This document shows, piece by piece, positions 1 to 64,000 of a DNA stretch of 64,000 nucleotides. A model generated the notes under the pieces. The model was not told the DNA's origin, did not search any database, and was given only the letters and a program-made list of their open reading frames with translations. The stretch's first letter is position 1, and each line of letters opens with the position of its first letter. Made by a program: the position numbers and the translations under genes. The DNA comes from Vicinamibacterales bacterium (GTDB lineage Bacteria > Acidobacteriota > Vicinamibacteria > Vicinamibacterales > UBA2999), in NCBI GenBank assembly GCA_038213735.1, contig JBBQSP010000021.1, positions 229 to 64,228 of the forward strand, in the 5' to 3' direction.

Positions 1-1
1 G

Positions 2-2602
2 ATGGGCTTCGATGTGGTCTACCTGCCACCGATTCATCCGATCGGCACGACCGCGCGCAAGGGCCGCGGCAACGCGCTGGTCGCCGCGCCTGGCGACCCG
101 GGCAGCCCCTGGGCGATCGGCTCGCCGGCGGGCGGCCACAAGGCGGTTGACCCGGGCCTTGGCACGCTCGACGACTTCGCGCACTTCGTCACCGCGGCCC
201 GTGGCCATGGCCTCGAAGTCGCGCTCGATCTCGCCTACCAGTGTTCGCCTGATCATCCCTACGTCCGCGAGCACCCCGAGTGGTTCCGGCATCGTCCCGA
301 CGGCACCATCAAGTACGCCGAGAACCCGCCGAAGAAGTACCAGGACATCTATCCCTTCGACTTCGAGTGCGAGGCGTGGCCGGCGCTCTGGGAAGAGTTG
401 AAGTCCGTGGTCGAGTTCTGGGTGGCGCGCGGCGTCAAGATTTTCCGCGTCGACAACCCGCACACCAAGCCGTACCCGTTCTGGGAGTGGCTGATCCACG
501 AGATCAGGTCCCAGCACCCGGACGTGATCTTCCTGGCGGAAGCCTTCACGCGCCCCAAGGTGATGCTGTACCTGGCCAAGCTCGGGTTCACACAGTCGTA
601 CACCTACTTCACGTGGCGGAACGACAAGGAAGAGATCACGGAGTACCTGACCGAGCTGGCCAGCCCCGAGGTCGCCGATGTCTTTCGGCCGAACTTCTTC
701 GCCAACACGCCCGACATTCTCCATGCCTACCTGCAAGAGGGCGGACCGCCGGCGTTTCGGATTCGGCTGATCCTTGCCGCCACGCTCGGCCCGACCTACG
801 GCATCTACAGCGGCTTCGAGTTATGTGAGGGCGCCGCCGTGCCCGGCAGCGAAGAGTATCTGGCATCGGAAAAGTACCAGTTTCGCCACTGGGACGTGAA
901 CCGTCCGGGGCACATCACGGCCCTGGTGACCGCCGTCAATCGGATCCGGCGGCAGCAGCCTGCGCTGTGGTCCCACGGTGGCTTGTGTTTCTGCGAAACC
1001 GACAACCCGTCGTTGCTGGCCTACTTCAAGATGGCCCCCGACCGGTCGAGCGCCGTCCTGGTGGTAGTGAACCTCGACTACGAGCGCATGCAGCACGGCT
1101 TCGTCACGGTGCCGGCCGCGGACCTCGGACTGCCAGAAGACGAGGCGTACGAAGTCACCGACCTGCTGGACGACGCCCGTTACGTGTGGCGTGGCGAGGC
1201 GAACTACGTCAGGCTCGATCCGGCGGTGCGCGCGGCGCATGTGCTCAGCCTGCCGGTCGCGCCACCGGACCCGTCCACCACCATCAACACCCGCTTGCAG
1301 CCACACCTGGAAAGTCAGCGATGGTTCGCCGGCAAGGCGCGAACCGTGGCCCAGGCGCAGCTTCACGACTGGACTCAGGCCGGGCCGCCGGCAGCCGGAC
1401 TGTTGGCAGCCATTGCCGCGGTGAGCTACGCCGACGGTTCCGATGACCGCTACTTCACGCCGATGGCCATCGAGCCATCCGCGGCGTTGGCTGAAGCGGG
1501 CGCAGCCCCGGCTTCCACGGCCGACGCCGTCCTGGTTGACGCGGTGGAGGACGATGCGGCCTGCCGCGCTTTGGTGACCGTGATGATCGAGGGACGGTCG
1601 ATCGCCATGCGGCAGGGCCACGTGCAAGCCACGGCCTACCGCGAGGAGCCGGCCGTGGCCGACGTTGAGGTCATTCGCAGCGCCGGCGAGCAGAGCAACA
1701 GCTCGGTGCGGCTGGGTGATCGCCTGGTGCTGAAGGTGTTCCGGCGCCTCGAGCCGGGACGCCATCCGGAACTCGAGATGTCGCGCTTCTTGAGCCAGCG
1801 CGGTTTCACGGGCATCCCGCCCCTGGTCGCCAGCCTCGAGTACACCGGTGGTGGTGAGACGCCGACCTCGCTGGCAGTGCTGCAGGGCTTTGTGCCGAAT
1901 TCGGGCACCGGCTGGGATCCGGCGGTCCGTGATGCGACGCGAGTGTTGACAGCCGCGAAGGCGAGCGGGCGTGGCGCCAAGGCGACCGCCTTCCTGAAGG
2001 CCGCTGAGCGGCTCGGCCAGCGCACGGCGCAACTGCATCTCGCCCTGGCGGGCGACCGCGAAGACGCCGCTTTCGCTCCGGAGCCGGTGACCGCCGACTA
2101 CGCGGCGGCGACCGCGGCGCGGATGCGGAAAGCCGCGCAGCGCGCCTTGTCGGTCCTGGCCGAGCGCCTGGGCACGCTGCCGCAGGGCGCGGCGGTCTCC
2201 GCCCGCGCCGTGCTCGACGCCGAGCCGGCCCTGTTCGCCCGCATCGACGCGATTGCCTCCGCCTCGACCACCGGGATGCGGACACGCGTGCATGGCGACT
2301 ATCACCTGGGGCAGGTGTTGGCGACCGGCGGCGACTTCGTGATTATCGATTTCGAGGGCGAGCCGAGCCGGCCGCTCGCCGAGCGGCGCGCCAAGCAGTC
2401 GCCGTTGAAAGACGTCGCCGGCATGCTCCGCTCCTTCAGCTACGCCGCGCACACCGCGGCCCGCGACCTGGAGAGCGAGCCGGGCGACGGCCGCGGCGAG
2501 CAGTGGGAGGCCGCGGTGGCCGCCGCGTTCGTGACCCGGTATCGCCGGACCATCGAGGGGAGCGGGCTGCTGCCCGACACCGACGAGGCCTGGCGCCAAT
2601 GA
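2..2602 (+). CDS. glgE: GlgE-type alpha-1,4-glucan:maltose-1-phosphate maltosyltransferase (C-terminal part, 5' end outside window) fused to a maltokinase (Mak/Pep2) domain; the frame is cut by an in-frame TGA at 2600-2602
   Basis: The GlgE/GH13 core motifs (VYLPPIHPIG, FRVDNPHTKP, FLAEAFTRP, FFANTPD) run to about nt 1265. A Pro-rich linker follows, then a Mak-type kinase (QRWFAGKAR near its N-terminus; HGDYHLGQVL and IIDFEGEP catalytic motifs). The ORF starts at the window edge. Confidence 0.85.
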   Translation: MGFDVVYLPPIHPIGTTARKGRGNALVAAPGDPGSPWAIGSPAGGHKAVDPGLGTLDDFAHFVTAARGHGLEVALDLAYQCSPDHPYVREHPEWFRHRPDGTIKYAENPPKKYQDIYPFDFECEAWPALWEELKSVVEFWVARGVKIFRVDNPHTKPYPFWEWLIHEIRSQHPDVIFLAEAFTRPKVMLYLAKLGFTQSYTYFTWRNDKEEITEYLTELASPEVADVFRPNFFANTPDILHAYLQEGGPPAFRIRLILAATLGPTYGIYSGFELCEGAAVPGSEEYLASEKYQFRHWDVNRPGHITALVTAVNRIRRQQPALWSHGGLCFCETDNPSLLAYFKMAPDRSSAVLVVVNLDYERMQHGFVTVPAADLGLPEDEAYEVTDLLDDARYVWRGEANYVRLDPAVRAAHVLSLPVAPPDPSTTINTRLQPHLESQRWFAGKARTVAQAQLHDWTQAGPPAAGLLAAIAAVSYADGSDDRYFTPMAIEPSAALAEAGAAPASTADAVLVDAVEDDAACRALVTVMIEGRSIAMRQGHVQATAYREEPAVADVEVIRSAGEQSNSSVRLGDRLVLKVFRRLEPGRHPELEMSRFLSQRGFTGIPPLVASLEYTGGGETPTSLAVLQGFVPNSGTGWDPAVRDATRVLTAAKASGRGAKATAFLKAAERLGQRTAQLHLALAGDREDAAFAPEPVTADYAAATAARMRKAAQRALSVLAERLGTLPQGAAVSARAVLDAEPALFARIDAIASASTTGMRTRVHGDYHLGQVLATGGDFVIIDFEGEPSRPLAERRAKQSPLKDVAGMLRSFSYAAHTAARDLESEPGDGRGEQWEAAVAAAFVTRYRRTIEGSGLLPDTDEAWRQ

Positions 2603-2737
2603 CTCGACGCATTCGTGCTCGACAAGGCCATCTACGAACTCGACTACGAGCTCGCGAGCCGGCCGGCGTGGGTGGCCATTCCGCTGTCGGGCATCCTCCG
2701 GTTCCTGGGCCGACCCGACCCGGCGCCGGGCGTGTAA
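2603..2737 (+). other. Same-frame continuation of the maltokinase C-terminus after the TGA (LDAFVLDKAIYELDYELASRPAWVAIPLSGILRFL...), ending at TAA 2735-2737
   Basis: There are 44 sense codons in the same frame as ORF 2..2602. I recognise the sequence as the conserved extreme C-terminus of Mak/Pep2 kinases. The terminal TAA overlaps the treZ ATG (TAATG). Confidence 0.7.
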
Positions 2738-4614
2738 TGAGCGGCCCGGATCAACGGGCGTGGACGGCGTCGCTCGGCGCCTGGCCCGAGGCCGAGGGCA
2801 TCGCGTTTCGGGTGTGGGCGCCCGGCGAATCCTCTGTTGAGGTGATGATCGAGCGACCGCACGGGCACGTCGCTCATGCCCTCACGCCGTTCCCGGACGG
2901 CACCTGGTCGACCGCGCTGCCTGGGGTCGCGACCGGCGATCGCTACTGGTATCGACTGGGGCACGATCGCCTCCTTCCCGATCCCGCATCGCGCTTTCAG
3001 CCCGCCGGCGTGCATGGCCCGTCCGAGGTGGTGGACCCGCGACGGTTTGCCTGGACCGACAGCCGCTGGACCGGGCTCGACCGCGAACATCTCGTGCTCT
3101 ACGAGCTGCATGTCGGGACGTTCAGCCCCGAGGGCACGTTTGCCGGCGCGGCCGCGCGGCTACCCGAACTGGCCGCACTTGGCGTCACCGCGATCGAGCT
3201 CATGCCGGTGGCCGACTTTCCGGGGTCCCGCAACTGGGGCTACGACGGCGTGGCGCTGTTTGCGCCGGCCCGCTGTTACGGCACACCCGATGACCTGCGC
3301 CGGCTGATTGACCGCGCCCATGGCCTTGGCCTCGGCGTGGTCCTCGATGTCGTCTACAACCACCTCGGTCCTGATGGCGCCTATCTCTCAGCGTTCAGCG
3401 CGGACTATTTCACCGAGCGCCATCACACCCCGTGGGGCGCGGGCCTCAACTTCGACGGCGCCGGCAGCGAGCGGGTCCGGGAGTTCTTCATCGAGAATGC
3501 GCACCACTGGGTGCACGAGTACCACATCGATGGCTTGCGCCTCGACGCGACCCATGCCATCGCCGATGCCGGCCCGCGTCACGTCCTCGCCGAGCTCGCG
3601 GCCCGGGTGCGCGAGTCGGCCCCGGGCCGGCACGTGCTGATGGTGGCGGAGGACCATCGCAATCTCCGGGCGATCGTGTCGGCCGAAGGCGAGGGCGGCT
3701 GGGGGCTGGACGCGGTGTGGGCCGACGATTTCCATCACCAGTGCCGGCGCCTGCTGGCTGGTGACAGCGACGGCTACTACGGCGATTTCACGGGCCGCGC
3801 CGGCGACCTCGCCACCACCATCCGGGCCGGCTGGTTTTACCAGGGCCAGTTCTCGGCGCACCTGCACGAAGCGCGCGGCACCGATCCTGCGGGCCTTGCG
3901 CCCGCCCGCTTCGTCATCTGCCTGCAGAACCATGACCAGGTCGGCAATCGCGCGCTCGGCGAGCGCCTGCACCATCAGGTCGACCTGGCGGCCTATCGCG
4001 CCGCCACGGCGTTGCTGTTGATGGCGCCGGAAACCCCACTCCTCTTCATGGGACAGGAATGGGCGGCCAGCACGCCCTTCCGGTACTTCACGGACCATCA
4101 CGACGAGCTGGGCCGGCTCGTGACCGAAGGCCGCCGCGGCGAGTTTCGCCACTTCGCGGCGTTTGCCGATCCGGCGGGGCGCGAGCGCATCCCCGATCCC
4201 CAGGCACGGGACACCTTCGAGTCGAGCCGGCTGCAGTGGGACGAGCGGCGCGTCGAGCCGCATGCCTCGATCCTCCGGCTCTACCAGGCGCTGCTCGGGC
4301 TGCGACGAAGCGAACCGGCGATGAGGGCTGGGTCCGCGTGGCAGGTGGCCGCCTTGGACGAGGGGACCATCGGGCTCGGTCGCGGCGGCGCCGCGGGCCT
4401 GCTGGTGGTGGTCCGCCTCGCCGGTGGCGGAGAGGTGGACTTCGCACCGATGGCCGCCGGTGTTCACGGGCAGCGGTGGCGGATCGTCCTGAGTACCGAG
4501 GATCCGGATTTCACGGGAGACCCGGCGCCGCCACAGATCGAGGCTGACCCGGCCACCGCCACGATCCGGTTCATGCGGCCCGGCGCCGTGATCCTGACGC
4601 CCGTACCGGCGTAG
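2737..4614 (+). CDS. treZ: Malto-oligosyltrehalose trehalohydrolase (GH13)
   Basis: ATG 2737 overlaps the upstream TAA. Motifs FRVWAP, YELHVGTF, WGYDGV, LDVVYNHLGP and DGLRLDA are present. Confidence 0.85.
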   Translation: MSGPDQRAWTASLGAWPEAEGIAFRVWAPGESSVEVMIERPHGHVAHALTPFPDGTWSTALPGVATGDRYWYRLGHDRLLPDPASRFQPAGVHGPSEVVDPRRFAWTDSRWTGLDREHLVLYELHVGTFSPEGTFAGAAARLPELAALGVTAIELMPVADFPGSRNWGYDGVALFAPARCYGTPDDLRRLIDRAHGLGLGVVLDVVYNHLGPDGAYLSAFSADYFTERHHTPWGAGLNFDGAGSERVREFFIENAHHWVHEYHIDGLRLDATHAIADAGPRHVLAELAARVRESAPGRHVLMVAEDHRNLRAIVSAEGEGGWGLDAVWADDFHHQCRRLLAGDSDGYYGDFTGRAGDLATTIRAGWFYQGQFSAHLHEARGTDPAGLAPARFVICLQNHDQVGNRALGERLHHQVDLAAYRAATALLLMAPETPLLFMGQEWAASTPFRYFTDHHDELGRLVTEGRRGEFRHFAAFADPAGRERIPDPQARDTFESSRLQWDERRVEPHASILRLYQALLGLRRSEPAMRAGSAWQVAALDEGTIGLGRGGAAGLLVVVRLAGGGEVDFAPMAAGVHGQRWRIVLSTEDPDFTGDPAPPQIEADPATATIRFMRPGAVILTPVPA

Positions 4615-4620
4615 CGCGCC

Positions 4621-5319
4621 TTAGACGTGGTTCACGGGGCCATCGCTGCGCGGCGCGTCCTTGAGCTGGCGCTCGATCGTCCGGCTCACGGCGTCCTTCG
4701 CGCCAAGTCCGACGGCGAGCGCGGCCGCAAACACCACGCCGCCGAAGAAGATGCCGAAGGCCAACAGCAGTACGTTCCGCCCGATGCCGAGGTGATCGAG
4801 GGCCATGGCCATGGTGATGATCAACACGAGCCACTTGGCCGCGAGGCTGAGCAGCCGCGCCGAGTGGATTTGCATGTTGACGGCGCCGATCAGGACCGAG
4901 CGCGCGAGTAGCCGCGCCGCCACCGCGCCGACGGCCAGGATCATCAGCGCGGCCAGCAGGTGCGGCACGTACTCGAACACCGAGATTGCCAGTCGCGACG
5001 GAATGGTGGCATTGAGCGCCGTCAGGCTGACCAGCAGTCCGAGCACCAGGATGGTCCAATAGAAGACGCGCGCCACGGTTTGTGACGGGCTGGCCGCCGC
5101 CGGCCATCCCACCAGTGACGCCACGCCCCAGTGTTCGACGCGGCGATCGAAGTCGAGGCCGCGCAGCGCGCGCACGATCAGCATGCGCGCGAGCACCGCC
5201 GTGATGATGGCGCCGACCATCAGCGTCAGCGATACCAGCAGGCCCGGCAGAAAATTCGCGATGTGGTCAGCGATCTGCGCTGCCGCCTGTCGCACGATTT
5301 GTTCCGCCTGTTCCCACAT
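4621..5319 (-). CDS. Multi-pass membrane protein, conserved TM-helix-repeat / mechanosensitive-channel-like
   Basis: 232 aa with several long hydrophobic segments and a clean ORF. The family assignment is from memory only. Confidence 0.6.
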   Translation of the reverse strand: MWEQAEQIVRQAAAQIADHIANFLPGLLVSLTLMVGAIITAVLARMLIVRALRGLDFDRRVEHWGVASLVGWPAAASPSQTVARVFYWTILVLGLLVSLTALNATIPSRLAISVFEYVPHLLAALMILAVGAVAARLLARSVLIGAVNMQIHSARLLSLAAKWLVLIITMAMALDHLGIGRNVLLLAFGIFFGGVVFAAALAVGLGAKDAVSRTIERQLKDAPRSDGPVNHV

Positions 5320-6589
5320 GACTGCTCCTCCTGGTCCCCTCTGCCCCTGGCGCTCCGTTTACTTGCGGAGGCGCTCCGGCCATCGCCACCGTGCGATCAG
5401 GTGGCGCTTTTCCACCTCGAACGCCCGGCACAACTGCTCGACGCGGTCTTCGATCTGCGTCTGGTCCGCGCCGCCCAGCTGCAGGATAAAGGACGCCAGC
5501 CACCCGCTGTACAGCGGCGTCAGCGAGCGCAACAAGTGATCGCGTGGCATCGCCCGCGAGCTGTAGCCGATCGCGAAATCGTAGATGATGCCGGCCCACA
5601 GCCGATCGTCAATACGGAATCGTTCGACCGGCACTTCGGTGAGCTTGCGCAGCTCGACGATCGTGCGCGGCGGCAGCACCCAGGTCCAAATGTCGCGCAG
5701 TTCCCGGTAGCCCAGCCGGTATGAGTCGATCAGTGTATCCACCGGCGGCCCGCTGGTGTCGGATTCCGGGCTGCCTTCGCCGCCGATCACGGGAATGGCC
5801 ACCGAGCCCCTGATCCGTTGCCAGATGTCGACGCGATGGTCGAGGTCCACGAACAGGGCGCCCGCCACTTGCGCCAGCGTGGTGCTCAGGTCGGCGCCGC
5901 TGGCGCGCGCCGGTCCGCGGCGGCCGAGCGTCGCCTCGCAGCTGCGAAACTCGCCGCACACGGCGGCTACTGCCAGCCACAGGTCAATGGCCGCCGGCGC
6001 GTGCTCGGCGTCCCAGAAATCCTGCTCCAGCAAATGCGTGACCAGGCGCCCGGAACAGCCGAACTCGCCCGCAGCGGGCTGGCGCAGGCGCGCGCCGTAG
6101 AGAGCGCGGAACATCGGGTAGACGAGCGCCCGGGTCATGGCGCCGTCACCGAGCGGGCGCGCGTAGTACGGCGACACGTAGTCGAACCCCTCCACCAGCA
6201 CGGGGCCGATCAGCTGCTCAATCCACTCGGGCTGCACGGTCTCGAGGCTCGCGTCCACGACCGCGCAGGCACCGGCGCCCATTCGCTCCGAGGCCTGCAG
6301 GATCGCCCGCACCGCCGCGGGGCGCGCTGGGTGGCCATGGTACGGAAGTTCGGCCAACGGCGAGCCACGTTCCACCACCACGTCGACCAGGGCCGCGGCG
6401 CCGATCACCTCCAGCGCCGCCTCGCGGGTGCCGTCGGTGGAGCCGGCATCGGCCAGGACGAAACGCACCGCGCGGCCGGGAAAGGCGCGCGAGACGCCGT
6501 CGCGTACAGCCCGCGCCACCGCGCCGACGGTGCGGGCGTCGTTGTCGCTCGTGAGCCCGATCACGAGGTCGGCGTGGGCCGGGACGGCC

Positions 6590-8284
<1,695 letters not shown>

Positions 8285-8316
8285 GAAGCCTCGCGCCCAG
8301 CAGTTGAGCTAAGAGT

Positions 8317-8901
8317 ATGATCTTCGGCATGACGCTTTCTCGTGACGCCGCCTGGCTGTTGTTGACGGAGTGGACCCAGGGCGAAAGCCTGCGCAAGCAC
8401 GCGCTGGCCGTCGAGGCCGCCGTGCGCGGTTACGCCCGCCAACAAGGCGCCAACGAAGAGGAATGGGGCGTCGTCGCGCTGCTCCACGACTTCGACTACG
8501 AGAAGTACCCGACGCTCGGGGACCATCCCAACAAGGGCTGCGAACACCTGCGGTCGCTCGGCTACCCGGAGTGGGTGATGCGGGCCATTCTGTCGCACGC
8601 CTCGGAGATCACCGGCGTGCAGCCGGAGTCGCCGGTCGAGAAGACCCTGGTCGCCTGCGACGAACTGGCCGGCTTTGTCACAGCCGCCTCGCTGGTGCGC
8701 CCGTCGAAGAGCGTGCTCGACCTTGAGGCCGCATCGGTGATCAAGCGGATGAAGGACAAGGCGTTTGCCCGGCAGGTGCCGCGCGACCACCTGGTTCGCG
8801 GGGCCGAACTCATGGGGTTGCCCCTCGACCAGCACGTCACCAACGTGATCGGATTCCTGAGGCTCGAGGCTGACGCCTTGGGACTTCGGGGAACGCTGTA
8901 A
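8317..8901 (+). CDS. HD/HDIG-domain metal-dependent phosphohydrolase
   Basis: Contains HALAVE...LLHDFDYEK...SHAS histidine/aspartate motifs. ATG 8329 is an alternative start. Confidence 0.75.
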   Translation: MIFGMTLSRDAAWLLLTEWTQGESLRKHALAVEAAVRGYARQQGANEEEWGVVALLHDFDYEKYPTLGDHPNKGCEHLRSLGYPEWVMRAILSHASEITGVQPESPVEKTLVACDELAGFVTAASLVRPSKSVLDLEAASVIKRMKDKAFARQVPRDHLVRGAELMGLPLDQHVTNVIGFLRLEADALGLRGTL

Positions 8902-8958
8902 CGCCGATGACCGTATACATTGGCACACCGTGATGACGCCGAAGGTTCCGGGCCGCAG

Positions 8959-9939
8959 ATGACGCAGATGACGCAGACCGAAGGTCAAGCTCACCCGCTC
9001 GACGCGCCACGGTTTGCTGGACCGGTGGTCCAGTGCCAGAATCTCAGCGTCCGCTACGGCAAGCAATGGGCGCTTACCGACGTCACCGCCGTATTTCCCG
9101 CCGGGGCGGTAGGCCTGCTCGGCCCGAACGGCGCCGGCAAGAGCACCCTCCTCAAGTCCCTGCTTGGTTTCCTGGTGCCCGACAAGGGCAGCATGAAAGT
9201 GATCGACATGGACGTGGCCACGCAGGCGCTCGAGATTCGCGAGCGGATTGGCTACATGCCCGAAAGTGATTCCCACATCCCCGGCATGAACGCGGTGTCG
9301 TTTGTCGCCTACTGCGGCCAGTTGTCGGGCCTGCCCGCGACCGACGCGATGCAGCGCGCGCACGAAGTGCTTTACTACGTCGGCCTCGGCGAGGCGCGCT
9401 ACCGCAACATCGAGACCTACTCGACCGGCATGAAGCAGCGCATCAAGCTGGCCCAGGCCATTGTCCACGACCCCGATCTGCTGTTCCTGGACGAGCCCAC
9501 CAACGGCATGGACCCGAAGGGCCGTGACGAGATGCTCGAGCTGATTCACGACCTGGCCCACAACAAGAACGTCAACCTGATCCTGTCCTCGCACCTGCTG
9601 CCCGACGTCGAGTTCACCTGCGACCACGTCGTTGTCATGGACAAGGGGACGGTCGCCACCTACGGACCGATCAATGCCCTCAAGGGCACCACCGGCCGGG
9701 TCTACGAACTGCGGATCAAGGGCGACGAGGCGCAGTTCATCAGCGTGTTGCGTAGCGAGGGCTTCGACGTCAAAGACTCGGATGAAGACGTCATGCGGGT
9801 GTTCGTGCCGGGCGTGGCGGGCGACAACCCCAAGGTTCTGTTCGATCTCGCGGCCCGCGAGCGGGTGCAGGTGCGCCACGTGCGTCCGAGCGTGCCGACC
9901 CTCGAAGACGTGTTCGCGCGCGCGGTGGGGGAGAAGTAG
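8959..9939 (+). CDS. ABC transporter ATP-binding protein
   Basis: Walker A GPNGAGKST, signature YSTGMKQR, Walker B LLFLDEP. The start is ATG 8959; the ORF is open from TTG 8920. Confidence 0.85.
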   Translation: MTQMTQTEGQAHPLDAPRFAGPVVQCQNLSVRYGKQWALTDVTAVFPAGAVGLLGPNGAGKSTLLKSLLGFLVPDKGSMKVIDMDVATQALEIRERIGYMPESDSHIPGMNAVSFVAYCGQLSGLPATDAMQRAHEVLYYVGLGEARYRNIETYSTGMKQRIKLAQAIVHDPDLLFLDEPTNGMDPKGRDEMLELIHDLAHNKNVNLILSSHLLPDVEFTCDHVVVMDKGTVATYGPINALKGTTGRVYELRIKGDEAQFISVLRSEGFDVKDSDEDVMRVFVPGVAGDNPKVLFDLAARERVQVRHVRPSVPTLEDVFARAVGEK

Positions 9940-9942
9940 CCC

Positions 9943-10782
9943 ATGCCAATACATGACCAGGGCTATCGGCGCTACGGCGGCACCCGCGCCAGCATCGGCC
10001 GCGCGTGGCAGGTGATGACCCGCGCCGGCATCATGAGCGTCATCTCCAAGCGCCAGTTCCTGGGCCTGATGCTGTTTGCCTGGGCGCCCTTCGTCGTTCG
10101 CGCGGTGCAGATCTATGTCTCCGCCACCTTCCAGCAGGCGTCGTTCCTCGCGCCCAAGGGCGAGACCTTCCGCGAGTTCCTCGACCAGCAGGGCGCGTTC
10201 GTGTTCTTCGTGACCATCTACGTCGGCGCCGGCTTGATCGCCAACGACCGCCGCGCCAATGCCTTGCAGCTGTACCTGTCGAAGCCGATGACAAGCGCGG
10301 AGTACATCGCCGGCAAGCTCGCCATCCTGTTCCTGTTCCTGGTGTCGGTGACGTTCCTGCCGGCCATGATGCTGCTGCTGACGCAGGCCATCTTTGCTGG
10401 CAGCCTGACCTTCATCAGCAACAACCTCTACCTGCTGCCGGCCATCACCTTGTTCTCGCTCGCGCAAGTGCTGCTGGCGTCGACCACCATGCTGGCGCTG
10501 TCCTCGCTGTCGAAGAGCAGCCGCTTCGTGGGGGTGATGTTTGCCGGGTTGTTCTTCTTCACCACCGCGCTCTTCAACGCCTTGCGCGGCATCACCGGCC
10601 GCACCAGCTTCGCGTGGCTGTCGCCGACCGCCTCACTCGAGCAGTTGGGCGACGTCATCTTCCGGTTGCCGCCGCGCTATCAGTTGTCGCCGGCCATTGC
10701 CGGGATCACCGTGCTGGTGTTGATCGGCGCGTCGTTCTTCATCCTGAGCCGGCGCGTGCGCGGTGTGGAGATCGTCACGTGA
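9943..10782 (+). CDS. ABC-2-type transporter permease
   Basis: 279 aa with about 6 hydrophobic helices. It begins 4 nt after the ATPase stop, and its own stop overlaps the next start. Confidence 0.75.
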   Translation: MPIHDQGYRRYGGTRASIGRAWQVMTRAGIMSVISKRQFLGLMLFAWAPFVVRAVQIYVSATFQQASFLAPKGETFREFLDQQGAFVFFVTIYVGAGLIANDRRANALQLYLSKPMTSAEYIAGKLAILFLFLVSVTFLPAMMLLLTQAIFAGSLTFISNNLYLLPAITLFSLAQVLLASTTMLALSSLSKSSRFVGVMFAGLFFFTTALFNALRGITGRTSFAWLSPTASLEQLGDVIFRLPPRYQLSPAIAGITVLVLIGASFFILSRRVRGVEIVT

Positions 10783-11825
10783 TGCCGACGGGAGCGGACA
10801 ACGACGTGTCGGGAGGGAACTCCTTGTCGGGAGGGAACCTCACGTCGGGAGGGCACTTCTCGTCGGGAGGGCACTTCGTGGCGGGAGCTCAGCCCTCGAC
10901 GGGATTGGTGCTGGTTCAGGCCGATCACGTGTCGAAGTGGTACGGGCAGGTGAGCGGCCTCAACGACGTCACCGTGTCGATTCCGCCGGGGATCACCGGC
11001 CTGCTCGGGCCGAACGGCGCCGGCAAGTCCACGTTCATGAAGTTGATGACGGGGCAGTTGAAGCCGAGCCAGGGCACCATCCGCGTGCTTGGCGAGCCGA
11101 TCTGGGGCAACCCCGACGTCTACGCGCGCATTGGGTTCTGTCCAGAGCAGGACGCGTTCTACGACCGCATGACCGGCTTTGAATGGGTCAACGCGCTCGT
11201 GCGCCTGAACGGCTACAGCGATGCGGAAGCCGCGGCCGCGGCCAAGGCCGCCCTCGACAAGGTGGACTTGCTCGACGCGGGCGCCAAGAAGATTGGCGCC
11301 TACAGCAAGGGCATGCGTCAGCGCGTCAAGCTCGCCCAGGCGCTGGTCCACGACCCCGAGCTGCTGATCCTCGACGAACCGCTCACCGGAATGGACCCGC
11401 TGATGCGGCGCAAGACCATCCGCCTGATCAAGGACTGGGCCCGTGCCGGCAAGCACATCATCGTCTCCAGCCACATCCTGCACGAGATCGAGTCGATGAC
11501 CTCGAACATCCTCTTGATCAACAACGGCCGCATTCTCGCCGAAGGCAACGTGCACCAGATCCGCGACCTGATCGACACGCACCCGCACACCGTGTTCGTG
11601 CGCGGCGCCGACCCGCGCGCGCTGGCCCGCAAGTTCATGCAGGAAGACGATGTGCTCAGCATGAAGTTCGAGCCGGGCGCGGTGATCGTGGAGACGTCAA
11701 AGCCCGATCGCTTCTATGCGCGGCTCACCGAGCTCGCCGCGTCGGGGGAGTGCGGCCGCATTGACGAAGTGCAGTCGCCCGACGACAACCTGCAGGCCGT
11801 CTTCAAGTACCTGGTGAAACAGTGA
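10782..11825 (+). CDS. ABC transporter ATP-binding protein whose N-terminal extension is encoded by an 18-nt tandem repeat
   Basis: Walker A GPNGAGKST, signature YSKGMRQR, Walker B LLILDEP. ATG 10782 overlaps the upstream TGA. Alternative starts TTG 10905 and GTG 10908 would exclude the repeat. Confidence 0.8.
   Translation: MPTGADNDVSGGNSLSGGNLTSGGHFSSGGHFVAGAQPSTGLVLVQADHVSKWYGQVSGLNDVTVSIPPGITGLLGPNGAGKSTFMKLMTGQLKPSQGTIRVLGEPIWGNPDVYARIGFCPEQDAFYDRMTGFEWVNALVRLNGYSDAEAAAAAKAALDKVDLLDAGAKKIGAYSKGMRQRVKLAQALVHDPELLILDEPLTGMDPLMRRKTIRLIKDWARAGKHIIVSSHILHEIESMTSNILLINNGRILAEGNVHQIRDLIDTHPHTVFVRGADPRALARKFMQEDDVLSMKFEPGAVIVETSKPDRFYARLTELAASGECGRIDEVQSPDDNLQAVFKYLVKQ
10808..10897 (+). repeat. 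18-nt tandem repeat array (5 units) inside the 5' part of the ABC ATPase ORF
   Basis: Unit boundaries are 10808, 10826, 10844, 10862 and 10880. The array is translated as SGGNSL SGGNLT SGGHFS SGGHFV. Confidence 0.9.
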
Positions 11826-12661
11826 CCACGGCCATCCCGAAGCACAAGCACATGAGTTTCTGGGCCGCCTCGCGCCGGGTCTTCGACCTGTCGTTGGGCG
11901 AAATGCTGTGGTCGCGCCGCACCATCTTCATGGCGCTGGTCGTCGGCGGACCGGTGCTGCTGGCGGTGATCGTCAAGGTGCTCGAGCTGTTCGGGATGTC
12001 GGCGCTGCGCGTCAATGGCCAGCGCGTCGCCGGCTTCGGCATTTTCGGCGTGATGATCTGGATGCTCTTCCTGCGCTTCATCGTCCCCGTGCTGGGCGTG
12101 TTCTACGGCACGGCGCTGATGGCAGACGAGGTGGAAGACAAGACCATTACCTACCTGTTCACGCGCCCGATTCCGCGCGGCGCGGTGCTGGTCGGCAAAT
12201 ACCTGGCGTACCTGGCGTGCACCCTGCTGGTGGTGCTGCCGTCGGTGATGATCGTCTTCTTCCTGCTGGTGCCCTTGTCGGAACTGCCCGCGACCTTTGG
12301 CTCCCTGGTCACCGACCTGGGGCTGCTGGCCCTCGGGCTGGCGGTGTACGGAGCCCTGTTTGCCTTCGTCGGCGCCTACTTCAAGCGCCCCCTGGTGATC
12401 GGGCTGGTGTTCGCCTTTGGCTGGGAGCAGGTGGTGATGGCCCTGCCGGGCTACTTGAAGCAGTTCACGATCGCTTTCTACATGCAGTCACTGGTGCCCC
12501 ACGCCATGCCGTCGGACGGCGTGGCGAGCATCCTCCAGGGCATGTTCCGGGAGAACCCGCCGGTGGCGGTGTCGCTGGCCTGGCTGTTCGCGTACCTGGT
12601 GGTCTTCCTCTACCTGGCCACGCGGGTGGTCGAGCGCAAGGAATACATCCTCGAGCAGTAG
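11822..12661 (+). CDS. ABC-2-type transporter permease
   Basis: GTG 11822 overlaps the ATPase stop (GTGA). The product is a multi-pass hydrophobic protein. Confidence 0.75.
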   Translation: MTTAIPKHKHMSFWAASRRVFDLSLGEMLWSRRTIFMALVVGGPVLLAVIVKVLELFGMSALRVNGQRVAGFGIFGVMIWMLFLRFIVPVLGVFYGTALMADEVEDKTITYLFTRPIPRGAVLVGKYLAYLACTLLVVLPSVMIVFFLLVPLSELPATFGSLVTDLGLLALGLAVYGALFAFVGAYFKRPLVIGLVFAFGWEQVVMALPGYLKQFTIAFYMQSLVPHAMPSDGVASILQGMFRENPPVAVSLAWLFAYLVVFLYLATRVVERKEYILEQ

Positions 12662-12740
12662 GGTCGGGCCTCCGCCCCTCCTGGGGCTCGGCGCTGCGCG
12701 ACTTCGTCGGGCTCGGCGGCTGCGCCGCCTTCGTAGCGGG
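12662..12740. repeat. GC-rich GGGCTCGGCGGCTNCGCCGCC repeat
   Basis: Starts immediately after the stop at 12661 and contains the GGCGGC-TGC-GCCGCC hairpin. Confidence 0.8.
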
Positions 12741-12771
12741 CAATTCCTTGTATAGTTTTCGCGAGAGCCTT

Positions 12772-13758
12772 GTGGGATACCGCGCTCATGTGATCGTCGC
12801 GCTCATCGCCGCGGCGGCAGCTGCCGTGTCGGCCCAGGCGCCCGACCAGAGCCTGTCGCCCGTGCTGGCGCGCATGGGCGCCTACATCAGCAGCTACGGC
12901 GAGAAGGCGGCCCTCGTGGTCGCGATCGAGGAATACACACAGACTGTGATGTTCGAGGGCGCCGCCGTGCCCACGCCGCCGCGACGTCTGGTTGCGGAGT
13001 TCGCCCTCGTCAAAACCAGCGATGGCACAGGCTGGACAGGGTTTCGCGACGTCGTGGAAGTGAATGGCACGGCCATCGCGGATCGCCGAGACCGCCTGGT
13101 GTCGTTGTTTACCGCGACCGCAACCGCCGACGCCACCGAGTTGCAGCGCATTGCCAACGAGAGTTCGCGGTTCAACGTCGGGCCGATCAGCCGCAACTTC
13201 AACGTGCCGACGTCCGCCATGTTCTTCTTCGTGCCGGACAACCTCGCGCGCTTTGCGTTCACACGAAAGGGCACCAGGAAGATCAACGGCGTCGAGACGT
13301 GGGAGATCGCGTTCAAGGAAACGCGCACGCCGACGCTGGTCATGACGTCGGCCGGCGTGGACGTGCCGGTGTCGGGAACGCTGTGGGTCAAGCCCGATGA
13401 CGGCACCGTCGTTCGCACGCGCCTGCAACTGAAGAACTTCGCCGACCAGATGACGTCGCCCGTGCAGACCGCCCCGAGCCAGCGGCCCGCGATTAACCCG
13501 GCAGCTCCGCAAGGGCGGCGGGACGCCGCCGTGGCGACCATGTATTGGGACAAGATCGAAAGCTCAGCGGACATCGAGGTCACCTACCGGCCGCACCCGG
13601 TAATCGGGCTGTGGCTGCCGTCTGAGATGGCGGAGTTCTACAGCGGCCCCATCACCCTGAAGATAACCCCGTCGGTCGGGCGCTCGACGACCCGTGCGAA
13701 GTACTCGGATTTCAGGCAGTTTGGCACTGCCGCGGCCATTGTCGTCCCGAAACAGTAG
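12772..13758 (+). CDS. Secreted hypothetical protein
   Basis: Has a signal-like N-terminus (VIVALIAAAAAAVSAQAP) and a long clean ORF. I recognise no family. The start is GTG 12772 or 12790. Confidence 0.6.
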   Translation: MGYRAHVIVALIAAAAAAVSAQAPDQSLSPVLARMGAYISSYGEKAALVVAIEEYTQTVMFEGAAVPTPPRRLVAEFALVKTSDGTGWTGFRDVVEVNGTAIADRRDRLVSLFTATATADATELQRIANESSRFNVGPISRNFNVPTSAMFFFVPDNLARFAFTRKGTRKINGVETWEIAFKETRTPTLVMTSAGVDVPVSGTLWVKPDDGTVVRTRLQLKNFADQMTSPVQTAPSQRPAINPAAPQGRRDAAVATMYWDKIESSADIEVTYRPHPVIGLWLPSEMAEFYSGPITLKITPSVGRSTTRAKYSDFRQFGTAAAIVVPKQ

Positions 13759-13768
13759 AGCCCATCGA

Positions 13769-15727
13769 ATGAGCGTCCCTGTGCTCCGCACCCTCATTTG
13801 GTCATGCCTCGTGGCCATGACGATCGCACCAGTTCCGCTCGCCGGGCGTGGTCAGCAGCCGACGCCCGCGTTTCGGGCCGGCATCGATCTCATCACGTTC
13901 GAGGCGACCGCCCTCGACCGCGACGGTGTGCCGGTACGGGACCTCGGCCCTGATGACTTTTCGGTCACCGTTGGCGGGCGGCCGCGAAAAGTTGTCTTCG
14001 CCGACTTTCACAACGACGGAATGCTGGTGCCCGCGAGTGGCAAGGCCGCGCGCGAGAGCCGCGGCAGGATGTCGGGCGCCGAGGGCCGCATTGTCGTGGT
14101 GGTGGTCGATCGCGATTCGCTCGCGGCTGGCAACGAGGCCGCCCTGCTGGAAGCGGCCACCGCCGTCATCGATGGCCTGCAACCCGCCGACGCGGTCGGC
14201 CTGGTCGGTGTTCCGGTCGGCGGCGTGGACTTGACCCGCGACCACGACCGCGTCCGCGCGGCGCTGCCCCTGATGTCGGGCACCCGGCCGCGGCAGGAGA
14301 TGTATCGTGACCGCAACATCCTCTGGGATGAAGCGCTCGGCTACGAGCGGCAGGACTCCAGGGTCATTGCCGAGGTGGTCGAGCGTGAGTGCTATAGCCT
14401 CCGCGCTGACCCCCTGGGGGCACTGAAGAACCGCTGTCCGGACGACCTCGTCCTACAGGCGCGCGAGTTGCTGCAGACGGGCCGTGCCCATGTCGAGACC
14501 ACGACTTCGGTCCTCGAAAACCTGGCGGCGCGGCTGGCCCCGCTGCGCGGCTCGAAACACGTCATCCTCATTTCTGGTGGCTTGCAGTTCGGCCAGGATC
14601 TGTTGACACGCTTTCAGCGGTTTTCGAAGGCGGCGGCCGAGGCGCAGTTGACCCTCTACGCGGTGCACCTTGACCAGCCCGACTCGAACGTCGCCGACCG
14701 TCGGACCGTCACGTCAGCCTTTGGCGGCCGCGACGCCACCGCGGGCCTTGGCGCCCTCACCGGCATGACCGGCGGCCAGATGTTCATGGGGGTGGGCCGC
14801 GGAACCGGCGTCTTCGATCGCATCACGACCGAGATCAACAACTTCTACGTGCTCGGGGTCGAGAGCGGGCCTGAAGACACGTCGGGCTCGACCCGTTCGC
14901 TCGAGGTCGCCGTCAAGCGGCCGGGGCTGACCGTGCGCTCGCGGCCGGAAGTCGCCCCGCGACCCTCCGTCGCCAAGGCTGCGGAGAGCGCGCCGGGGAC
15001 GCCGGCCGCCAATCCGCTGCTGGCCCTGCTGAACCAGCCGACCGACATCAGTGAGCTTGCGATCAGCGCCACCGCGTATTCGACCCGTGGGACCGAAGAG
15101 AGCACGCTCCGGGTACTGATTTCATCCGAGCTCTCCGCCGACGGCGCCCGGTTACCGGCCGATTGGGTCTTCGCGGTCTTCAACGAAGGCAATGTGGTTG
15201 CCACCGGCCAGCAACGGTTCGAGGCCGGCTCACCGAGTCCGCTGGTCATGACCACTTCAGCGAAGCTCCTGCCCGGGCAATACCGGCTGCGAGTGGCCGC
15301 CAGGGATGCCGATGGCCGCGCCGGCGTCGTTGATGTGCCGCTGGCCGCAGGCCTGCGTGTGGCCGGCGAGCTTCAGATGAGCGACTTGGTCGTCGGCATC
15401 AGCGAGGGTGGGAGACTTCAACCGCGGTCTCGGGTCACCCAGGGGACGCCGGTGTCGGCCTTGATCGAGCTGATGTCGGCCGACGCGGAGCGCCTCGCGT
15501 CAGCCCGGGCGGTCATCGAGGTGATTCCCGCCGGCACGGCCGAGCCGCTGCGGAGGTTCCTGATGGCCGTCCAGACCGCCAACGGAGCATCGATCATCAT
15601 AAATGCGGCGGAAATTGACACCTCGACCCTTCCGCCGGGCCGGTATACCGCCAGCGTGGTCGCGACCGTCGATGGCCAGCCCGTCGGCAGGGTCAGCCGG
15701 GTCTTCGAGGTCGTGCCCGCGCCGTGA
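13769..15727 (+). CDS. VWFA-related acidobacterial-domain secreted protein (TIGR03436-like)
   Basis: A signal peptide is followed by the characteristic FRAGIDLITFEATALDRDGVPVRDLGPDDFSV N-terminal module and a VWA-like region. Confidence 0.75.
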   Translation: MSVPVLRTLIWSCLVAMTIAPVPLAGRGQQPTPAFRAGIDLITFEATALDRDGVPVRDLGPDDFSVTVGGRPRKVVFADFHNDGMLVPASGKAARESRGRMSGAEGRIVVVVVDRDSLAAGNEAALLEAATAVIDGLQPADAVGLVGVPVGGVDLTRDHDRVRAALPLMSGTRPRQEMYRDRNILWDEALGYERQDSRVIAEVVERECYSLRADPLGALKNRCPDDLVLQARELLQTGRAHVETTTSVLENLAARLAPLRGSKHVILISGGLQFGQDLLTRFQRFSKAAAEAQLTLYAVHLDQPDSNVADRRTVTSAFGGRDATAGLGALTGMTGGQMFMGVGRGTGVFDRITTEINNFYVLGVESGPEDTSGSTRSLEVAVKRPGLTVRSRPEVAPRPSVAKAAESAPGTPAANPLLALLNQPTDISELAISATAYSTRGTEESTLRVLISSELSADGARLPADWVFAVFNEGNVVATGQQRFEAGSPSPLVMTTSAKLLPGQYRLRVAARDADGRAGVVDVPLAAGLRVAGELQMSDLVVGISEGGRLQPRSRVTQGTPVSALIELMSADAERLASARAVIEVIPAGTAEPLRRFLMAVQTANGASIIINAAEIDTSTLPPGRYTASVVATVDGQPVGRVSRVFEVVPAP

Positions 15728-15920
15728 GGGGGCGGGGCTTCGCCCCGCCTGGGGCTCGCGGCTGGCGACGCTGGTCGGGCTCGGCGGCTTCGCCGCCGTC
15801 GTAGGGGTCGGCACGATGGGCCTCCTGGGGGTTCCCCCACGAGGCGCGGAAGCGCCAAGCCATACGAAGGCGGCGTAGCCGCCGAGCCCTACAAGGGGGC
15901 CGGAGGCCCCCGAGCCCCAA
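15728..15920. repeat. Two inverted copies of the GC-rich GGGCTCGGCGGC repeat around a TGGGGG-TT-CCCCCA centre
   Basis: The forward copy is 15728-15810 and the reverse-complement copy is about 15826-15920. The block starts immediately after the stop at 15727. Confidence 0.8.
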
Positions 15921-15984
15921 GAACAGGGACGAGCCGGGGAACCAAACTACCCGGCTCGTTCGTATACACTCTCAGGAGACCCGC

Positions 15985-16992
15985 ATGTCGAACAAAACGC
16001 GATACTTCGTGGCGGTTACGGGAGCGATTCTGGCCATTGGCCTCGGGACCGGCATGGTCGCGTCCTACATGGGCTTGCCGGTCTCGGTTCTGACCAGTGC
16101 CGCCGGTCCGGAAGAGCTCGAGTACGTGCCGGCCGATGCGGCGGTCGTCGCCTACGCCAACGTGCGCGACGTGATGAACTCACAGCTGCGCCAGCGGTTC
16201 CGCGAGCTGGAACCGACCCAGGAACACCAGAACGAGTTCGAGGAAAAGACCGGCCTCAACTTCGAAGAGGACATCGACACCGTGGTCGCGGCCATGATGC
16301 CCAAGGGCAACATTACCGACAAGCCTAACGAGGCCTTCCTGCTGCTGGTCCGCGGCCGGTTCGAGGCGGCGCGCATTGAGGCGCTGGCGCTCGAGCATGG
16401 TTCCACGGTCTCCGACTACCAGGGCAAGCGCCTGATTGCGTTCCACGAGGAAAAGCGCGACACGCCAGACGAGGGCATGGCCCTTGGCTTCGTCGCGGCC
16501 GACCTGGTCGCGTTCGGCAGCGTGACCGGCGTGAAGGCTTCGATCGACGCGCGCCGCGAGAACCGCAACGTCGTCGGCAATATCGAGATGATGCGGCTGG
16601 TGAGCGAACTCGACAACGCCAACGCCTGGGCCGTGGGCCGTTTCGACGCCATTGCCCACCAGTCGGGCCTGCCCACCGAAATCGCCGCGCAGATGCCCGC
16701 CATCACGTGGTTCTCGGCGGCCGGCCACATCAACGGCGGCGTGAGCGGCGTGCTCAAGGCCGAGGCCAAGGACGAAACCTCGGCAGCCAACCTGCGCGAC
16801 GTCCTCAAGGGTGTGCTGGCGCTGGCCAAGATGCAGGCGGGCAATAAGCCGGGCATGCAGGCGATGGCCGACTCGCTGATTCTCTCGGGCGATGGCAAGA
16901 ACGTGGCCCTCTCGTTCACGGTGCCGGCGGAAGTCCTCGACGTGCTCGAGGGCCTCGCCAAGGGCCGCAAGGCAATGGCCGCCGCGCAGTAA
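15985..16992 (+). CDS. Membrane-anchored hypothetical protein
   Basis: AGGAG lies 6 nt upstream of the ATG. There is an N-terminal TM anchor (YFVAVTGAILAIGLGTGMVA). No family recognised. Confidence 0.6.
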   Translation: MSNKTRYFVAVTGAILAIGLGTGMVASYMGLPVSVLTSAAGPEELEYVPADAAVVAYANVRDVMNSQLRQRFRELEPTQEHQNEFEEKTGLNFEEDIDTVVAAMMPKGNITDKPNEAFLLLVRGRFEAARIEALALEHGSTVSDYQGKRLIAFHEEKRDTPDEGMALGFVAADLVAFGSVTGVKASIDARRENRNVVGNIEMMRLVSELDNANAWAVGRFDAIAHQSGLPTEIAAQMPAITWFSAAGHINGGVSGVLKAEAKDETSAANLRDVLKGVLALAKMQAGNKPGMQAMADSLILSGDGKNVALSFTVPAEVLDVLEGLAKGRKAMAAAQ

Positions 16993-17054
16993 AAGGCTTG
17001 CCGCGCCGAAGCTCGGTGGCGCAGCAGGAGCGAAGGCGGGTAAGATGCGCGGAC

Positions 17055-17471
17055 GTGCCTGACCACGTCTTCTTCTACGGAACGCTGATGTCGCCGTTCA
17101 ATCGGCCAGGGCGGCTCCGCATCACTCCCAAGCTCAACTACTCAGGGCGCGGCTCCATCGGGGCCGCGCTCTTCGACTTAGGGATCTATCCCGCGGCAGT
17201 TGCCACCGAAGACCAGGGCCGGGTGTGGGGCGAGGTTTACGAAATGCTCGACACCGGCCCGGTGCTGGCCGCACTCGACGAGATCGAGGGCTACCGGCCG
17301 AGCGAACCGGCGCGCAGCCTCTACGCCCGCGTCCTCGCCGACGTGACGCTCGACGATGGCCGCACCGAACAGGCCTGGGCGTACTTCTACAACGCTCCGC
17401 TCGGGCGCGCGCAGCGCATCTCCTCGGGCGATTACCTCGAACACTTGAATCACGCACCACGACAAACCTAA
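17055..17471 (+). CDS. Gamma-glutamylcyclotransferase (AIG2/GGACT-like)
   Basis: Motifs FFYGTLM ... GxLFDLGxYPA ... GEVYE are present. The ORF is open from 16998. The stop TAA lies in the loop of a palindromic repeat. Confidence 0.7.
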   Translation: MPDHVFFYGTLMSPFNRPGRLRITPKLNYSGRGSIGAALFDLGIYPAAVATEDQGRVWGEVYEMLDTGPVLAALDEIEGYRPSEPARSLYARVLADVTLDDGRTEQAWAYFYNAPLGRAQRISSGDYLEHLNHAPRQT

Positions 17472-17536
17472 AGGTTTGTCGCCACGACTACGAGTTATGA
17501 CAAACCTAAAGGTTTGTCGCCACGACTACGAGTTAT
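17460..17536. repeat. Two tandem 38-nt units, each with a (C)GACAAACC-TAAA-GGTTTGTC(G) hairpin
   Basis: The units begin at 17461 and 17499. Together they fill the whole gap between the convergent GGCT and PilZ genes and contain both stop codons. Confidence 0.9.
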
Positions 17537-17871
17537 ATTGCCAGTTCATCGACGAAGTGCGCGATCTCGACCGCGACGCGATCCGACAGTTCGATGAACT
17601 CGACCCCGGTACGGTAGGTGATAATGTCCTGGTCGACGTCGCTGATGCGCGAGTGCGCGACGCGGCCCTTGACGACGACCGAGCGGTCGCCGAGCGTGAG
17701 GCGGAAGTCGTGAAGGGAATCCAGCTGCAGGGGAAAGGCGGTTTCCACCTGCATGCCACCGTGGCTGATCTGGTGCACGGCGGTCGGCTGGAACACCATT
17801 ACCTCGCCGTGTAGCGCCCCCAGGAGTTCAATGCGCTTGGAATCGCGCTTGTGGTCTTCTTCCGGGGCCAT
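17533..17871 (-). CDS. PilZ-domain-like protein
   Basis: Contains RDSKR (RxxxR) and QISHGGM (a variant of D/NxSxxG) motifs. A TATAAT box lies 9 nt upstream of the ATG. Confidence 0.55.
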   Translation of the reverse strand: MAPEEDHKRDSKRIELLGALHGEVMVFQPTAVHQISHGGMQVETAFPLQLDSLHDFRLTLGDRSVVVKGRVAHSRISDVDQDIITYRTGVEFIELSDRVAVEIAHFVDELAI

Positions 17872-18185
17872 TGGCTCGAAATTATAGCGTAAGCCTCGCC
17901 GTTGACGTAGGTGAGGATCGGCAGCCGGCGCGTCGCCGGATCGAGCTGCAGCATCTGCAGCACCTGGCAAGCCTCGTCGTCGTCGGGCGCGAAACATAAC
18001 ACCACCAGGTCGGGACGCCGCCGGCGAATCGCGCGGTACGGGGTGTCGTCCTTGTCGAGGAAGTCGAGGCGGAAGCGCGTGGTGCCAAGCATCGGCTGAA
18101 TGCCGGCGAGCGCCTCCGGACCTGCGCCAACAATCAGGGCTCTCGGCATTGCGGTGCGGTCGGCCTGCGTCTGGACGGGTCTCAT
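17799..18185 (-). CDS. Degenerate CheY-like receiver (pseudo-receiver) protein
   Basis: Receiver-like beta/alpha pattern, but GAG replaces the acidic pair and DLVVLCF carries Cys at the phospho-acceptor position. The 3' end overlaps the PilZ gene by 73 nt. Confidence 0.45.
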   Translation of the reverse strand: MRPVQTQADRTAMPRALIVGAGPEALAGIQPMLGTTRFRLDFLDKDDTPYRAIRRRRPDLVVLCFAPDDDEACQVLQMLQLDPATRRLPILTYVNGEAYAIISSQWPRKKTTSAIPSALNSWGRYTAR

Positions 18186-18354
18186 GTGCGCGCTCCCTCT
18201 GCCCCCATATCTACAAGAAACGCGCCAGACAGAACCGGGCGTTTCCTACAATGAATAGACGTGTGGCGCACTGAGAAAGTGACACAAGTCGTCACTACGG
18301 CCGACAAGAAGTGGCAGGGGGGTGTTAAGGAAGGAGACGGCCCCAAGGCCTTCG

Positions 18355-19092
18355 TCACTTCTTGTCTTTGATCGCCTGCTCGAGTTGCGGGTTCACCCTG
18401 AAGCCGGCCTTCTTCGCATCCTTCAGCGACGCCTCAGCTTCGGCAATGCGGTTGGTTTCCAGGTAGACGACGGCGAGATTGTTGTGCGCCTCGCCGAACT
18501 TGCCGTCAGCGGCGGTCGCAGCCTTGTACTCGCGTTCGGCGTCGGCGAGCTTGCCGGACCGGAAGTACGCGCTGCCCAGGGAGAGCGACACCCACGGCGG
18601 GACCGACGCGTCGATGCTCATGTCGTTGCCGCGCGCAATGGCGTTCTGAATGTCACGCCGCTGGTTGTTCAGCTGGCGAAGGAGGTTCTGCTGCTGCGCG
18701 GTTGGTGGCATCGCTTGCACCTGGCGGAGTTGCTCGTCGATTTCGGTGATGCGATCCTGGCGGTAGCGCTGGGCATCCTGCCGGTTGGTAAAGTGCCGCC
18801 CGGCTTGGGCGATGTAGAGCTTGCGGCAGGTCGTCAACGTGGCGATGGCCGAGACGTATTGCTTCAGGGCAATTTGCGCCCGGCCGAGCCCGTAGAACGC
18901 GTCCTCGAAGGTGTTGTCGATCGCCACCGCCTGCTGAAACGACTGGGCCGCCCGCTCGAAGGATTCGGCCGTCATCAGTTCCCAACCGTGCCGGTTGTGG
19001 ATGCGGGCGCGCTCGCGTTCGGGTGTGGTCTGCGCGACCGCCGCGCCGGCGAGGGTGAGTGCCGCAAGTGCGAGGGCGAGTATGTGGCGCAT
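18355..19092 (-). CDS. Secreted TPR-repeat protein
   Basis: Signal peptide MRHILALALAALTLAGAAVAQ, with TPR-like A/Y/G-spaced helices at both ends. Confidence 0.7.
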   Translation of the reverse strand: MRHILALALAALTLAGAAVAQTTPERERARIHNRHGWELMTAESFERAAQSFQQAVAIDNTFEDAFYGLGRAQIALKQYVSAIATLTTCRKLYIAQAGRHFTNRQDAQRYRQDRITEIDEQLRQVQAMPPTAQQQNLLRQLNNQRRDIQNAIARGNDMSIDASVPPWVSLSLGSAYFRSGKLADAEREYKAATAADGKFGEAHNNLAVVYLETNRIAEAEASLKDAKKAGFRVNPQLEQAIKDKK

Positions 19093-19109
19093 AGAGCCTC
19101 CTGGACGGT

Positions 19110-19154
19110 CCCCCGAAAACGAAACTGCCCCGCGGGCCGAAGCCCGCGGGGCAG
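19110..19154 (-). terminator. Intrinsic terminator after the TonB-dependent receptor gene
   Basis: A perfect 13-bp stem (CTGCCCCGCGGGC / GCCCGCGGGGCAG, 19125-19137 and 19142-19154) closes a CGAA loop. On the minus strand it is followed by TTTCGTTTTCG. Confidence 0.75.
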
Positions 19155-19179
19155 TGATGATATCCGAGGCGGAGCGCGC

Positions 19180-22161
19180 TTAGAAGAGGAAGCGCACGCC
19201 GATGCGCGCCTGCATCGGGTTCTGGAACGCGTTGTCCATCAGGAAGCGCGGATCCTTGATGGTGTTCTGGCTGACGATCAGGTCGGCGAGGTTCTGCCGG
19301 CCCGTGTAGAACAAGGCCTCGTCCGGCGTCACGCCGTTGGTCTTGTGGTAGGTCGAGTACCTGCCAACCGTGGTGTCCTGGTTGAACAGGTTGAGGATGT
19401 TCAGGCTCAGCTGCACTTCCCTGGCGCCGCCCACCTTGAAGCTGTGCTGCACCAGGAGGTCGGTCTGCGAGAACATCGGCGTGCGGCCGTCGCTGCCGCG
19501 GCCCAGGTACTGGACCGGCAGGTTGTTCGGCGCGTAGATGCCGATCTCGCGCGTGACCGGCAGGCCGCTCGCGACGTATTCGTTCACGCCCACGCTCGTG
19601 CCGAAGCCGAACATGTAGATGAACTGGGTCTTGAACTGGTGCGGACGATCCGTCGCCAGGGGGCCCAGGGCCGCTCCGCCGCCGTCCTGGAACATCATCA
19701 GCGGGTAGTCCCACAGCCGGCCCACGTTCGGGCTGGTGCGGCCGTTCTCGTCAGACTGCGACAAGCCGGAGTAGTTGCCATACAGGCGGCTCCAGGTGTA
19801 GCCCGCGCGCAGGTACCAGTTGTTGGAGTAGCGCTTGTCGAATGCAAACTCCACGCTGTCGAAGTCGCGGACCGCCTTGGGGTTCGCCACGTTGGGATTG
19901 GTGAACGCCAGCGCCGCCAGGTTGAAGCCCGGGTTGGCGATGATGTAGATCTCGCTGCCATCCGCAGCCAGCGCGCCCGTGTCTTCAATCGCGCGGTCAA
20001 CCTGCTTGTGCACGTAGCGGACGCTGACCGCCATGATGTCGTTCAGCTGGTGTTCAATGCCGGCCGAGGCTTCCTGCAGCTTCATCGGCTTCAGGTCCGG
20101 GTCCTGGTGATCGGAGTCGAGCGACACGAAGCGGAAATCGACCGGTCCGCGAATCAGCGTGCCGCTGCAGGCCGGCGGGCACTGGGCGCCGGCCGTCAGG
20201 TTGGTCCAGTCAGGCGTGTCGAGCGTGTAGTAGTACTCGAGCCACTTGTCGCCGCCGAACGAGCCGCGGGGGAGTTCCAGCTTGAAGATGTCGTAGAAGA
20301 CCCCCCACGAGCCGTAGACCTTCCACTTGCCGTCGCCCTTGACGTCGTAGGCGAAGCCGACGCGCGGCGCCAGCTTGTCGGCGAAGCCGAATTCGACACC
20401 GAAGTCCGGGACGCCTTCCTGGGTCGAGTAGGTCGGCACCCGCTCACGCTCGGTGCGGACGCCGGCGTTGATGGTCAGCTTGTTGTTGATGGTCCAGGAA
20501 TCCTGGATGAACAAGCCGATGTTGGTCGTCTGGACGTCGCCTTCGGTGACGAAGCCCTGCTTGGGGACCACGCCGTTGCTGCGCACCTGGTAGTAGCCAT
20601 ACGGACCGCGCAGGCCACCGAGATTGGTGTTCCAGCGAATGCGCACCAGGTTCGCCGACTCGCCGCTCAACACGTCGTTGCCGACCTGGTCGGCCTGGAC
20701 GCCGAACTTGATCTGGTGCGCGCCGCCGGCGTTGGCGTAGAGCGTGCCGTCGGCCTGGAAGTAGAGACGCGTCTGCTGGTCGCGCGTCACCTTGGTGTTC
20801 GAGGGGATGTTCTGGAACCCGCTCGCCCGCTGCAGGCTCACCGGCGTGTCGAGCAGGCCGATGTTGTTGCCGGTCGAGAAGATGATGCGGGGCTCTTCGG
20901 TCACGTTCGAGTCGTTCTGGTCGGCCATGTAGTAGCCGCCGCGCAGGCCGAGGAAAAACCGCGGCGAGGCGACCCAGTCGAGGTTGCCCGACACGGCGTA
21001 GTTGGGGAACTTCGAGACCTTGGTGTAGTTGGTGCCCGCCGGATCGGTGCCGGTCAGCGCCGGCAGCAGGCCGTTGGTTTCACGCCAGCTGTTGTTGTAC
21101 GACACGCGGCCGCGCAGGCTGTTGCTGAGCTGCGCGGTGACGTTGGCGGTGATGTTCTGCGCCGGGGTCTTCTGCTCGACCGAGGCCGTGCCCGCCGCCG
21201 GGTTGCCCGCGCTCGTCGGATCGACGTTACGCGTGGTCGTCTCCATCACTGGCAGGTAAGCCCCGAAGAACCAGGCGCGGTCGCGCACGAGCGGGCCGCC
21301 CAGAGAGAAACCAGGCTCGGTTCGCGATTCCTCGTCCTTCGGATAGGTGATGTACTCCGCGATGTCGTCGTTGAGCAGGTTGCGGCGCAGGGTCGGGGTC
21401 GGGCTGCCCGCCAGCGAGCTGCTCTGGTAGTTGAAGATGCCGCTGCCGTGCATCTCGTTGGTGCCGCTCTTGGTTACGGCGTTGATCACGCCGCCCGTGG
21501 CGCCGCCGAACTCTGCCGTGTAGCCGCTCGACTTAACCTGGACCTCTTCGACGAAGTCGGCGATCAGGCTCTTGCCCGAGGTGCCGCTGCGGAGGTTGGT
21601 GGTTTCGATACCGTCGATGATGTAGCGGTTCTCGCCGGCGCTGGCGCCGTCGATCGAGATGCCGCCCAGCTTGGCTTCCTGGTTGGCGCCGGGCGCCTGC
21701 GTCACCATGGTGGTGAAGTCGCGACCCTTGGGCAGTAGTTCCACCTGCTCGGCGCGGATGTTGGCCTGCCGCGACGTGCTGCGCACGTCAACCAGCGGGG
21801 TCTGGGCAGTCACGGTGACTGTCTCTGCGACGCCGGCCAGCGGCAGCGCGAAGTCCACCTTCTTCAACTGGCCGAGGCCGACGCGCACTTCAACGACTTC
21901 CCGGGCGACGAAGCCCTGGAGGTTCGCGGTGACGCGGTAGTTGCCAGGAGCGAGCGAGGGGAAGCGGAACAAACCGACCGAGTCGGACACCGTCGAGTTG
22001 ACGACGCCGTTCGCGGTGGCTTCAACGGTGGCGCCCGGAAGCACGGCACCCGATGCGTCACGAACGACGCCTTCGATCGAACCACGCTGGTCCTGCGCCC
22101 AGGCGGGCGCCACCAACGTGCAAAGCAACATGACTACAGCGAAAGGTTTCTTGAACATCAC
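19180..22161 (-). CDS. TonB-dependent receptor with N-terminal carboxypeptidase-regulatory-like domain
   Basis: Signal peptide, a CarboxypepD_reg-like module (GVVRDASGAVLPGATVE...) and a plug region. The long beta-rich barrel ends in RFLF. Confidence 0.85.
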   Translation of the reverse strand: MMFKKPFAVVMLLCTLVAPAWAQDQRGSIEGVVRDASGAVLPGATVEATANGVVNSTVSDSVGLFRFPSLAPGNYRVTANLQGFVAREVVEVRVGLGQLKKVDFALPLAGVAETVTVTAQTPLVDVRSTSRQANIRAEQVELLPKGRDFTTMVTQAPGANQEAKLGGISIDGASAGENRYIIDGIETTNLRSGTSGKSLIADFVEEVQVKSSGYTAEFGGATGGVINAVTKSGTNEMHGSGIFNYQSSSLAGSPTPTLRRNLLNDDIAEYITYPKDEESRTEPGFSLGGPLVRDRAWFFGAYLPVMETTTRNVDPTSAGNPAAGTASVEQKTPAQNITANVTAQLSNSLRGRVSYNNSWRETNGLLPALTGTDPAGTNYTKVSKFPNYAVSGNLDWVASPRFFLGLRGGYYMADQNDSNVTEEPRIIFSTGNNIGLLDTPVSLQRASGFQNIPSNTKVTRDQQTRLYFQADGTLYANAGGAHQIKFGVQADQVGNDVLSGESANLVRIRWNTNLGGLRGPYGYYQVRSNGVVPKQGFVTEGDVQTTNIGLFIQDSWTINNKLTINAGVRTERERVPTYSTQEGVPDFGVEFGFADKLAPRVGFAYDVKGDGKWKVYGSWGVFYDIFKLELPRGSFGGDKWLEYYYTLDTPDWTNLTAGAQCPPACSGTLIRGPVDFRFVSLDSDHQDPDLKPMKLQEASAGIEHQLNDIMAVSVRYVHKQVDRAIEDTGALAADGSEIYIIANPGFNLAALAFTNPNVANPKAVRDFDSVEFAFDKRYSNNWYLRAGYTWSRLYGNYSGLSQSDENGRTSPNVGRLWDYPLMMFQDGGGAALGPLATDRPHQFKTQFIYMFGFGTSVGVNEYVASGLPVTREIGIYAPNNLPVQYLGRGSDGRTPMFSQTDLLVQHSFKVGGAREVQLSLNILNLFNQDTTVGRYSTYHKTNGVTPDEALFYTGRQNLADLIVSQNTIKDPRFLMDNAFQNPMQARIGVRFLF

Positions 22162-22412
22162 CTTTCCTCCTTTGGAAAAGCAACAACAACACTACGAAAT
22201 GTAAAAAAACGAACACACTGATGGTAAACCACTAAAGGGAAGAAATGCGGTGTGAATCCACTGAAATATGGGATGAAATGCACTGTTTCCGGGGTGGATT
22301 AAGGCCGGGTTTTTCGTTTTGGGCCGTAAATACAGGGGTTTTTTGAACGTTCGTTTGATATCATCTTTTTTCTCATGCTCCTCATCACCCAGCCGGCTCA
22401 GGAAGTGCACGC
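22162..22412. promoter_or_regulatory. Conspicuously AT-rich divergent promoter region between the TonB receptor and the dehydrogenase gene
   Basis: A- and T-runs are visibly abundant in an otherwise GC-rich window. It has a 7-bp inverted repeat (AATCCAC 22255-22261 / GTGGATT 22294-22300) and a TGAAAT direct repeat. Confidence 0.5.
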
Positions 22413-23462
22413 ATGAGAGTCGCGGTCATCCCCGGCGACGGCATTGGCAAGGACGTCACCGCGGAAGCGGTGAAAGTGCTGCAGGCGACCGGCGAGGCGT
22501 TCGGCCGGCGGTTCGATCTCGTGCACCTGCCGTGGAGCGCGGACCACTACTTGAAGACCGGCGAAACGCTACCGGCCCACGGTTACCAGATGCTCCGCGA
22601 CGAGTTTCAGGCCATCTTCGTCGGTGCGCTCGGCGACCCGCGGGTGCCCGGTAACCAGCACGCGCGCGACATCCTGCTCGGCACGCGATTCGAACTCGAT
22701 CTGTATGTGAACTACCGTCCGGTGCGGCTGCTCGACGACCGCCTGTGTCCCCTCAAAGATCGTGGCCGCAAGGACGTCAACTTCGTCGTGTTCCGCGAAA
22801 ACACCGAGGGCGTCTATGTCAGCGTCGGCGGCCGTTTCAAGGCCGGTACGCCAGACGAGGTCGCCATCCAGGAAGAGATCAACACCTTCAAAGGCGTGAA
22901 CCGCATCATTCGCCACGCGTTCGAGTACGCGCAGGCCAATGGCCTGACCAGGGTGTGCATGGCCGACAAGAGCAACGCCATGCAGCAGGGGCATGCGTTG
23001 TGGCAGCGCGTTTACAAGGAAGTGGCCGCGGAGTATCCGGGCATCACCGCCACGCATCAATACATTGACGCCCTCGCCATGTTCCTGGTGAAGGACCCCG
23101 GTCAGTATCAAGTGATCGTCACCAACAACCTGTTCGGCGACATCGTCACCGACATCGGCGGGGCGCTGCAGGGGGGGCTGGGCATGGCGGCCTCGGGCAA
23201 TCTTCACCCGGGAAAGACCTCGTTGTTTGAACCGGTGCACGGCTCGGCGCCGCCGCTGGCGGGAAAGAACGTCGCCAACCCGATCGGCGCGATTCTCTCG
23301 TCGGCGCTGATGCTCGAGACGCTCGGCGCCGTTGACGAAGCACGGGCGATCGAGCGCGCCGTCGAGGCCGCCATCGCACAGAATCACACCACGTCCGACA
23401 TTGGCGGTCCCCTCGGCACCCGCGAGGTCGGCGACTGGATCGCGAAACGAGTGCAGAAGTAG
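22413..23462 (+). CDS. Isopropylmalate/tartrate dehydrogenase-family oxidoreductase
   Basis: Motifs VIPGDGIGKDV, NYRPVR, FRENTEGVY and NLFGDIVTDIG are present. Confidence 0.8.
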   Translation: MRVAVIPGDGIGKDVTAEAVKVLQATGEAFGRRFDLVHLPWSADHYLKTGETLPAHGYQMLRDEFQAIFVGALGDPRVPGNQHARDILLGTRFELDLYVNYRPVRLLDDRLCPLKDRGRKDVNFVVFRENTEGVYVSVGGRFKAGTPDEVAIQEEINTFKGVNRIIRHAFEYAQANGLTRVCMADKSNAMQQGHALWQRVYKEVAAEYPGITATHQYIDALAMFLVKDPGQYQVIVTNNLFGDIVTDIGGALQGGLGMAASGNLHPGKTSLFEPVHGSAPPLAGKNVANPIGAILSSALMLETLGAVDEARAIERAVEAAIAQNHTTSDIGGPLGTREVGDWIAKRVQK

Positions 23463-23466
23463 GTTG

Positions 23467-23578
23467 GCCACAGAGGACACAGAGGACACAGAGGAATTCT
23501 TTCTAAATGCCAGCGCTGCGGACCAGCCGACGGGCCTTTTGAAGGAATTGACTCTGAGTCCTCCGTGTCCTCTGTGGC
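23467..23578. repeat. About 112-bp element with terminal inverted repeats built from CACAGAGGA 9-mers
   Basis: The left arm is GCCACAGAGGACACAGAGGACACAGAGGA (23467-23495). The right arm is TCCTCCGTGTCCTCTGTGGC (23559-23578). Confidence 0.8.
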
Positions 23579-23597
23579 ACATGTGATCAGGTGAACT

Positions 23598-24779
23598 ATG
23601 GCAAAGAACGTTTTCATACTCGGCGGCGCCCGGACACCCATGACGCAGCACGTCGGTGCGCTGAAGGATCTTTCGGCGATTGAACTCGCCGCGATCGCGT
23701 CGAAAGGCGCGTTCGAGCGCACGGGCACCAAGCCCGAGTGGGTTGACCACGTCGTGTTCGGCAACGTCCAGCAGAGCAGCGTGGACGCCCACTACGGCGC
23801 GCGTCACGTGGGCCTCAAGGCCGGCGTGCCGATCGAGGTGCCCGCGCTCACGGTGAACCGCTTATGCGGCTCGGGCATCCAGGCCGTGCTGAGCGGCGCG
23901 CAGCACATCCAGCTGGAGGAAGCGGGGGTCGTGCTTGCCGGCGGCATGGAGAACATGAGCCAGGTGCCCCACGTAATTCGCGGCGCGCGCTCGGGCTTCA
24001 GGCTGGGGCAGGGCAAGCTCGAAGACTGGCTGTGGGAAGGCCTGACCGATCCATATGCCGGCTGCTCGATGGCCATCACCGCCGAGAACTGCGCCGTGAA
24101 GTACGGCATCACGCGCGAAGAGGCCGATGCCTACGCCCTGCGCAGCCAGCAGCTGGCGCACAAGGCGTGGACATCCGGGATCATGAAGGACGAAGTGGTG
24201 CCGGTCGAGATCCAGGGCCGCAAGGGCGTGACCGTGATCGCGCAGGACGATTACCTGCGTCCCGAGACGACCATGGAGGTCCTGGCCAAGCTGCCCACCG
24301 TTTTCAAGAAAGACGGCGTCGTCACGGCCGGCAACGCCAGCGGCATTGTGGACGGCGCGGCAGCGGTCCTGATCGCCGGGGAGGATGCGGTTAAGAAGCA
24401 CGCACTCAAGCCGCTCGGCCGTATCGTGTCGTGGGCGACCGTGGGCGTCGATCCGGCCATGATGGGCATGGGCCCGGCGCCCGCCATTCGCAAGGCGCTC
24501 GAACACGCCAGGATGTCGTTTGGGCAGCTCGACCTGATCGAGATCAACGAGGCCTTCGCGGCGCAGTACCTCGCCTGCGAAAAGGAGCTGGGCCTCAGCC
24601 GCGACAAAGTGAACGTCAACGGCGGCGCGATTGCGCTGGGCCACCCGCTCGGCGCCAGCGGCGCGCGCATCCTGTTGACGCTGCTGCTCGAGCTGCGGCG
24701 GCGCGGCAAGAAATTCGGTGTGGCCTCGGCCTGCATTGGCGGCGGTCAAGGGATCGCGATGATCGTGGAGGCGCTGTAA
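23598..24779 (+). CDS. Acetyl-CoA C-acetyltransferase (thiolase)
   Basis: Motifs NRLCGSG, GNASGIVDGA, NGGAIALGHPLGASG and CIGGGQG are present. Confidence 0.9.
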   Translation: MAKNVFILGGARTPMTQHVGALKDLSAIELAAIASKGAFERTGTKPEWVDHVVFGNVQQSSVDAHYGARHVGLKAGVPIEVPALTVNRLCGSGIQAVLSGAQHIQLEEAGVVLAGGMENMSQVPHVIRGARSGFRLGQGKLEDWLWEGLTDPYAGCSMAITAENCAVKYGITREEADAYALRSQQLAHKAWTSGIMKDEVVPVEIQGRKGVTVIAQDDYLRPETTMEVLAKLPTVFKKDGVVTAGNASGIVDGAAAVLIAGEDAVKKHALKPLGRIVSWATVGVDPAMMGMGPAPAIRKALEHARMSFGQLDLIEINEAFAAQYLACEKELGLSRDKVNVNGGAIALGHPLGASGARILLTLLLELRRRGKKFGVASACIGGGQGIAMIVEAL

Positions 24780-25636
24780 TGGACATCAAGACCGTCGGCG
24801 TGATCGGGTGCGGGTTGATGGGCGCGGGGATCGCGCAGGTGTCGGCCGCGGCCGGCTTCAAGACCTTCGTCCTCGATGTGAACGAGGACGTCCTCAAGAA
24901 GGGCATCGGCCGCCTCGACAAGTTCCTGACCGGCGGCATCGAGAAGGGCAAAGTCACGCCGGAGCAGAAGGCGACCGTGTTCGCCAACCTCACCGGCACC
25001 ACGAAGTTCGAGGACCTCAAGGACTGCGACCTCATCATCGAGGCCATTGTCGAGAACGTCGAGGTCAAGAAGAAGACCTACGCCCAAATCGAGGCGGTGG
25101 TCGGCACGCACTGCGTGATCGCGTCCAACACCTCATCGCTCTGCATCACCGAGCTCGGCGCCGGCACCACGCGGCCCGACAAGGTGGCCGGCCTGCACTT
25201 CTTCAACCCCGTGCCGCTGATGAAACTGGTCGAGGTGATCCGCGCGCTGGCCACCAGCCAGGAAACCTACGACGCGCTGATGACCTTTGCCCGCGCCATC
25301 GGCAAGGAACCGGTGACGGCCCCCGACCGCGGCGGCTTCATCGTCAACCGCCTGCTGGTGCCGTACCTGCTCGACGCGATCCGCTGCCTCGAAGAAGGCC
25401 TCGCGACGGTCGAAGACATCGACAACGGCATGAAGCTCGGCTGCGGCTACCCGATGGGGCCGTTCATGCTGCTCGACTTCGTCGGCCTCGACACGACCTA
25501 CTACATCGCGAACATCATGTTCGAAGAGTTCCGCGAGACCCGCTTCGCGCCGCCGCCGCTGCTGAAGCGGATGGTGCTGGCGGGGCATCTCGGCAAGAAG
25601 TCCGGCAAGGGTTTCTACGACTACCCGGCGAAGTAG
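24779..25636 (+). CDS. hbd: 3-hydroxybutyryl-CoA / 3-hydroxyacyl-CoA dehydrogenase
   Basis: ATG 24779 overlaps the thiolase TAA (TAATG). Contains VIGCGLMGAGIAQ Rossmann, NTSSL and GFIVNRLL motifs. Confidence 0.9.
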   Translation: MDIKTVGVIGCGLMGAGIAQVSAAAGFKTFVLDVNEDVLKKGIGRLDKFLTGGIEKGKVTPEQKATVFANLTGTTKFEDLKDCDLIIEAIVENVEVKKKTYAQIEAVVGTHCVIASNTSSLCITELGAGTTRPDKVAGLHFFNPVPLMKLVEVIRALATSQETYDALMTFARAIGKEPVTAPDRGGFIVNRLLVPYLLDAIRCLEEGLATVEDIDNGMKLGCGYPMGPFMLLDFVGLDTTYYIANIMFEEFRETRFAPPPLLKRMVLAGHLGKKSGKGFYDYPAK

Positions 25637-25638
25637 CG

Positions 25639-26406
25639 TTAACGCAGGTTCTGGAGCAGGCGCTTCGCCTGCTCCTTGAACCGCCGATCTTCCGGCGTCC
25701 AGTCGGGATCGAGCGGCGCATCGATCACCGCTTGGTACTGCTTCCGCGCTTCGTCCTTGCGTCCCATGTCGGCCAACGTGTCGGCGAGGAACAGCAGTGA
25801 CATCACGCCACTAGGGTTATAAGCGAGCGACTTGCGGAGGTGCGCCTCGGACTTCTTATTGCTGCCGCCGAAGAGGCCGGGCACCTTGAAATACCAGCGA
25901 CCAAGCGCGCGATCGGCGGAGCCTTGCAGGTACGCGGGATCGAGCTTCACCGTCGTCTCGAGCGCCTCGCGGATGGCGCCGCGGTATTTCATGCCCTGGC
26001 GCAGGCCGAACGACTCGGCGAGCGCGCCCATGTTGGCCGCCATCCAGAAGTGCCCTTCGGGCCGTTTCGCATCAATGGCCATCGCCGCCCGTGCGGCCTC
26101 GATGCCGGCCTCGAGCGCCGCCCGGCGCTGGGGCGCAGGCATGCCGTGGGTTCCCAGCCAATAGCGGACTTTGGCGAGCCGATAGGCCGAAGTGAAATCC
26201 TTCGGATTGGCCGTGAGCCGCGCGGTCCAGATGTCGGCGGCTTTCTGGGCGCTGGCCAGGTTCTCGCGATCCTTGTAAAGCGCGTCGGGATCGTCGTCGG
26301 GAACCTGGACCGCGAAATGTGCATCCAACGGAGTTATGGCCCCACTGACCGCGACCCCCGAGATGCCGGCGACCGAGATATACAATGATCCGATGCACGA
26401 TCTCAT
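25639..26406 (-). CDS. Secreted TPR-like hypothetical protein
   Basis: Long clean ORF. The start is uncertain (ATG 26406 or TTG 26385); the longer ORF to 26499 would overlap folE. Confidence 0.55.
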
Positions 26407-26986
26407 CCACCGCTTGCTGATTGAACTGGGCGAGGACCCGGCCCGCGAAGGGTTGGTCAAGACGCCGCAGCGGGTGGACAAGGCGCTGAGGTTTCTCACG
26501 AGCGGCTACCAGACCGATATCGATGAGACGCTGAATGGGGCACTGTTCAGCGTCGATTATAGCGAGATGGTGATCGTGCGCGACATCGACTTCTACAGCA
26601 TGTGCGAGCATCATTTGCTGCCGTTTTTCGGCAAGTGCCACGTCGCCTACATCCCGAACGGGAAGGTGATCGGCCTCAGCAAGATCCCGCGCCTGGTGGA
26701 CATTTTCGCGCGGCGGCTCCAACTGCAGGAGCGGATGACCAATCAGATTGCCGAGACCATCACCGAGAAGATCAAGCCGCTCGGCGTCGCCGTGGTCTGC
26801 GAAGGCACGCACCTGTGCATGTCGATGCGCGGCGTGGAGAAGCAGAATTCCTACACCATCACCAGCGCCATGCTGGGCGCCTTCCGCGAGCAGTCGCGGA
26901 CACGCATGGAGTTCCTGGAGTTGCTGAAGCTGCGAGGCGGGATCGTCTCGTCCGGGCCGACCCACTCCCACGACTTCGGCGACTAG
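26393..26986 (+). CDS. folE: GTP cyclohydrolase I
   Basis: Motifs [18 protein letters not shown] and QLQERMT are present. The ORF is open from ATG 26336; 26393 is chosen to fit typical FolE N-termini. Confidence 0.9.
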
Positions 26987-27010
26987 CGTCGCGAAATCAG
27001 GAAGACGAAA

Positions 27011-27065
27011 ACAGGAGATCAAGAGGTCAGAAGAATGTATTTCTCCTGACCTCCTGACCTCCTGT
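27011..27065. terminator. 25-bp imperfect hairpin between convergent folE and TonB receptor genes
   Basis: Arms are ACAGGAGATCAAGAGGTCAGAAGAA and TTCTCCTGACCTCCTGACCTCCTGT. The 3 mismatches are A-C on the plus strand and become G-U pairs in the minus-strand transcript. Confidence 0.65.
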
Positions 27066-27082
27066 GATTCCCTCGTGACCTG

Positions 27083-29929
27083 CTAGAAGCGCAGAGCCGC
27101 GTTGAAGCGGACATTCCGCGGCCCGTAAACCTGTGCCGGCGAGGCGAACTGCGGCACGGTGTTGATGGCCCCGGCCGGGTCACCGTTCTGCCGCAGGTTG
27201 ATGGTGCCGCTCAGCGTGCGCGCATCCCAGGCGGTGTTGGTGTTGGCGATATTGTTGACATCCACCGACACCTCCAGCGAGCGAGCCCCGAAACGCGCGG
27301 TCTTGAATACCCGTAGGTCGGCCGCCGTGCGGCGATCCAGCCGGTACGAGCCCAGCGGCTCGACGTTGACCGTGCTGTTGCCGCCCACCGTCTGGGCCAC
27401 GGTGAACTGCCGGGTGATGGCCGCGCCGCTCTGCATGTTCAGGTTGCCGGCCAGGCCAATCTCGTACCACGGCAGCACGTAGGTGCCGGTCACCTTGAAC
27501 TGATGCGGCCGGTCGCCAATCTGGCCGGTTACCGGACCGTCGGCATTGATTAGCGCGTTCGGGTTGACGTTGACGCTCACGCCCTCGACGCGGGTGCGCG
27601 AGAAGGTGTAGCCCATCAGCATCTGCCAGCGGTTCGACATCCGCTTGGTGCCGCTAATCTCGATGCCATCGTAGGTCTGGCGGAAGCTGCGGTCGTTCGT
27701 GAAGAACGTCTGGTTCACCGCCGTTGACGTCCGGTTGTAGAACTGGAACGTGCCATCGTCCGACGTGCCGGCCACGCCGTCGCGCCCGGTATCGACGCGG
27801 GTCGTCAGGAAGGCGTCGTACGGATTGGCGGGGTTCGAGGTGGCCTGGGGGTTGCGTTCGACGCGGTGCGTGATCGCCACGCTGAGGCGCAGGGCGGGGA
27901 ACAGCTCGTGGTCGAACCCGCCCGTGACCTCGTCAGTGTAGGGCCGCAGGTAGTCGGGATCCACCGAGATGGTCTCCGGACGGACGCGGGTGATGACCGG
28001 CGTGCCGGTCTGCTCGCCGGGCTGGAAGCGGCGGTCGCCGTTGGCGTCGTTCCAGGTGTACTGCTCCTGGTAGTTCGCGTTCGGGTTGACACCGTCGAGG
28101 ATGCCGCCGCCCGAGGCGATCACGTAATAGTAGCGACCGGCCGCCAACTTGAGCGCGGTCCGGCCATTGCCCATCAGGTCGTAAGCGGCGCTGATGCGTG
28201 GGCCGGTGGTCATCCAGTCAACGACGTCCGGGACTTCCGCGAAATCGCGGACCAGGTTAGGGAAGAACGCGCTGGCCGGGCTGCTCTGTGCCGGCAGGTA
28301 GCCGTTCAGGTGTTCCCAGCGCAGGCCGGCTGTCACCGTGAGGCGCTTGTAGGCCATGCTGTCCTGGAAGTACAGCGCGGTCACGTCCACGGCGGTCTTG
28401 GTGTAGAACGGCGTCGCGTATAGCGTCACGTTCTGGGCCAGCCCGGTGGCGCTGTTGTAGGTCATGTCGACGTCCCCGAAGCGAGACACGCGGTTCTCGA
28501 CCGGTGAATGCGCGTAGTCGAAGCCGAACTTCAGTTCGTGGCGGCCGCCGGCAAACTCGTCCAGGTAGTAATTGCCCGTGGCGTTGGCCTGGTAGCGATC
28601 GCGCCAGCGTTCCGTGCCGGTCGTGAAGTTGCGCGTCCGGATACCGGTGGCCGAATCGAGCAGCGTCTGGTCATTGCCGTTGAGGTAGGTGGGGAAGAAG
28701 ATCTTGTTGAGCCCGACGCGCGCGTCGAGGAAGAACTTCTGTGTCACCACCGAGTTCCACAGCACCTGGTAGATGTCGAAGACGTCGTCTTCGTTGCTGG
28801 TCGACTCCTGCACCAGGGTGTTGGCGCCGGCGAGGAAGCGGTTGGGCTTCTTGTAGTACTGCCGCGAGTACAGGCCGGTGAGGCGGTTCTGGTCGTTGAT
28901 CTGGTAGTTCATGTTGATCAGCCCCGACGTGATGTCGGTCTTGTCGAGGACGAGCGTCGAAAACGCCGCTGGCGTGTTGACGTGCACGCGCCAGTCGCGG
29001 AACGAGGCAAACATCCTGAGCTTGTTGGCAATCAGCGGGCCGCCGCCGCTGATGTTGACGTCCGAGACGAAGTCGACGCTGTTGGATTCCGGGCGGAACC
29101 CGTAGCGCAGCAACTCGTCGTCGATGTTCTGCGTCTGCGTGGCATCGCCCAGCCACGCCCCGGTGAGGCGGCCGGTCCACCTCTCGCCGCCGCTCTTGGT
29201 CACCATGTTCAGGAACACACCGCTCGTGGGCACCGTGATGTCGTGCGCGCCGGTCGAGACCTGAATGTCGTCGAACGCATCAAAGTCGTAGTAAAAACCG
29301 GCCGCGCCAATGGCAGCCGGGTCGCCGACATTGATGCCGTTCAGGTAGCTGGAGTTTTGGGCGCTGGTGGTGCCGCGGGCGTTGAACACACCCTGCAGCC
29401 CGCCCGAGGTGCCACCGACGTCGGGCCGCGTGATCATCAGGCTGGGGACCTTGTATTCCACGAGCGACCAGATGTCGCGGCCCCCCGGCGTGCCCTGCAG
29501 CAACTGCTCGCCCAGGTTGACGCTGGTGTTGGCGCTGGTGGTGTCAACCACCGGCGACGCGCCGGTCACGGTGACCGTTTCGGCGACGGTCGCGACCGTC
29601 AACGACAGGTCCAGGGGCACCGTGGCGCCGACCTGCACCGACACGTTCTCCCGGACGACCGTGCGGAAGCCCTGCAGCTCGACCTTGACGGAGTAGATGC
29701 CGGGCTGGAGCGACGGGAAGCGGTTCACGCCGCCGGCATCGGTCACACCGGACATGGTGCCCGCCACGAGGACCGGACTTGACAGCGTGACGACGACGCC
29801 TGGGACGGCTGCATTTTGCTCGTCCGTGACCCTGACCAGAATCGATCCGGTCTGCACCTGTGCGGCCACGGGCAGCATTGCCGTGACGGCGAGACCGAGG
29901 GCTGCGACCCATACTCGTACTTGTTTCAT
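27083..29929 (-). CDS. TonB-dependent receptor with N-terminal carboxypeptidase-regulatory-like domain
   Basis: Signal peptide and a CarboxypepD_reg-like module (ILVRVTDEQNAAVPGVVVTL...). The beta-barrel-type sequence ends in ALRF. Confidence 0.85.
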   Translation of the reverse strand: MKQVRVWVAALGLAVTAMLPVAAQVQTGSILVRVTDEQNAAVPGVVVTLSSPVLVAGTMSGVTDAGGVNRFPSLQPGIYSVKVELQGFRTVVRENVSVQVGATVPLDLSLTVATVAETVTVTGASPVVDTTSANTSVNLGEQLLQGTPGGRDIWSLVEYKVPSLMITRPDVGGTSGGLQGVFNARGTTSAQNSSYLNGINVGDPAAIGAAGFYYDFDAFDDIQVSTGAHDITVPTSGVFLNMVTKSGGERWTGRLTGAWLGDATQTQNIDDELLRYGFRPESNSVDFVSDVNISGGGPLIANKLRMFASFRDWRVHVNTPAAFSTLVLDKTDITSGLINMNYQINDQNRLTGLYSRQYYKKPNRFLAGANTLVQESTSNEDDVFDIYQVLWNSVVTQKFFLDARVGLNKIFFPTYLNGNDQTLLDSATGIRTRNFTTGTERWRDRYQANATGNYYLDEFAGGRHELKFGFDYAHSPVENRVSRFGDVDMTYNSATGLAQNVTLYATPFYTKTAVDVTALYFQDSMAYKRLTVTAGLRWEHLNGYLPAQSSPASAFFPNLVRDFAEVPDVVDWMTTGPRISAAYDLMGNGRTALKLAAGRYYYVIASGGGILDGVNPNANYQEQYTWNDANGDRRFQPGEQTGTPVITRVRPETISVDPDYLRPYTDEVTGGFDHELFPALRLSVAITHRVERNPQATSNPANPYDAFLTTRVDTGRDGVAGTSDDGTFQFYNRTSTAVNQTFFTNDRSFRQTYDGIEISGTKRMSNRWQMLMGYTFSRTRVEGVSVNVNPNALINADGPVTGQIGDRPHQFKVTGTYVLPWYEIGLAGNLNMQSGAAITRQFTVAQTVGGNSTVNVEPLGSYRLDRRTAADLRVFKTARFGARSLEVSVDVNNIANTNTAWDARTLSGTINLRQNGDPAGAINTVPQFASPAQVYGPRNVRFNAALRF

Positions 29930-30122
29930 CTCTCTGTCCTCCGGAAATCCGTTCGCGCCTTACGAGAAGTTGAATTGGAGCAGGCTTGCAAGCACCGTTG
30001 TTGTGGCAGCCGACCTGACAATGAGCGACAGGACCGCACGCGAATGACCATGCGCCTGGCCGAGCAACGGGCTGGTTTGTAGGCAAGCAAACGGATTGCC
30101 GAACGGACGCTATAATCTCGGA

Positions 30123-30830
30123 ATGCGTGTGATGCTCGCGTTTCTCTGTGCAAGCCTCATGTTCATCCCGGCGCTCGACGCTCAGTCCAGCAAGACCACC
30201 CCGAAGAAAGCGCCGGCCAGGACCACCAGGAAGGCGGCTGCGCCGGTGGTCTCGCGCATCCAGGCCGAGTTGAAGTGCCCCTCCGAACTGGGGCAGGGCG
30301 TGGCCACGGGCCGCCGTTACTGCGACGTGCTGACGGCGAGCGACCCCAAGGAAGGCATTCTCATCACTATCCCGCCCCATCGTGGCCCCGTGAAGCTGAT
30401 GTTCGAGCTGCACAACCGCCACACCTATTCAGCCGAGCTCGTCAAGCAGAAGCAGGCCTATCGCAAACACACCGCGACCATCGGCGTGATGTCGATGGAC
30501 AACACCTTGATCGATCGCGCCATGGTGCAAAGCGAGTTTCGTACTGAAAAAGACCTGTTCGATCGCATCAGCGGCGGAGCCGGACCCGGCGGCATGAAAG
30601 CGGTGGCACCCATCGGCTCCGAGTTCATCACCATCGAACTGCCGGCCGCGGTCGTTGACCAGGTGTCGGTGATGGGCGAAAAGCTGTCGGTCGTCAGGCC
30701 CGACGCCACCGACAACTTCACCGCCACCGGACGGCCCATCGCCACCATCAGCAACGTGATGCTGGAATTCACCCCCGGACCGGCACCGAAGAAAGCGCCG
30801 GCCAAAAAGGCAACCGCTAAGAAGAAATAG
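30123..30830 (+). CDS. Secreted hypothetical protein with Lys/Ala/Pro-rich segments at both ends
   Basis: Signal peptide MRVMLAFLCASLMFIPALDAQ, then KTTPKKAPARTTRKAAAP. The C-terminus is PAPKKAPAKKATAKKK. A TATAAT box lies 6 nt upstream of the ATG. Confidence 0.6.
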   Translation: MRVMLAFLCASLMFIPALDAQSSKTTPKKAPARTTRKAAAPVVSRIQAELKCPSELGQGVATGRRYCDVLTASDPKEGILITIPPHRGPVKLMFELHNRHTYSAELVKQKQAYRKHTATIGVMSMDNTLIDRAMVQSEFRTEKDLFDRISGGAGPGGMKAVAPIGSEFITIELPAAVVDQVSVMGEKLSVVRPDATDNFTATGRPIATISNVMLEFTPGPAPKKAPAKKATAKKK

Positions 30831-32205
30831 CGAGCGCCGCGCGGTAACAGGCCAGCATGGCGTCGGCCGACCGGTCGATGTCGCGTTCGGTCGTGGACCA
30901 GTTCGACACCGCAATCCGCATGGCCTGCTTTCCTTGCCAGAACGCGCCGCCGGCCCAGCACGTGCCGTCGGCCTGCACCCGCGCGATCACGTCCCGGGTC
31001 GTCTGATCATCACCGAACTGCACCAGCACCTGGTTCAGCACCACCTCGTTGAGGATGGTGATGCCGGGTGCCGCCGACAGCCGGTCCGCCATGCGCCGGG
31101 CGAGCGCGCAGTTGCGGCGGACGAGCGCTTCGATGCCGTCGCGGCCGAGCGCCCGGAACAGCGCGTAGAGCGGCACCACGCGTGCGCGCCGGGATGACTC
31201 GGGCGTCCAATCCATGCCAATGCGCTCCTCGTCGTCTCCCCGCTGGAGGTACGAGGCCGTCATGCCCATGGCCGCCCGCAGCGGGGCCGTGTCGGCGACG
31301 ATCGCGAGCCCCGAATCGTAGGGCACGTTCAGCCACTTGTGCGCGTCGGTCGCCCACGAGTCTGCGGTCTCGATGCCGCGCACTTGCGAGCGCAATTCAG
31401 GTACCGCAGCGGCCCACAACCCGAACGCACCATCCACATGGACCCACGCGCCGCGCGCGTGCGCCATCTCCACAATCTCGGCGATGGGATCGCTGGCGCC
31501 AGTACTGACGTTACCCGCCTGCGCGCAGACGATGATCGGGCCGTCCCCCGTATTCAGTTGCGCCCGCAACGCATCCGCCCGCATGCGGCCCTGGCCGTCC
31601 ACCGGAACGAACTCCAGTTCGTCGCTGCCAAACCCGAGATAGCGCAGCGCACCGACGGCCGACACGTGGACTTCACCCCCGACGAGCACCCGCACCTTCG
31701 GTGCGCGCTGCAGGCCCTTGGTCTCGACGTTCCAGCCGGCGCGGTGCAGCACTTCGTGACGCGCGGCGGCCAGGCACGTGAAGTTCGCCATGTGGCAGCC
31801 GGTGACGAAGCCGACCCCGGCATACGCCGGCAGGCCGAGCAGTTCGACGATCCATCCCGAGACGATGTCTTCCATCACTGAGGCTGCGGGTGAGAGCACG
31901 TAGAGGCAGGCGTTCTGGTCCCATGAACTGACCAGCCAATCGGCGGCCACCGTGACCGGCACGGCGCCACCGGTCACGAAGCCGAAGTAGCGTGGCCCAA
32001 TGGTGGCGACAATGCCGGGGTCGGCGGTCTTCGCCAGGAGATTGATCACCTCGACTGGGTCGGTCTCGCCGGCCGGCAACGGTCCGCCCAGCGCACTCAG
32101 CAGGTCGGCGCGCTCCGTTCGCGAGCCCACATGTCGTTGGGCGACCTCGCCGATGTAGCGTGTGGCGTGGTCGAAGGCAGCCTTGAGTGGATTGTCTGTC
32201 TTCAT
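30817..32205 (-). CDS. PLP-dependent group II decarboxylase (aromatic-amino-acid/glutamate decarboxylase family)
   Basis: Contains the DAHKWLNVPYDSG PLP-lysine motif. ATG 32205 overlaps the upstream stop (ATGA). Confidence 0.8.
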   Translation of the reverse strand: MKTDNPLKAAFDHATRYIGEVAQRHVGSRTERADLLSALGGPLPAGETDPVEVINLLAKTADPGIVATIGPRYFGFVTGGAVPVTVAADWLVSSWDQNACLYVLSPAASVMEDIVSGWIVELLGLPAYAGVGFVTGCHMANFTCLAAARHEVLHRAGWNVETKGLQRAPKVRVLVGGEVHVSAVGALRYLGFGSDELEFVPVDGQGRMRADALRAQLNTGDGPIIVCAQAGNVSTGASDPIAEIVEMAHARGAWVHVDGAFGLWAAAVPELRSQVRGIETADSWATDAHKWLNVPYDSGLAIVADTAPLRAAMGMTASYLQRGDDEERIGMDWTPESSRRARVVPLYALFRALGRDGIEALVRRNCALARRMADRLSAAPGITILNEVVLNQVLVQFGDDQTTRDVIARVQADGTCWAGGAFWQGKQAMRIAVSNWSTTERDIDRSADAMLACYRAALAISS

Positions 32206-33020
32206 GATGAGTGATTGGTCGGTGTTTGATCTGTGGCTGTGATCGCTTTGAGTGGGATGTCGCGTTCTGTGGCCCAGGTGTCCCATTCGGCAGCGGTCTT
32301 GGTCTTGAAGATGTCAGTCAAGGGCGAGCCGTCGGCGAGACCCAGGGCGGAGTAGAGGCTCTCACGAAAGTGCGGTTCGAGCGCGCCGACCGCAACCGCG
32401 CCGTCCTTGGCTGCGTACACCCCATAGGCCGGGTTCGCGCCGCCGAGCACACCACCCGGCGCCGTCAGACCGTGGCGCAACGGCGCGGTGAGGTCCGTGA
32501 GCGCATCGAACAGTCCGACAATGCGGCTGCCGCCAGGTCCCTTGTGGATCATCTCCAGCACCGCGGCATGCGCACGTTCCGCGCCCAGCAGATCCGCGAG
32601 CAGGGTCTTCGGCAGGCCGCCCTGCAACAGCCCGGCCTGCGCCTGGTAGGTCACGTCATGGCCAGGCTCTTCCGGATGCGCGGTGCTGCCGACGATGTTC
32701 AGGTGACGGAGGAGGGGGAAGCGCATGGCGAGAGGAGGGGCGTCGAGACCGAGGCGGGCAAGTGCGCTTGGACGGTGGCTGGCGACGAAGACGTCGGCCG
32801 AGCCAAGCAAGTCCATGATCGCCCGCATGCCGTCGGCCGCCTTTAAGTCGAGGCGCGCAATGGTCACGCCGGCATGCAGCTCGTCGTACCACGGCTTGCA
32901 GAACCCTTCGAGCGGATCGCCCCACGGGGCTTCAATCTTGATGGCCGACGCGCCGGCCGCCACGAGGCGGGCGACCGCCACCGGTCCTGGGACGTTCTGG
33001 GCCATGCTGACAATCTTCAT
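32202..33020 (-). CDS. CoA-transferase family III (CaiB/BaiF-like), short form
   Basis: The N-terminal pattern VPGPVAVARLVAAGASAIKIEAPWGDP is typical of family III. ATG 33020 overlaps the upstream stop (ATGA). Confidence 0.65.
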   Translation of the reverse strand: MKIVSMAQNVPGPVAVARLVAAGASAIKIEAPWGDPLEGFCKPWYDELHAGVTIARLDLKAADGMRAIMDLLGSADVFVASHRPSALARLGLDAPPLAMRFPLLRHLNIVGSTAHPEEPGHDVTYQAQAGLLQGGLPKTLLADLLGAERAHAAVLEMIHKGPGGSRIVGLFDALTDLTAPLRHGLTAPGGVLGGANPAYGVYAAKDGAVAVGALEPHFRESLYSALGLADGSPLTDIFKTKTAAEWDTWATERDIPLKAITATDQTPTNHSS

Positions 33021-33721
33021 GACGGCGTCCATTCGTCGAGAATCGCCGACAGGTCCAGGTCGGGCGCAACCAGGCAACTGTGGCCATGGCCTTCGAGCAC
33101 GCGCAGGCTCGAGCGAGGTGTGAGCGAGGCCATCAACCGCGCCTGATCCACCGACGGCACCAGCACGTCACGGTCGGCGGCGAGAAACAGCACCGGCGCC
33201 TGGATCGAGGCCAACTGAGCGCGCAGGTCGTAGTCGCGCAGGATGTGGAGGCGCGAGAGATACCCTTCACGCGTCGTCGATTGCATCAACTGGAGAAACC
33301 GGCGGATCTCTTCGGCATCGGTGCCCGGTGAGTGCATGCGCCGGCCGTTCAGTTGCCGCACCAGGCGCATCATGCCCCAGGGCGTCGCACGCAGCAGGTG
33401 ATACCCCAGCCACAGGCGCGCCGGTGAGCCGAAGTGCGCGAACGAGTTGAGGATGACCAGCCGTCCCACTCGCTCCGGGTGTGCCAGGGCATAGCTGAGC
33501 GCCAGGGCGCCGCCGAACGACTCGCCCAGCAGCGTCACCGGGCCGTCCGAGGCCGCCGCCACCGACTGGTGCAGGTCGGCCACCAATTCGTCCATGGCCC
33601 GCACCTCGTCGCGCAGGCGAATGGTGGTCACCGCATAGCGCCTCTCCAGCCGCGGCACCTGCTTGTAGAACAGCAGGCCGGTGCCGTCGATGCCGGGGAC
33701 GAGGACGAGCGGTTCCTTCAC
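33017..33721 (-). CDS. Alpha/beta-fold hydrolase
   Basis: Contains the GESFGG nucleophile elbow and the overall alpha/beta hydrolase pattern. Confidence 0.75.
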   Translation of the reverse strand: MKEPLVLVPGIDGTGLLFYKQVPRLERRYAVTTIRLRDEVRAMDELVADLHQSVAAASDGPVTLLGESFGGALALSYALAHPERVGRLVILNSFAHFGSPARLWLGYHLLRATPWGMMRLVRQLNGRRMHSPGTDAEEIRRFLQLMQSTTREGYLSRLHILRDYDLRAQLASIQAPVLFLAADRDVLVPSVDQARLMASLTPRSSLRVLEGHGHSCLVAPDLDLSAILDEWTPS

Positions 33722-33745
33722 GGACGGGGTTCCCTCATGATGTCG

Positions 33746-33767
33746 GGACGAACCTTTAGGTTCGTCC
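33746..33767. repeat. Palindrome GGACGAACC-TTTA-GGTTCGTCC
   Basis: 9-bp stem with a TTTA loop, preceded by a GTCGGGA motif. It lies in a divergent intergenic region. Confidence 0.8.
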
Positions 33768-33790
33768 TTCTATATGGTAGCGTCTGCGCC

Positions 33791-34549
33791 GTGACTCCTG
33801 CGCAGGCCGTCCGCGTTTCCTGGACCGTGCTCACCATGTTCGTGGTGCAGAGCCTGGTGTTCGGGTTGTCGGTGTTACCCGCGTTCTACTTCTGGACCTG
33901 GACCCTGACCTGGTCGATTCCACCGCTGATCCGACCGGCCATTGTCGCGACCACCCTGGTGCCGGCCTATTTGTTGTTCGCGTTCGTGCTGGTGGCGCTG
34001 TCGGCGCTGTCGACCCGGGTGTGCGGCTGGCGCACGGCGCCGAACGGCGCCTGGAAGCTGCGCGACCTCGAGTGGCCGCTGCTCGACTGGGTCCGCTACA
34101 TGGTCTCGATCCACATCGTCCGCGTTTTTGTGGGAACCTTCTTCCGGGCGTCCGCGCTGTGGACGCTGTACCTGCGGTGGAACGGGGCCAAGATCGGGCG
34201 CGGCGTCCACATCAACAGCCTGTCGATTTCGGATCACAACATGCTGGAGTTCGGCGACGGTGTGGTGATTGGCGAGAGCGTGCACCTGTCGGGGCACACG
34301 GTGGAGGCCGGCATGGTCAAGACCGGTCCGGTGCGTCTTGGGCGCTTCGTGACGGTGGGTCTGGGCAGCATGGTGGGCATCAACGTCGAGGCCGGCGAGA
34401 AGTGCCAGATCGGCGCCCTCAGCGTAGTTCTCAAGGGCTCGACGCTCGAAGGATCTGCTATCTACGCAGGCATCCCCGCACGTAGAATAGAGCGCAAATC
34501 AAATGCTATGGCCGTTGAAGCAGACGACGCGGCAGTAGGATTTTTCTGA
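33791..34549 (+). CDS. Membrane protein with C-terminal left-handed beta-helix (hexapeptide-repeat) transferase domain
   Basis: About 4 N-terminal TM helices are followed by hexapeptide repeats (IGRGVHI, IGESVHL, VGLGSMV, IGALSVV). It resembles the stand-alone form of the TM + hexapeptide terminal domain seen in some NRPS-like synthetases (from memory). The start GTG 33791 is uncertain. Confidence 0.6.
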   Translation: MTPAQAVRVSWTVLTMFVVQSLVFGLSVLPAFYFWTWTLTWSIPPLIRPAIVATTLVPAYLLFAFVLVALSALSTRVCGWRTAPNGAWKLRDLEWPLLDWVRYMVSIHIVRVFVGTFFRASALWTLYLRWNGAKIGRGVHINSLSISDHNMLEFGDGVVIGESVHLSGHTVEAGMVKTGPVRLGRFVTVGLGSMVGINVEAGEKCQIGALSVVLKGSTLEGSAIYAGIPARRIERKSNAMAVEADDAAVGFF

Positions 34550-34570
34550 CTTCTCACCTCTGACTCTAAC

Positions 34571-35263
34571 TTGTCACCCCTTCTATCCATTGTCGTTCCC
34601 GTCTACAACGAAGCGCGGACGGTTGCCGAAGTCATCGAGCGGCTGCTGGTGATCGAGTTGCCGGCGCCGCGCGAGATCCTGGTCGTCAATGACGGGTCGA
34701 CCGACGGCACCCGCGAGGTGCTCGACCGGCTGCCGGTCCGGCCCGAGCTGCGCATCATTCATGCGGCGAAGAACGGCGGGAAGGGCAGCGCCATTCGCAC
34801 CGGGTTCACCGAGGCCTCGGGCACCATCGTCGCCATCCAGGACGCGGATCTCGAGCTCGACCCGGCGCAACTGGCGGTGCTGGTGCAGCCGATCCTGGAC
34901 GGCCGCACGAAGGTGGTCTATGGGTCGCGGTTCCTGGCCGGGCGTCCCGACGCGCCGTGGCTGTCGGTGCTGGCCAACCAGGTACTGACCGGCATCACCA
35001 ACGTGCTGTTTGGCGGCCGGCTTACAGACATGGAAACCTGCTACAAGGTGATGACCACCGAGGTCGCGCGCGGGCTGCGCCTCGAGTGCAACCGCTTCGA
35101 CATCGAGCCGGAGATCTCGGCCAAGCTACTGCGCGACGGTCACTCGATTCTCGAACTGCCGGTGCGCTTCGAACCGCGCAGCCGCGCGCAGGGGAAAAAG
35201 ATCGGCTGGCGCGACGGCGTGCGGGCCATCCAGGTCCTGATCAAGTACCGCTTGTCACGATGA
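34571..35263 (+). CDS. GT2 polyprenol-phosphate glycosyltransferase (DPM/DPG synthase-like)
   Basis: Motifs SIVVPVYNE, VNDGSTDGT, QDADLE and the overall GT2 fold are present. The start is TTG. Confidence 0.8.
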   Translation: MSPLLSIVVPVYNEARTVAEVIERLLVIELPAPREILVVNDGSTDGTREVLDRLPVRPELRIIHAAKNGGKGSAIRTGFTEASGTIVAIQDADLELDPAQLAVLVQPILDGRTKVVYGSRFLAGRPDAPWLSVLANQVLTGITNVLFGGRLTDMETCYKVMTTEVARGLRLECNRFDIEPEISAKLLRDGHSILELPVRFEPRSRAQGKKIGWRDGVRAIQVLIKYRLSR

Positions 35264-36792
35264 AACAGAGCTTGGCCCGCCGAAGCCTTGGCGTAGGCGG
35301 CGCGCTGATCATCGCGCTGGCGCTCGCCGTCTTCGGCCTGCTCCATGGCACGCGCGCCGTCGGCGGTTCCGATTCGTCCTGCTACGGGTTGATGGCCGAA
35401 GCCTTCGGCACGGGCCACTGGCAGCCGACGAGTGTGCTTGCGGTCGAGGCGCCGTGGCCCGATGCCTCGCGCACGTTGGCGCCTGGCGGCTTCATTCCTT
35501 CACCGGTACGGCCCGACGCCGCGTCGCCGGTCTGCGCGCCGGGGTTCTCGGTGTTGATGGCGCCGTTCTACGCCATCGGCGGCCGCGACGCGATCTTCGC
35601 GGTGACGCCGGTGGCCGCCTTCGTGCTGGTGTGGTGCGCGTTTGTGCTGGCCAATCGCCTGGCCGGCGGCCTGGCGGGCGTCTCGGCGGCTGCCCTCACG
35701 GCCTCGAGTCCCATCGTGTTGTTTCAGACCGTGCAGCCGATGAACGACATCGCCACGGCCGCGCTGTGGCTCGCCGCCCTCGTCCTCGTTACGCGTCCTT
35801 TGGTGTGCGGCGTGGTGGTTGGCCTCGCCATCCTGGTCCGCCCCAATCTCGCGCCGCTCGCCGTGATCGTGGCGGCCATGCAGTGGCGGCCGGGACAGTC
35901 CATGCCGTGGCGGTCCACCGCGCTGATGGTCGCCGGGGCACTCCCAGGCGTGGCCGCGTGGTTGTGGTTGAACCAGGTGCTGTATGGCAGCGCGCTTGGC
36001 AGCGGCTACGGCAGCATCGACCAACTCTTCAGCCTGTCGAACGTCACCCCGAACCTGGCCAGTTTCGGCCGCGCCTTCTACCAAACGCAGACGGTGTTTC
36101 CGCTGCTCGCCCTCGCGGCGCCCTTCTTGCTCGCCGGCGAGGCACGACGCGTGTCGCTGTGGTGGCTCGGCTGCGCCGGCGTGGTCCTCGGCATCTACCT
36201 GCCGTACCGCACGCATCCGGAGTGGTGGTACTTGCGGTTCCTGATCCCGGCCCTTGTGTTGTTGCTGGTGGTGGCGTGCAGCGTGGCCGCACGCGTGGCC
36301 GATGGTGCCCGCATGCGCGGTGTGGTGGCCATTGGGACGGTGATGTTGGCGCTTCTGGGCATGCGGGTGGCCGGCGCGCGCGACGTGCTGGCACTGCAAG
36401 CCCTGGAGGGGCGGTATCGCGAGACGGCGAACCTGGTGGCCGAACGGCTGCCGCCGAACGCCGTGCTGATTACGGTGTGGCAAAGCGGCAGCGTGCGCTT
36501 TCACGCCGGGCGCGAGGCCGTGCTGTGGGATTCGCTCGACCCATCCTGGCTGGATCGCGCCGTGCAGTGGCTGTCGGCGAACGGCCGGGTGCCGTACATC
36601 CTGGTGGAGCGCCGCGAAGAGGCGGAGTTTCGAGACCGGTTCCGCGGCCACGCCGAGATCGGCGGGCTCGACTGGCCGCCCCGATTCAACATCGGCGGGC
36701 AGGCGCGGATTTTCGATCCGGCCGATCGCGTGCGTTATCTGGCCGGCGAAGAGTATCTCACCGAGAACACCCGCCAGCCGCGGCGCCGCTAG
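35260..36792 (+). CDS. GT-C fold membrane glycosyltransferase (GT39/ArnT-like)
   Basis: ATG 35260 overlaps the GT2 stop (ATGA). The product has many TM helices followed by a soluble C-terminal region. Confidence 0.65.
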   Translation: MKQSLARRSLGVGGALIIALALAVFGLLHGTRAVGGSDSSCYGLMAEAFGTGHWQPTSVLAVEAPWPDASRTLAPGGFIPSPVRPDAASPVCAPGFSVLMAPFYAIGGRDAIFAVTPVAAFVLVWCAFVLANRLAGGLAGVSAAALTASSPIVLFQTVQPMNDIATAALWLAALVLVTRPLVCGVVVGLAILVRPNLAPLAVIVAAMQWRPGQSMPWRSTALMVAGALPGVAAWLWLNQVLYGSALGSGYGSIDQLFSLSNVTPNLASFGRAFYQTQTVFPLLALAAPFLLAGEARRVSLWWLGCAGVVLGIYLPYRTHPEWWYLRFLIPALVLLLVVACSVAARVADGARMRGVVAIGTVMLALLGMRVAGARDVLALQALEGRYRETANLVAERLPPNAVLITVWQSGSVRFHAGREAVLWDSLDPSWLDRAVQWLSANGRVPYILVERREEAEFRDRFRGHAEIGGLDWPPRFNIGGQARIFDPADRVRYLAGEEYLTENTRQPRRR

Positions 36793-37361
36793 GTGCGCAG
36801 CACCCAGTCGCCGAGGAAGATGTAGATCGCGTAGACGGTGCCCTCGCCGACTACCACGCCGAACAGGAATTTCTTGAAGTTGATCTTCAGCGAGCCGCAT
36901 ACGTAGCAGATCAGGTCGGTCGGCAGGAACAGCATGAAGCTCCAGCCGATGATGATCGGCAACTGATACGTCTGCAGCTTGTCCTTCAGCTGACGAATCT
37001 GCTTCGGATACTTCCGTTCGAAGAGCTCGTCCATGTGGAGGGCCTCGGCGAAGAAGTAGCAGATCGAGGACGAGATCGCGATGCATGGCAGCGTGAGCGC
37101 CAGCAGCACCCACGGGTCGAAGAACGGCATGGCCACCAGCAACGGGAAGGTCGCCGGCACCAGCGTGAAGGCCCGCAACGCACCGATGACCAGGTAGGCG
37201 ATGGCCGCGGCCCAGAACGACGCCGACATCGCGTTGCGCATCTCCATCTGCACCGCTTCCCGCTGGAAGAAGTACAGGTAGAGGGCGCCGACGACGACCA
37301 GCAGCCAGAGGGCGAACAGCGAATAGCGGATGCGGGGGTTGTGCAGCTGAAGCGCGGTCAA
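36789..37361 (-). CDS. DedA / TVP38-TMEM64 family membrane protein
   Basis: Has a SNARE-associated-like core (LVPATFPLLVAMPFF..., LPTDLICYVCG). The start TTG 37361 is a guess. The ORF is open to 37631, but that would overlap actP. Confidence 0.6.
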   Translation of the reverse strand: MTALQLHNPRIRYSLFALWLLVVVGALYLYFFQREAVQMEMRNAMSASFWAAAIAYLVIGALRAFTLVPATFPLLVAMPFFDPWVLLALTLPCIAISSSICYFFAEALHMDELFERKYPKQIRQLKDKLQTYQLPIIIGWSFMLFLPTDLICYVCGSLKINFKKFLFGVVVGEGTVYAIYIFLGDWVLRT

Positions 37362-37407
37362 ACTGAAGCTCTGAGTTACAGACGGCGGGCGGGCATGTGA
37401 GGTTCCA

Positions 37408-38946
37408 TTAACCCGGGTTGCTGTCCGCCCCGAAATGGATCTGCTGTTCGAGCTTTGCGAACCCGGCCGAGGCGGCCGGCTCTGGCGCCGCCAGCGACAC
37501 CACGATCCCGATGATGAACGACAGCGGGATCGTGAACAGGCCGGGGTTGCGATACGGGAAATACGCGGTGGCGTTCTGCAGCAGGTCCACCTGGATCGTC
37601 GGCGACAGGTAGATGAGGGCCAGCGTCGCAATCGTGCCGAACAGGATTGATGCCTGGGCGCCGCGCGTCGTGAAAGGCTTCCAGAACATCGACAGGATCA
37701 ACGCCGGGAAGTTGGCGCTGGCGGCGATGGCGAAGGCCAAACCCACCATGTACGCCACGTTCTGGCCCTTGAAGGCGATGCCCAGGGCGATGGACACGGT
37801 GGCGAGCAGAATAGTGGCGCTGCGCGCGACCAGCAGTTGTTCCTTCTCGGTGGCGCGGCCGTGGCGGAACACGTGAACGTAGATGTCGTGCGACAGCGTG
37901 GCGGCCCCGGCCAGCGTGAGGCCCGCGACCACCGCCAGGATCGTGGCGAAAGCGACGGCGGCAATGAACCCCAGGAACGCCTGCCCGCCCACCACTTCGG
38001 CGAGCAACGGCGCCGCCATGTTGCCACCTGCGTCCACCGCACGAATGTCGGTCTGGCCGACCAGCACCATGGCGCCGAAGCCGAGGATGAATGTCAGCAG
38101 GTAGAAGACGCCGATGATCCCGGTCGCATAGGCCACCGAGACGCGCGCGGTGCGGGCATCGGGCACGGTGTAGAACCGCATCAGGATGTGCGGCAGACCA
38201 GCGGTCCCGAACATCAGCGCCAGGCCCAGTGAAATGGCGTCCACCGGATCCGAGACCAGCCGGCCGGGCGCGAGCACGCCGTCACCGTACTGCCGGGCGG
38301 CCTCGGCAAAGAGCGTCAGCGGGTTGAACGCAAACTGCGCCAGCACCATGCCGGCCAGCAGGAAGGCGCCCGACAACAGCAGCGCTGCCTTGACGATCTG
38401 CACCCACGTCGTGGCGATCATCCCGCCGAACAACACGTACGCGAGCATGACCAGGCCGACGATCACCACCGCCACTTCGTAGCTCAGGCCGAACAGCAGC
38501 CGAATCAGGTTGCCGGCGCCGACCATTTGCGCGATCAGATAGAAGGCCACGACCGCCAGGCTGCCGGCCGATGCCGCGACCCGCACCGGCGTTTGCCGCA
38601 ACCGGAACGCGACCACATCCGTGAAGGTGTAGCGGCCAAGGTTGCGCAGCGGTTCGGCGATCAGGCACGCGACCACCGGCCAACCGACCAGGAAGCCGAT
38701 CGAGTAGATCAACCCGTCGAACCCCGACAATGCCACCAGCCCGGCAATGCCCAGGAAGCTGGCGGCGCTCATGTAGTCGCCGGCCAGCGCCATGCCGTTC
38801 TGCCAGGCCGTGACCGAACCGCCGGCGGTGTAAAAGTCTTTCGTGCTGTGCGTGTGTCGAGCGGCCAGCCAGGTGATACCGAGCGACAAGACAATGAAAA
38901 TGGCGAAGCCCGCCATGGCCACGACGTTGGGCTCTCCGGCTTGCAT
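37408..38946 (-). CDS. actP: Cation/acetate symporter (SSS family)
   Basis: Contains FYTAGGSV and [14 protein letters not shown] motifs, is multi-pass, and is preceded by a DUF485 gene as in E. coli yjcH-actP. Confidence 0.85.
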
Positions 38947-39236
38947 CAGCGGCCCTCCATGTGGGCCTTGCGGATCGAAGCCACCGCATCGTCATAGTGC
39001 CGGTTGGTCCAGCGCACGTAGACCAGGATCAGCGCCATGGCCGCCAGGATCACCAGCACTCCGAGCAGGATACCGACGCTCAGTCCCGGAATCAGCACCG
39101 TGCCGAGCAGTTCCTTGTTAAAGGCGATCAGCAGGATGAAGGCGACGTAGATGAGGGTCATCGCCGCGGTGACGAGGACCGACAGTCGCCAGCGCGCGGC
39201 GGACAGGGTGACGAGGCGGGAGGCCGAATCGCTCAT
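38946..39236 (-). CDS. yjcH: DUF485 inner-membrane protein
   Basis: 96 aa with two TM helices. Its stop overlaps the actP start by 1 nt. Confidence 0.75.
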
Positions 39237-39257
39237 GCGCCGCCATCATAAGCCACT

Positions 39258-39296
39258 TCAAATAGAAAAGGCCGGGACCATTGCTGGTCCCGGCCC
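39258..39296 (-). terminator. Intrinsic terminator downstream of the radical-SAM gene
   Basis: A 10-bp stem (GGCCGGGACC / GGTCCCGGCC, 39269-39278 and 39285-39294) is followed on the minus strand by TTTTCTATTT. Confidence 0.7.
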
Positions 39297-39311
39297 TTGC
39301 GTCGTCGAATT

Positions 39312-39346
39312 CGACAAACCGAAAGGTTTGTCGCCACGCACCGAAG

Positions 39347-39349
<3 letters not shown>
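39312..39349. repeat. Single copy of the 38-nt palindromic unit (CGACAAACC-GAAA-GGTTTGTCG-CCACGCACCGAAGTTA)
   Basis: Matches the units at 17460-17536. The radical-SAM stop codon (TTA on the plus strand, 39347-39349) is the last triplet of the unit. Confidence 0.85.
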
Positions 39350-41425
<2,076 letters not shown>

Positions 41426-41644
41426 GAGCACTCCTCACTGGACGATCGGGCTCTGTCGAGTTGGTGCAGGTCTGGATCACGGCCCGTAAGTGATTGACTG
41501 GCCGATATCTTACGGTGATTTCTGCCCAGCTTGCACAGGGAGTCCGGAGTTGGCCGAAAGGCAGGGTGAACTGGCACGGGCGCTGCGCGAACGGCCAATA
41601 TCCGATTAAAAGAGTCGGCATTAAAAGGAGATATTCTGCCCGGT

Positions 41645-42886
41645 ATGCGCCTGCCGCTTACCTCAGCCTTGGTCGCGTTGGCGTCGGTGCTCGCGCTTGC
41701 GGAACAACCGGGCCGGGTGTCGCCACAAGAGGCCATCGCCCTCACCAACGCTGCGGTGATTCATGTGAGAAGTGGCGTCATCGCGCGCGGCGCAACCGTG
41801 GTCCTTCGCGGCGGCCGGATCGAGAGCGTCGGTGCCGGGGCGGTCCCGGCCGGCGTCCGCGCCATCGACCTCAAGGGCCGCTACGTCGTGCCGGGCCTGA
41901 TCGATGCGCATGTACACATCGCGTCGCTCCCGCAGATGCGGGCCGCGCTCGACAGCGGCGTCACCACCGTGCGCAGCGCCGGCGTGGCGCACTTTGTTGA
42001 TGTCGGCCTGCGCGAGCTGGTGCGGAAGGGCTTTGCCGCCGGCCCCGACATGATTGCGACGGGCTATCACGTGCGCCCCGGCGTCGCCGCCGAGTTCTTT
42101 CTCGATTTTCCCGGTGAAGGTGGGTTGATGGCCGGCGCGCCGGCCGCCGACGCGATTCGCCGCATGGTGCGCGCCAACCTGTCGCGGGGCGTGGACTGGA
42201 TCAAGACCAACGCGACGGAGCGGGCCGGCACGCCGGACACCGATCCGCGGCGCCAGCTCTATAGCCAGGAAGAGTTGCGGATCCTCGTGGTCGAGGCCGC
42301 CGCGAAGAACATTCCGGTGATGGCGCACGCGCATGGCGCCGAAGGCGCCGACGCGGCGGTTCGCGCCGGCGTGCGCAGCATCGAGCACGGCACCTATCTC
42401 TCGGACGAGACGCTGCAGTTGATGGCGAAGCAGGGCACCTTCTTCGACCCCACGCTCGACATCGTCAACGACCTGGCCGAAGCGGGCGGCGACTACGACA
42501 ATGCCGGACTGAAGCGGCGCGGTGAGATGATGCAGCCCATTCTGCTCGCCGCGGTGCAGCGCGCGCACAAGTTCGGTGTCAAGATTGTGGCCGGTTCGGA
42601 CACCGGCTACGGACCCTCGAGCATCGCGCGGGTGTCACGCGAGATCGGCATACTGGTGACGGCCGGCCTGACACCGCTGCGGGCCCTACAGGCGGCAACC
42701 CTGACCAACGCCGAGCTGCTGCGACTCGAGAAGCAGGTGGGCGTGGTGGAGGCGGGCTTCGAAGCCGACCTGCTGGTCGTGGACGGCAACCCGCTCGATA
42801 ATGTTCGGACGCTGCTCGATCCGCTGCTCGTGATCAGCAACGGCCGGGTTGGCTTGGACCGTTTGAGTTTCAGCAAGGACAAGTAG
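41645..42886 (+). CDS. Secreted amidohydrolase-family metallohydrolase
   Basis: Has a signal peptide, the GLIDAHVHI metal-binding motif and later AHAHG and SDTG motifs. Confidence 0.8.
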   Translation: MRLPLTSALVALASVLALAEQPGRVSPQEAIALTNAAVIHVRSGVIARGATVVLRGGRIESVGAGAVPAGVRAIDLKGRYVVPGLIDAHVHIASLPQMRAALDSGVTTVRSAGVAHFVDVGLRELVRKGFAAGPDMIATGYHVRPGVAAEFFLDFPGEGGLMAGAPAADAIRRMVRANLSRGVDWIKTNATERAGTPDTDPRRQLYSQEELRILVVEAAAKNIPVMAHAHGAEGADAAVRAGVRSIEHGTYLSDETLQLMAKQGTFFDPTLDIVNDLAEAGGDYDNAGLKRRGEMMQPILLAAVQRAHKFGVKIVAGSDTGYGPSSIARVSREIGILVTAGLTPLRALQAATLTNAELLRLEKQVGVVEAGFEADLLVVDGNPLDNVRTLLDPLLVISNGRVGLDRLSFSKDK

Positions 42887-42990
42887 TGCCAGAAGGGCGG
42901 CACTTTAGTGCCGCCGGTGTAGTGCCAGCAGGGCGGCACTTCAGTGCTGCCGAGTAGTGCTAGAAGGGCGGCACTTTAGTGCCGCCGGAG
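42884..42990 (+). repeat. Three tandem 35-36-nt units, each with a GGCGGCAC-TT(T/C)A-GTGC(C/T)GCC hairpin
   Basis: The units are 42884-42919, 42920-42954 and 42955-42990. The first starts on the amidohydrolase TAG. The last ends in GGAGGAG just upstream of ATG 42999. Confidence 0.9.
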
Positions 42991-42998
42991 GAGACGTG

Positions 42999-44633
42999 AT
43001 GAAGCGATTGTATGTAGCAGCCTGTTGTATGTGTCTCGGGCTCGCGCTGGCGACACCGGCGTGGGCGCAAACCGAGCAGCACGATCACACCGCCAAGCCT
43101 GGCGCCATCAAGGCCGGCACGGTCAACTTCGAGACTTCCTGCAGCCCCGCCGTCAAGGACGAGTTCAATCTCGCCGTCGCCGAACTCCATTCATTCTGGT
43201 TCCCCGAAGCGCGAGCGTTGTTCCAGGGCGTGGCCAAGAAGGATCCCGACTGCGCCATCGCCTATTGGGGCATCGCGTTGACCTACTGGGGTAATCCGTT
43301 CGCCGGCCAGCGGTCAGCGCAGGTCATTGCCAACGGCCAGGCGGCGATCGAGAAGGCCAGGACCGCCGGCACACCGACGCCGCGCGAGAAGGGCTACATC
43401 GAGGCCGTGGCGGGCCTCTTCTCGAGCGCCGACGTTACCACCCAGCGCGCGCGCGTCGTGGCCTACGAAGGCGCCACAGAACTGGTGGCCAGCCAGAACC
43501 GCACGGACGTGGAGGCGCGCATTTTCTGGGCGCTCGCCATTGCGCAGACGGCGCTGCCGAGCGACAAGACCTTCGCGCAGAACCTGAAGGCCGCCGAGAT
43601 TCTCGAGCCGCTCTACAAGCGGATGCCGAACCACCCTGGCCTCGCGCACTACATCATTCACGCTTACGACGTGCCGGCGCTGGCGGCCAAGGCGCTGCCC
43701 GCGGCGCGCGCCTATGCCGACATCGCGCCGTCGGTGCCGCACGCGCTGCACATGCCGTCGCACACGTTTACGCGCGTGGGCGAGTGGCAGGAATCGGTGG
43801 ACACCAACATCCGCTCGGCCGGCGAAGCTGACAAGTCGGGTGGCGGATTGGGCGAAGGCCTGCACGCGCGCGACTACATGACCTATGCCTATCTCCAGAT
43901 GGGGATGGACCAGCAGGCCAAAGCGGTGGTCGATCATGCCGCGATGGTGGCGGAACAGTCGGCGGCGGCCCCGCCGGCGGCCGGCGCCGGCGGCGCCAAC
44001 ACGTTTGCGTTGGCCGCCATGCCGGCGCGCTACGCGATGGAGCGCGGACAGTGGGCTGAGGCCATGATGCTCAAGCCGCTTCCCGCACCCAACACGCCTT
44101 ACACCGAGGCCATTACCCACTTCGCGCGTGCCGTCGGCGCGGCGCGGGCCGGCAAGCCGGCCGAGGCGGCGGCCGACATCGCGCGCCTGGCCGCCCTGCG
44201 CGATCGTGAGATCGAGATGAAGGACGCCTACTGGACCGAGCAGGTCGACATCCAGCGCCGTGGCGCCGAAGCATGGGTGATGTTTGCCGAAGGCAAGAAA
44301 GCCGAAGCGATCAGCGCCATGGCCGCGGTGGCCGACTCCGAAGACAAGACCGACAAGTCGGCGGTCACGCCCGGCCCGCTGGCGCCGGCCCGCGAGATGT
44401 ACGGCTTCATGCTGCTCGAGGCCGGCCGCGCCAAAGAGGCGCTGGTCGCGTTCGAAGCGGTGACGAAGAAGGAACCGAACCGCTTCCTCGCGCTCTACGG
44501 CGCGGGCAAGGCGGCCGAGGCGACCAAGCAGCCGTCGAAGGCGAAGGGGTACTACAAGCAGATCGTCGAGATCTGCAAGGACGCGGGGCCCGAGCGTCCC
44601 GAGCTGCAGTACGCGCGAAAAATGGCGAAGTAG
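42999..44633 (+). CDS. Secreted TPR-like hypothetical protein
   Basis: Signal peptide MKRLYVAACCMCLGLALATPAWA, with a helical repeat-like C-terminal half. No specific family recognised. Confidence 0.65.
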   Translation: MKRLYVAACCMCLGLALATPAWAQTEQHDHTAKPGAIKAGTVNFETSCSPAVKDEFNLAVAELHSFWFPEARALFQGVAKKDPDCAIAYWGIALTYWGNPFAGQRSAQVIANGQAAIEKARTAGTPTPREKGYIEAVAGLFSSADVTTQRARVVAYEGATELVASQNRTDVEARIFWALAIAQTALPSDKTFAQNLKAAEILEPLYKRMPNHPGLAHYIIHAYDVPALAAKALPAARAYADIAPSVPHALHMPSHTFTRVGEWQESVDTNIRSAGEADKSGGGLGEGLHARDYMTYAYLQMGMDQQAKAVVDHAAMVAEQSAAAPPAAGAGGANTFALAAMPARYAMERGQWAEAMMLKPLPAPNTPYTEAITHFARAVGAARAGKPAEAAADIARLAALRDREIEMKDAYWTEQVDIQRRGAEAWVMFAEGKKAEAISAMAAVADSEDKTDKSAVTPGPLAPAREMYGFMLLEAGRAKEALVAFEAVTKKEPNRFLALYGAGKAAEATKQPSKAKGYYKQIVEICKDAGPERPELQYARKMAK

Positions 44634-44645
44634 CTCCAGGAACCT

Positions 44646-44735
44646 GACGGGAGGTGCCTTCCAGACGGGAGGGCACCTCTTGTCGGGAGGGCACTGCTTG
44701 TCGGGGAAGTTACCCTTGTCGGGACAAGAACACCG
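44646..44735 (+). repeat. 18-nt tandem repeat array (5 units, GWCGGGAGGGCACYKCTT-like)
   Basis: Unit boundaries are 44646, 44664, 44682, 44700 and 44718. The array lies directly downstream of the stop at 44633. Confidence 0.9.
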
Positions 44736-44916
44736 GGGCTGAAGCGGTTCGCATTCTAGAGAACCCGGTTCGCCCGAGCGCGTAGAGCACGAACACCGCG
44801 GCGTGGTCCCAGGTTGCGCGCATCGACTCCACCGAATGCAGCGCCTCATCGAAAACGAAGATCAGGCACAGCAGCACGCTGAGCTCCGCGGCCATCATGA
44901 AGAACATCCACTTCAT
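44710..44916 (-). CDS. Possible small membrane protein (68 aa)
   Basis: GGAG lies 9 nt upstream of the ATG, and the N-terminus is hydrophobic (MKWMFFMMAAELSVLLCLIFVF). The last codons are encoded by the 18-nt repeat array, so the call is weak. Confidence 0.3.
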   Translation of the reverse strand: MKWMFFMMAAELSVLLCLIFVFDEALHSVESMRATWDHAAVFVLYALGRTGFSRMRTASAPVFLSRQG

Positions 44917-44953
44917 TTGCCAATGCTCCGAACCGCCGGCGGCGGGGAGCCCC

Positions 44954-44968
44954 GTCCGGCTGAGCCGG
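44954..44968. repeat. Palindrome TCCGGC-TGA-GCCGGA
   Basis: Belongs to the CCGGC/GCCGG hairpin family and is intergenic. Confidence 0.7.
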
Positions 44969-44990
44969 ATTCTGGCACAGCTGGGGCGCG

Positions 44991-46193
44991 CTACGACGCG
45001 CCGTTCGTCACAAATTCGCGGAATCTTTCAAGAGCCGTCGTGACGGTCGCTTCCGTGGCTGCAAAGCATACGCGAATGTATCCTTCGCCATCACTTCCGA
45101 AGGCCACACCGGGCGCCAGGGCCACCCCCGTGGCCTGCAGCAGTGCCGCGGTGAAGGCGGTCGAGTCGGTCAAGGCCTCGATTCGTGGAAACGCGTAGAA
45201 CGCGCCCGCGGGCGCCGGCAGCGACACCCCAGGCGTTGCGGCCAGCGCGGTCACGACTTGCGTGCGCCGCTCGGTGTAGTGCCGGCGCAGCTCCGCGATG
45301 TACCGCTCACCATCGCGCAGTGCGACGATGCCGGCCTGCTGCACCATGGCCGATGGATTCGAGGTCATGAACTCCACGGCTCGATACATGGTCTTGATGG
45401 TGGCCTCGCTGGCCTGCGCCCAGCCGAGCCGCCAGCCGGTCATGTTGTAGGTCTTCGAGAAGCTGTTGACGACGATCAGGCGGTCGCGGTTGCCGGCGAC
45501 GCGCGCAAACGACGGCGCAACCTGTGGCGACAAACCTTCTACCTGTGGCGACAAACCTTTAGGTTTGTCGTGATAAACCAGCCGCTCATAAACTTCGTCC
45601 GCCAGAATAATCAGGTCGTGCTGCGCGGCCAGTTCGAGCAACGACCGCTGCTCTTCGGCGCTAATCACCCAGCCGGTGGGGTTCGACGGGCTGTTGATGA
45701 TGATCATCCGGGTGTTGCGGTCGATGGCGGCGCGGACGCGATCGAGGTCGAGCCGGAACCGGCCGCCGTCACGCGCCAGTGGCACCGGCCGGGGTTCACC
45801 GCCGGCCATGATCACGCCGTTCGAGAAGATCGCGTACGCGGGCGAGACAATCACCGCATTGTCGCCGCGGCTGACGAAGGCGCGTATAGCCGCATAGATC
45901 GCCATCGACGCGCCGACCGTGCTCATGATTTCGGTCGGGCGATACCCCACGCCGTGGAGTTGGTGAATCTTCTGCGCGATGGCTTCGCGCAGTTCCAGAT
46001 AGCCGGCGGTATGGGTGTAGAAGGTGTGACCGGCTTTCAACGCCGCGTCGGCCGCCGCGCAGATGAACGCCGGCGTCGGCAGGTCGGACTCGCCGTAGCA
46101 GAGCTTCAGCGACCCGGGCATCGCCTCTGCGGCAGTGGCGATCTGCACCATGGGTGACTCGGCAACGCCGGCGAACTCGCGGGTGTAGCGCAC
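44991..46193 (-). CDS. Class I/II PLP aminotransferase (aspartate/aromatic type) carrying an in-frame repeat insertion
   Basis: Motifs CYGESDLPTP, ADEVYERLVY, NSFSKTYNMTGWRLGW and a C-terminal RVCFA are present. The start is GTG 46193. Confidence 0.85.
   Translation of the reverse strand: MRYTREFAGVAESPMVQIATAAEAMPGSLKLCYGESDLPTPAFICAAADAALKAGHTFYTHTAGYLELREAIAQKIHQLHGVGYRPTEIMSTVGASMAIYAAIRAFVSRGDNAVIVSPAYAIFSNGVIMAGGEPRPVPLARDGGRFRLDLDRVRAAIDRNTRMIIINSPSNPTGWVISAEEQRSLLELAAQHDLIILADEVYERLVYHDKPKGLSPQVEGLSPQVAPSFARVAGNRDRLIVVNSFSKTYNMTGWRLGWAQASEATIKTMYRAVEFMTSNPSAMVQQAGIVALRDGERYIAELRRHYTERRTQVVTALAATPGVSLPAPAGAFYAFPRIEALTDSTAFTAALLQATGVALAPGVAFGSDGEGYIRVCFAATEATVTTALERFREFVTNGAS
45521..45572. 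repeat. Palindromic-unit copy inside the aminotransferase CDS, with a 21-nt internal duplication
   Basis: CCTGTGGCGACAAACCTT occurs twice (45521 and 45542), followed by the hairpin CGACAAACC-TTTA-GGTTTGTCG (45549-45570). It is translated as DKPKGLSPQVEGLSPQ. Confidence 0.85.
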
Positions 46194-46202
46194 CGCGGCA
46201 TT

Positions 46203-47012
46203 CTATTGCAGGGCAGGTCCGCGCATCATCTGGCCGGCAAGCTCTCGCACGACCTTCGCGGCGACACTCGCCGTGACGCCGCTGATGTCCTGCGACGGAT
46301 TGAACTCGACGACGTCAGCGCCGACGATCGGCCCGCGCAGCTGGTGGATCATGGTCAAGACGTCGCGAACGCTCAGGCCGCCGGGCTCGCGATGCGAGAC
46401 GCCGGGCGCGAAGGCCGGATCGAGGCCGTCGATGTCCACCGAGACATAGACTGGGCCGTCGATGTTCGGCCGCGCGCCGCTCGCGAAGTGCCGCATCTCG
46501 ATGCAGTTCACGCCGAACCGTGCGACCTGTTCGCGCTGGTGCGGTGTCAGCGTGCGAATCCCCACCTGCACCAGGGTGACGCCGGGGCAGTCCTCCATGA
46601 TGCGGGCGAACGGGCAGGCGTGCGACAGGCGATTGCCTTCGAAGGTGTCGTAGAGGTCGCCGTGCGCGTCGATGTGGAGAATGGTGAGCGTGGGCCGTTC
46701 CGCTGTGACCGCCATCAGGACCGGGTAGGTGATCGAGTGGTCGCCGCCCAGTGCGATCGGCTGGAAGCCGCTGGCCAGCACGGCGCCAATGCCCATCTCG
46801 ATCTGGTCACGCGCCCTGGCCGGGTCTTCGGCCAGTACCAGGTCGCCCGCGTCCGTCAGCCGGGCGAGGTCGGCGCCGTTTTCGGTGAAGGTGTTGCCGG
46901 CCGGTGACCACAGCGCCTGGCGGATGAGTGGCGGCCCCGCCGCGGCTCCGCGCAGGAACGAGGAACTGGCGTCGTAGGGCAGGCCGATGAGCTGCGGCGC
47001 GGCAGGCGGCAT
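46203..47012 (-). CDS. Ureohydrolase (agmatinase/guanidino-acid hydrolase family)
   Basis: Contains the Mn-site motifs GGDHSITYP, DAHGD and SVDIDGLDP. Confidence 0.85.
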   Translation of the reverse strand: MPPAAPQLIGLPYDASSSFLRGAAAGPPLIRQALWSPAGNTFTENGADLARLTDAGDLVLAEDPARARDQIEMGIGAVLASGFQPIALGGDHSITYPVLMAVTAERPTLTILHIDAHGDLYDTFEGNRLSHACPFARIMEDCPGVTLVQVGIRTLTPHQREQVARFGVNCIEMRHFASGARPNIDGPVYVSVDIDGLDPAFAPGVSHREPGGLSVRDVLTMIHQLRGPIVGADVVEFNPSQDISGVTASVAAKVVRELAGQMMRGPALQ

Positions 47013-47018
47013 ACGCGT

Positions 47019-47798
47019 CTACATCCCGGGTGGCGTGAACCGTCCGTCGTTGGCCAGCCATCCGCCGTCTACGAACAGGATCGTGCCGGTCACGTAGCTC
47101 GCCGCGTCCGAGAGCAGGAACACCGTCGGCCCCGCCATTTCCTCGGCCGTCGCCCAGCGCTTCATCGGCGTCTTGTCGGCATAGGCGCGGTACCACTCAG
47201 TCTGCGACTTGATCGGCGCGGTCAACGGCGTCTCGGTCACGCCCGGGCCGACCGCGTTAACGCGCACACCCTGCTCGCCCCACTCGGTCGCGGCCGTCCG
47301 CACTAGTTGCACAATGCCGGCCTTGGTCATCGAGTAGACCGACTGGCCGGGCTCGGTGACGAGCGAGCGGATGGACGAGAACAAGACGATGCTGCCGGAC
47401 TTCTGGAGGACCATGAGTTGGCCCGCAGCCTGCAGCACGTTGAAGTTGCCGCGCAGGTTGACGCGAACGACCCGGTCGAACTCCTCGCCGGTGTACTTCA
47501 AGATGGGTTTGCGGACGTTGATGGCCGGCGTGCAGACCAGGCCGTCGAGGCCCGTGCGATGGTGCAGGGCGTTGGCCAGCGAATCCCGCACCGAGGTCTC
47601 GTCGGCAATGTCCACGGTGCCCGCGTCGGCCGTGCCGCCGGCCTTGGCGATCATCTCCGCGGTCGCCGCGGCGGTGGCGGCGTTGAGATCGAGGCAGATG
47701 GTGTGGCCGCCCTGTTGCGCCACGCCGAGGGCCACGGCCTGGCCGATCCCCGAGCCCGCGCCAATGACCGCGATCGTCTTGCCATCAAGTCTGAACAT
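47019..47798 (-). CDS. Short-chain dehydrogenase/reductase (SDR)
   Basis: Motifs GAGSGIGQA and YSMTKAG (YxxxK) are present. The ORF is open to 47984, but that part is the translated repeat array. Confidence 0.85.
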   Translation of the reverse strand: MFRLDGKTIAVIGAGSGIGQAVALGVAQQGGHTICLDLNAATAAATAEMIAKAGGTADAGTVDIADETSVRDSLANALHHRTGLDGLVCTPAINVRKPILKYTGEEFDRVVRVNLRGNFNVLQAAGQLMVLQKSGSIVLFSSIRSLVTEPGQSVYSMTKAGIVQLVRTAATEWGEQGVRVNAVGPGVTETPLTAPIKSQTEWYRAYADKTPMKRWATAEEMAGPTVFLLSDAASYVTGTILFVDGGWLANDGRFTPPGM

Positions 47799-47815
47799 AT
47801 CGACCCATGATACTC

Positions 47816-47877
47816 GCCGGGAGGGCACCTCTTGTCGGGAGGCCAACTCTTGTCGGGAGTCGGGAGTCGGTCGGGAT
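47816..47877 (+). repeat. 18-nt tandem repeat array (2 full units, then degenerate GTCGGGA 7-mers)
   Basis: GCCGGGAGGGCACCTCTT, GTCGGGAGGCCAACTCTT, then GTCGGGAGTCGGGAGTCGGTCGGGA. The array fills the divergent intergenic region. Confidence 0.85.
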
Positions 47878-47889
47878 AAAATTCGGACC

Positions 47890-49158
47890 GTGCCCGCCTC
47901 GCAGACTGACCGCATACTTGCCGAAGTCGATCGCGCTGCCGACGAGATTGTCGATTTCGCCGCGCGGCTCGTGCGCATTCCCACGGTGAACCCGCCGGGG
48001 GAGGAGTACGAAGCGTGCGCGAATGCGATTGGCGATCAGTTGCGGGCGCATGGCGCCGAGGTCCACTTGCTGCCGGCGGTCGGCAGGCTCGAGCACACGT
48101 CACGGCATCCCCGCATCAACGTCGTCGGTCGTCACGAAGGCCGCGTCAAGGGGCCGGGCATTCACCTGAACGGGCACTTCGACGTGGTGCCGGCGGGGCA
48201 GGGCTGGACGCGCGATCCGTTCGGCGGGGAGATTGTCGGGGACCGTCTCTATGGCCGCGGGTCCTGCGACATGAAGGCGGGCCTGGCGGCAGCGGTGTTT
48301 GCGGCCGAGGCGATTCGCCGTGCCGGTGTCGCGCACGCGGCGCCGATCGAGATCAGCGGAACCGTGGACGAAGAAAGCGGCGGCTTCGCGGGCGTGGCAT
48401 GGCTGGCCGAGAACCGCTGGATCTCACGAGAGCGGACCAGGGCCGTGATCATCCCGGAGCCGTTCGGTGTGGATCGGGTGTGCGTCGGTCATCGCGGCGT
48501 CTACTGGTTTGAGGTGGTGGCCGAAGGCCGCATCGCCCACGGCAGCATGCCGTATCTCGGAGTGAATGCCATCGAGGGGATATCCCACCTGCTCGACCTG
48601 GTGCGCGACGAGCTGGGGCCGGCCTTGTTTGGGCGCGTGACCGCCATGCCGGTGGTGCCCGAAGGATCGCGGCACGCCACCATCAACATCAACGGGATTG
48701 ACGGCGGCCAGGCGGTGGACGAATTGCCGAGCCCATGTGTCGCCGATCGCTGCCGCGTGGTGTTCGATCGCCGCTTCCTGCTCGAAGAGGGCCTCGAGCG
48801 CACCCGCGCCGAGATCGCCGGCCTGGTGGCAAAAGCGCAGTCGCGAATGCCGGACGTGCGCTTCTCGATCGAAGACCGGATGATCGTCGAGCCGACCCGG
48901 GCACCCGAGGACGCGCCGGTGATCGCGGCGCTGACCGGCGCCATTGCCCGCGTGGTGGGCCGGCCGGCGTCACTGGTGGCGAGTCCTGGCACCTACGATC
49001 AGAAGCACGTCGAGCGCATTGCCGGCGTGCCGCACTGCGTCGCGTACGGCCCCGGCGACCTGGCGCTGGCGCATCAGCCTGACGAGTACTGCTCGATTGC
49101 GGATATTGTGATGGCGACGAAAGTATTGGCGCTGGCCGTTCTGGCGCTGGCAGAATAA
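47890..49158 (+). CDS. M20-family deacylase (ArgE/DapE/ACY1-like)
   Basis: Motifs HFDVVP, GRGSCDMKAG and DEESGG are present. The start GTG 47890 is a guess. Confidence 0.8.
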   Translation: MPASQTDRILAEVDRAADEIVDFAARLVRIPTVNPPGEEYEACANAIGDQLRAHGAEVHLLPAVGRLEHTSRHPRINVVGRHEGRVKGPGIHLNGHFDVVPAGQGWTRDPFGGEIVGDRLYGRGSCDMKAGLAAAVFAAEAIRRAGVAHAAPIEISGTVDEESGGFAGVAWLAENRWISRERTRAVIIPEPFGVDRVCVGHRGVYWFEVVAEGRIAHGSMPYLGVNAIEGISHLLDLVRDELGPALFGRVTAMPVVPEGSRHATININGIDGGQAVDELPSPCVADRCRVVFDRRFLLEEGLERTRAEIAGLVAKAQSRMPDVRFSIEDRMIVEPTRAPEDAPVIAALTGAIARVVGRPASLVASPGTYDQKHVERIAGVPHCVAYGPGDLALAHQPDEYCSIADIVMATKVLALAVLALAE

Positions 49159-49164
49159 AGGCAA

Positions 49165-49234
49165 CACGAAGGCCACGAAGACCACGAAGTAGTCTTCTGA
49201 AAGATCTTGCTTCGTGTCCTTCGTGATCTTCGTG
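49165..49234. repeat. 70-bp hairpin element whose arms are built from CACGAAGNN 9-mers
   Basis: The left arm is CACGAAGGCCACGAAGACCACGAAG and the right arm is CTTCGTGTCCTTCGTGATCTTCGTG. The loop contains the palindrome AAGATCTT. Confidence 0.8.
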
Positions 49235-49253
49235 TTTGCATTTTGGAGCAACG

Positions 49254-50561
49254 ATGACCGGACAAGAAATGGTGGCGCTGTCGAAACAGCACTCGCTCTA
49301 CGAGTGGTCAGCGCAAGCGCATGTCGACCCCATCCCCGTGGCGAAGGCGAAGGGCATCCACTTCTGGACGCCCGAGGGCAAGCGCTTCATCGACTTCAAC
49401 AGCCAGTTGATGTGCGTCAACATCGGCCACGGCGATCCGCGAGTGATCAAGGCAATCCAGGACCAGGCGGCGACGCTGGCCTACGCCAACCCGTTCATGG
49501 CGACCGAGGCGCGCGCCAAGCTGGGGCAGAAGCTGGCGGCGATTTGCCCCGGCGACATCGACGTCTTCTTCTTCACCAACGGCGGCGCCGAGGCCAATGA
49601 GAACGCGATTCGCATCGCCCGGCTGGCGACCGGCCGCCACAAGATCCTCGCGCGCTACCGCTCGTACCACGGCGGCACCGGCGCCAGCCTCACGGCGACC
49701 GGTGATCCGCGGCGCTGGGCGATGGAGCCCGGCATGCCCGGCATCATCCACGTGCCGCACCCGCATCACGGGTTGAAGCGCGGCACGCTCTCGGGCCCCG
49801 ACGCGCTCGCCGAACTCGAAGAAGTGATCATGCTCGAGGGACCGCAGACCATCGCGGGCTTCCTGATGGAGACAGTGACCGGCACCAACGGCATTCACGT
49901 GCCGCCTGACGGCTATCTCGAAGGCGTGCGCGCGCTGTGTGACAAGCACGGCATCCTGCTGATCTGTGATGAGGTGATGTCGGGCTTCGGCCGCACCGGC
50001 GAGTGGTTCGCGGTCGATCACTGGAAGGTGGTCCCCGACATCCTGGTGATGGCAAAGGGCCTGACGAGCGCCTATGTCGCGCTGGGCGCCGTCGGCATCC
50101 GCCGGTCGATCGCGGATCACTTCAAGGAGAAGGTGTTCTACGGCGGCCTCACCTACAACAGCCATCCGCTCGGCTGCGCCGCGGCGCTGGCCACCATCGC
50201 GGTCTACGAGGAAGACAAGCTGATCGAGCGCGCCAAGAAGATGGGCGCGGTGATGGGGCAGATGCTGGCCGAATTAAAGGTCAAGCACCCCTGCGTAGGC
50301 GACGTCCGCTCCATCGGCCTGTTCGGCATCGTCGAACTGGTGAAGGATCGCAACACCATGGAACCGCTGGCGCCCTTCAACGGCACGTCACCGGCCATGC
50401 AGGCGCTCGGCAAGTTCTTCCGCGAGGAAGGGCTCTACACGTTCGTGCGCTGGAACACGTTCTTCACCAATCCGCCGCTGTGCATCACCGAGGCGGAGCT
50501 GGCGGAGGCGTTCGCGATTATCGACAAAGGGCTTTATGTTACGGACCAGGCGGTGGGCTGA
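49254..50561 (+). CDS. Class III (omega) aminotransferase
   Basis: GGAG lies 5 nt upstream of the ATG. Motifs FTNGGAEANENAIR, DEVMSGFGRTG and AKGLTS are present. Confidence 0.85.
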   Translation: MTGQEMVALSKQHSLYEWSAQAHVDPIPVAKAKGIHFWTPEGKRFIDFNSQLMCVNIGHGDPRVIKAIQDQAATLAYANPFMATEARAKLGQKLAAICPGDIDVFFFTNGGAEANENAIRIARLATGRHKILARYRSYHGGTGASLTATGDPRRWAMEPGMPGIIHVPHPHHGLKRGTLSGPDALAELEEVIMLEGPQTIAGFLMETVTGTNGIHVPPDGYLEGVRALCDKHGILLICDEVMSGFGRTGEWFAVDHWKVVPDILVMAKGLTSAYVALGAVGIRRSIADHFKEKVFYGGLTYNSHPLGCAAALATIAVYEEDKLIERAKKMGAVMGQMLAELKVKHPCVGDVRSIGLFGIVELVKDRNTMEPLAPFNGTSPAMQALGKFFREEGLYTFVRWNTFFTNPPLCITEAELAEAFAIIDKGLYVTDQAVG

Positions 50562-50626
50562 TGCCCACCGTTGGGCTCGCGCGCTTCGCGCTCTCGTCGG
50601 GCTCGGCGCTTCGCGCCTCGTGGGGA
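50562..50626. repeat. GC-rich GGGCTCGGCG...TTCGCGCC repeat
   Basis: Shares TCGTCGGGCTCGGCG and GGCGC-TTC-GCGCC triloop hairpins with 12662-12740 and 15728-15920. It fills the gap between convergent genes. Confidence 0.8.
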
Positions 50627-50631
50627 TAAAG

Positions 50632-53421
50632 CTACGGCAGGCTCTGAACGTGCTTCACCCAGGCGGCCACTAACGGCTGCATCGCGCCCTTGGAGGCCGT
50701 GTAAGCCTTCGACCACTTCGCGATGTTGATCTTGTCGGCGGCCAGGGTAGCCGGCTGCGGCGCGTTCAGGTGGCGGATGTAGGTGCCGAAGATCGCCGCC
50801 AGTTGCGCCGACTGATCGCCCGGGTTGGTTTCCAGGTACGGCGTCAACACGGCCACCGCGTCGGCGGGCCGGCCGCCCAGCACGTAGGCCATGCCCATCA
50901 GCTTGCGCGTGCGCGCGTCAACGCCGGGTTGCTGCATGGCCAGTTCGAGCGGCGCGATGGCGAGCACCGGCTGCCCGGCCTTGATCCACTCCTCGCCGGC
51001 GAGCCTCGCGACCGCGGCGTTCGGCGGCGTGTTCGCCGCGCTCTGGATCAGCCCGGCCGCCTCCTTGTGACGGTTCGCCGCGGCGAGCGACGCGCCCAGG
51101 TAGAGGCGCGCCGGCATGAACGACGGCGCGATCTGCATCGCGCTCTGGAACTGCACGGAGGCCTTGTCGAGTTGCGACAACTGGAACAGCTCGAGGCCCT
51201 TGAGGAAGGCGGCCAGCGCCTGATCGCCGTCACCGAGTGCGGTCATGGCGGCAGAGCCCAGGTCACCGCCGCGCGCTTCCTTGACCGCTGATACCGAGGC
51301 GGCGGGACGGCCCTCGGCGGCCGCGAACATCGGCGTGAGCGCGGCCGGCGTCAGCAACTCCTTCGCATTGAAATTCTCCAGGCCGCCGAGCAGCACCGAG
51401 ATCATCTGGGCGGGCAGCGGACCGCCCGCCGCGGCCACCGGCACGCCGTCGTTCAAGGCCGGCGTCTCCGTGACAATGCGGAACGGGCGAATCATATGGC
51501 CCTGGGCCTTGCCGGCTTGCCGGATCGTGCTGCGCGCCAGGTAGCGGCCCGGCGGCAGTGCGGTGGTACTGAACTGCGCGGTGCCGGCGAGGATCTCGGG
51601 CGACGGCCCGGCGCCGATCCGCATGGGGATGGCGGCGAGCGCCGGGGCGTCTTCGTTGGTGAGGATCTCGAGGGTGGCTTCGAGCCCGGCCAGTTGCGCC
51701 GGCGAGCCATACATTTCGACGAGGGCGGCCATTTGCCCGCCGCCAACCGCGGGTTCGATGGCGGGCACCAGCGGGGCGGCCTGCCCAGGCGTGAGGCCGC
51801 CGACGACCAGGTCGCCCATGGCCAGCGCCGGTCCATCCATCTGCCAGGCGGTGACCAGGCGCGAGACGCTGCCAACGCGGCCCTCGCTGTCGGCCATCGA
51901 GAGGATCAACCGGTACTCACCCGGGTCCACCGCCATCGAGGCCGAGAACAGCGCGGTGCCGGGGTCGCCGGCCTTCTCGGCCAGCGTCCGTGGCCCGACG
52001 GCGGGCGCGAGGCCGCGTCCCGCCTTGTTCACCAGCAAGAGGCCGGTGGTGTAGTCGAGCGGTTGACCGGCCAGCCGTTCGGCCTCGGCGGACACCAACA
52101 CCCGGACCTTTGAACTGCCCGGTTCCTTGTAGGTCCAGGTGGCCAGGCGCAGCGGCAGGTCGTTGATGGGCAGCAGCGACTTGAGCGCGCGCGTCACCGC
52201 GTCGGCCGGCGTGGTGGCCTTGGCCGACACCGAGGTCAGGAAGCTGCGCCGCGAGCGAATGGTGACGCTGCGGCGGCCTGACTTCACGGAGATGTTGTGG
52301 CGGCGGCCGTTGCGGTCGTCGGGCCGCGCCTCGACGCCCAGCAAGTAAAAGCCATCGATGCCGCGCGAGATGCGGTCGAACGCGAACCCGGCCGTGGTGT
52401 TGATGCGGTAGAGCCCGCCGCGCGCCGCGCCGGCGAGCATCTCGAGGCCAGTGACCTGCAAGTCGCGGTCCTCTCGCGGGGTGTTGGGGCGCTCGCGTTG
52501 CGACACGTCAAAGTTCGGCACGTCCATCAGCAGCACGTCGATGCTCGCTTGAGCGTCGGCCGCCGCCGACGCCAGCTCGTCGGTCTCGCCGCCCAGGCCT
52601 TCGAAGACCAGGCCTTCCGACATCAGGATGATCGACTTGGGCCCCTCGATGCCGGCCAGGCTTTGGATGACCGCGCGCATGCCCGCCACCGACGAGTTGG
52701 TCCGCTGCCGGATGTCGGCGGCAATCTGCGCGGCATCCTGTTCCACTTCGCGCTCGCACCGTTCGGCGTCGATCGCCGCCCCGCACTCGCGCTTCAGCAC
52801 TTCGATGGCCAGCTGCAGGTTGTTATGGGTGTAAAGCGCCATCGCTTCGGTCACGCTCAGATTGAAGCGGCCCTTTATCGGATCGGAGCCGCCGACAATG
52901 CGCAGCAACGACTCGCGGACCTTGTCGTGATCGGTGGTGAAGTCCACCAGTTCGCCGGGGCCGGGCACCGCGATCACCGCGACCCGATCCTCCGGCGTGA
53001 GCGTGTCCACGAACTGCTTGGCGCTGTTCATGATCGCGCGCGCGGCGCCGGTGCGGATGTTGCCCTGGTCGACCAGCAGCATGATCAGCCGTCCGCTCGG
53101 CGCGCCCTTGGCGTTGGAGGTAAAGAAGGCCTCGTCTGGCGCGGCCACCACCGTGCGCGGTGCGCCGATCACGCGCAGCGGATCGACCGAGCGAATGTAT
53201 TCAGCCGACATGACCTGGCGGGCATCGCCGTCAACCTCGACCAGGAAGTCGGTGGCGGCCAGGTCGGTGACCTGACGGCCGTTGCTGTCGAGCGCGGTCA
53301 CGTCCACGCTGATCAGCTCGACGCCCGCCCGAAACACCGGCTGCGACGCCGGAGCCTGGGGCGCCTGTGCCGACAGCAGGGCCGCGGATGTGACGATGGC
53401 CGCGACGATCAGGAATCGCAT
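50632..53421 (-). CDS. Large VWFA-related acidobacterial-domain secreted protein with TPR-like C-terminus
   Basis: A signal peptide is followed by the FRAGVELISVDVTALDSNGRQVTDLAATDFLV module, paralogous to 13769..15727, then a VWA-like region and a helical-repeat tail. Confidence 0.75.
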   Translation of the reverse strand: MRFLIVAAIVTSAALLSAQAPQAPASQPVFRAGVELISVDVTALDSNGRQVTDLAATDFLVEVDGDARQVMSAEYIRSVDPLRVIGAPRTVVAAPDEAFFTSNAKGAPSGRLIMLLVDQGNIRTGAARAIMNSAKQFVDTLTPEDRVAVIAVPGPGELVDFTTDHDKVRESLLRIVGGSDPIKGRFNLSVTEAMALYTHNNLQLAIEVLKRECGAAIDAERCEREVEQDAAQIAADIRQRTNSSVAGMRAVIQSLAGIEGPKSIILMSEGLVFEGLGGETDELASAAADAQASIDVLLMDVPNFDVSQRERPNTPREDRDLQVTGLEMLAGAARGGLYRINTTAGFAFDRISRGIDGFYLLGVEARPDDRNGRRHNISVKSGRRSVTIRSRRSFLTSVSAKATTPADAVTRALKSLLPINDLPLRLATWTYKEPGSSKVRVLVSAEAERLAGQPLDYTTGLLLVNKAGRGLAPAVGPRTLAEKAGDPGTALFSASMAVDPGEYRLILSMADSEGRVGSVSRLVTAWQMDGPALAMGDLVVGGLTPGQAAPLVPAIEPAVGGGQMAALVEMYGSPAQLAGLEATLEILTNEDAPALAAIPMRIGAGPSPEILAGTAQFSTTALPPGRYLARSTIRQAGKAQGHMIRPFRIVTETPALNDGVPVAAAGGPLPAQMISVLLGGLENFNAKELLTPAALTPMFAAAEGRPAASVSAVKEARGGDLGSAAMTALGDGDQALAAFLKGLELFQLSQLDKASVQFQSAMQIAPSFMPARLYLGASLAAANRHKEAAGLIQSAANTPPNAAVARLAGEEWIKAGQPVLAIAPLELAMQQPGVDARTRKLMGMAYVLGGRPADAVAVLTPYLETNPGDQSAQLAAIFGTYIRHLNAPQPATLAADKINIAKWSKAYTASKGAMQPLVAAWVKHVQSLP

Positions 53422-53469
53422 GACGAACCCCTCGCGCGCATCTTACCCCGCGGCTTAGAATCAGGAGAC

Positions 53470-54468
53470 ATGTCAGTTCGCGATGTCATCATCATTGGAG
53501 CCGGTCCGTCCGGACTCGCCACCGCCATTGCCGCCAAGCACTTCGGCCTCGATTACCTCGTCCTCGAAAAAGGGTCGCTGGTCGACGGCATTGCGCGGTT
53601 CCCCATCAACATGGTGTTCTTCACCACTCCCGAGCTGCTGGAGATTGGTGGCATTCCGCTGACCACGCCGTACGAGAAACCGACCCGGGCCGAGGCGTTG
53701 AGGTACTACCGCAAGGTCGTTGACACGTTCCAGCTGCAGGTCTCGCTGTTCGAAGAGGTGACGGAGGTCGAGACCGCTACCGCCGACGAGGCCGCCGAGG
53801 TCGGTGCGGCAACCCTCTTTCGCGTCCACACCCGCAACGCGCGCGGCGTCACGCGCGTGCGCGAGGCACGCCATGTCGTGCTGTCCATGGGCTACTACGG
53901 CGCGCCGGTCATGTTGAACATTCCTGGCGAAGACTTGCCGCACGTCTCGCATTTCTACAGGGAAGCGCACCCGTACTACCGGCAACGCGTGGTGATTGTC
54001 GGCGGCAAGAACTCCGCCGCCGAAGCGGCGCTCGAGATCCACCGCGCCGGCGGCCACGTCACCATCGTCCACCGCGGCGCGGCGTTCGGGGACTCGATCA
54101 AATACTGGGTGAAGCCCGATATCGAGAACCGCGTGAAGGAAGGGTCGATCGCGGCGCACTTTGGCGCCAACATCGTCGAGATTCGGCCGACCGAGGTCGT
54201 GCTCGACTCCGGCGTGACGCTGCCCGCCGAGGGCGTGTTGCTCTTGACCGGCTACCGCGCCGACCCCGACTTCATGCGCCGCGCCGGCGTTGACATCAAC
54301 CCAGAGACGCTCGAGCCGGCGTACGACGCCCAGACCTACGAAACCAACGTACCCGGACTATTCGTGGCGGGCGGCCAGGTCGCCGGCAAGAAGACCGGCA
54401 GCGTGTTCATCGAGAACGGCCGGTTCCACGGCGAGGTGATTGCGAAAACGCTCGCCGGGCGCATGTAG
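53470..54468 (+). CDS. ypdA: YpdA-family FAD/NAD(P) disulfide reductase (putative bacillithiol disulfide reductase type)
   Basis: Two dinucleotide-binding motifs are present (IIIGAGPSGLA, VVIVGGKNSAAEAA). The family call is from memory. Confidence 0.65.
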   Translation: MSVRDVIIIGAGPSGLATAIAAKHFGLDYLVLEKGSLVDGIARFPINMVFFTTPELLEIGGIPLTTPYEKPTRAEALRYYRKVVDTFQLQVSLFEEVTEVETATADEAAEVGAATLFRVHTRNARGVTRVREARHVVLSMGYYGAPVMLNIPGEDLPHVSHFYREAHPYYRQRVVIVGGKNSAAEAALEIHRAGGHVTIVHRGAAFGDSIKYWVKPDIENRVKEGSIAAHFGANIVEIRPTEVVLDSGVTLPAEGVLLLTGYRADPDFMRRAGVDINPETLEPAYDAQTYETNVPGLFVAGGQVAGKKTGSVFIENGRFHGEVIAKTLAGRM

Positions 54469-54480
54469 AATTACTGCATC

Positions 54481-55665
54481 ATGCGCGAAGCCGTCATCGT
54501 CTCGAGCAGCCGTACGCCCCTCGCCAAGTCACAACGCGGCTCCTTCAACATCACCCGGCCCGACGATCTGGCCGCGCACTGCATCGTCGATGCGCTAGCC
54601 AAGGCCCCCGGGCTGGCGCCGGCCGAGATCGAGGAAGTGATTCTCGGTTGCGGGCAGCCGCATGGGCCGCAGGGACACAACATTGCCCGCGTCGCGGCGT
54701 TGCGGGCCGGGCTGCCGGTGTCCACGCCAGGCGTCACGGTGAATCGCTTCTGCAATTCCGGGCTGCAGGCCATCGTCCAGGCGGCGCACATGGTGCTGCA
54801 AGAGGGCGTCGAGGCCGCCATTGGCGGCGGCGTCGAGTCGATCACGATGATGCAGCGCGACAACTCGCCCAATCCGTGGGTGCAGCAGCACCATCCCGGG
54901 CTCTACATGGTGATGGGTGAGACCGCGGAAGTGGTGGCCAAGCGCTACGGCATCAGCCGGTTGGCGCAGGACGAGTACTCGGTGATCAGCCAGATGCGCA
55001 CGGCGAGCGCCCAGCAGGGAGGCGCGTTCGCCGACGAGATTGCCCCCATTGATGTCCGCCGCGCCATTCTCGACAAGAAGACCGGCGAGAAGACCGGCGA
55101 GGAAGACGCGCGCGTGGACCGCGACGAGTGCAACCGTGCCGACACCACCCTCGAGGCCCTGCAGAAGCTGCCGCCGGTGTTCGACAAGACCAGCGGGCAA
55201 GGCAGCGTGACGGCCGGCAATTCGTCGCAGTTATCGGATGGCGCGTCGGCTACGGTGGTGATGTCCATGGCGCGCGCCAAGGACCTCGGCCTGACGCCCC
55301 TGCTGGTGTTTCGTGGTTATGCCGTGGCGGGCTGTGAACCGGACGAGATGGGGATCGGCCCGGTCTATGCCGTGCCCAAGCTTCTCAAGAACCAGGGGCT
55401 CACGGTTGATGACATCGACCTGTGGGAGCTCAACGAAGCGTTTGCGTCGCAGGTGCTGTACTGCCGCGACAAGCTGGGCATCCCGATGGAGCGGCTCAAC
55501 GTCAACGGCGGCTCGATTGCGATCGGCCATCCGTTCGGCATGACCGGGTCGCGCCTGGTGGGCACGATCGCTTACGAGATGCAGCGTCGCCAGGCGCGCT
55601 ACGGTGTGGTCACCATGTGCGTAGGCGGCGGGCAGGGCGCAGCGGCCCTGTTCGAGCGCGCTTAG
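54481..55665 (+). CDS. Acetyl-CoA C-acyltransferase (3-ketoacyl-CoA thiolase)
   Basis: Motifs NRFCNSG, GNSSQLSDGA, NGGSIAIGHPFGMTG and CVGGGQG are present. Confidence 0.9.
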   Translation: MREAVIVSSSRTPLAKSQRGSFNITRPDDLAAHCIVDALAKAPGLAPAEIEEVILGCGQPHGPQGHNIARVAALRAGLPVSTPGVTVNRFCNSGLQAIVQAAHMVLQEGVEAAIGGGVESITMMQRDNSPNPWVQQHHPGLYMVMGETAEVVAKRYGISRLAQDEYSVISQMRTASAQQGGAFADEIAPIDVRRAILDKKTGEKTGEEDARVDRDECNRADTTLEALQKLPPVFDKTSGQGSVTAGNSSQLSDGASATVVMSMARAKDLGLTPLLVFRGYAVAGCEPDEMGIGPVYAVPKLLKNQGLTVDDIDLWELNEAFASQVLYCRDKLGIPMERLNVNGGSIAIGHPFGMTGSRLVGTIAYEMQRRQARYGVVTMCVGGGQGAAALFERA

Positions 55666-55674
55666 TCGCCCGCG

Positions 55675-57792
<2,118 letters not shown>

Positions 57793-57798
57793 GTGTGC

Positions 57799-58980
57799 TT
57801 AATCGAGGGGCTTGAGGTAAAGGGGAACGAACTTGCCGCCGACCACGTGCGCCGCGACGGTGGTTTGCTCGAGGTGGCCGCTCGCGTCAACGCCGAGCAA
57901 CTCCGACGGCTTGGCTTCGTCTGGCAAGGTCTTGGCGGCCTCGTCCAGCTTGGCGTGAATCGCCCTGGCGTCGGTGGTCGTGCCGGCCAGTTCCATGGCC
58001 CGGGCCAGGATGCGCATGGCGCCGTAGGTGAGGCTGACCTCACGCGGCGGGTCGCGATCGGCGCCCTTCTTGGCGCGGTACTTCTCCACGAACCGCGCCG
58101 CGCGGAAGTCGGGATGGTGCACCGTCGGCATCACCCCGACGGAGTGTTCGAGCATGGCCATCGGCACCAGCTTGTTCATCTCCTCGAACTTCGCCTGGTC
58201 CATCACGACGAAGCCGCCCTTGAACCCCTGCTCGCGCGCCGCCTTGATCACGAGCGCCGTCGCCTGCGACGGCCCGCCGACGAACAGCACGTCCGGCTTC
58301 TCGGACAGGGCCTTGCTGACGACGCTCGAGAAGTCGGTGGTGGTGTTGTAGTCAATCTCGTTGTTGGTGAGCAGCGTGCCGCCCTTGCCCTCCCAGACTG
58401 CCGAGAAGCCCTTCGTCCACTCTTTCGCGTAGGCGTGCGCGCCGGGGATGCGGCCCAGCCGCTTGCCGTGGCCGTCGATCATCGTCTGCGCGAAGGCGTC
58501 GAAGTAGATCGGGTATTTCGGCGGAATCATCAGCGTCAGGGGATTGCCGCTTTCCACGATCTGAGGCTCGCTGCTGTAGGCGCCGACGATGAAGGGCGGG
58601 TCCGAGCCGTTGAAGCCCTGGATGGCGAGAATGCCGCCGCTGTGCGGGCAGAACACCGCCGGTGCGCGGTTCTGGTGCACGAGTCGCTTCGCGTTGGTGG
58701 CCGATTCGTTGGGAAAGTAGCGGTCGTCGAGCGGCGTCACCGACACCGTCACCGTCCGGCCGGCGACGGTGATGCCGCCGGCGGCGTTGATGTCCTCGAT
58801 CGCCATCTCGAGGCCGTCGAGCACATTGCGGCCGTAAAGCGCGGCGCCGCCGCTCAGCGGTCCCGTAAATCCCACCGTGACGGTATCGCCGGCCGGACTC
58901 GACGAGCAACCGGCAAGCGCCGCGATCAACGCAGCGGCGAAAGAGAGGCGAGCGACTGACTTGCGACTACGACTCATCAC
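57799..58980 (-). CDS. ABC transporter substrate-binding lipoprotein (LivK/branched-chain amino acid family)
   Basis: Contains a lipobox (LAGC) and the type I periplasmic binding fold pattern. Confidence 0.8.
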   Translation of the reverse strand: MMSRSRKSVARLSFAAALIAALAGCSSSPAGDTVTVGFTGPLSGGAALYGRNVLDGLEMAIEDINAAGGITVAGRTVTVSVTPLDDRYFPNESATNAKRLVHQNRAPAVFCPHSGGILAIQGFNGSDPPFIVGAYSSEPQIVESGNPLTLMIPPKYPIYFDAFAQTMIDGHGKRLGRIPGAHAYAKEWTKGFSAVWEGKGGTLLTNNEIDYNTTTDFSSVVSKALSEKPDVLFVGGPSQATALVIKAAREQGFKGGFVVMDQAKFEEMNKLVPMAMLEHSVGVMPTVHHPDFRAARFVEKYRAKKGADRDPPREVSLTYGAMRILARAMELAGTTTDARAIHAKLDEAAKTLPDEAKPSELLGVDASGHLEQTTVAAHVVGGKFVPLYLKPLD

Positions 58981-59009
58981 AACTCCTTGGCTCTGGCACC
59001 GTAGGCACC

Positions 59010-59720
59010 CTAAGCCCCCATGTAAGCCCGCCGGACCTCGTCGTGGGTCATGAGGTCCGCTGCCGGTCCTTCAATCACGATGCGGCCGCCTTCGAGCACG
59101 TAACCGCGGTGAGCGATCTCGAGCGCCGCGTAAGCGTTCTGTTCAGCCAGCAGCACCATTGTACCGGCCCGGTTGATCGCCGCAACCGCGTCGAGCACCT
59201 GCCGCACCACCTTGGGCGCGAGGCTGACCGACGGCTCGTCGAGCAGCAGCAGGCGCGGCTCGGCCATCAGCGCCCGCGCGATCGCCACCATCTGCTGTTG
59301 TCCGCCGCTGAGCGCCCCGGCCGGGTCGGCGGTGCGCGTCTTGAGCGCCGGAAACAACGTCAGCACGCGCTCGAGCCGGTGTTCGATCGCAGCCCGGTCG
59401 TGGCACAGATACGCGCCGAGGCGCAGGTTGGTCAACACCGAGAGCGCCGGAAACAGCTTGCGGCCCTCCGGGCAGTGCGACAGGCCAGTGGCGACGATCT
59501 CGCGCGGGCTCAAAGTCGAAAGCTCTTGACCCGCGAACTGGATGCCGGCACCGGCGTCGGCGCGGACCAGGCCGCTGACCGCGCGGAACACGGTGGTCTT
59601 GCCCGCGCCGTTGGCGCCCAGCAGTACCACCAGCTCGCCTTCACGCACCTCGAGGTTGACCTCGCGGATGGCTTGAAAGCCGCCGTACGACACGGTGAGG
59701 TTCGAGACCTGCAACGTCAT
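59010..59720 (-). CDS. livF: ABC transporter ATP-binding protein (LivF type)
   Basis: Motifs [17 protein letters not shown] and LLLLDEP are present. ATG 59720 overlaps the upstream stop (ATGA). Confidence 0.85.
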
Positions 59721-60475
59721 TTGTGCCCCAGATACGCCTCGAGAACGGCAGGAGCGAGGCGAATCTCGTTGGGCGTGCCCTCGGCGATCTTCTTGCCGTA
59801 GTCGAGCACCATGATCCGCTGGCACAGGTGCATCACCGCCTGCATCTGATGTTCGATCAGGCACACTGTGACGCCGCTGGCCGCAATGCGCTCGATCAAG
59901 GCAATCAATCCGCGGGACTGCTCCGCGTTGATGCCGGCGAACGGTTCGTCGAGAAGCAGCAGCCGTGGCTGCGCTACCAGGGCCAGGGCCATGGCGAGCC
60001 GCTTCTGCTGCTCCTGCGTCAGGCTGTTCGCGAGCCGGTCGGCACGGTCACCCAGGCCCACGAGCTCGAGCGTCGCGCGCGCGGCGTGATGCGCCTCGCG
60101 CTCTTCGCGGGCCAGCCGGCCGCTTCGGACCAGCGCATCCCACAGGCCCGCCCGTGTCCGTTGGCGGTAGCCGACCAACACGTTCTCGATCGCCGTGGCG
60201 TCGGCAAACAGCGTGGTGGCCTGGAAGGTGCGCGCCATCCCGCGTCGCGCCATCTGGTGCGCGGCCAGGCGCGTGACGTCTTCGCCCTCGAACACAATGC
60301 GACCACTCGTCGGTGGCAGCGCGCCGCTGATCAAGTTGAAGAACGTCGTCTTGCCGGCGCCGTTGGGACCGATGATCCCGGTAATCGAGCCCGCCGCGAC
60401 GGTGAGGTCCACGGCTTCGACCGCGCGCAGTCCGCCGAACGCCTTGGTGAGGCCGTGGGTTTCGAGCAGCATCAT
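59717..60475 (-). CDS. livG: ABC transporter ATP-binding protein (LivG type)
   Basis: Motifs GPNGAGKTT and [10 protein letters not shown] are present. The start overlaps the livM stop (ATGA). Confidence 0.85.
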
Positions 60476-61461
60476 GACTTGTTGGTCCGGCTAAAGCCGG
60501 ACGCCACATTACCTGTAGCATCCGGCTTTAGCCGGCTAGACCAGGATCGCAGCAATCCCGCGAGGCCGGTCGGCATGAAGAGGATCAGCAACACCAGGCC
60601 CAGGCCGAAGATCACCATCTGGTACTCCTGGAGCACCTGGAGGACCTGCGACAGGCCGTAGACGATGAACGTACCGGCGACCGGACCCGAGAGCGACCCC
60701 ATGCCGCCGACCATCACGTAGAGCAACGAGTTGAACGTGACCTCGACGTTCGACGACTCGGGCCCGAGAAAGCCGATGAAGCCCGCATACAGCCCGCCCG
60801 CCAGCCCGGCGAGCGCGGCCGACACCGTGAAAGCCAGCCGCTTGGCGGCCATCACGTCGAGCCCGACCGCCGCGGCCAGCGGCTCGCTTTCGCGAACGGC
60901 CATCAGCGTGCGCCCAACCGGCGAGCGCAGCAGTCGCGCCGTGGCGACCAGCGTCAGCGCGAGGAAGGCCAGCGCCAGGTACGAACGCGCGATGCTGGAA
61001 TCGAAGTGAATCGGACCAATCGGCCCCGGTCCTGGAATGCCGATCACGCCAACGTGGCCGTGGGTCAGCGATTCCCATTTCTGGATCACGATGTGGATGA
61101 TCAGGCCGACGGCGAGCGTGAAGATCGAGAAGTAGTGCCCCTTGCTGCGCAGGCAGATCGATCCAATCGCGTGTCCACACGCGGCCGTGAGGACGATGCC
61201 GGCCGGCAGGCCGAGCCAGAACGCCACGCCGGCCTTGGTGGCGAGCAACGCGACCGTGTATGCGCCAATGCCGAAGAACCCGGCGTGCGCCAACGACAGC
61301 TGGCCGGCGAAGCCGACGATGACGTTGAGGCCGCAGGCCAGGATGGCGAAGACGTAACCCTGCGTCAGGATCTGCAGGTAGTACTCATTCGGCACGATCA
61401 GCGGCAGCCCGGCGCCCGCGGCCAGCGCGAAGCCCGGCGCGAACCGCTTCAGTGACGACAC
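60472..61461 (-). CDS. livM: Branched-chain-type ABC permease (LivM type) with a repeat-encoded C-terminal tail
   Basis: Multi-pass permease. The last ~20 codons ([21 protein letters not shown]) are encoded by the paired CCGGC hairpin element. Confidence 0.85.
   Translation of the reverse strand: MSSLKRFAPGFALAAGAGLPLIVPNEYYLQILTQGYVFAILACGLNVIVGFAGQLSLAHAGFFGIGAYTVALLATKAGVAFWLGLPAGIVLTAACGHAIGSICLRSKGHYFSIFTLAVGLIIHIVIQKWESLTHGHVGVIGIPGPGPIGPIHFDSSIARSYLALAFLALTLVATARLLRSPVGRTLMAVRESEPLAAAVGLDVMAAKRLAFTVSAALAGLAGGLYAGFIGFLGPESSNVEVTFNSLLYVMVGGMGSLSGPVAGTFIVYGLSQVLQVLQEYQMVIFGLGLVLLILFMPTGLAGLLRSWSSRLKPDATGNVASGFSRTNKS
60485..60537. repeat. Paired hairpins GTCCGGC-TAAA-GCCGGAC and CCGGC-TTTA-GCCGG separated by 19 nt
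   Basis: The hairpins are at 60485-60502 and 60522-60535. Both lie inside the livM 3' coding region. Confidence 0.85.
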
Positions 61462-62321
61462 TACGCCGCCTCCTTGAACAGGCCGCTCGGCTTGAACGTG
61501 AACACGAGCGCGAGCACCACAAACGCCACCAGGTCCTGGTAGGTCGCCGAAATGTAGGTGCCGCCCAGGCTCTCGGCGAGGGCCAGCAGGTAGCCGCCCA
61601 CCAACGCGCCGGGCACGCTGCCCATGCCGCCGACCACGACAATCGCAAACGCCTTCAAGGTGATCATCGTGCCCATCGAGGGATACACCAGGCTGATCGG
61701 TGCGACGAGCGAGCCCGCCACTGCTGCGAGGGCGGCGGAAATGGCGAACGTCGCCATCGCCACGCGGTTGGTGTCGATGCCGACCAGCAAGGCACCCTCG
61801 GGGTTCTGTGCCGTGGCGCGAATCGCCGAGCCGGCGACCGTGCGCGTGAGAAACAGCAGCAGGGCGACCATCAGCGCCGCTGCGGCGCCGGCGAGAATCA
61901 GCCGGTGCTGCGTGACGAGCATTCCGAAAACCGAGACCACGCCGGTGTGGGGCGAGTCGACGTGCCGGAACTCTTCGCCCCAGATTTTCTGTGCGACCGC
62001 TTCCAGAAAAAGCATGACGCCGAGCGCCGCGATCATCGCGTTGAGGTGGGGTGCGTGGCGCAGCGGCCGGAAGACCAGCCGTTCGAGCGCGGCGCCGATG
62101 ACGGCGAGCGCAGCGACCGAGACGGCCATGGCCGCCCAGTAGTTCAGCCCGGCGCGGGTCACCAGCGTGTAGGTCAGGTACGCGCCCAGCATGTAAAGGT
62201 GGCCGTGCGCGAAGTTCGGCACATGCATGGTGCCGTAGATCAGCGTCAGGCCGAGCGCGACCAGGCTGTAGACACTGCCGGTGACCAGTCCGTTCAGGAC
62301 CTGCTGGGCAAAGAGTTCCAT
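61461..62321 (-). CDS. livH: Branched-chain-type ABC permease (LivH type)
   Basis: 286 aa, multi-pass, with a typical LivH N-terminus (MELFAQQVLNGLVTGSVYSLVALGLTLIYG). Confidence 0.85.
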   Translation of the reverse strand: MELFAQQVLNGLVTGSVYSLVALGLTLIYGTMHVPNFAHGHLYMLGAYLTYTLVTRAGLNYWAAMAVSVAALAVIGAALERLVFRPLRHAPHLNAMIAALGVMLFLEAVAQKIWGEEFRHVDSPHTGVVSVFGMLVTQHRLILAGAAAALMVALLLFLTRTVAGSAIRATAQNPEGALLVGIDTNRVAMATFAISAALAAVAGSLVAPISLVYPSMGTMITLKAFAIVVVGGMGSVPGALVGGYLLALAESLGGTYISATYQDLVAFVVLALVFTFKPSGLFKEAA

Positions 62322-62334
62322 GGGCTCAGTGGTA

Positions 62335-62811
62335 TCAGTGGTAGTAGCGGACCAGCCACTGAGCGGCGCAGCACGGCTTGGTGCCGCCGTCTCGTTCGAC
62401 CAATACCGACCAAGTCGCCTGCTCGCCCCCTGCGACGGGATCGACGCGCGCCAGCGTGCAGCGGCTGCGCACCCGGGAGCCGGCCGGCAGGGCCGACGGG
62501 AAGCGCACCTTGTTCAATCCGTAGTTGATGCCCATCCTGGTGCCGTCGATCGCGCCAACCGCATCGCGCAACAGGCGGCTGACCAGCGCGAGCGTGAGAA
62601 AACCATGGGCGATGGTGCCGCCATATGGAGACTCCCGCGCCGCCCGTTCGGCATCCAGGTGGATCCACTGGCGATCGCCGGTGACGTCGGCGAACTGTGT
62701 AATGGCCTCCTGGGTCACGACGTGCCAGGGTGACACCATCTCTTTGCCGACGAGCTCTGCCAAACTCAATGTCGTGTCCGGCTTCAGCCGGACCGGCGGC
62801 GTGTCGCTCAC
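62335..62811 (-). CDS. MaoC-like (R)-specific enoyl-CoA hydratase/dehydratase
   Basis: Has a hot-dog fold pattern (FADVTGDRQWIHLD, IAHGFL). GTG 62811 overlaps the ACAD stop (GTGA). A TTG about 40 nt downstream of GTG 62811 would exclude the hairpin. Confidence 0.8.
   Translation of the reverse strand: MSDTPPVRLKPDTTLSLAELVGKEMVSPWHVVTQEAITQFADVTGDRQWIHLDAERAARESPYGGTIAHGFLTLALVSRLLRDAVGAIDGTRMGINYGLNKVRFPSALPAGSRVRSRCTLARVDPVAGGEQATWSVLVERDGGTKPCCAAQWLVRYYH
62776..62793. repeat. Palindrome GTCCGGC-TTCA-GCCGGAC
   Basis: Same stem as 60485-60502. It encodes RLKPD in the MaoC N-terminal region. Confidence 0.8.
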
Positions 62812-64000
62812 AGGGGATACCGATTCGCGTCAATGACCGCATCGGCAATGCGCCGGCGGGCGGCAATGGTCTTGACCGGACCATGACGCAGCAGCGTGTG
62901 CACCCGCTCCACCAGCGCCGACGAATCGCCGGGCTCGATTGCGGCCAGCGCATTCTTGGCGGCATGCTCCAGCCGATCGGCCGCGTCCGCGGCGAACACC
63001 TGCACCATGTCGGCGGCGGTCGCGGCGTGGCCGGCGCCACTGGCCCGCATTTTCTCGGCCCTGAGGATCGCGCTTTCAAGCGCATAGACCTCGATTGCCA
63101 TATCGGCCAGCCGACCCACCACTTCCTGCTCGCTTGACAGGCCCTTGCCGAAGACCTGCGCACCGCGTCCCAACGCAAAGGCGGTGATCCGTTTCGCCCG
63201 CGCGAGCAAGGTTCGCTCGGGTGCGGCGCCGGGCGCGGGCGGGTCGTCGGCGTCGAGCCCACGTGCGGCTTCAGCGGCAATGGCCGGCGCCACGAGCGCG
63301 CTCTTCACCAGCCTGGTGCCGATGATCAGGCGGTTGATCTCGTTGGTGCCCTCGTAGATGCGCGTAATCCGCGCATCGCGATACGCGCGTTCGGCGGGGA
63401 ACTCACGCGAGTAGCCGTTGCCGCCGTAGATCTGGAGCGCCTCGTCTACCGCGAAGGCCAGCGCCTCGCTGGTCCACACCTTGTTGATCGAGCACTCGAC
63501 CGCAAACTCCTCGATGGTCTTGAGCACCGCCGGCACATCGTCCGGGTTAACGGCTGCGAGCGCACGATCGACCTCGCCGAGGGTGCGGAACACCATGGCG
63601 TCGCCGACGAAGCAGCGCACGGCAATCTCGGCGATCTTGTGCTTGATCAGGCCGAAGCTGGCAATCGCCTGGCCGAACTGGCGGCGCTCCTTGGCATAGC
63701 GCACCGCGCCGGTCAGCGCTTGCTTGGCGCCGCCGATGTTGCGGGTGCCCAGCTTGACGCGGCCGAAATTCAGGATGTTGAACGCGACCTTGTGACCTTC
63801 GCCGATGGTGCCGAGCACGTTCTCCACCGGCACCTTCACATCATCGAACATCAGCGCTGTCGTGGACGACCCGTCGAGCCCCAGCTTGTGCTCGTTGGCG
63901 CCGTTGATGACGCCCATGCCGCGTTCGACGATGAAGGCGGTGAAGTGGGTGCCGTCGATCTTGGCGAAGACGGTGAAGATGTCGGCGAAGCCGCCGTTGG
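62808..64000 (-). CDS. Acyl-CoA dehydrogenase (partial, N-terminus outside window)
   Basis: The frame stays open to the window edge (…TAFIVERGMGVINGANEHKLG). Contains YEGTNEI and the ACAD C-terminal helical domain. Confidence 0.85.
   Translation of the reverse strand, partial: NGGFADIFTVFAKIDGTHFTAFIVERGMGVINGANEHKLGLDGSSTTALMFDDVKVPVENVLGTIGEGHKVAFNILNFGRVKLGTRNIGGAKQALTGAVRYAKERRQFGQAIASFGLIKHKIAEIAVRCFVGDAMVFRTLGEVDRALAAVNPDDVPAVLKTIEEFAVECSINKVWTSEALAFAVDEALQIYGGNGYSREFPAERAYRDARITRIYEGTNEINRLIIGTRLVKSALVAPAIAAEAARGLDADDPPAPGAAPERTLLARAKRITAFALGRGAQVFGKGLSSEQEVVGRLADMAIEVYALESAILRAEKMRASGAGHAATAADMVQVFAADAADRLEHAAKNALAAIEPGDSSALVERVHTLLRHGPVKTIAARRRIADAVIDANRYPL

Follow-up and report, generated by a model that had tools for sequence, protein, structure and literature searches.

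A probable GTGG-headed REP family in Vicinamibacterales-type Acidobacteriota

The hairpins that recur in this 64,000-nt stretch of Vicinamibacterales DNA (hereafter the window) most likely belong to a REP family of the GTAG-tagged superfamily, whose 26-nt unit is frequent among soil Acidobacteriota of the Vicinamibacterales type. The element is dispersed, is present at some orthologous sites and absent from others, and lies near gene ends where these are detectable. A first-pass annotation of the window had called it REP-like, a designation supported by its unpaired head, its stem, compensated changes within that stem and site polymorphism among relatives. The overlap of the element with stop codons is a by-product of its A/T-rich loop, a side effect already known for REPs.

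The repeat unit in the window and in related genomes

The starting point was a 38-nt palindromic unit, GACAAACCTAAAGGTTTGTCGCCACGACTACGAGTTAT, reported to occur twice in tandem in the gap between two convergent genes and to recur elsewhere in the window. All coordinates and sequence facts given for the tandem, the gap, the further copies and a stem variant are correct. The two tandem copies are exact (TRF score 152, 100% match; no such tandem is expected in 100 shuffles), and each consists of a hairpin, (C)GACAAACC-TAAA-GGTTTGTC(G), followed by CCAC. The 61 nt between the stops of the two genes, a GGACT-family ORF (16998-17471, Pfam PF06094, also termed GGCT) and a PilZ ORF on the minus strand (stop TTA at 17533-17535), are entirely repeat. 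In this window of ~66% G+C, the pattern GACRAACC-N4-GGTTYGTC has five matches, four copies and one variant, against 0.12 expected. The features are collected in Table 1.

Table 1. Palindromic repeats in the window
Feature	Coordinates	Strand	Description
REP copy 1	17460-17485	-	plus strand reads CGACAAACC-TAAA-GGTTTGTCG-CCAC; head GTGG on the minus strand
REP copy 2	17498-17523	-	first stem base T, not C, giving an 8-bp stem; from the 38-nt tandem duplication
38-nt x 2 tandem duplication	17461-17536		copies at 17461-17498 and 17499-17536; contains a REP lacking its first base, with 12 nt of native spacer, PilZ stop and partial last PilZ codon
Stem variant	33746-33767	+	GGACGAACC-TTTA-GGTTCGTCC; compensated A>G/T>C change, degenerate head GTCG
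REP copy 3 (site C)	39312-39337	-	plus-strand loop GAAA, head CCAC 39334-39337; hairpin 39312-39333; 9 nt from the radical-SAM stop 39347-39349
Second REP-like family, 36-nt x 3 array	42882-42990	+	GTAG-TGCCAGAAG-GGCGGCAC-TTTA-GTGCCGCC
Half-REP	45524-45544	+	GTGGCGACAAACC with an 8-nt spacer (period 21); head-side neighbour of copy 4
REP copy 4	45545-45570	+	head-first, GTGG 45545-45548; hairpin 45549-45570; in frame within the minus-strand class I/II aminotransferase gene 44991-46202 (PF00155)
Third stem family, loop and head as in the main family	60485-60535		GTCCGGC-TAAA-GCCGGAC-G-CCAC 60485-60507; inverted partner GTAG (60515-60518)...CCGGC-TTTA-GCCGG (60522-60535)

When one genome per species was scanned for CGACAAACC-N4-GGTTTGTCG, at least 119 matches turned up in at least 108 loci. 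As the copies were retrieved by this exact 18-base pattern, the stem is fixed by the pattern, and core conservation and part of the statistics carry an ascertainment bias. With that bias, a position table of 89 oriented copies gives a near-invariant core of 26 nt, GTGG(/GTAG)-CGACAAACC-TTYA-GGTTTGTCG, which comprises an unpaired head, a perfect 9-bp stem and a 4-nt loop, TT(T/C)A. Among copies selected for a GTGG or GTAG head, 93% have GTGG and 7% GTAG. Apart from a weak A/T-T-C after the tail, the flanks of the 89 copies hold no information. The 12-nt tail beyond GCCAC is not conserved in the family, so the 38-nt sequence first taken for the family unit is the 26-mer plus 12 nt of local DNA; the family logo and REP-free relatives rule the tail out as part of the element.

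The palindrome falls within the 6-9 bp stem range of REPs and bears an unpaired GTAG-type tetranucleotide on one end only. The head is found on one side only in 88 of the 119 matches listed (GTGG in 83, GTAG in 5); the remaining matches listed are mostly unrelated symmetric palindromes from Achromobacter and other genera. At least 87 head-tagged copies occur in at least 17 assemblies, mostly Acidobacteriota/Vicinamibacterales MAGs and often many per MAG, with at least 16 and at least 15 copies in two of them; REPs usually number more than 100 per genome. Head-tagged copies with the same stem were also seen in MAGs of other phyla, namely L048, L054 (Planctomycetaceae), L069, L092 (Ardenticatenaceae) and L008 (Caulobacteraceae), those from Ardenticatenaceae having a GTAG head and a TCCT loop; mis-binning, transfer or convergence could account for them.

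Among 14 stem variants (GAA/TTC, GGA/TCC, AGA/TCT, CAA/TTG and ACA/TGT), 9 show full compensation, against 1/64 expected by chance, and these compensated changes indicate that the hairpin structure is selected. The window variant at 33746-33767 belongs to one compensated subtype. It lies in a divergent spacer just upstream of a hydrolase gene start, and its stem recurs with a CCAC head in locus L077. Further stems share the head and the TTYA loop, GTCCGGC in the window (60485) and GCGGGTC and GCACCCC in the loci, which fits several REP families per genome. The pair at 60485-60535, with its partner 8 nt away, is a REPIN-like doublet; the GTCCGGC stem was seen once more at 62776-62793, with a TTCA loop. 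The second-family array at 42882-42990 is missing from the corresponding spacer in L028 and L023, and its first GTAG provides the TAG stop (42884-42886) of gene 41570-42886. Neither Rfam at gathering thresholds nor a tRNA scan gave any match in the whole window.

Within the main stem family of the window no REPIN doublet was found, the copies at 17461-17536 being arranged head-to-tail and the others being singletons. More widely, an inverted partner or half lies within 120 nt in 23 of 90 copies, and most copies are singletons or members of head-to-tail arrays. Few 13-mers GTGGCGACAAACC are solitary: 5 were counted, beside 105 full hairpins and 36 halves that adjoin a hairpin, so that the hairpin, not the half-site, is the unit. 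These adjoining halves are polar. On the head side, 40 of the 90 copies are accompanied by direct repeats of 'head + 5' arm + ~5 nt', one to three in number, with a modal period of 18 nt followed by 15, 21 and 24 nt, and tail-side direct repeats accompany only 4 of the 90, all of them whole-unit tandems. This head-side polarity has no description in the REP survey of 2013 (PMC3733652), from which the words 'half', 'truncated' and 'incomplete' are absent.

A separate set of direct arrays, termed family X, was observed in the window at 10808-10874, 44664-44694 and 47816-47846, all on the plus strand. Each repeats GTCGGGAGGGCAC plus 5 nt with an 18-nt period, a 13+5 architecture as in the half-REP arrays, and two of the arrays directly follow plus-strand gene stops (10782 and 44633). 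Family X was found in none of the related loci, and a full hairpin partner was not seen.

Gene ends and gene interiors

The genome of the window is not among the scanned loci; three loci are syntenic with it at ~78-88% identity, and more relatives were reached through GGCT orthologues. Where the window has its 2 x 38 array between the GGACT-family and PilZ genes, L122 and L123 carry one REP with the GGCT stop, TGA, in its loop, and L033 has a native TAG stop followed by a REP and one half-REP. The spacer has no REP in L127, the closest relative (91% protein identity), or in L126, where it is 22 nt long with a small A/T-rich hairpin. L124 and L125 have a palindrome of a different family there, GGGGTCAGACCCC. 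This small palindrome is itself dispersed, at 1900-2010 in L124/L125, 3685-3727 in L060 and 7084 in L022. At site C, the corresponding spacer of L023 has no REP, the flanks being too diverged for exact boundaries.

The two convergent genes relate to the repeat in different ways. For the GGACT-family gene, the ORF and the sequence confirm the earlier report that its stop, TAA at 17469-17471, forms part of the TAAA loop of the first hairpin. Among 120 GGCT orthologues the C-terminus mostly reads ..GDYLEHLN[AGV][KR]-stop, with native ends NGK-stop and NAR-stop. A minority end in ..NGTPRQT-stop, like the ..NHAPRQT-stop of the window; these enter the REP arm (CGA CAA ACC) and stop at the loop TAA or TGA. 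In L033 the frame beyond the native TAG continues as GAT CGA CAA ACC TAA and thus reaches the loop, so that loss of the native stop would give a tail of this kind. PilZ ends FVDELAK-stop in the REP-free L126 and L127 and FVDELAI-stop in the window. Since the REP-free relatives end PilZ at the same codon, its stop is ancestral and was co-duplicated with the hairpin. The proposal that one GTTA position of the element supplies the stops of different genes is thus not supported, both because the PilZ stop is in place where there is no REP and because the tail that would hold GTTA is not conserved.

Most likely, the spacer of these two convergent genes first held a single REP. The GGACT-family gene now terminates in the REP loop, at ..NHAPRQT-stop, and PilZ has retained its own stop; a later 38-nt tandem duplication probably took in, besides the REP, 12 nt of spacer, the PilZ stop and the partial last PilZ codon. 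Within the element, stop triplets occur in the loop alone (TAA or TGA read tail-first, TAG read head-first), and a frame that enters the element in one of three phases therefore ends there. Such loop stops would arise when a gene receives the element in its final codons, or when an upstream native stop is lost.

Other copies are read through. An open frame passes through 26 candidate copies, a list curated separately from that of the 25 copies scored as intragenic below. Coding statistics are sound for 22 of these, every one reading (G)DKPxGLS, and doubtful for the remaining four (L028, L066, L070 and L082). The intragenic frame is (G)DKP[SL]GLS or DKP[KEQ]GLSP, even though each orientation offers a second open frame. 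Intragenic copies would survive in one frame only, that encoding a harmless hydrophilic peptide, DKPxGLS(P). The fourth window copy, which had been placed inside a coding sequence, does lie in frame in the aminotransferase gene: together with its half-REP it encodes DKPKGLSPQVEGLSPQV, corresponding to a 14-residue gap after the DEVYE motif in the best solved homologue, 1DJU. The aminotransferase genes of L023 and L028 have the element at the same place, with differing numbers of 15-nt half-units.

In L093 (3921-7911), an adjacent UvrD/AddA-like helicase and AddB-like nuclease, so assigned from their sequences, were both seen to contain in-frame REP and half-REP inserts, DKPKGLSPHEGLSPH.. and DKPKGLSPPVGLSPPVGLSPPKGLSPP, of the form DKPKGLSP(xxGLSP)n. 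These inserts are reminiscent of published REPs, whose intragenic copies are enriched in repair genes.

Mobility and competing readings

The first-pass annotation suggested that the element is tied to stop codons, being either inserted at gene ends or selected because a fixed position in it supplies the stop. We regard this as very improbable. A tabulation of distances to the nearest stop codon, offered there as a check, speaks for it in part of the copies: in 90 copies classified by a crude GC3-based coding test with crude gene calls, the flanking stop lies inside the loop in 9 and the nearest stop within 10 nt in 15. Both window genes that meet the REP head-first also have TAA exactly 9 nt before GTGG, within a shared TAACT (n = 2), and the GGACT-family/PilZ spacer is occupied in several lineages. 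The same tabulation tells against targeting, with 25 of the 90 copies mid-gene, 29 with no gene end detected nearby and head-side stops scattered from -7 to -44. The 89 oriented copies show no conserved target motif, no TAA enrichment at -12 and no target-site duplication, and the PilZ stop is ancestral, as the REP-free L126 and L127 attest. The TAA 9 nt before GTGG is not a family property and may be a coincidence. A further 12 copies lie 11-50 nt from the nearest stop. In all, 65 of 90 are extragenic and, by these crude gene calls, the family is mainly intergenic and near 3' ends, as REPs are; the ~28% that are intragenic seem a high fraction for a REP.

The hairpins might instead be read as non-mobile terminators or mRNA 3' stabilisers, locally selected, that arose or are maintained in place, and 36 of 90 copies do have a detected gene end in the loop or no more than 50 nt away. 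The hairpins are stable: RNA folding of the 121-nt region that contains them gives -35 and -41.5 kcal/mol (z = -4.4 and -3.6), with stability on both strands. The array is moreover the sole structure between the convergent genes in the window, where the REP-free L126 has its A/T-rich hairpin instead. This reading is nonetheless very improbable, because identical 22-nt stems with an asymmetric head at more than 80 unrelated loci cannot arise independently and because the sites are polymorphic between relatives. Many copies are in frame in genes or, like that at 33746, upstream of starts. No intrinsic terminator was found either; a terminator and promoter scan of 17000-18000 was empty, and the hairpins are followed by GCCACGAC, with no T-run. 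Least probable of all is that the element is a miniature inverted-repeat element (MITE) mobilised by a DDE transposase, or else a sequence for protein binding or of the DNA-uptake type in which the 13-mer GTGGCGACAAACC is the functional unit. Direct 13-mer arrays are common, but the rarity of solitary 13-mers beside full hairpins and adjoining halves speaks against a 13-mer unit. At site C, the window copy has a 10-nt direct repeat, TGCGTCGTCG, on both sides; across 89 copies, however, direct repeats flank the 26-mer no more often than the shuffled expectation, and 26 nt is far below the size of known MITEs. This speaks against a DDE-type MITE, with its terminal inverted repeats and target-site duplication, and the lack of target-site duplication fits a Y1/HUH-type or other duplication-free mechanism.

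The two copies of TGCGTCGTCG at site C (39298-39307 and 39351-39360) enclose the REP with an additional 4 and 13 nt, and the right one lies within the last codons of the radical-SAM gene. The pair resembles a target-site duplication, as a single case without family-wide support.

By analogy with the REPs of E. coli and Pseudomonas, the REP family favoured here would spread as a single-stranded hairpin handled in trans by a RAYT-type Y1/HUH transposase. Where it is transcribed at mRNA 3' ends, its hairpin would, as with other REPs, act if at all as protection or terminator. No Y1 transposase is encoded in the window. Searches of ~870 kb of REP-centred loci and the window, by tblastn with E. coli RayT and the L105 protein and with an HMM from 120 homologues, found only the gene in L105. 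This RAYT-like Y1 gene (4824-5366) comes from a MAG in which at least 15 copies of the REP were counted; its product scores 60 bits against Pfam Y1_Tnp and 60.7 bits against its best NCBIfam model, REP_Tyr_transpos (REP-associated tyrosine transposase), the cutoff of which is 80 bits. A RAYT-like Y1 transposase is present in two REP-bearing MAGs.

In L105 (4713-5427), as in L117, L119 and L120, terminal inverted repeats of ~35 nt with the palindrome GGTGTC-W-GACACC lie on either side of this gene. It lies between or next to ABA4-like and DinB genes in the four Vicinamibacterales-type loci compared, among them one from a second REP-bearing MAG, and its homologues (L117-L121), likewise TIR-flanked, occur on very few contigs per cluster; it resembles a domesticated RAYT or 'TIRYT'. 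The nearest REP copy in L105 and L110 is ~750 nt downstream, inside another gene, and does not flank the RAYT. The RAYT loci L111-L121 contain no REP 13-mer (up to 2 mismatches allowed). Of the seven loci found by scanning metagenomes with the L105 protein, none except the identical contig has the REP, and three homologues with flanks are TIR-flanked without REP. Across the loci and the window, no RAYT flanked by REPs of its own family was found. The search for a RAYT or IS200-type TnpA that the first-pass annotation proposed yields, in these loci, the Y1 gene of L105, in a setting of unrelated terminal inverted repeats. Two candidates were set aside. The terminal palindrome GGTGTC-W-GACACC, considered as a relative of the REP, is confined to the RAYT ends and absent from the window; and two REP copies 430 bp apart in L054 (Planctomycetaceae MAG), considered as a RAYT cassette, enclose non-coding repeats.

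Relation to described repeats and significance

The closest described elements are the GTAG-tagged REPs (Di Nocera, De Gregorio & Rocco 2013, PMC3733652), with the REP/BIME elements of E. coli and Pseudomonas and the SMAG elements of Stenotrophomonas. They share with the present family a palindrome of 20-40 nt with an unpaired end tetranucleotide, many dispersed copies with several stem families per genome, and a location near the 3' ends of convergent and unidirectional genes, with stop supply, in-frame copies and tandem reiteration. In published GTAG REPs the stem measures 6-9 bp, and GTAG-20 of Opitutus terrae mostly bears the head GTGG; these REPs lie less than 20 bp from 3' ends, their termini supply TAG stops, they occur in frame within genes, notably repair genes, and they are reiterated in tandem with flanking DNA (PMC3733652). 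The present family differs in its host phylum, in being ~28% intragenic, in its one-sided arrays of 18-nt half-REPs and in that no REP-flanked RAYT was found. Stops in its main family come from the loop rather than from the GTAG head, although the second family of the window (42884-42886) uses the head.

As in REPIN-RAYT systems (Bertels & Rainey 2011, PMC3116915; Nunvar 2010, PMC2817692), there is a population of short hairpins, a RAYT-like Y1 gene in two genomes and some inverted doublets. Unlike in those systems, copies are mostly singletons or head-to-tail arrays, and the RAYT-like gene sits in unrelated 35-nt terminal inverted repeats. Rickettsia palindromic elements (RPE, cited in PMC3733652) are likewise palindromes tolerated in frame and translated as extra peptide segments. 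Their host is unrelated. RPEs are also longer (~100-150 bp), and their sequence is unrelated to that of the REP described here.

GTAG repeats have been reported in Proteobacteria, Cyanobacteria, Chloroflexi and the PVC group, not in Acidobacteria, for which the 2013 survey of GTAG/CGTC REPs lists only TIR-flanked Y1 transposases, 'TIRYT' (PMC3733652). Later tools give counts only, for three other Acidobacteriota, and literature searches for the repeat sequence itself and for palindromes in Vicinamibacteria returned nothing relevant. The family is apparently undescribed in the searched literature; stop supply, intragenic copies and tandem reiteration are already known for REPs. Its less ordinary points are the polar half-REP arrays, the high in-frame fraction and the absence of a REP-flanked RAYT among those found. 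It is a doubtful proposition, and on balance an improbable one, that these points jointly define a REP lineage that spreads without a REP-flanked RAYT (by a TIR-flanked single-copy Y1 in trans or another mechanism), that grows in a polar manner by 18-nt 'head plus one arm' units on its head side only, and that is unusually compatible with coding, about a quarter of its copies serving as translated DKPxGLSP(xx)n linkers in genes, including DNA-repair genes, and others as back-up stops at gene ends.

No new kind of system is revealed by these results. They add a GTGG-head REP family from a phylum without a REP family in the searched literature, and a repeat of this kind can break assemblies. For annotation, the family accounts for C-termini of Vicinamibacterales proteins that are oddly long or vary, and for brief inserts of low complexity (DKPKGLSP...) in such proteins.
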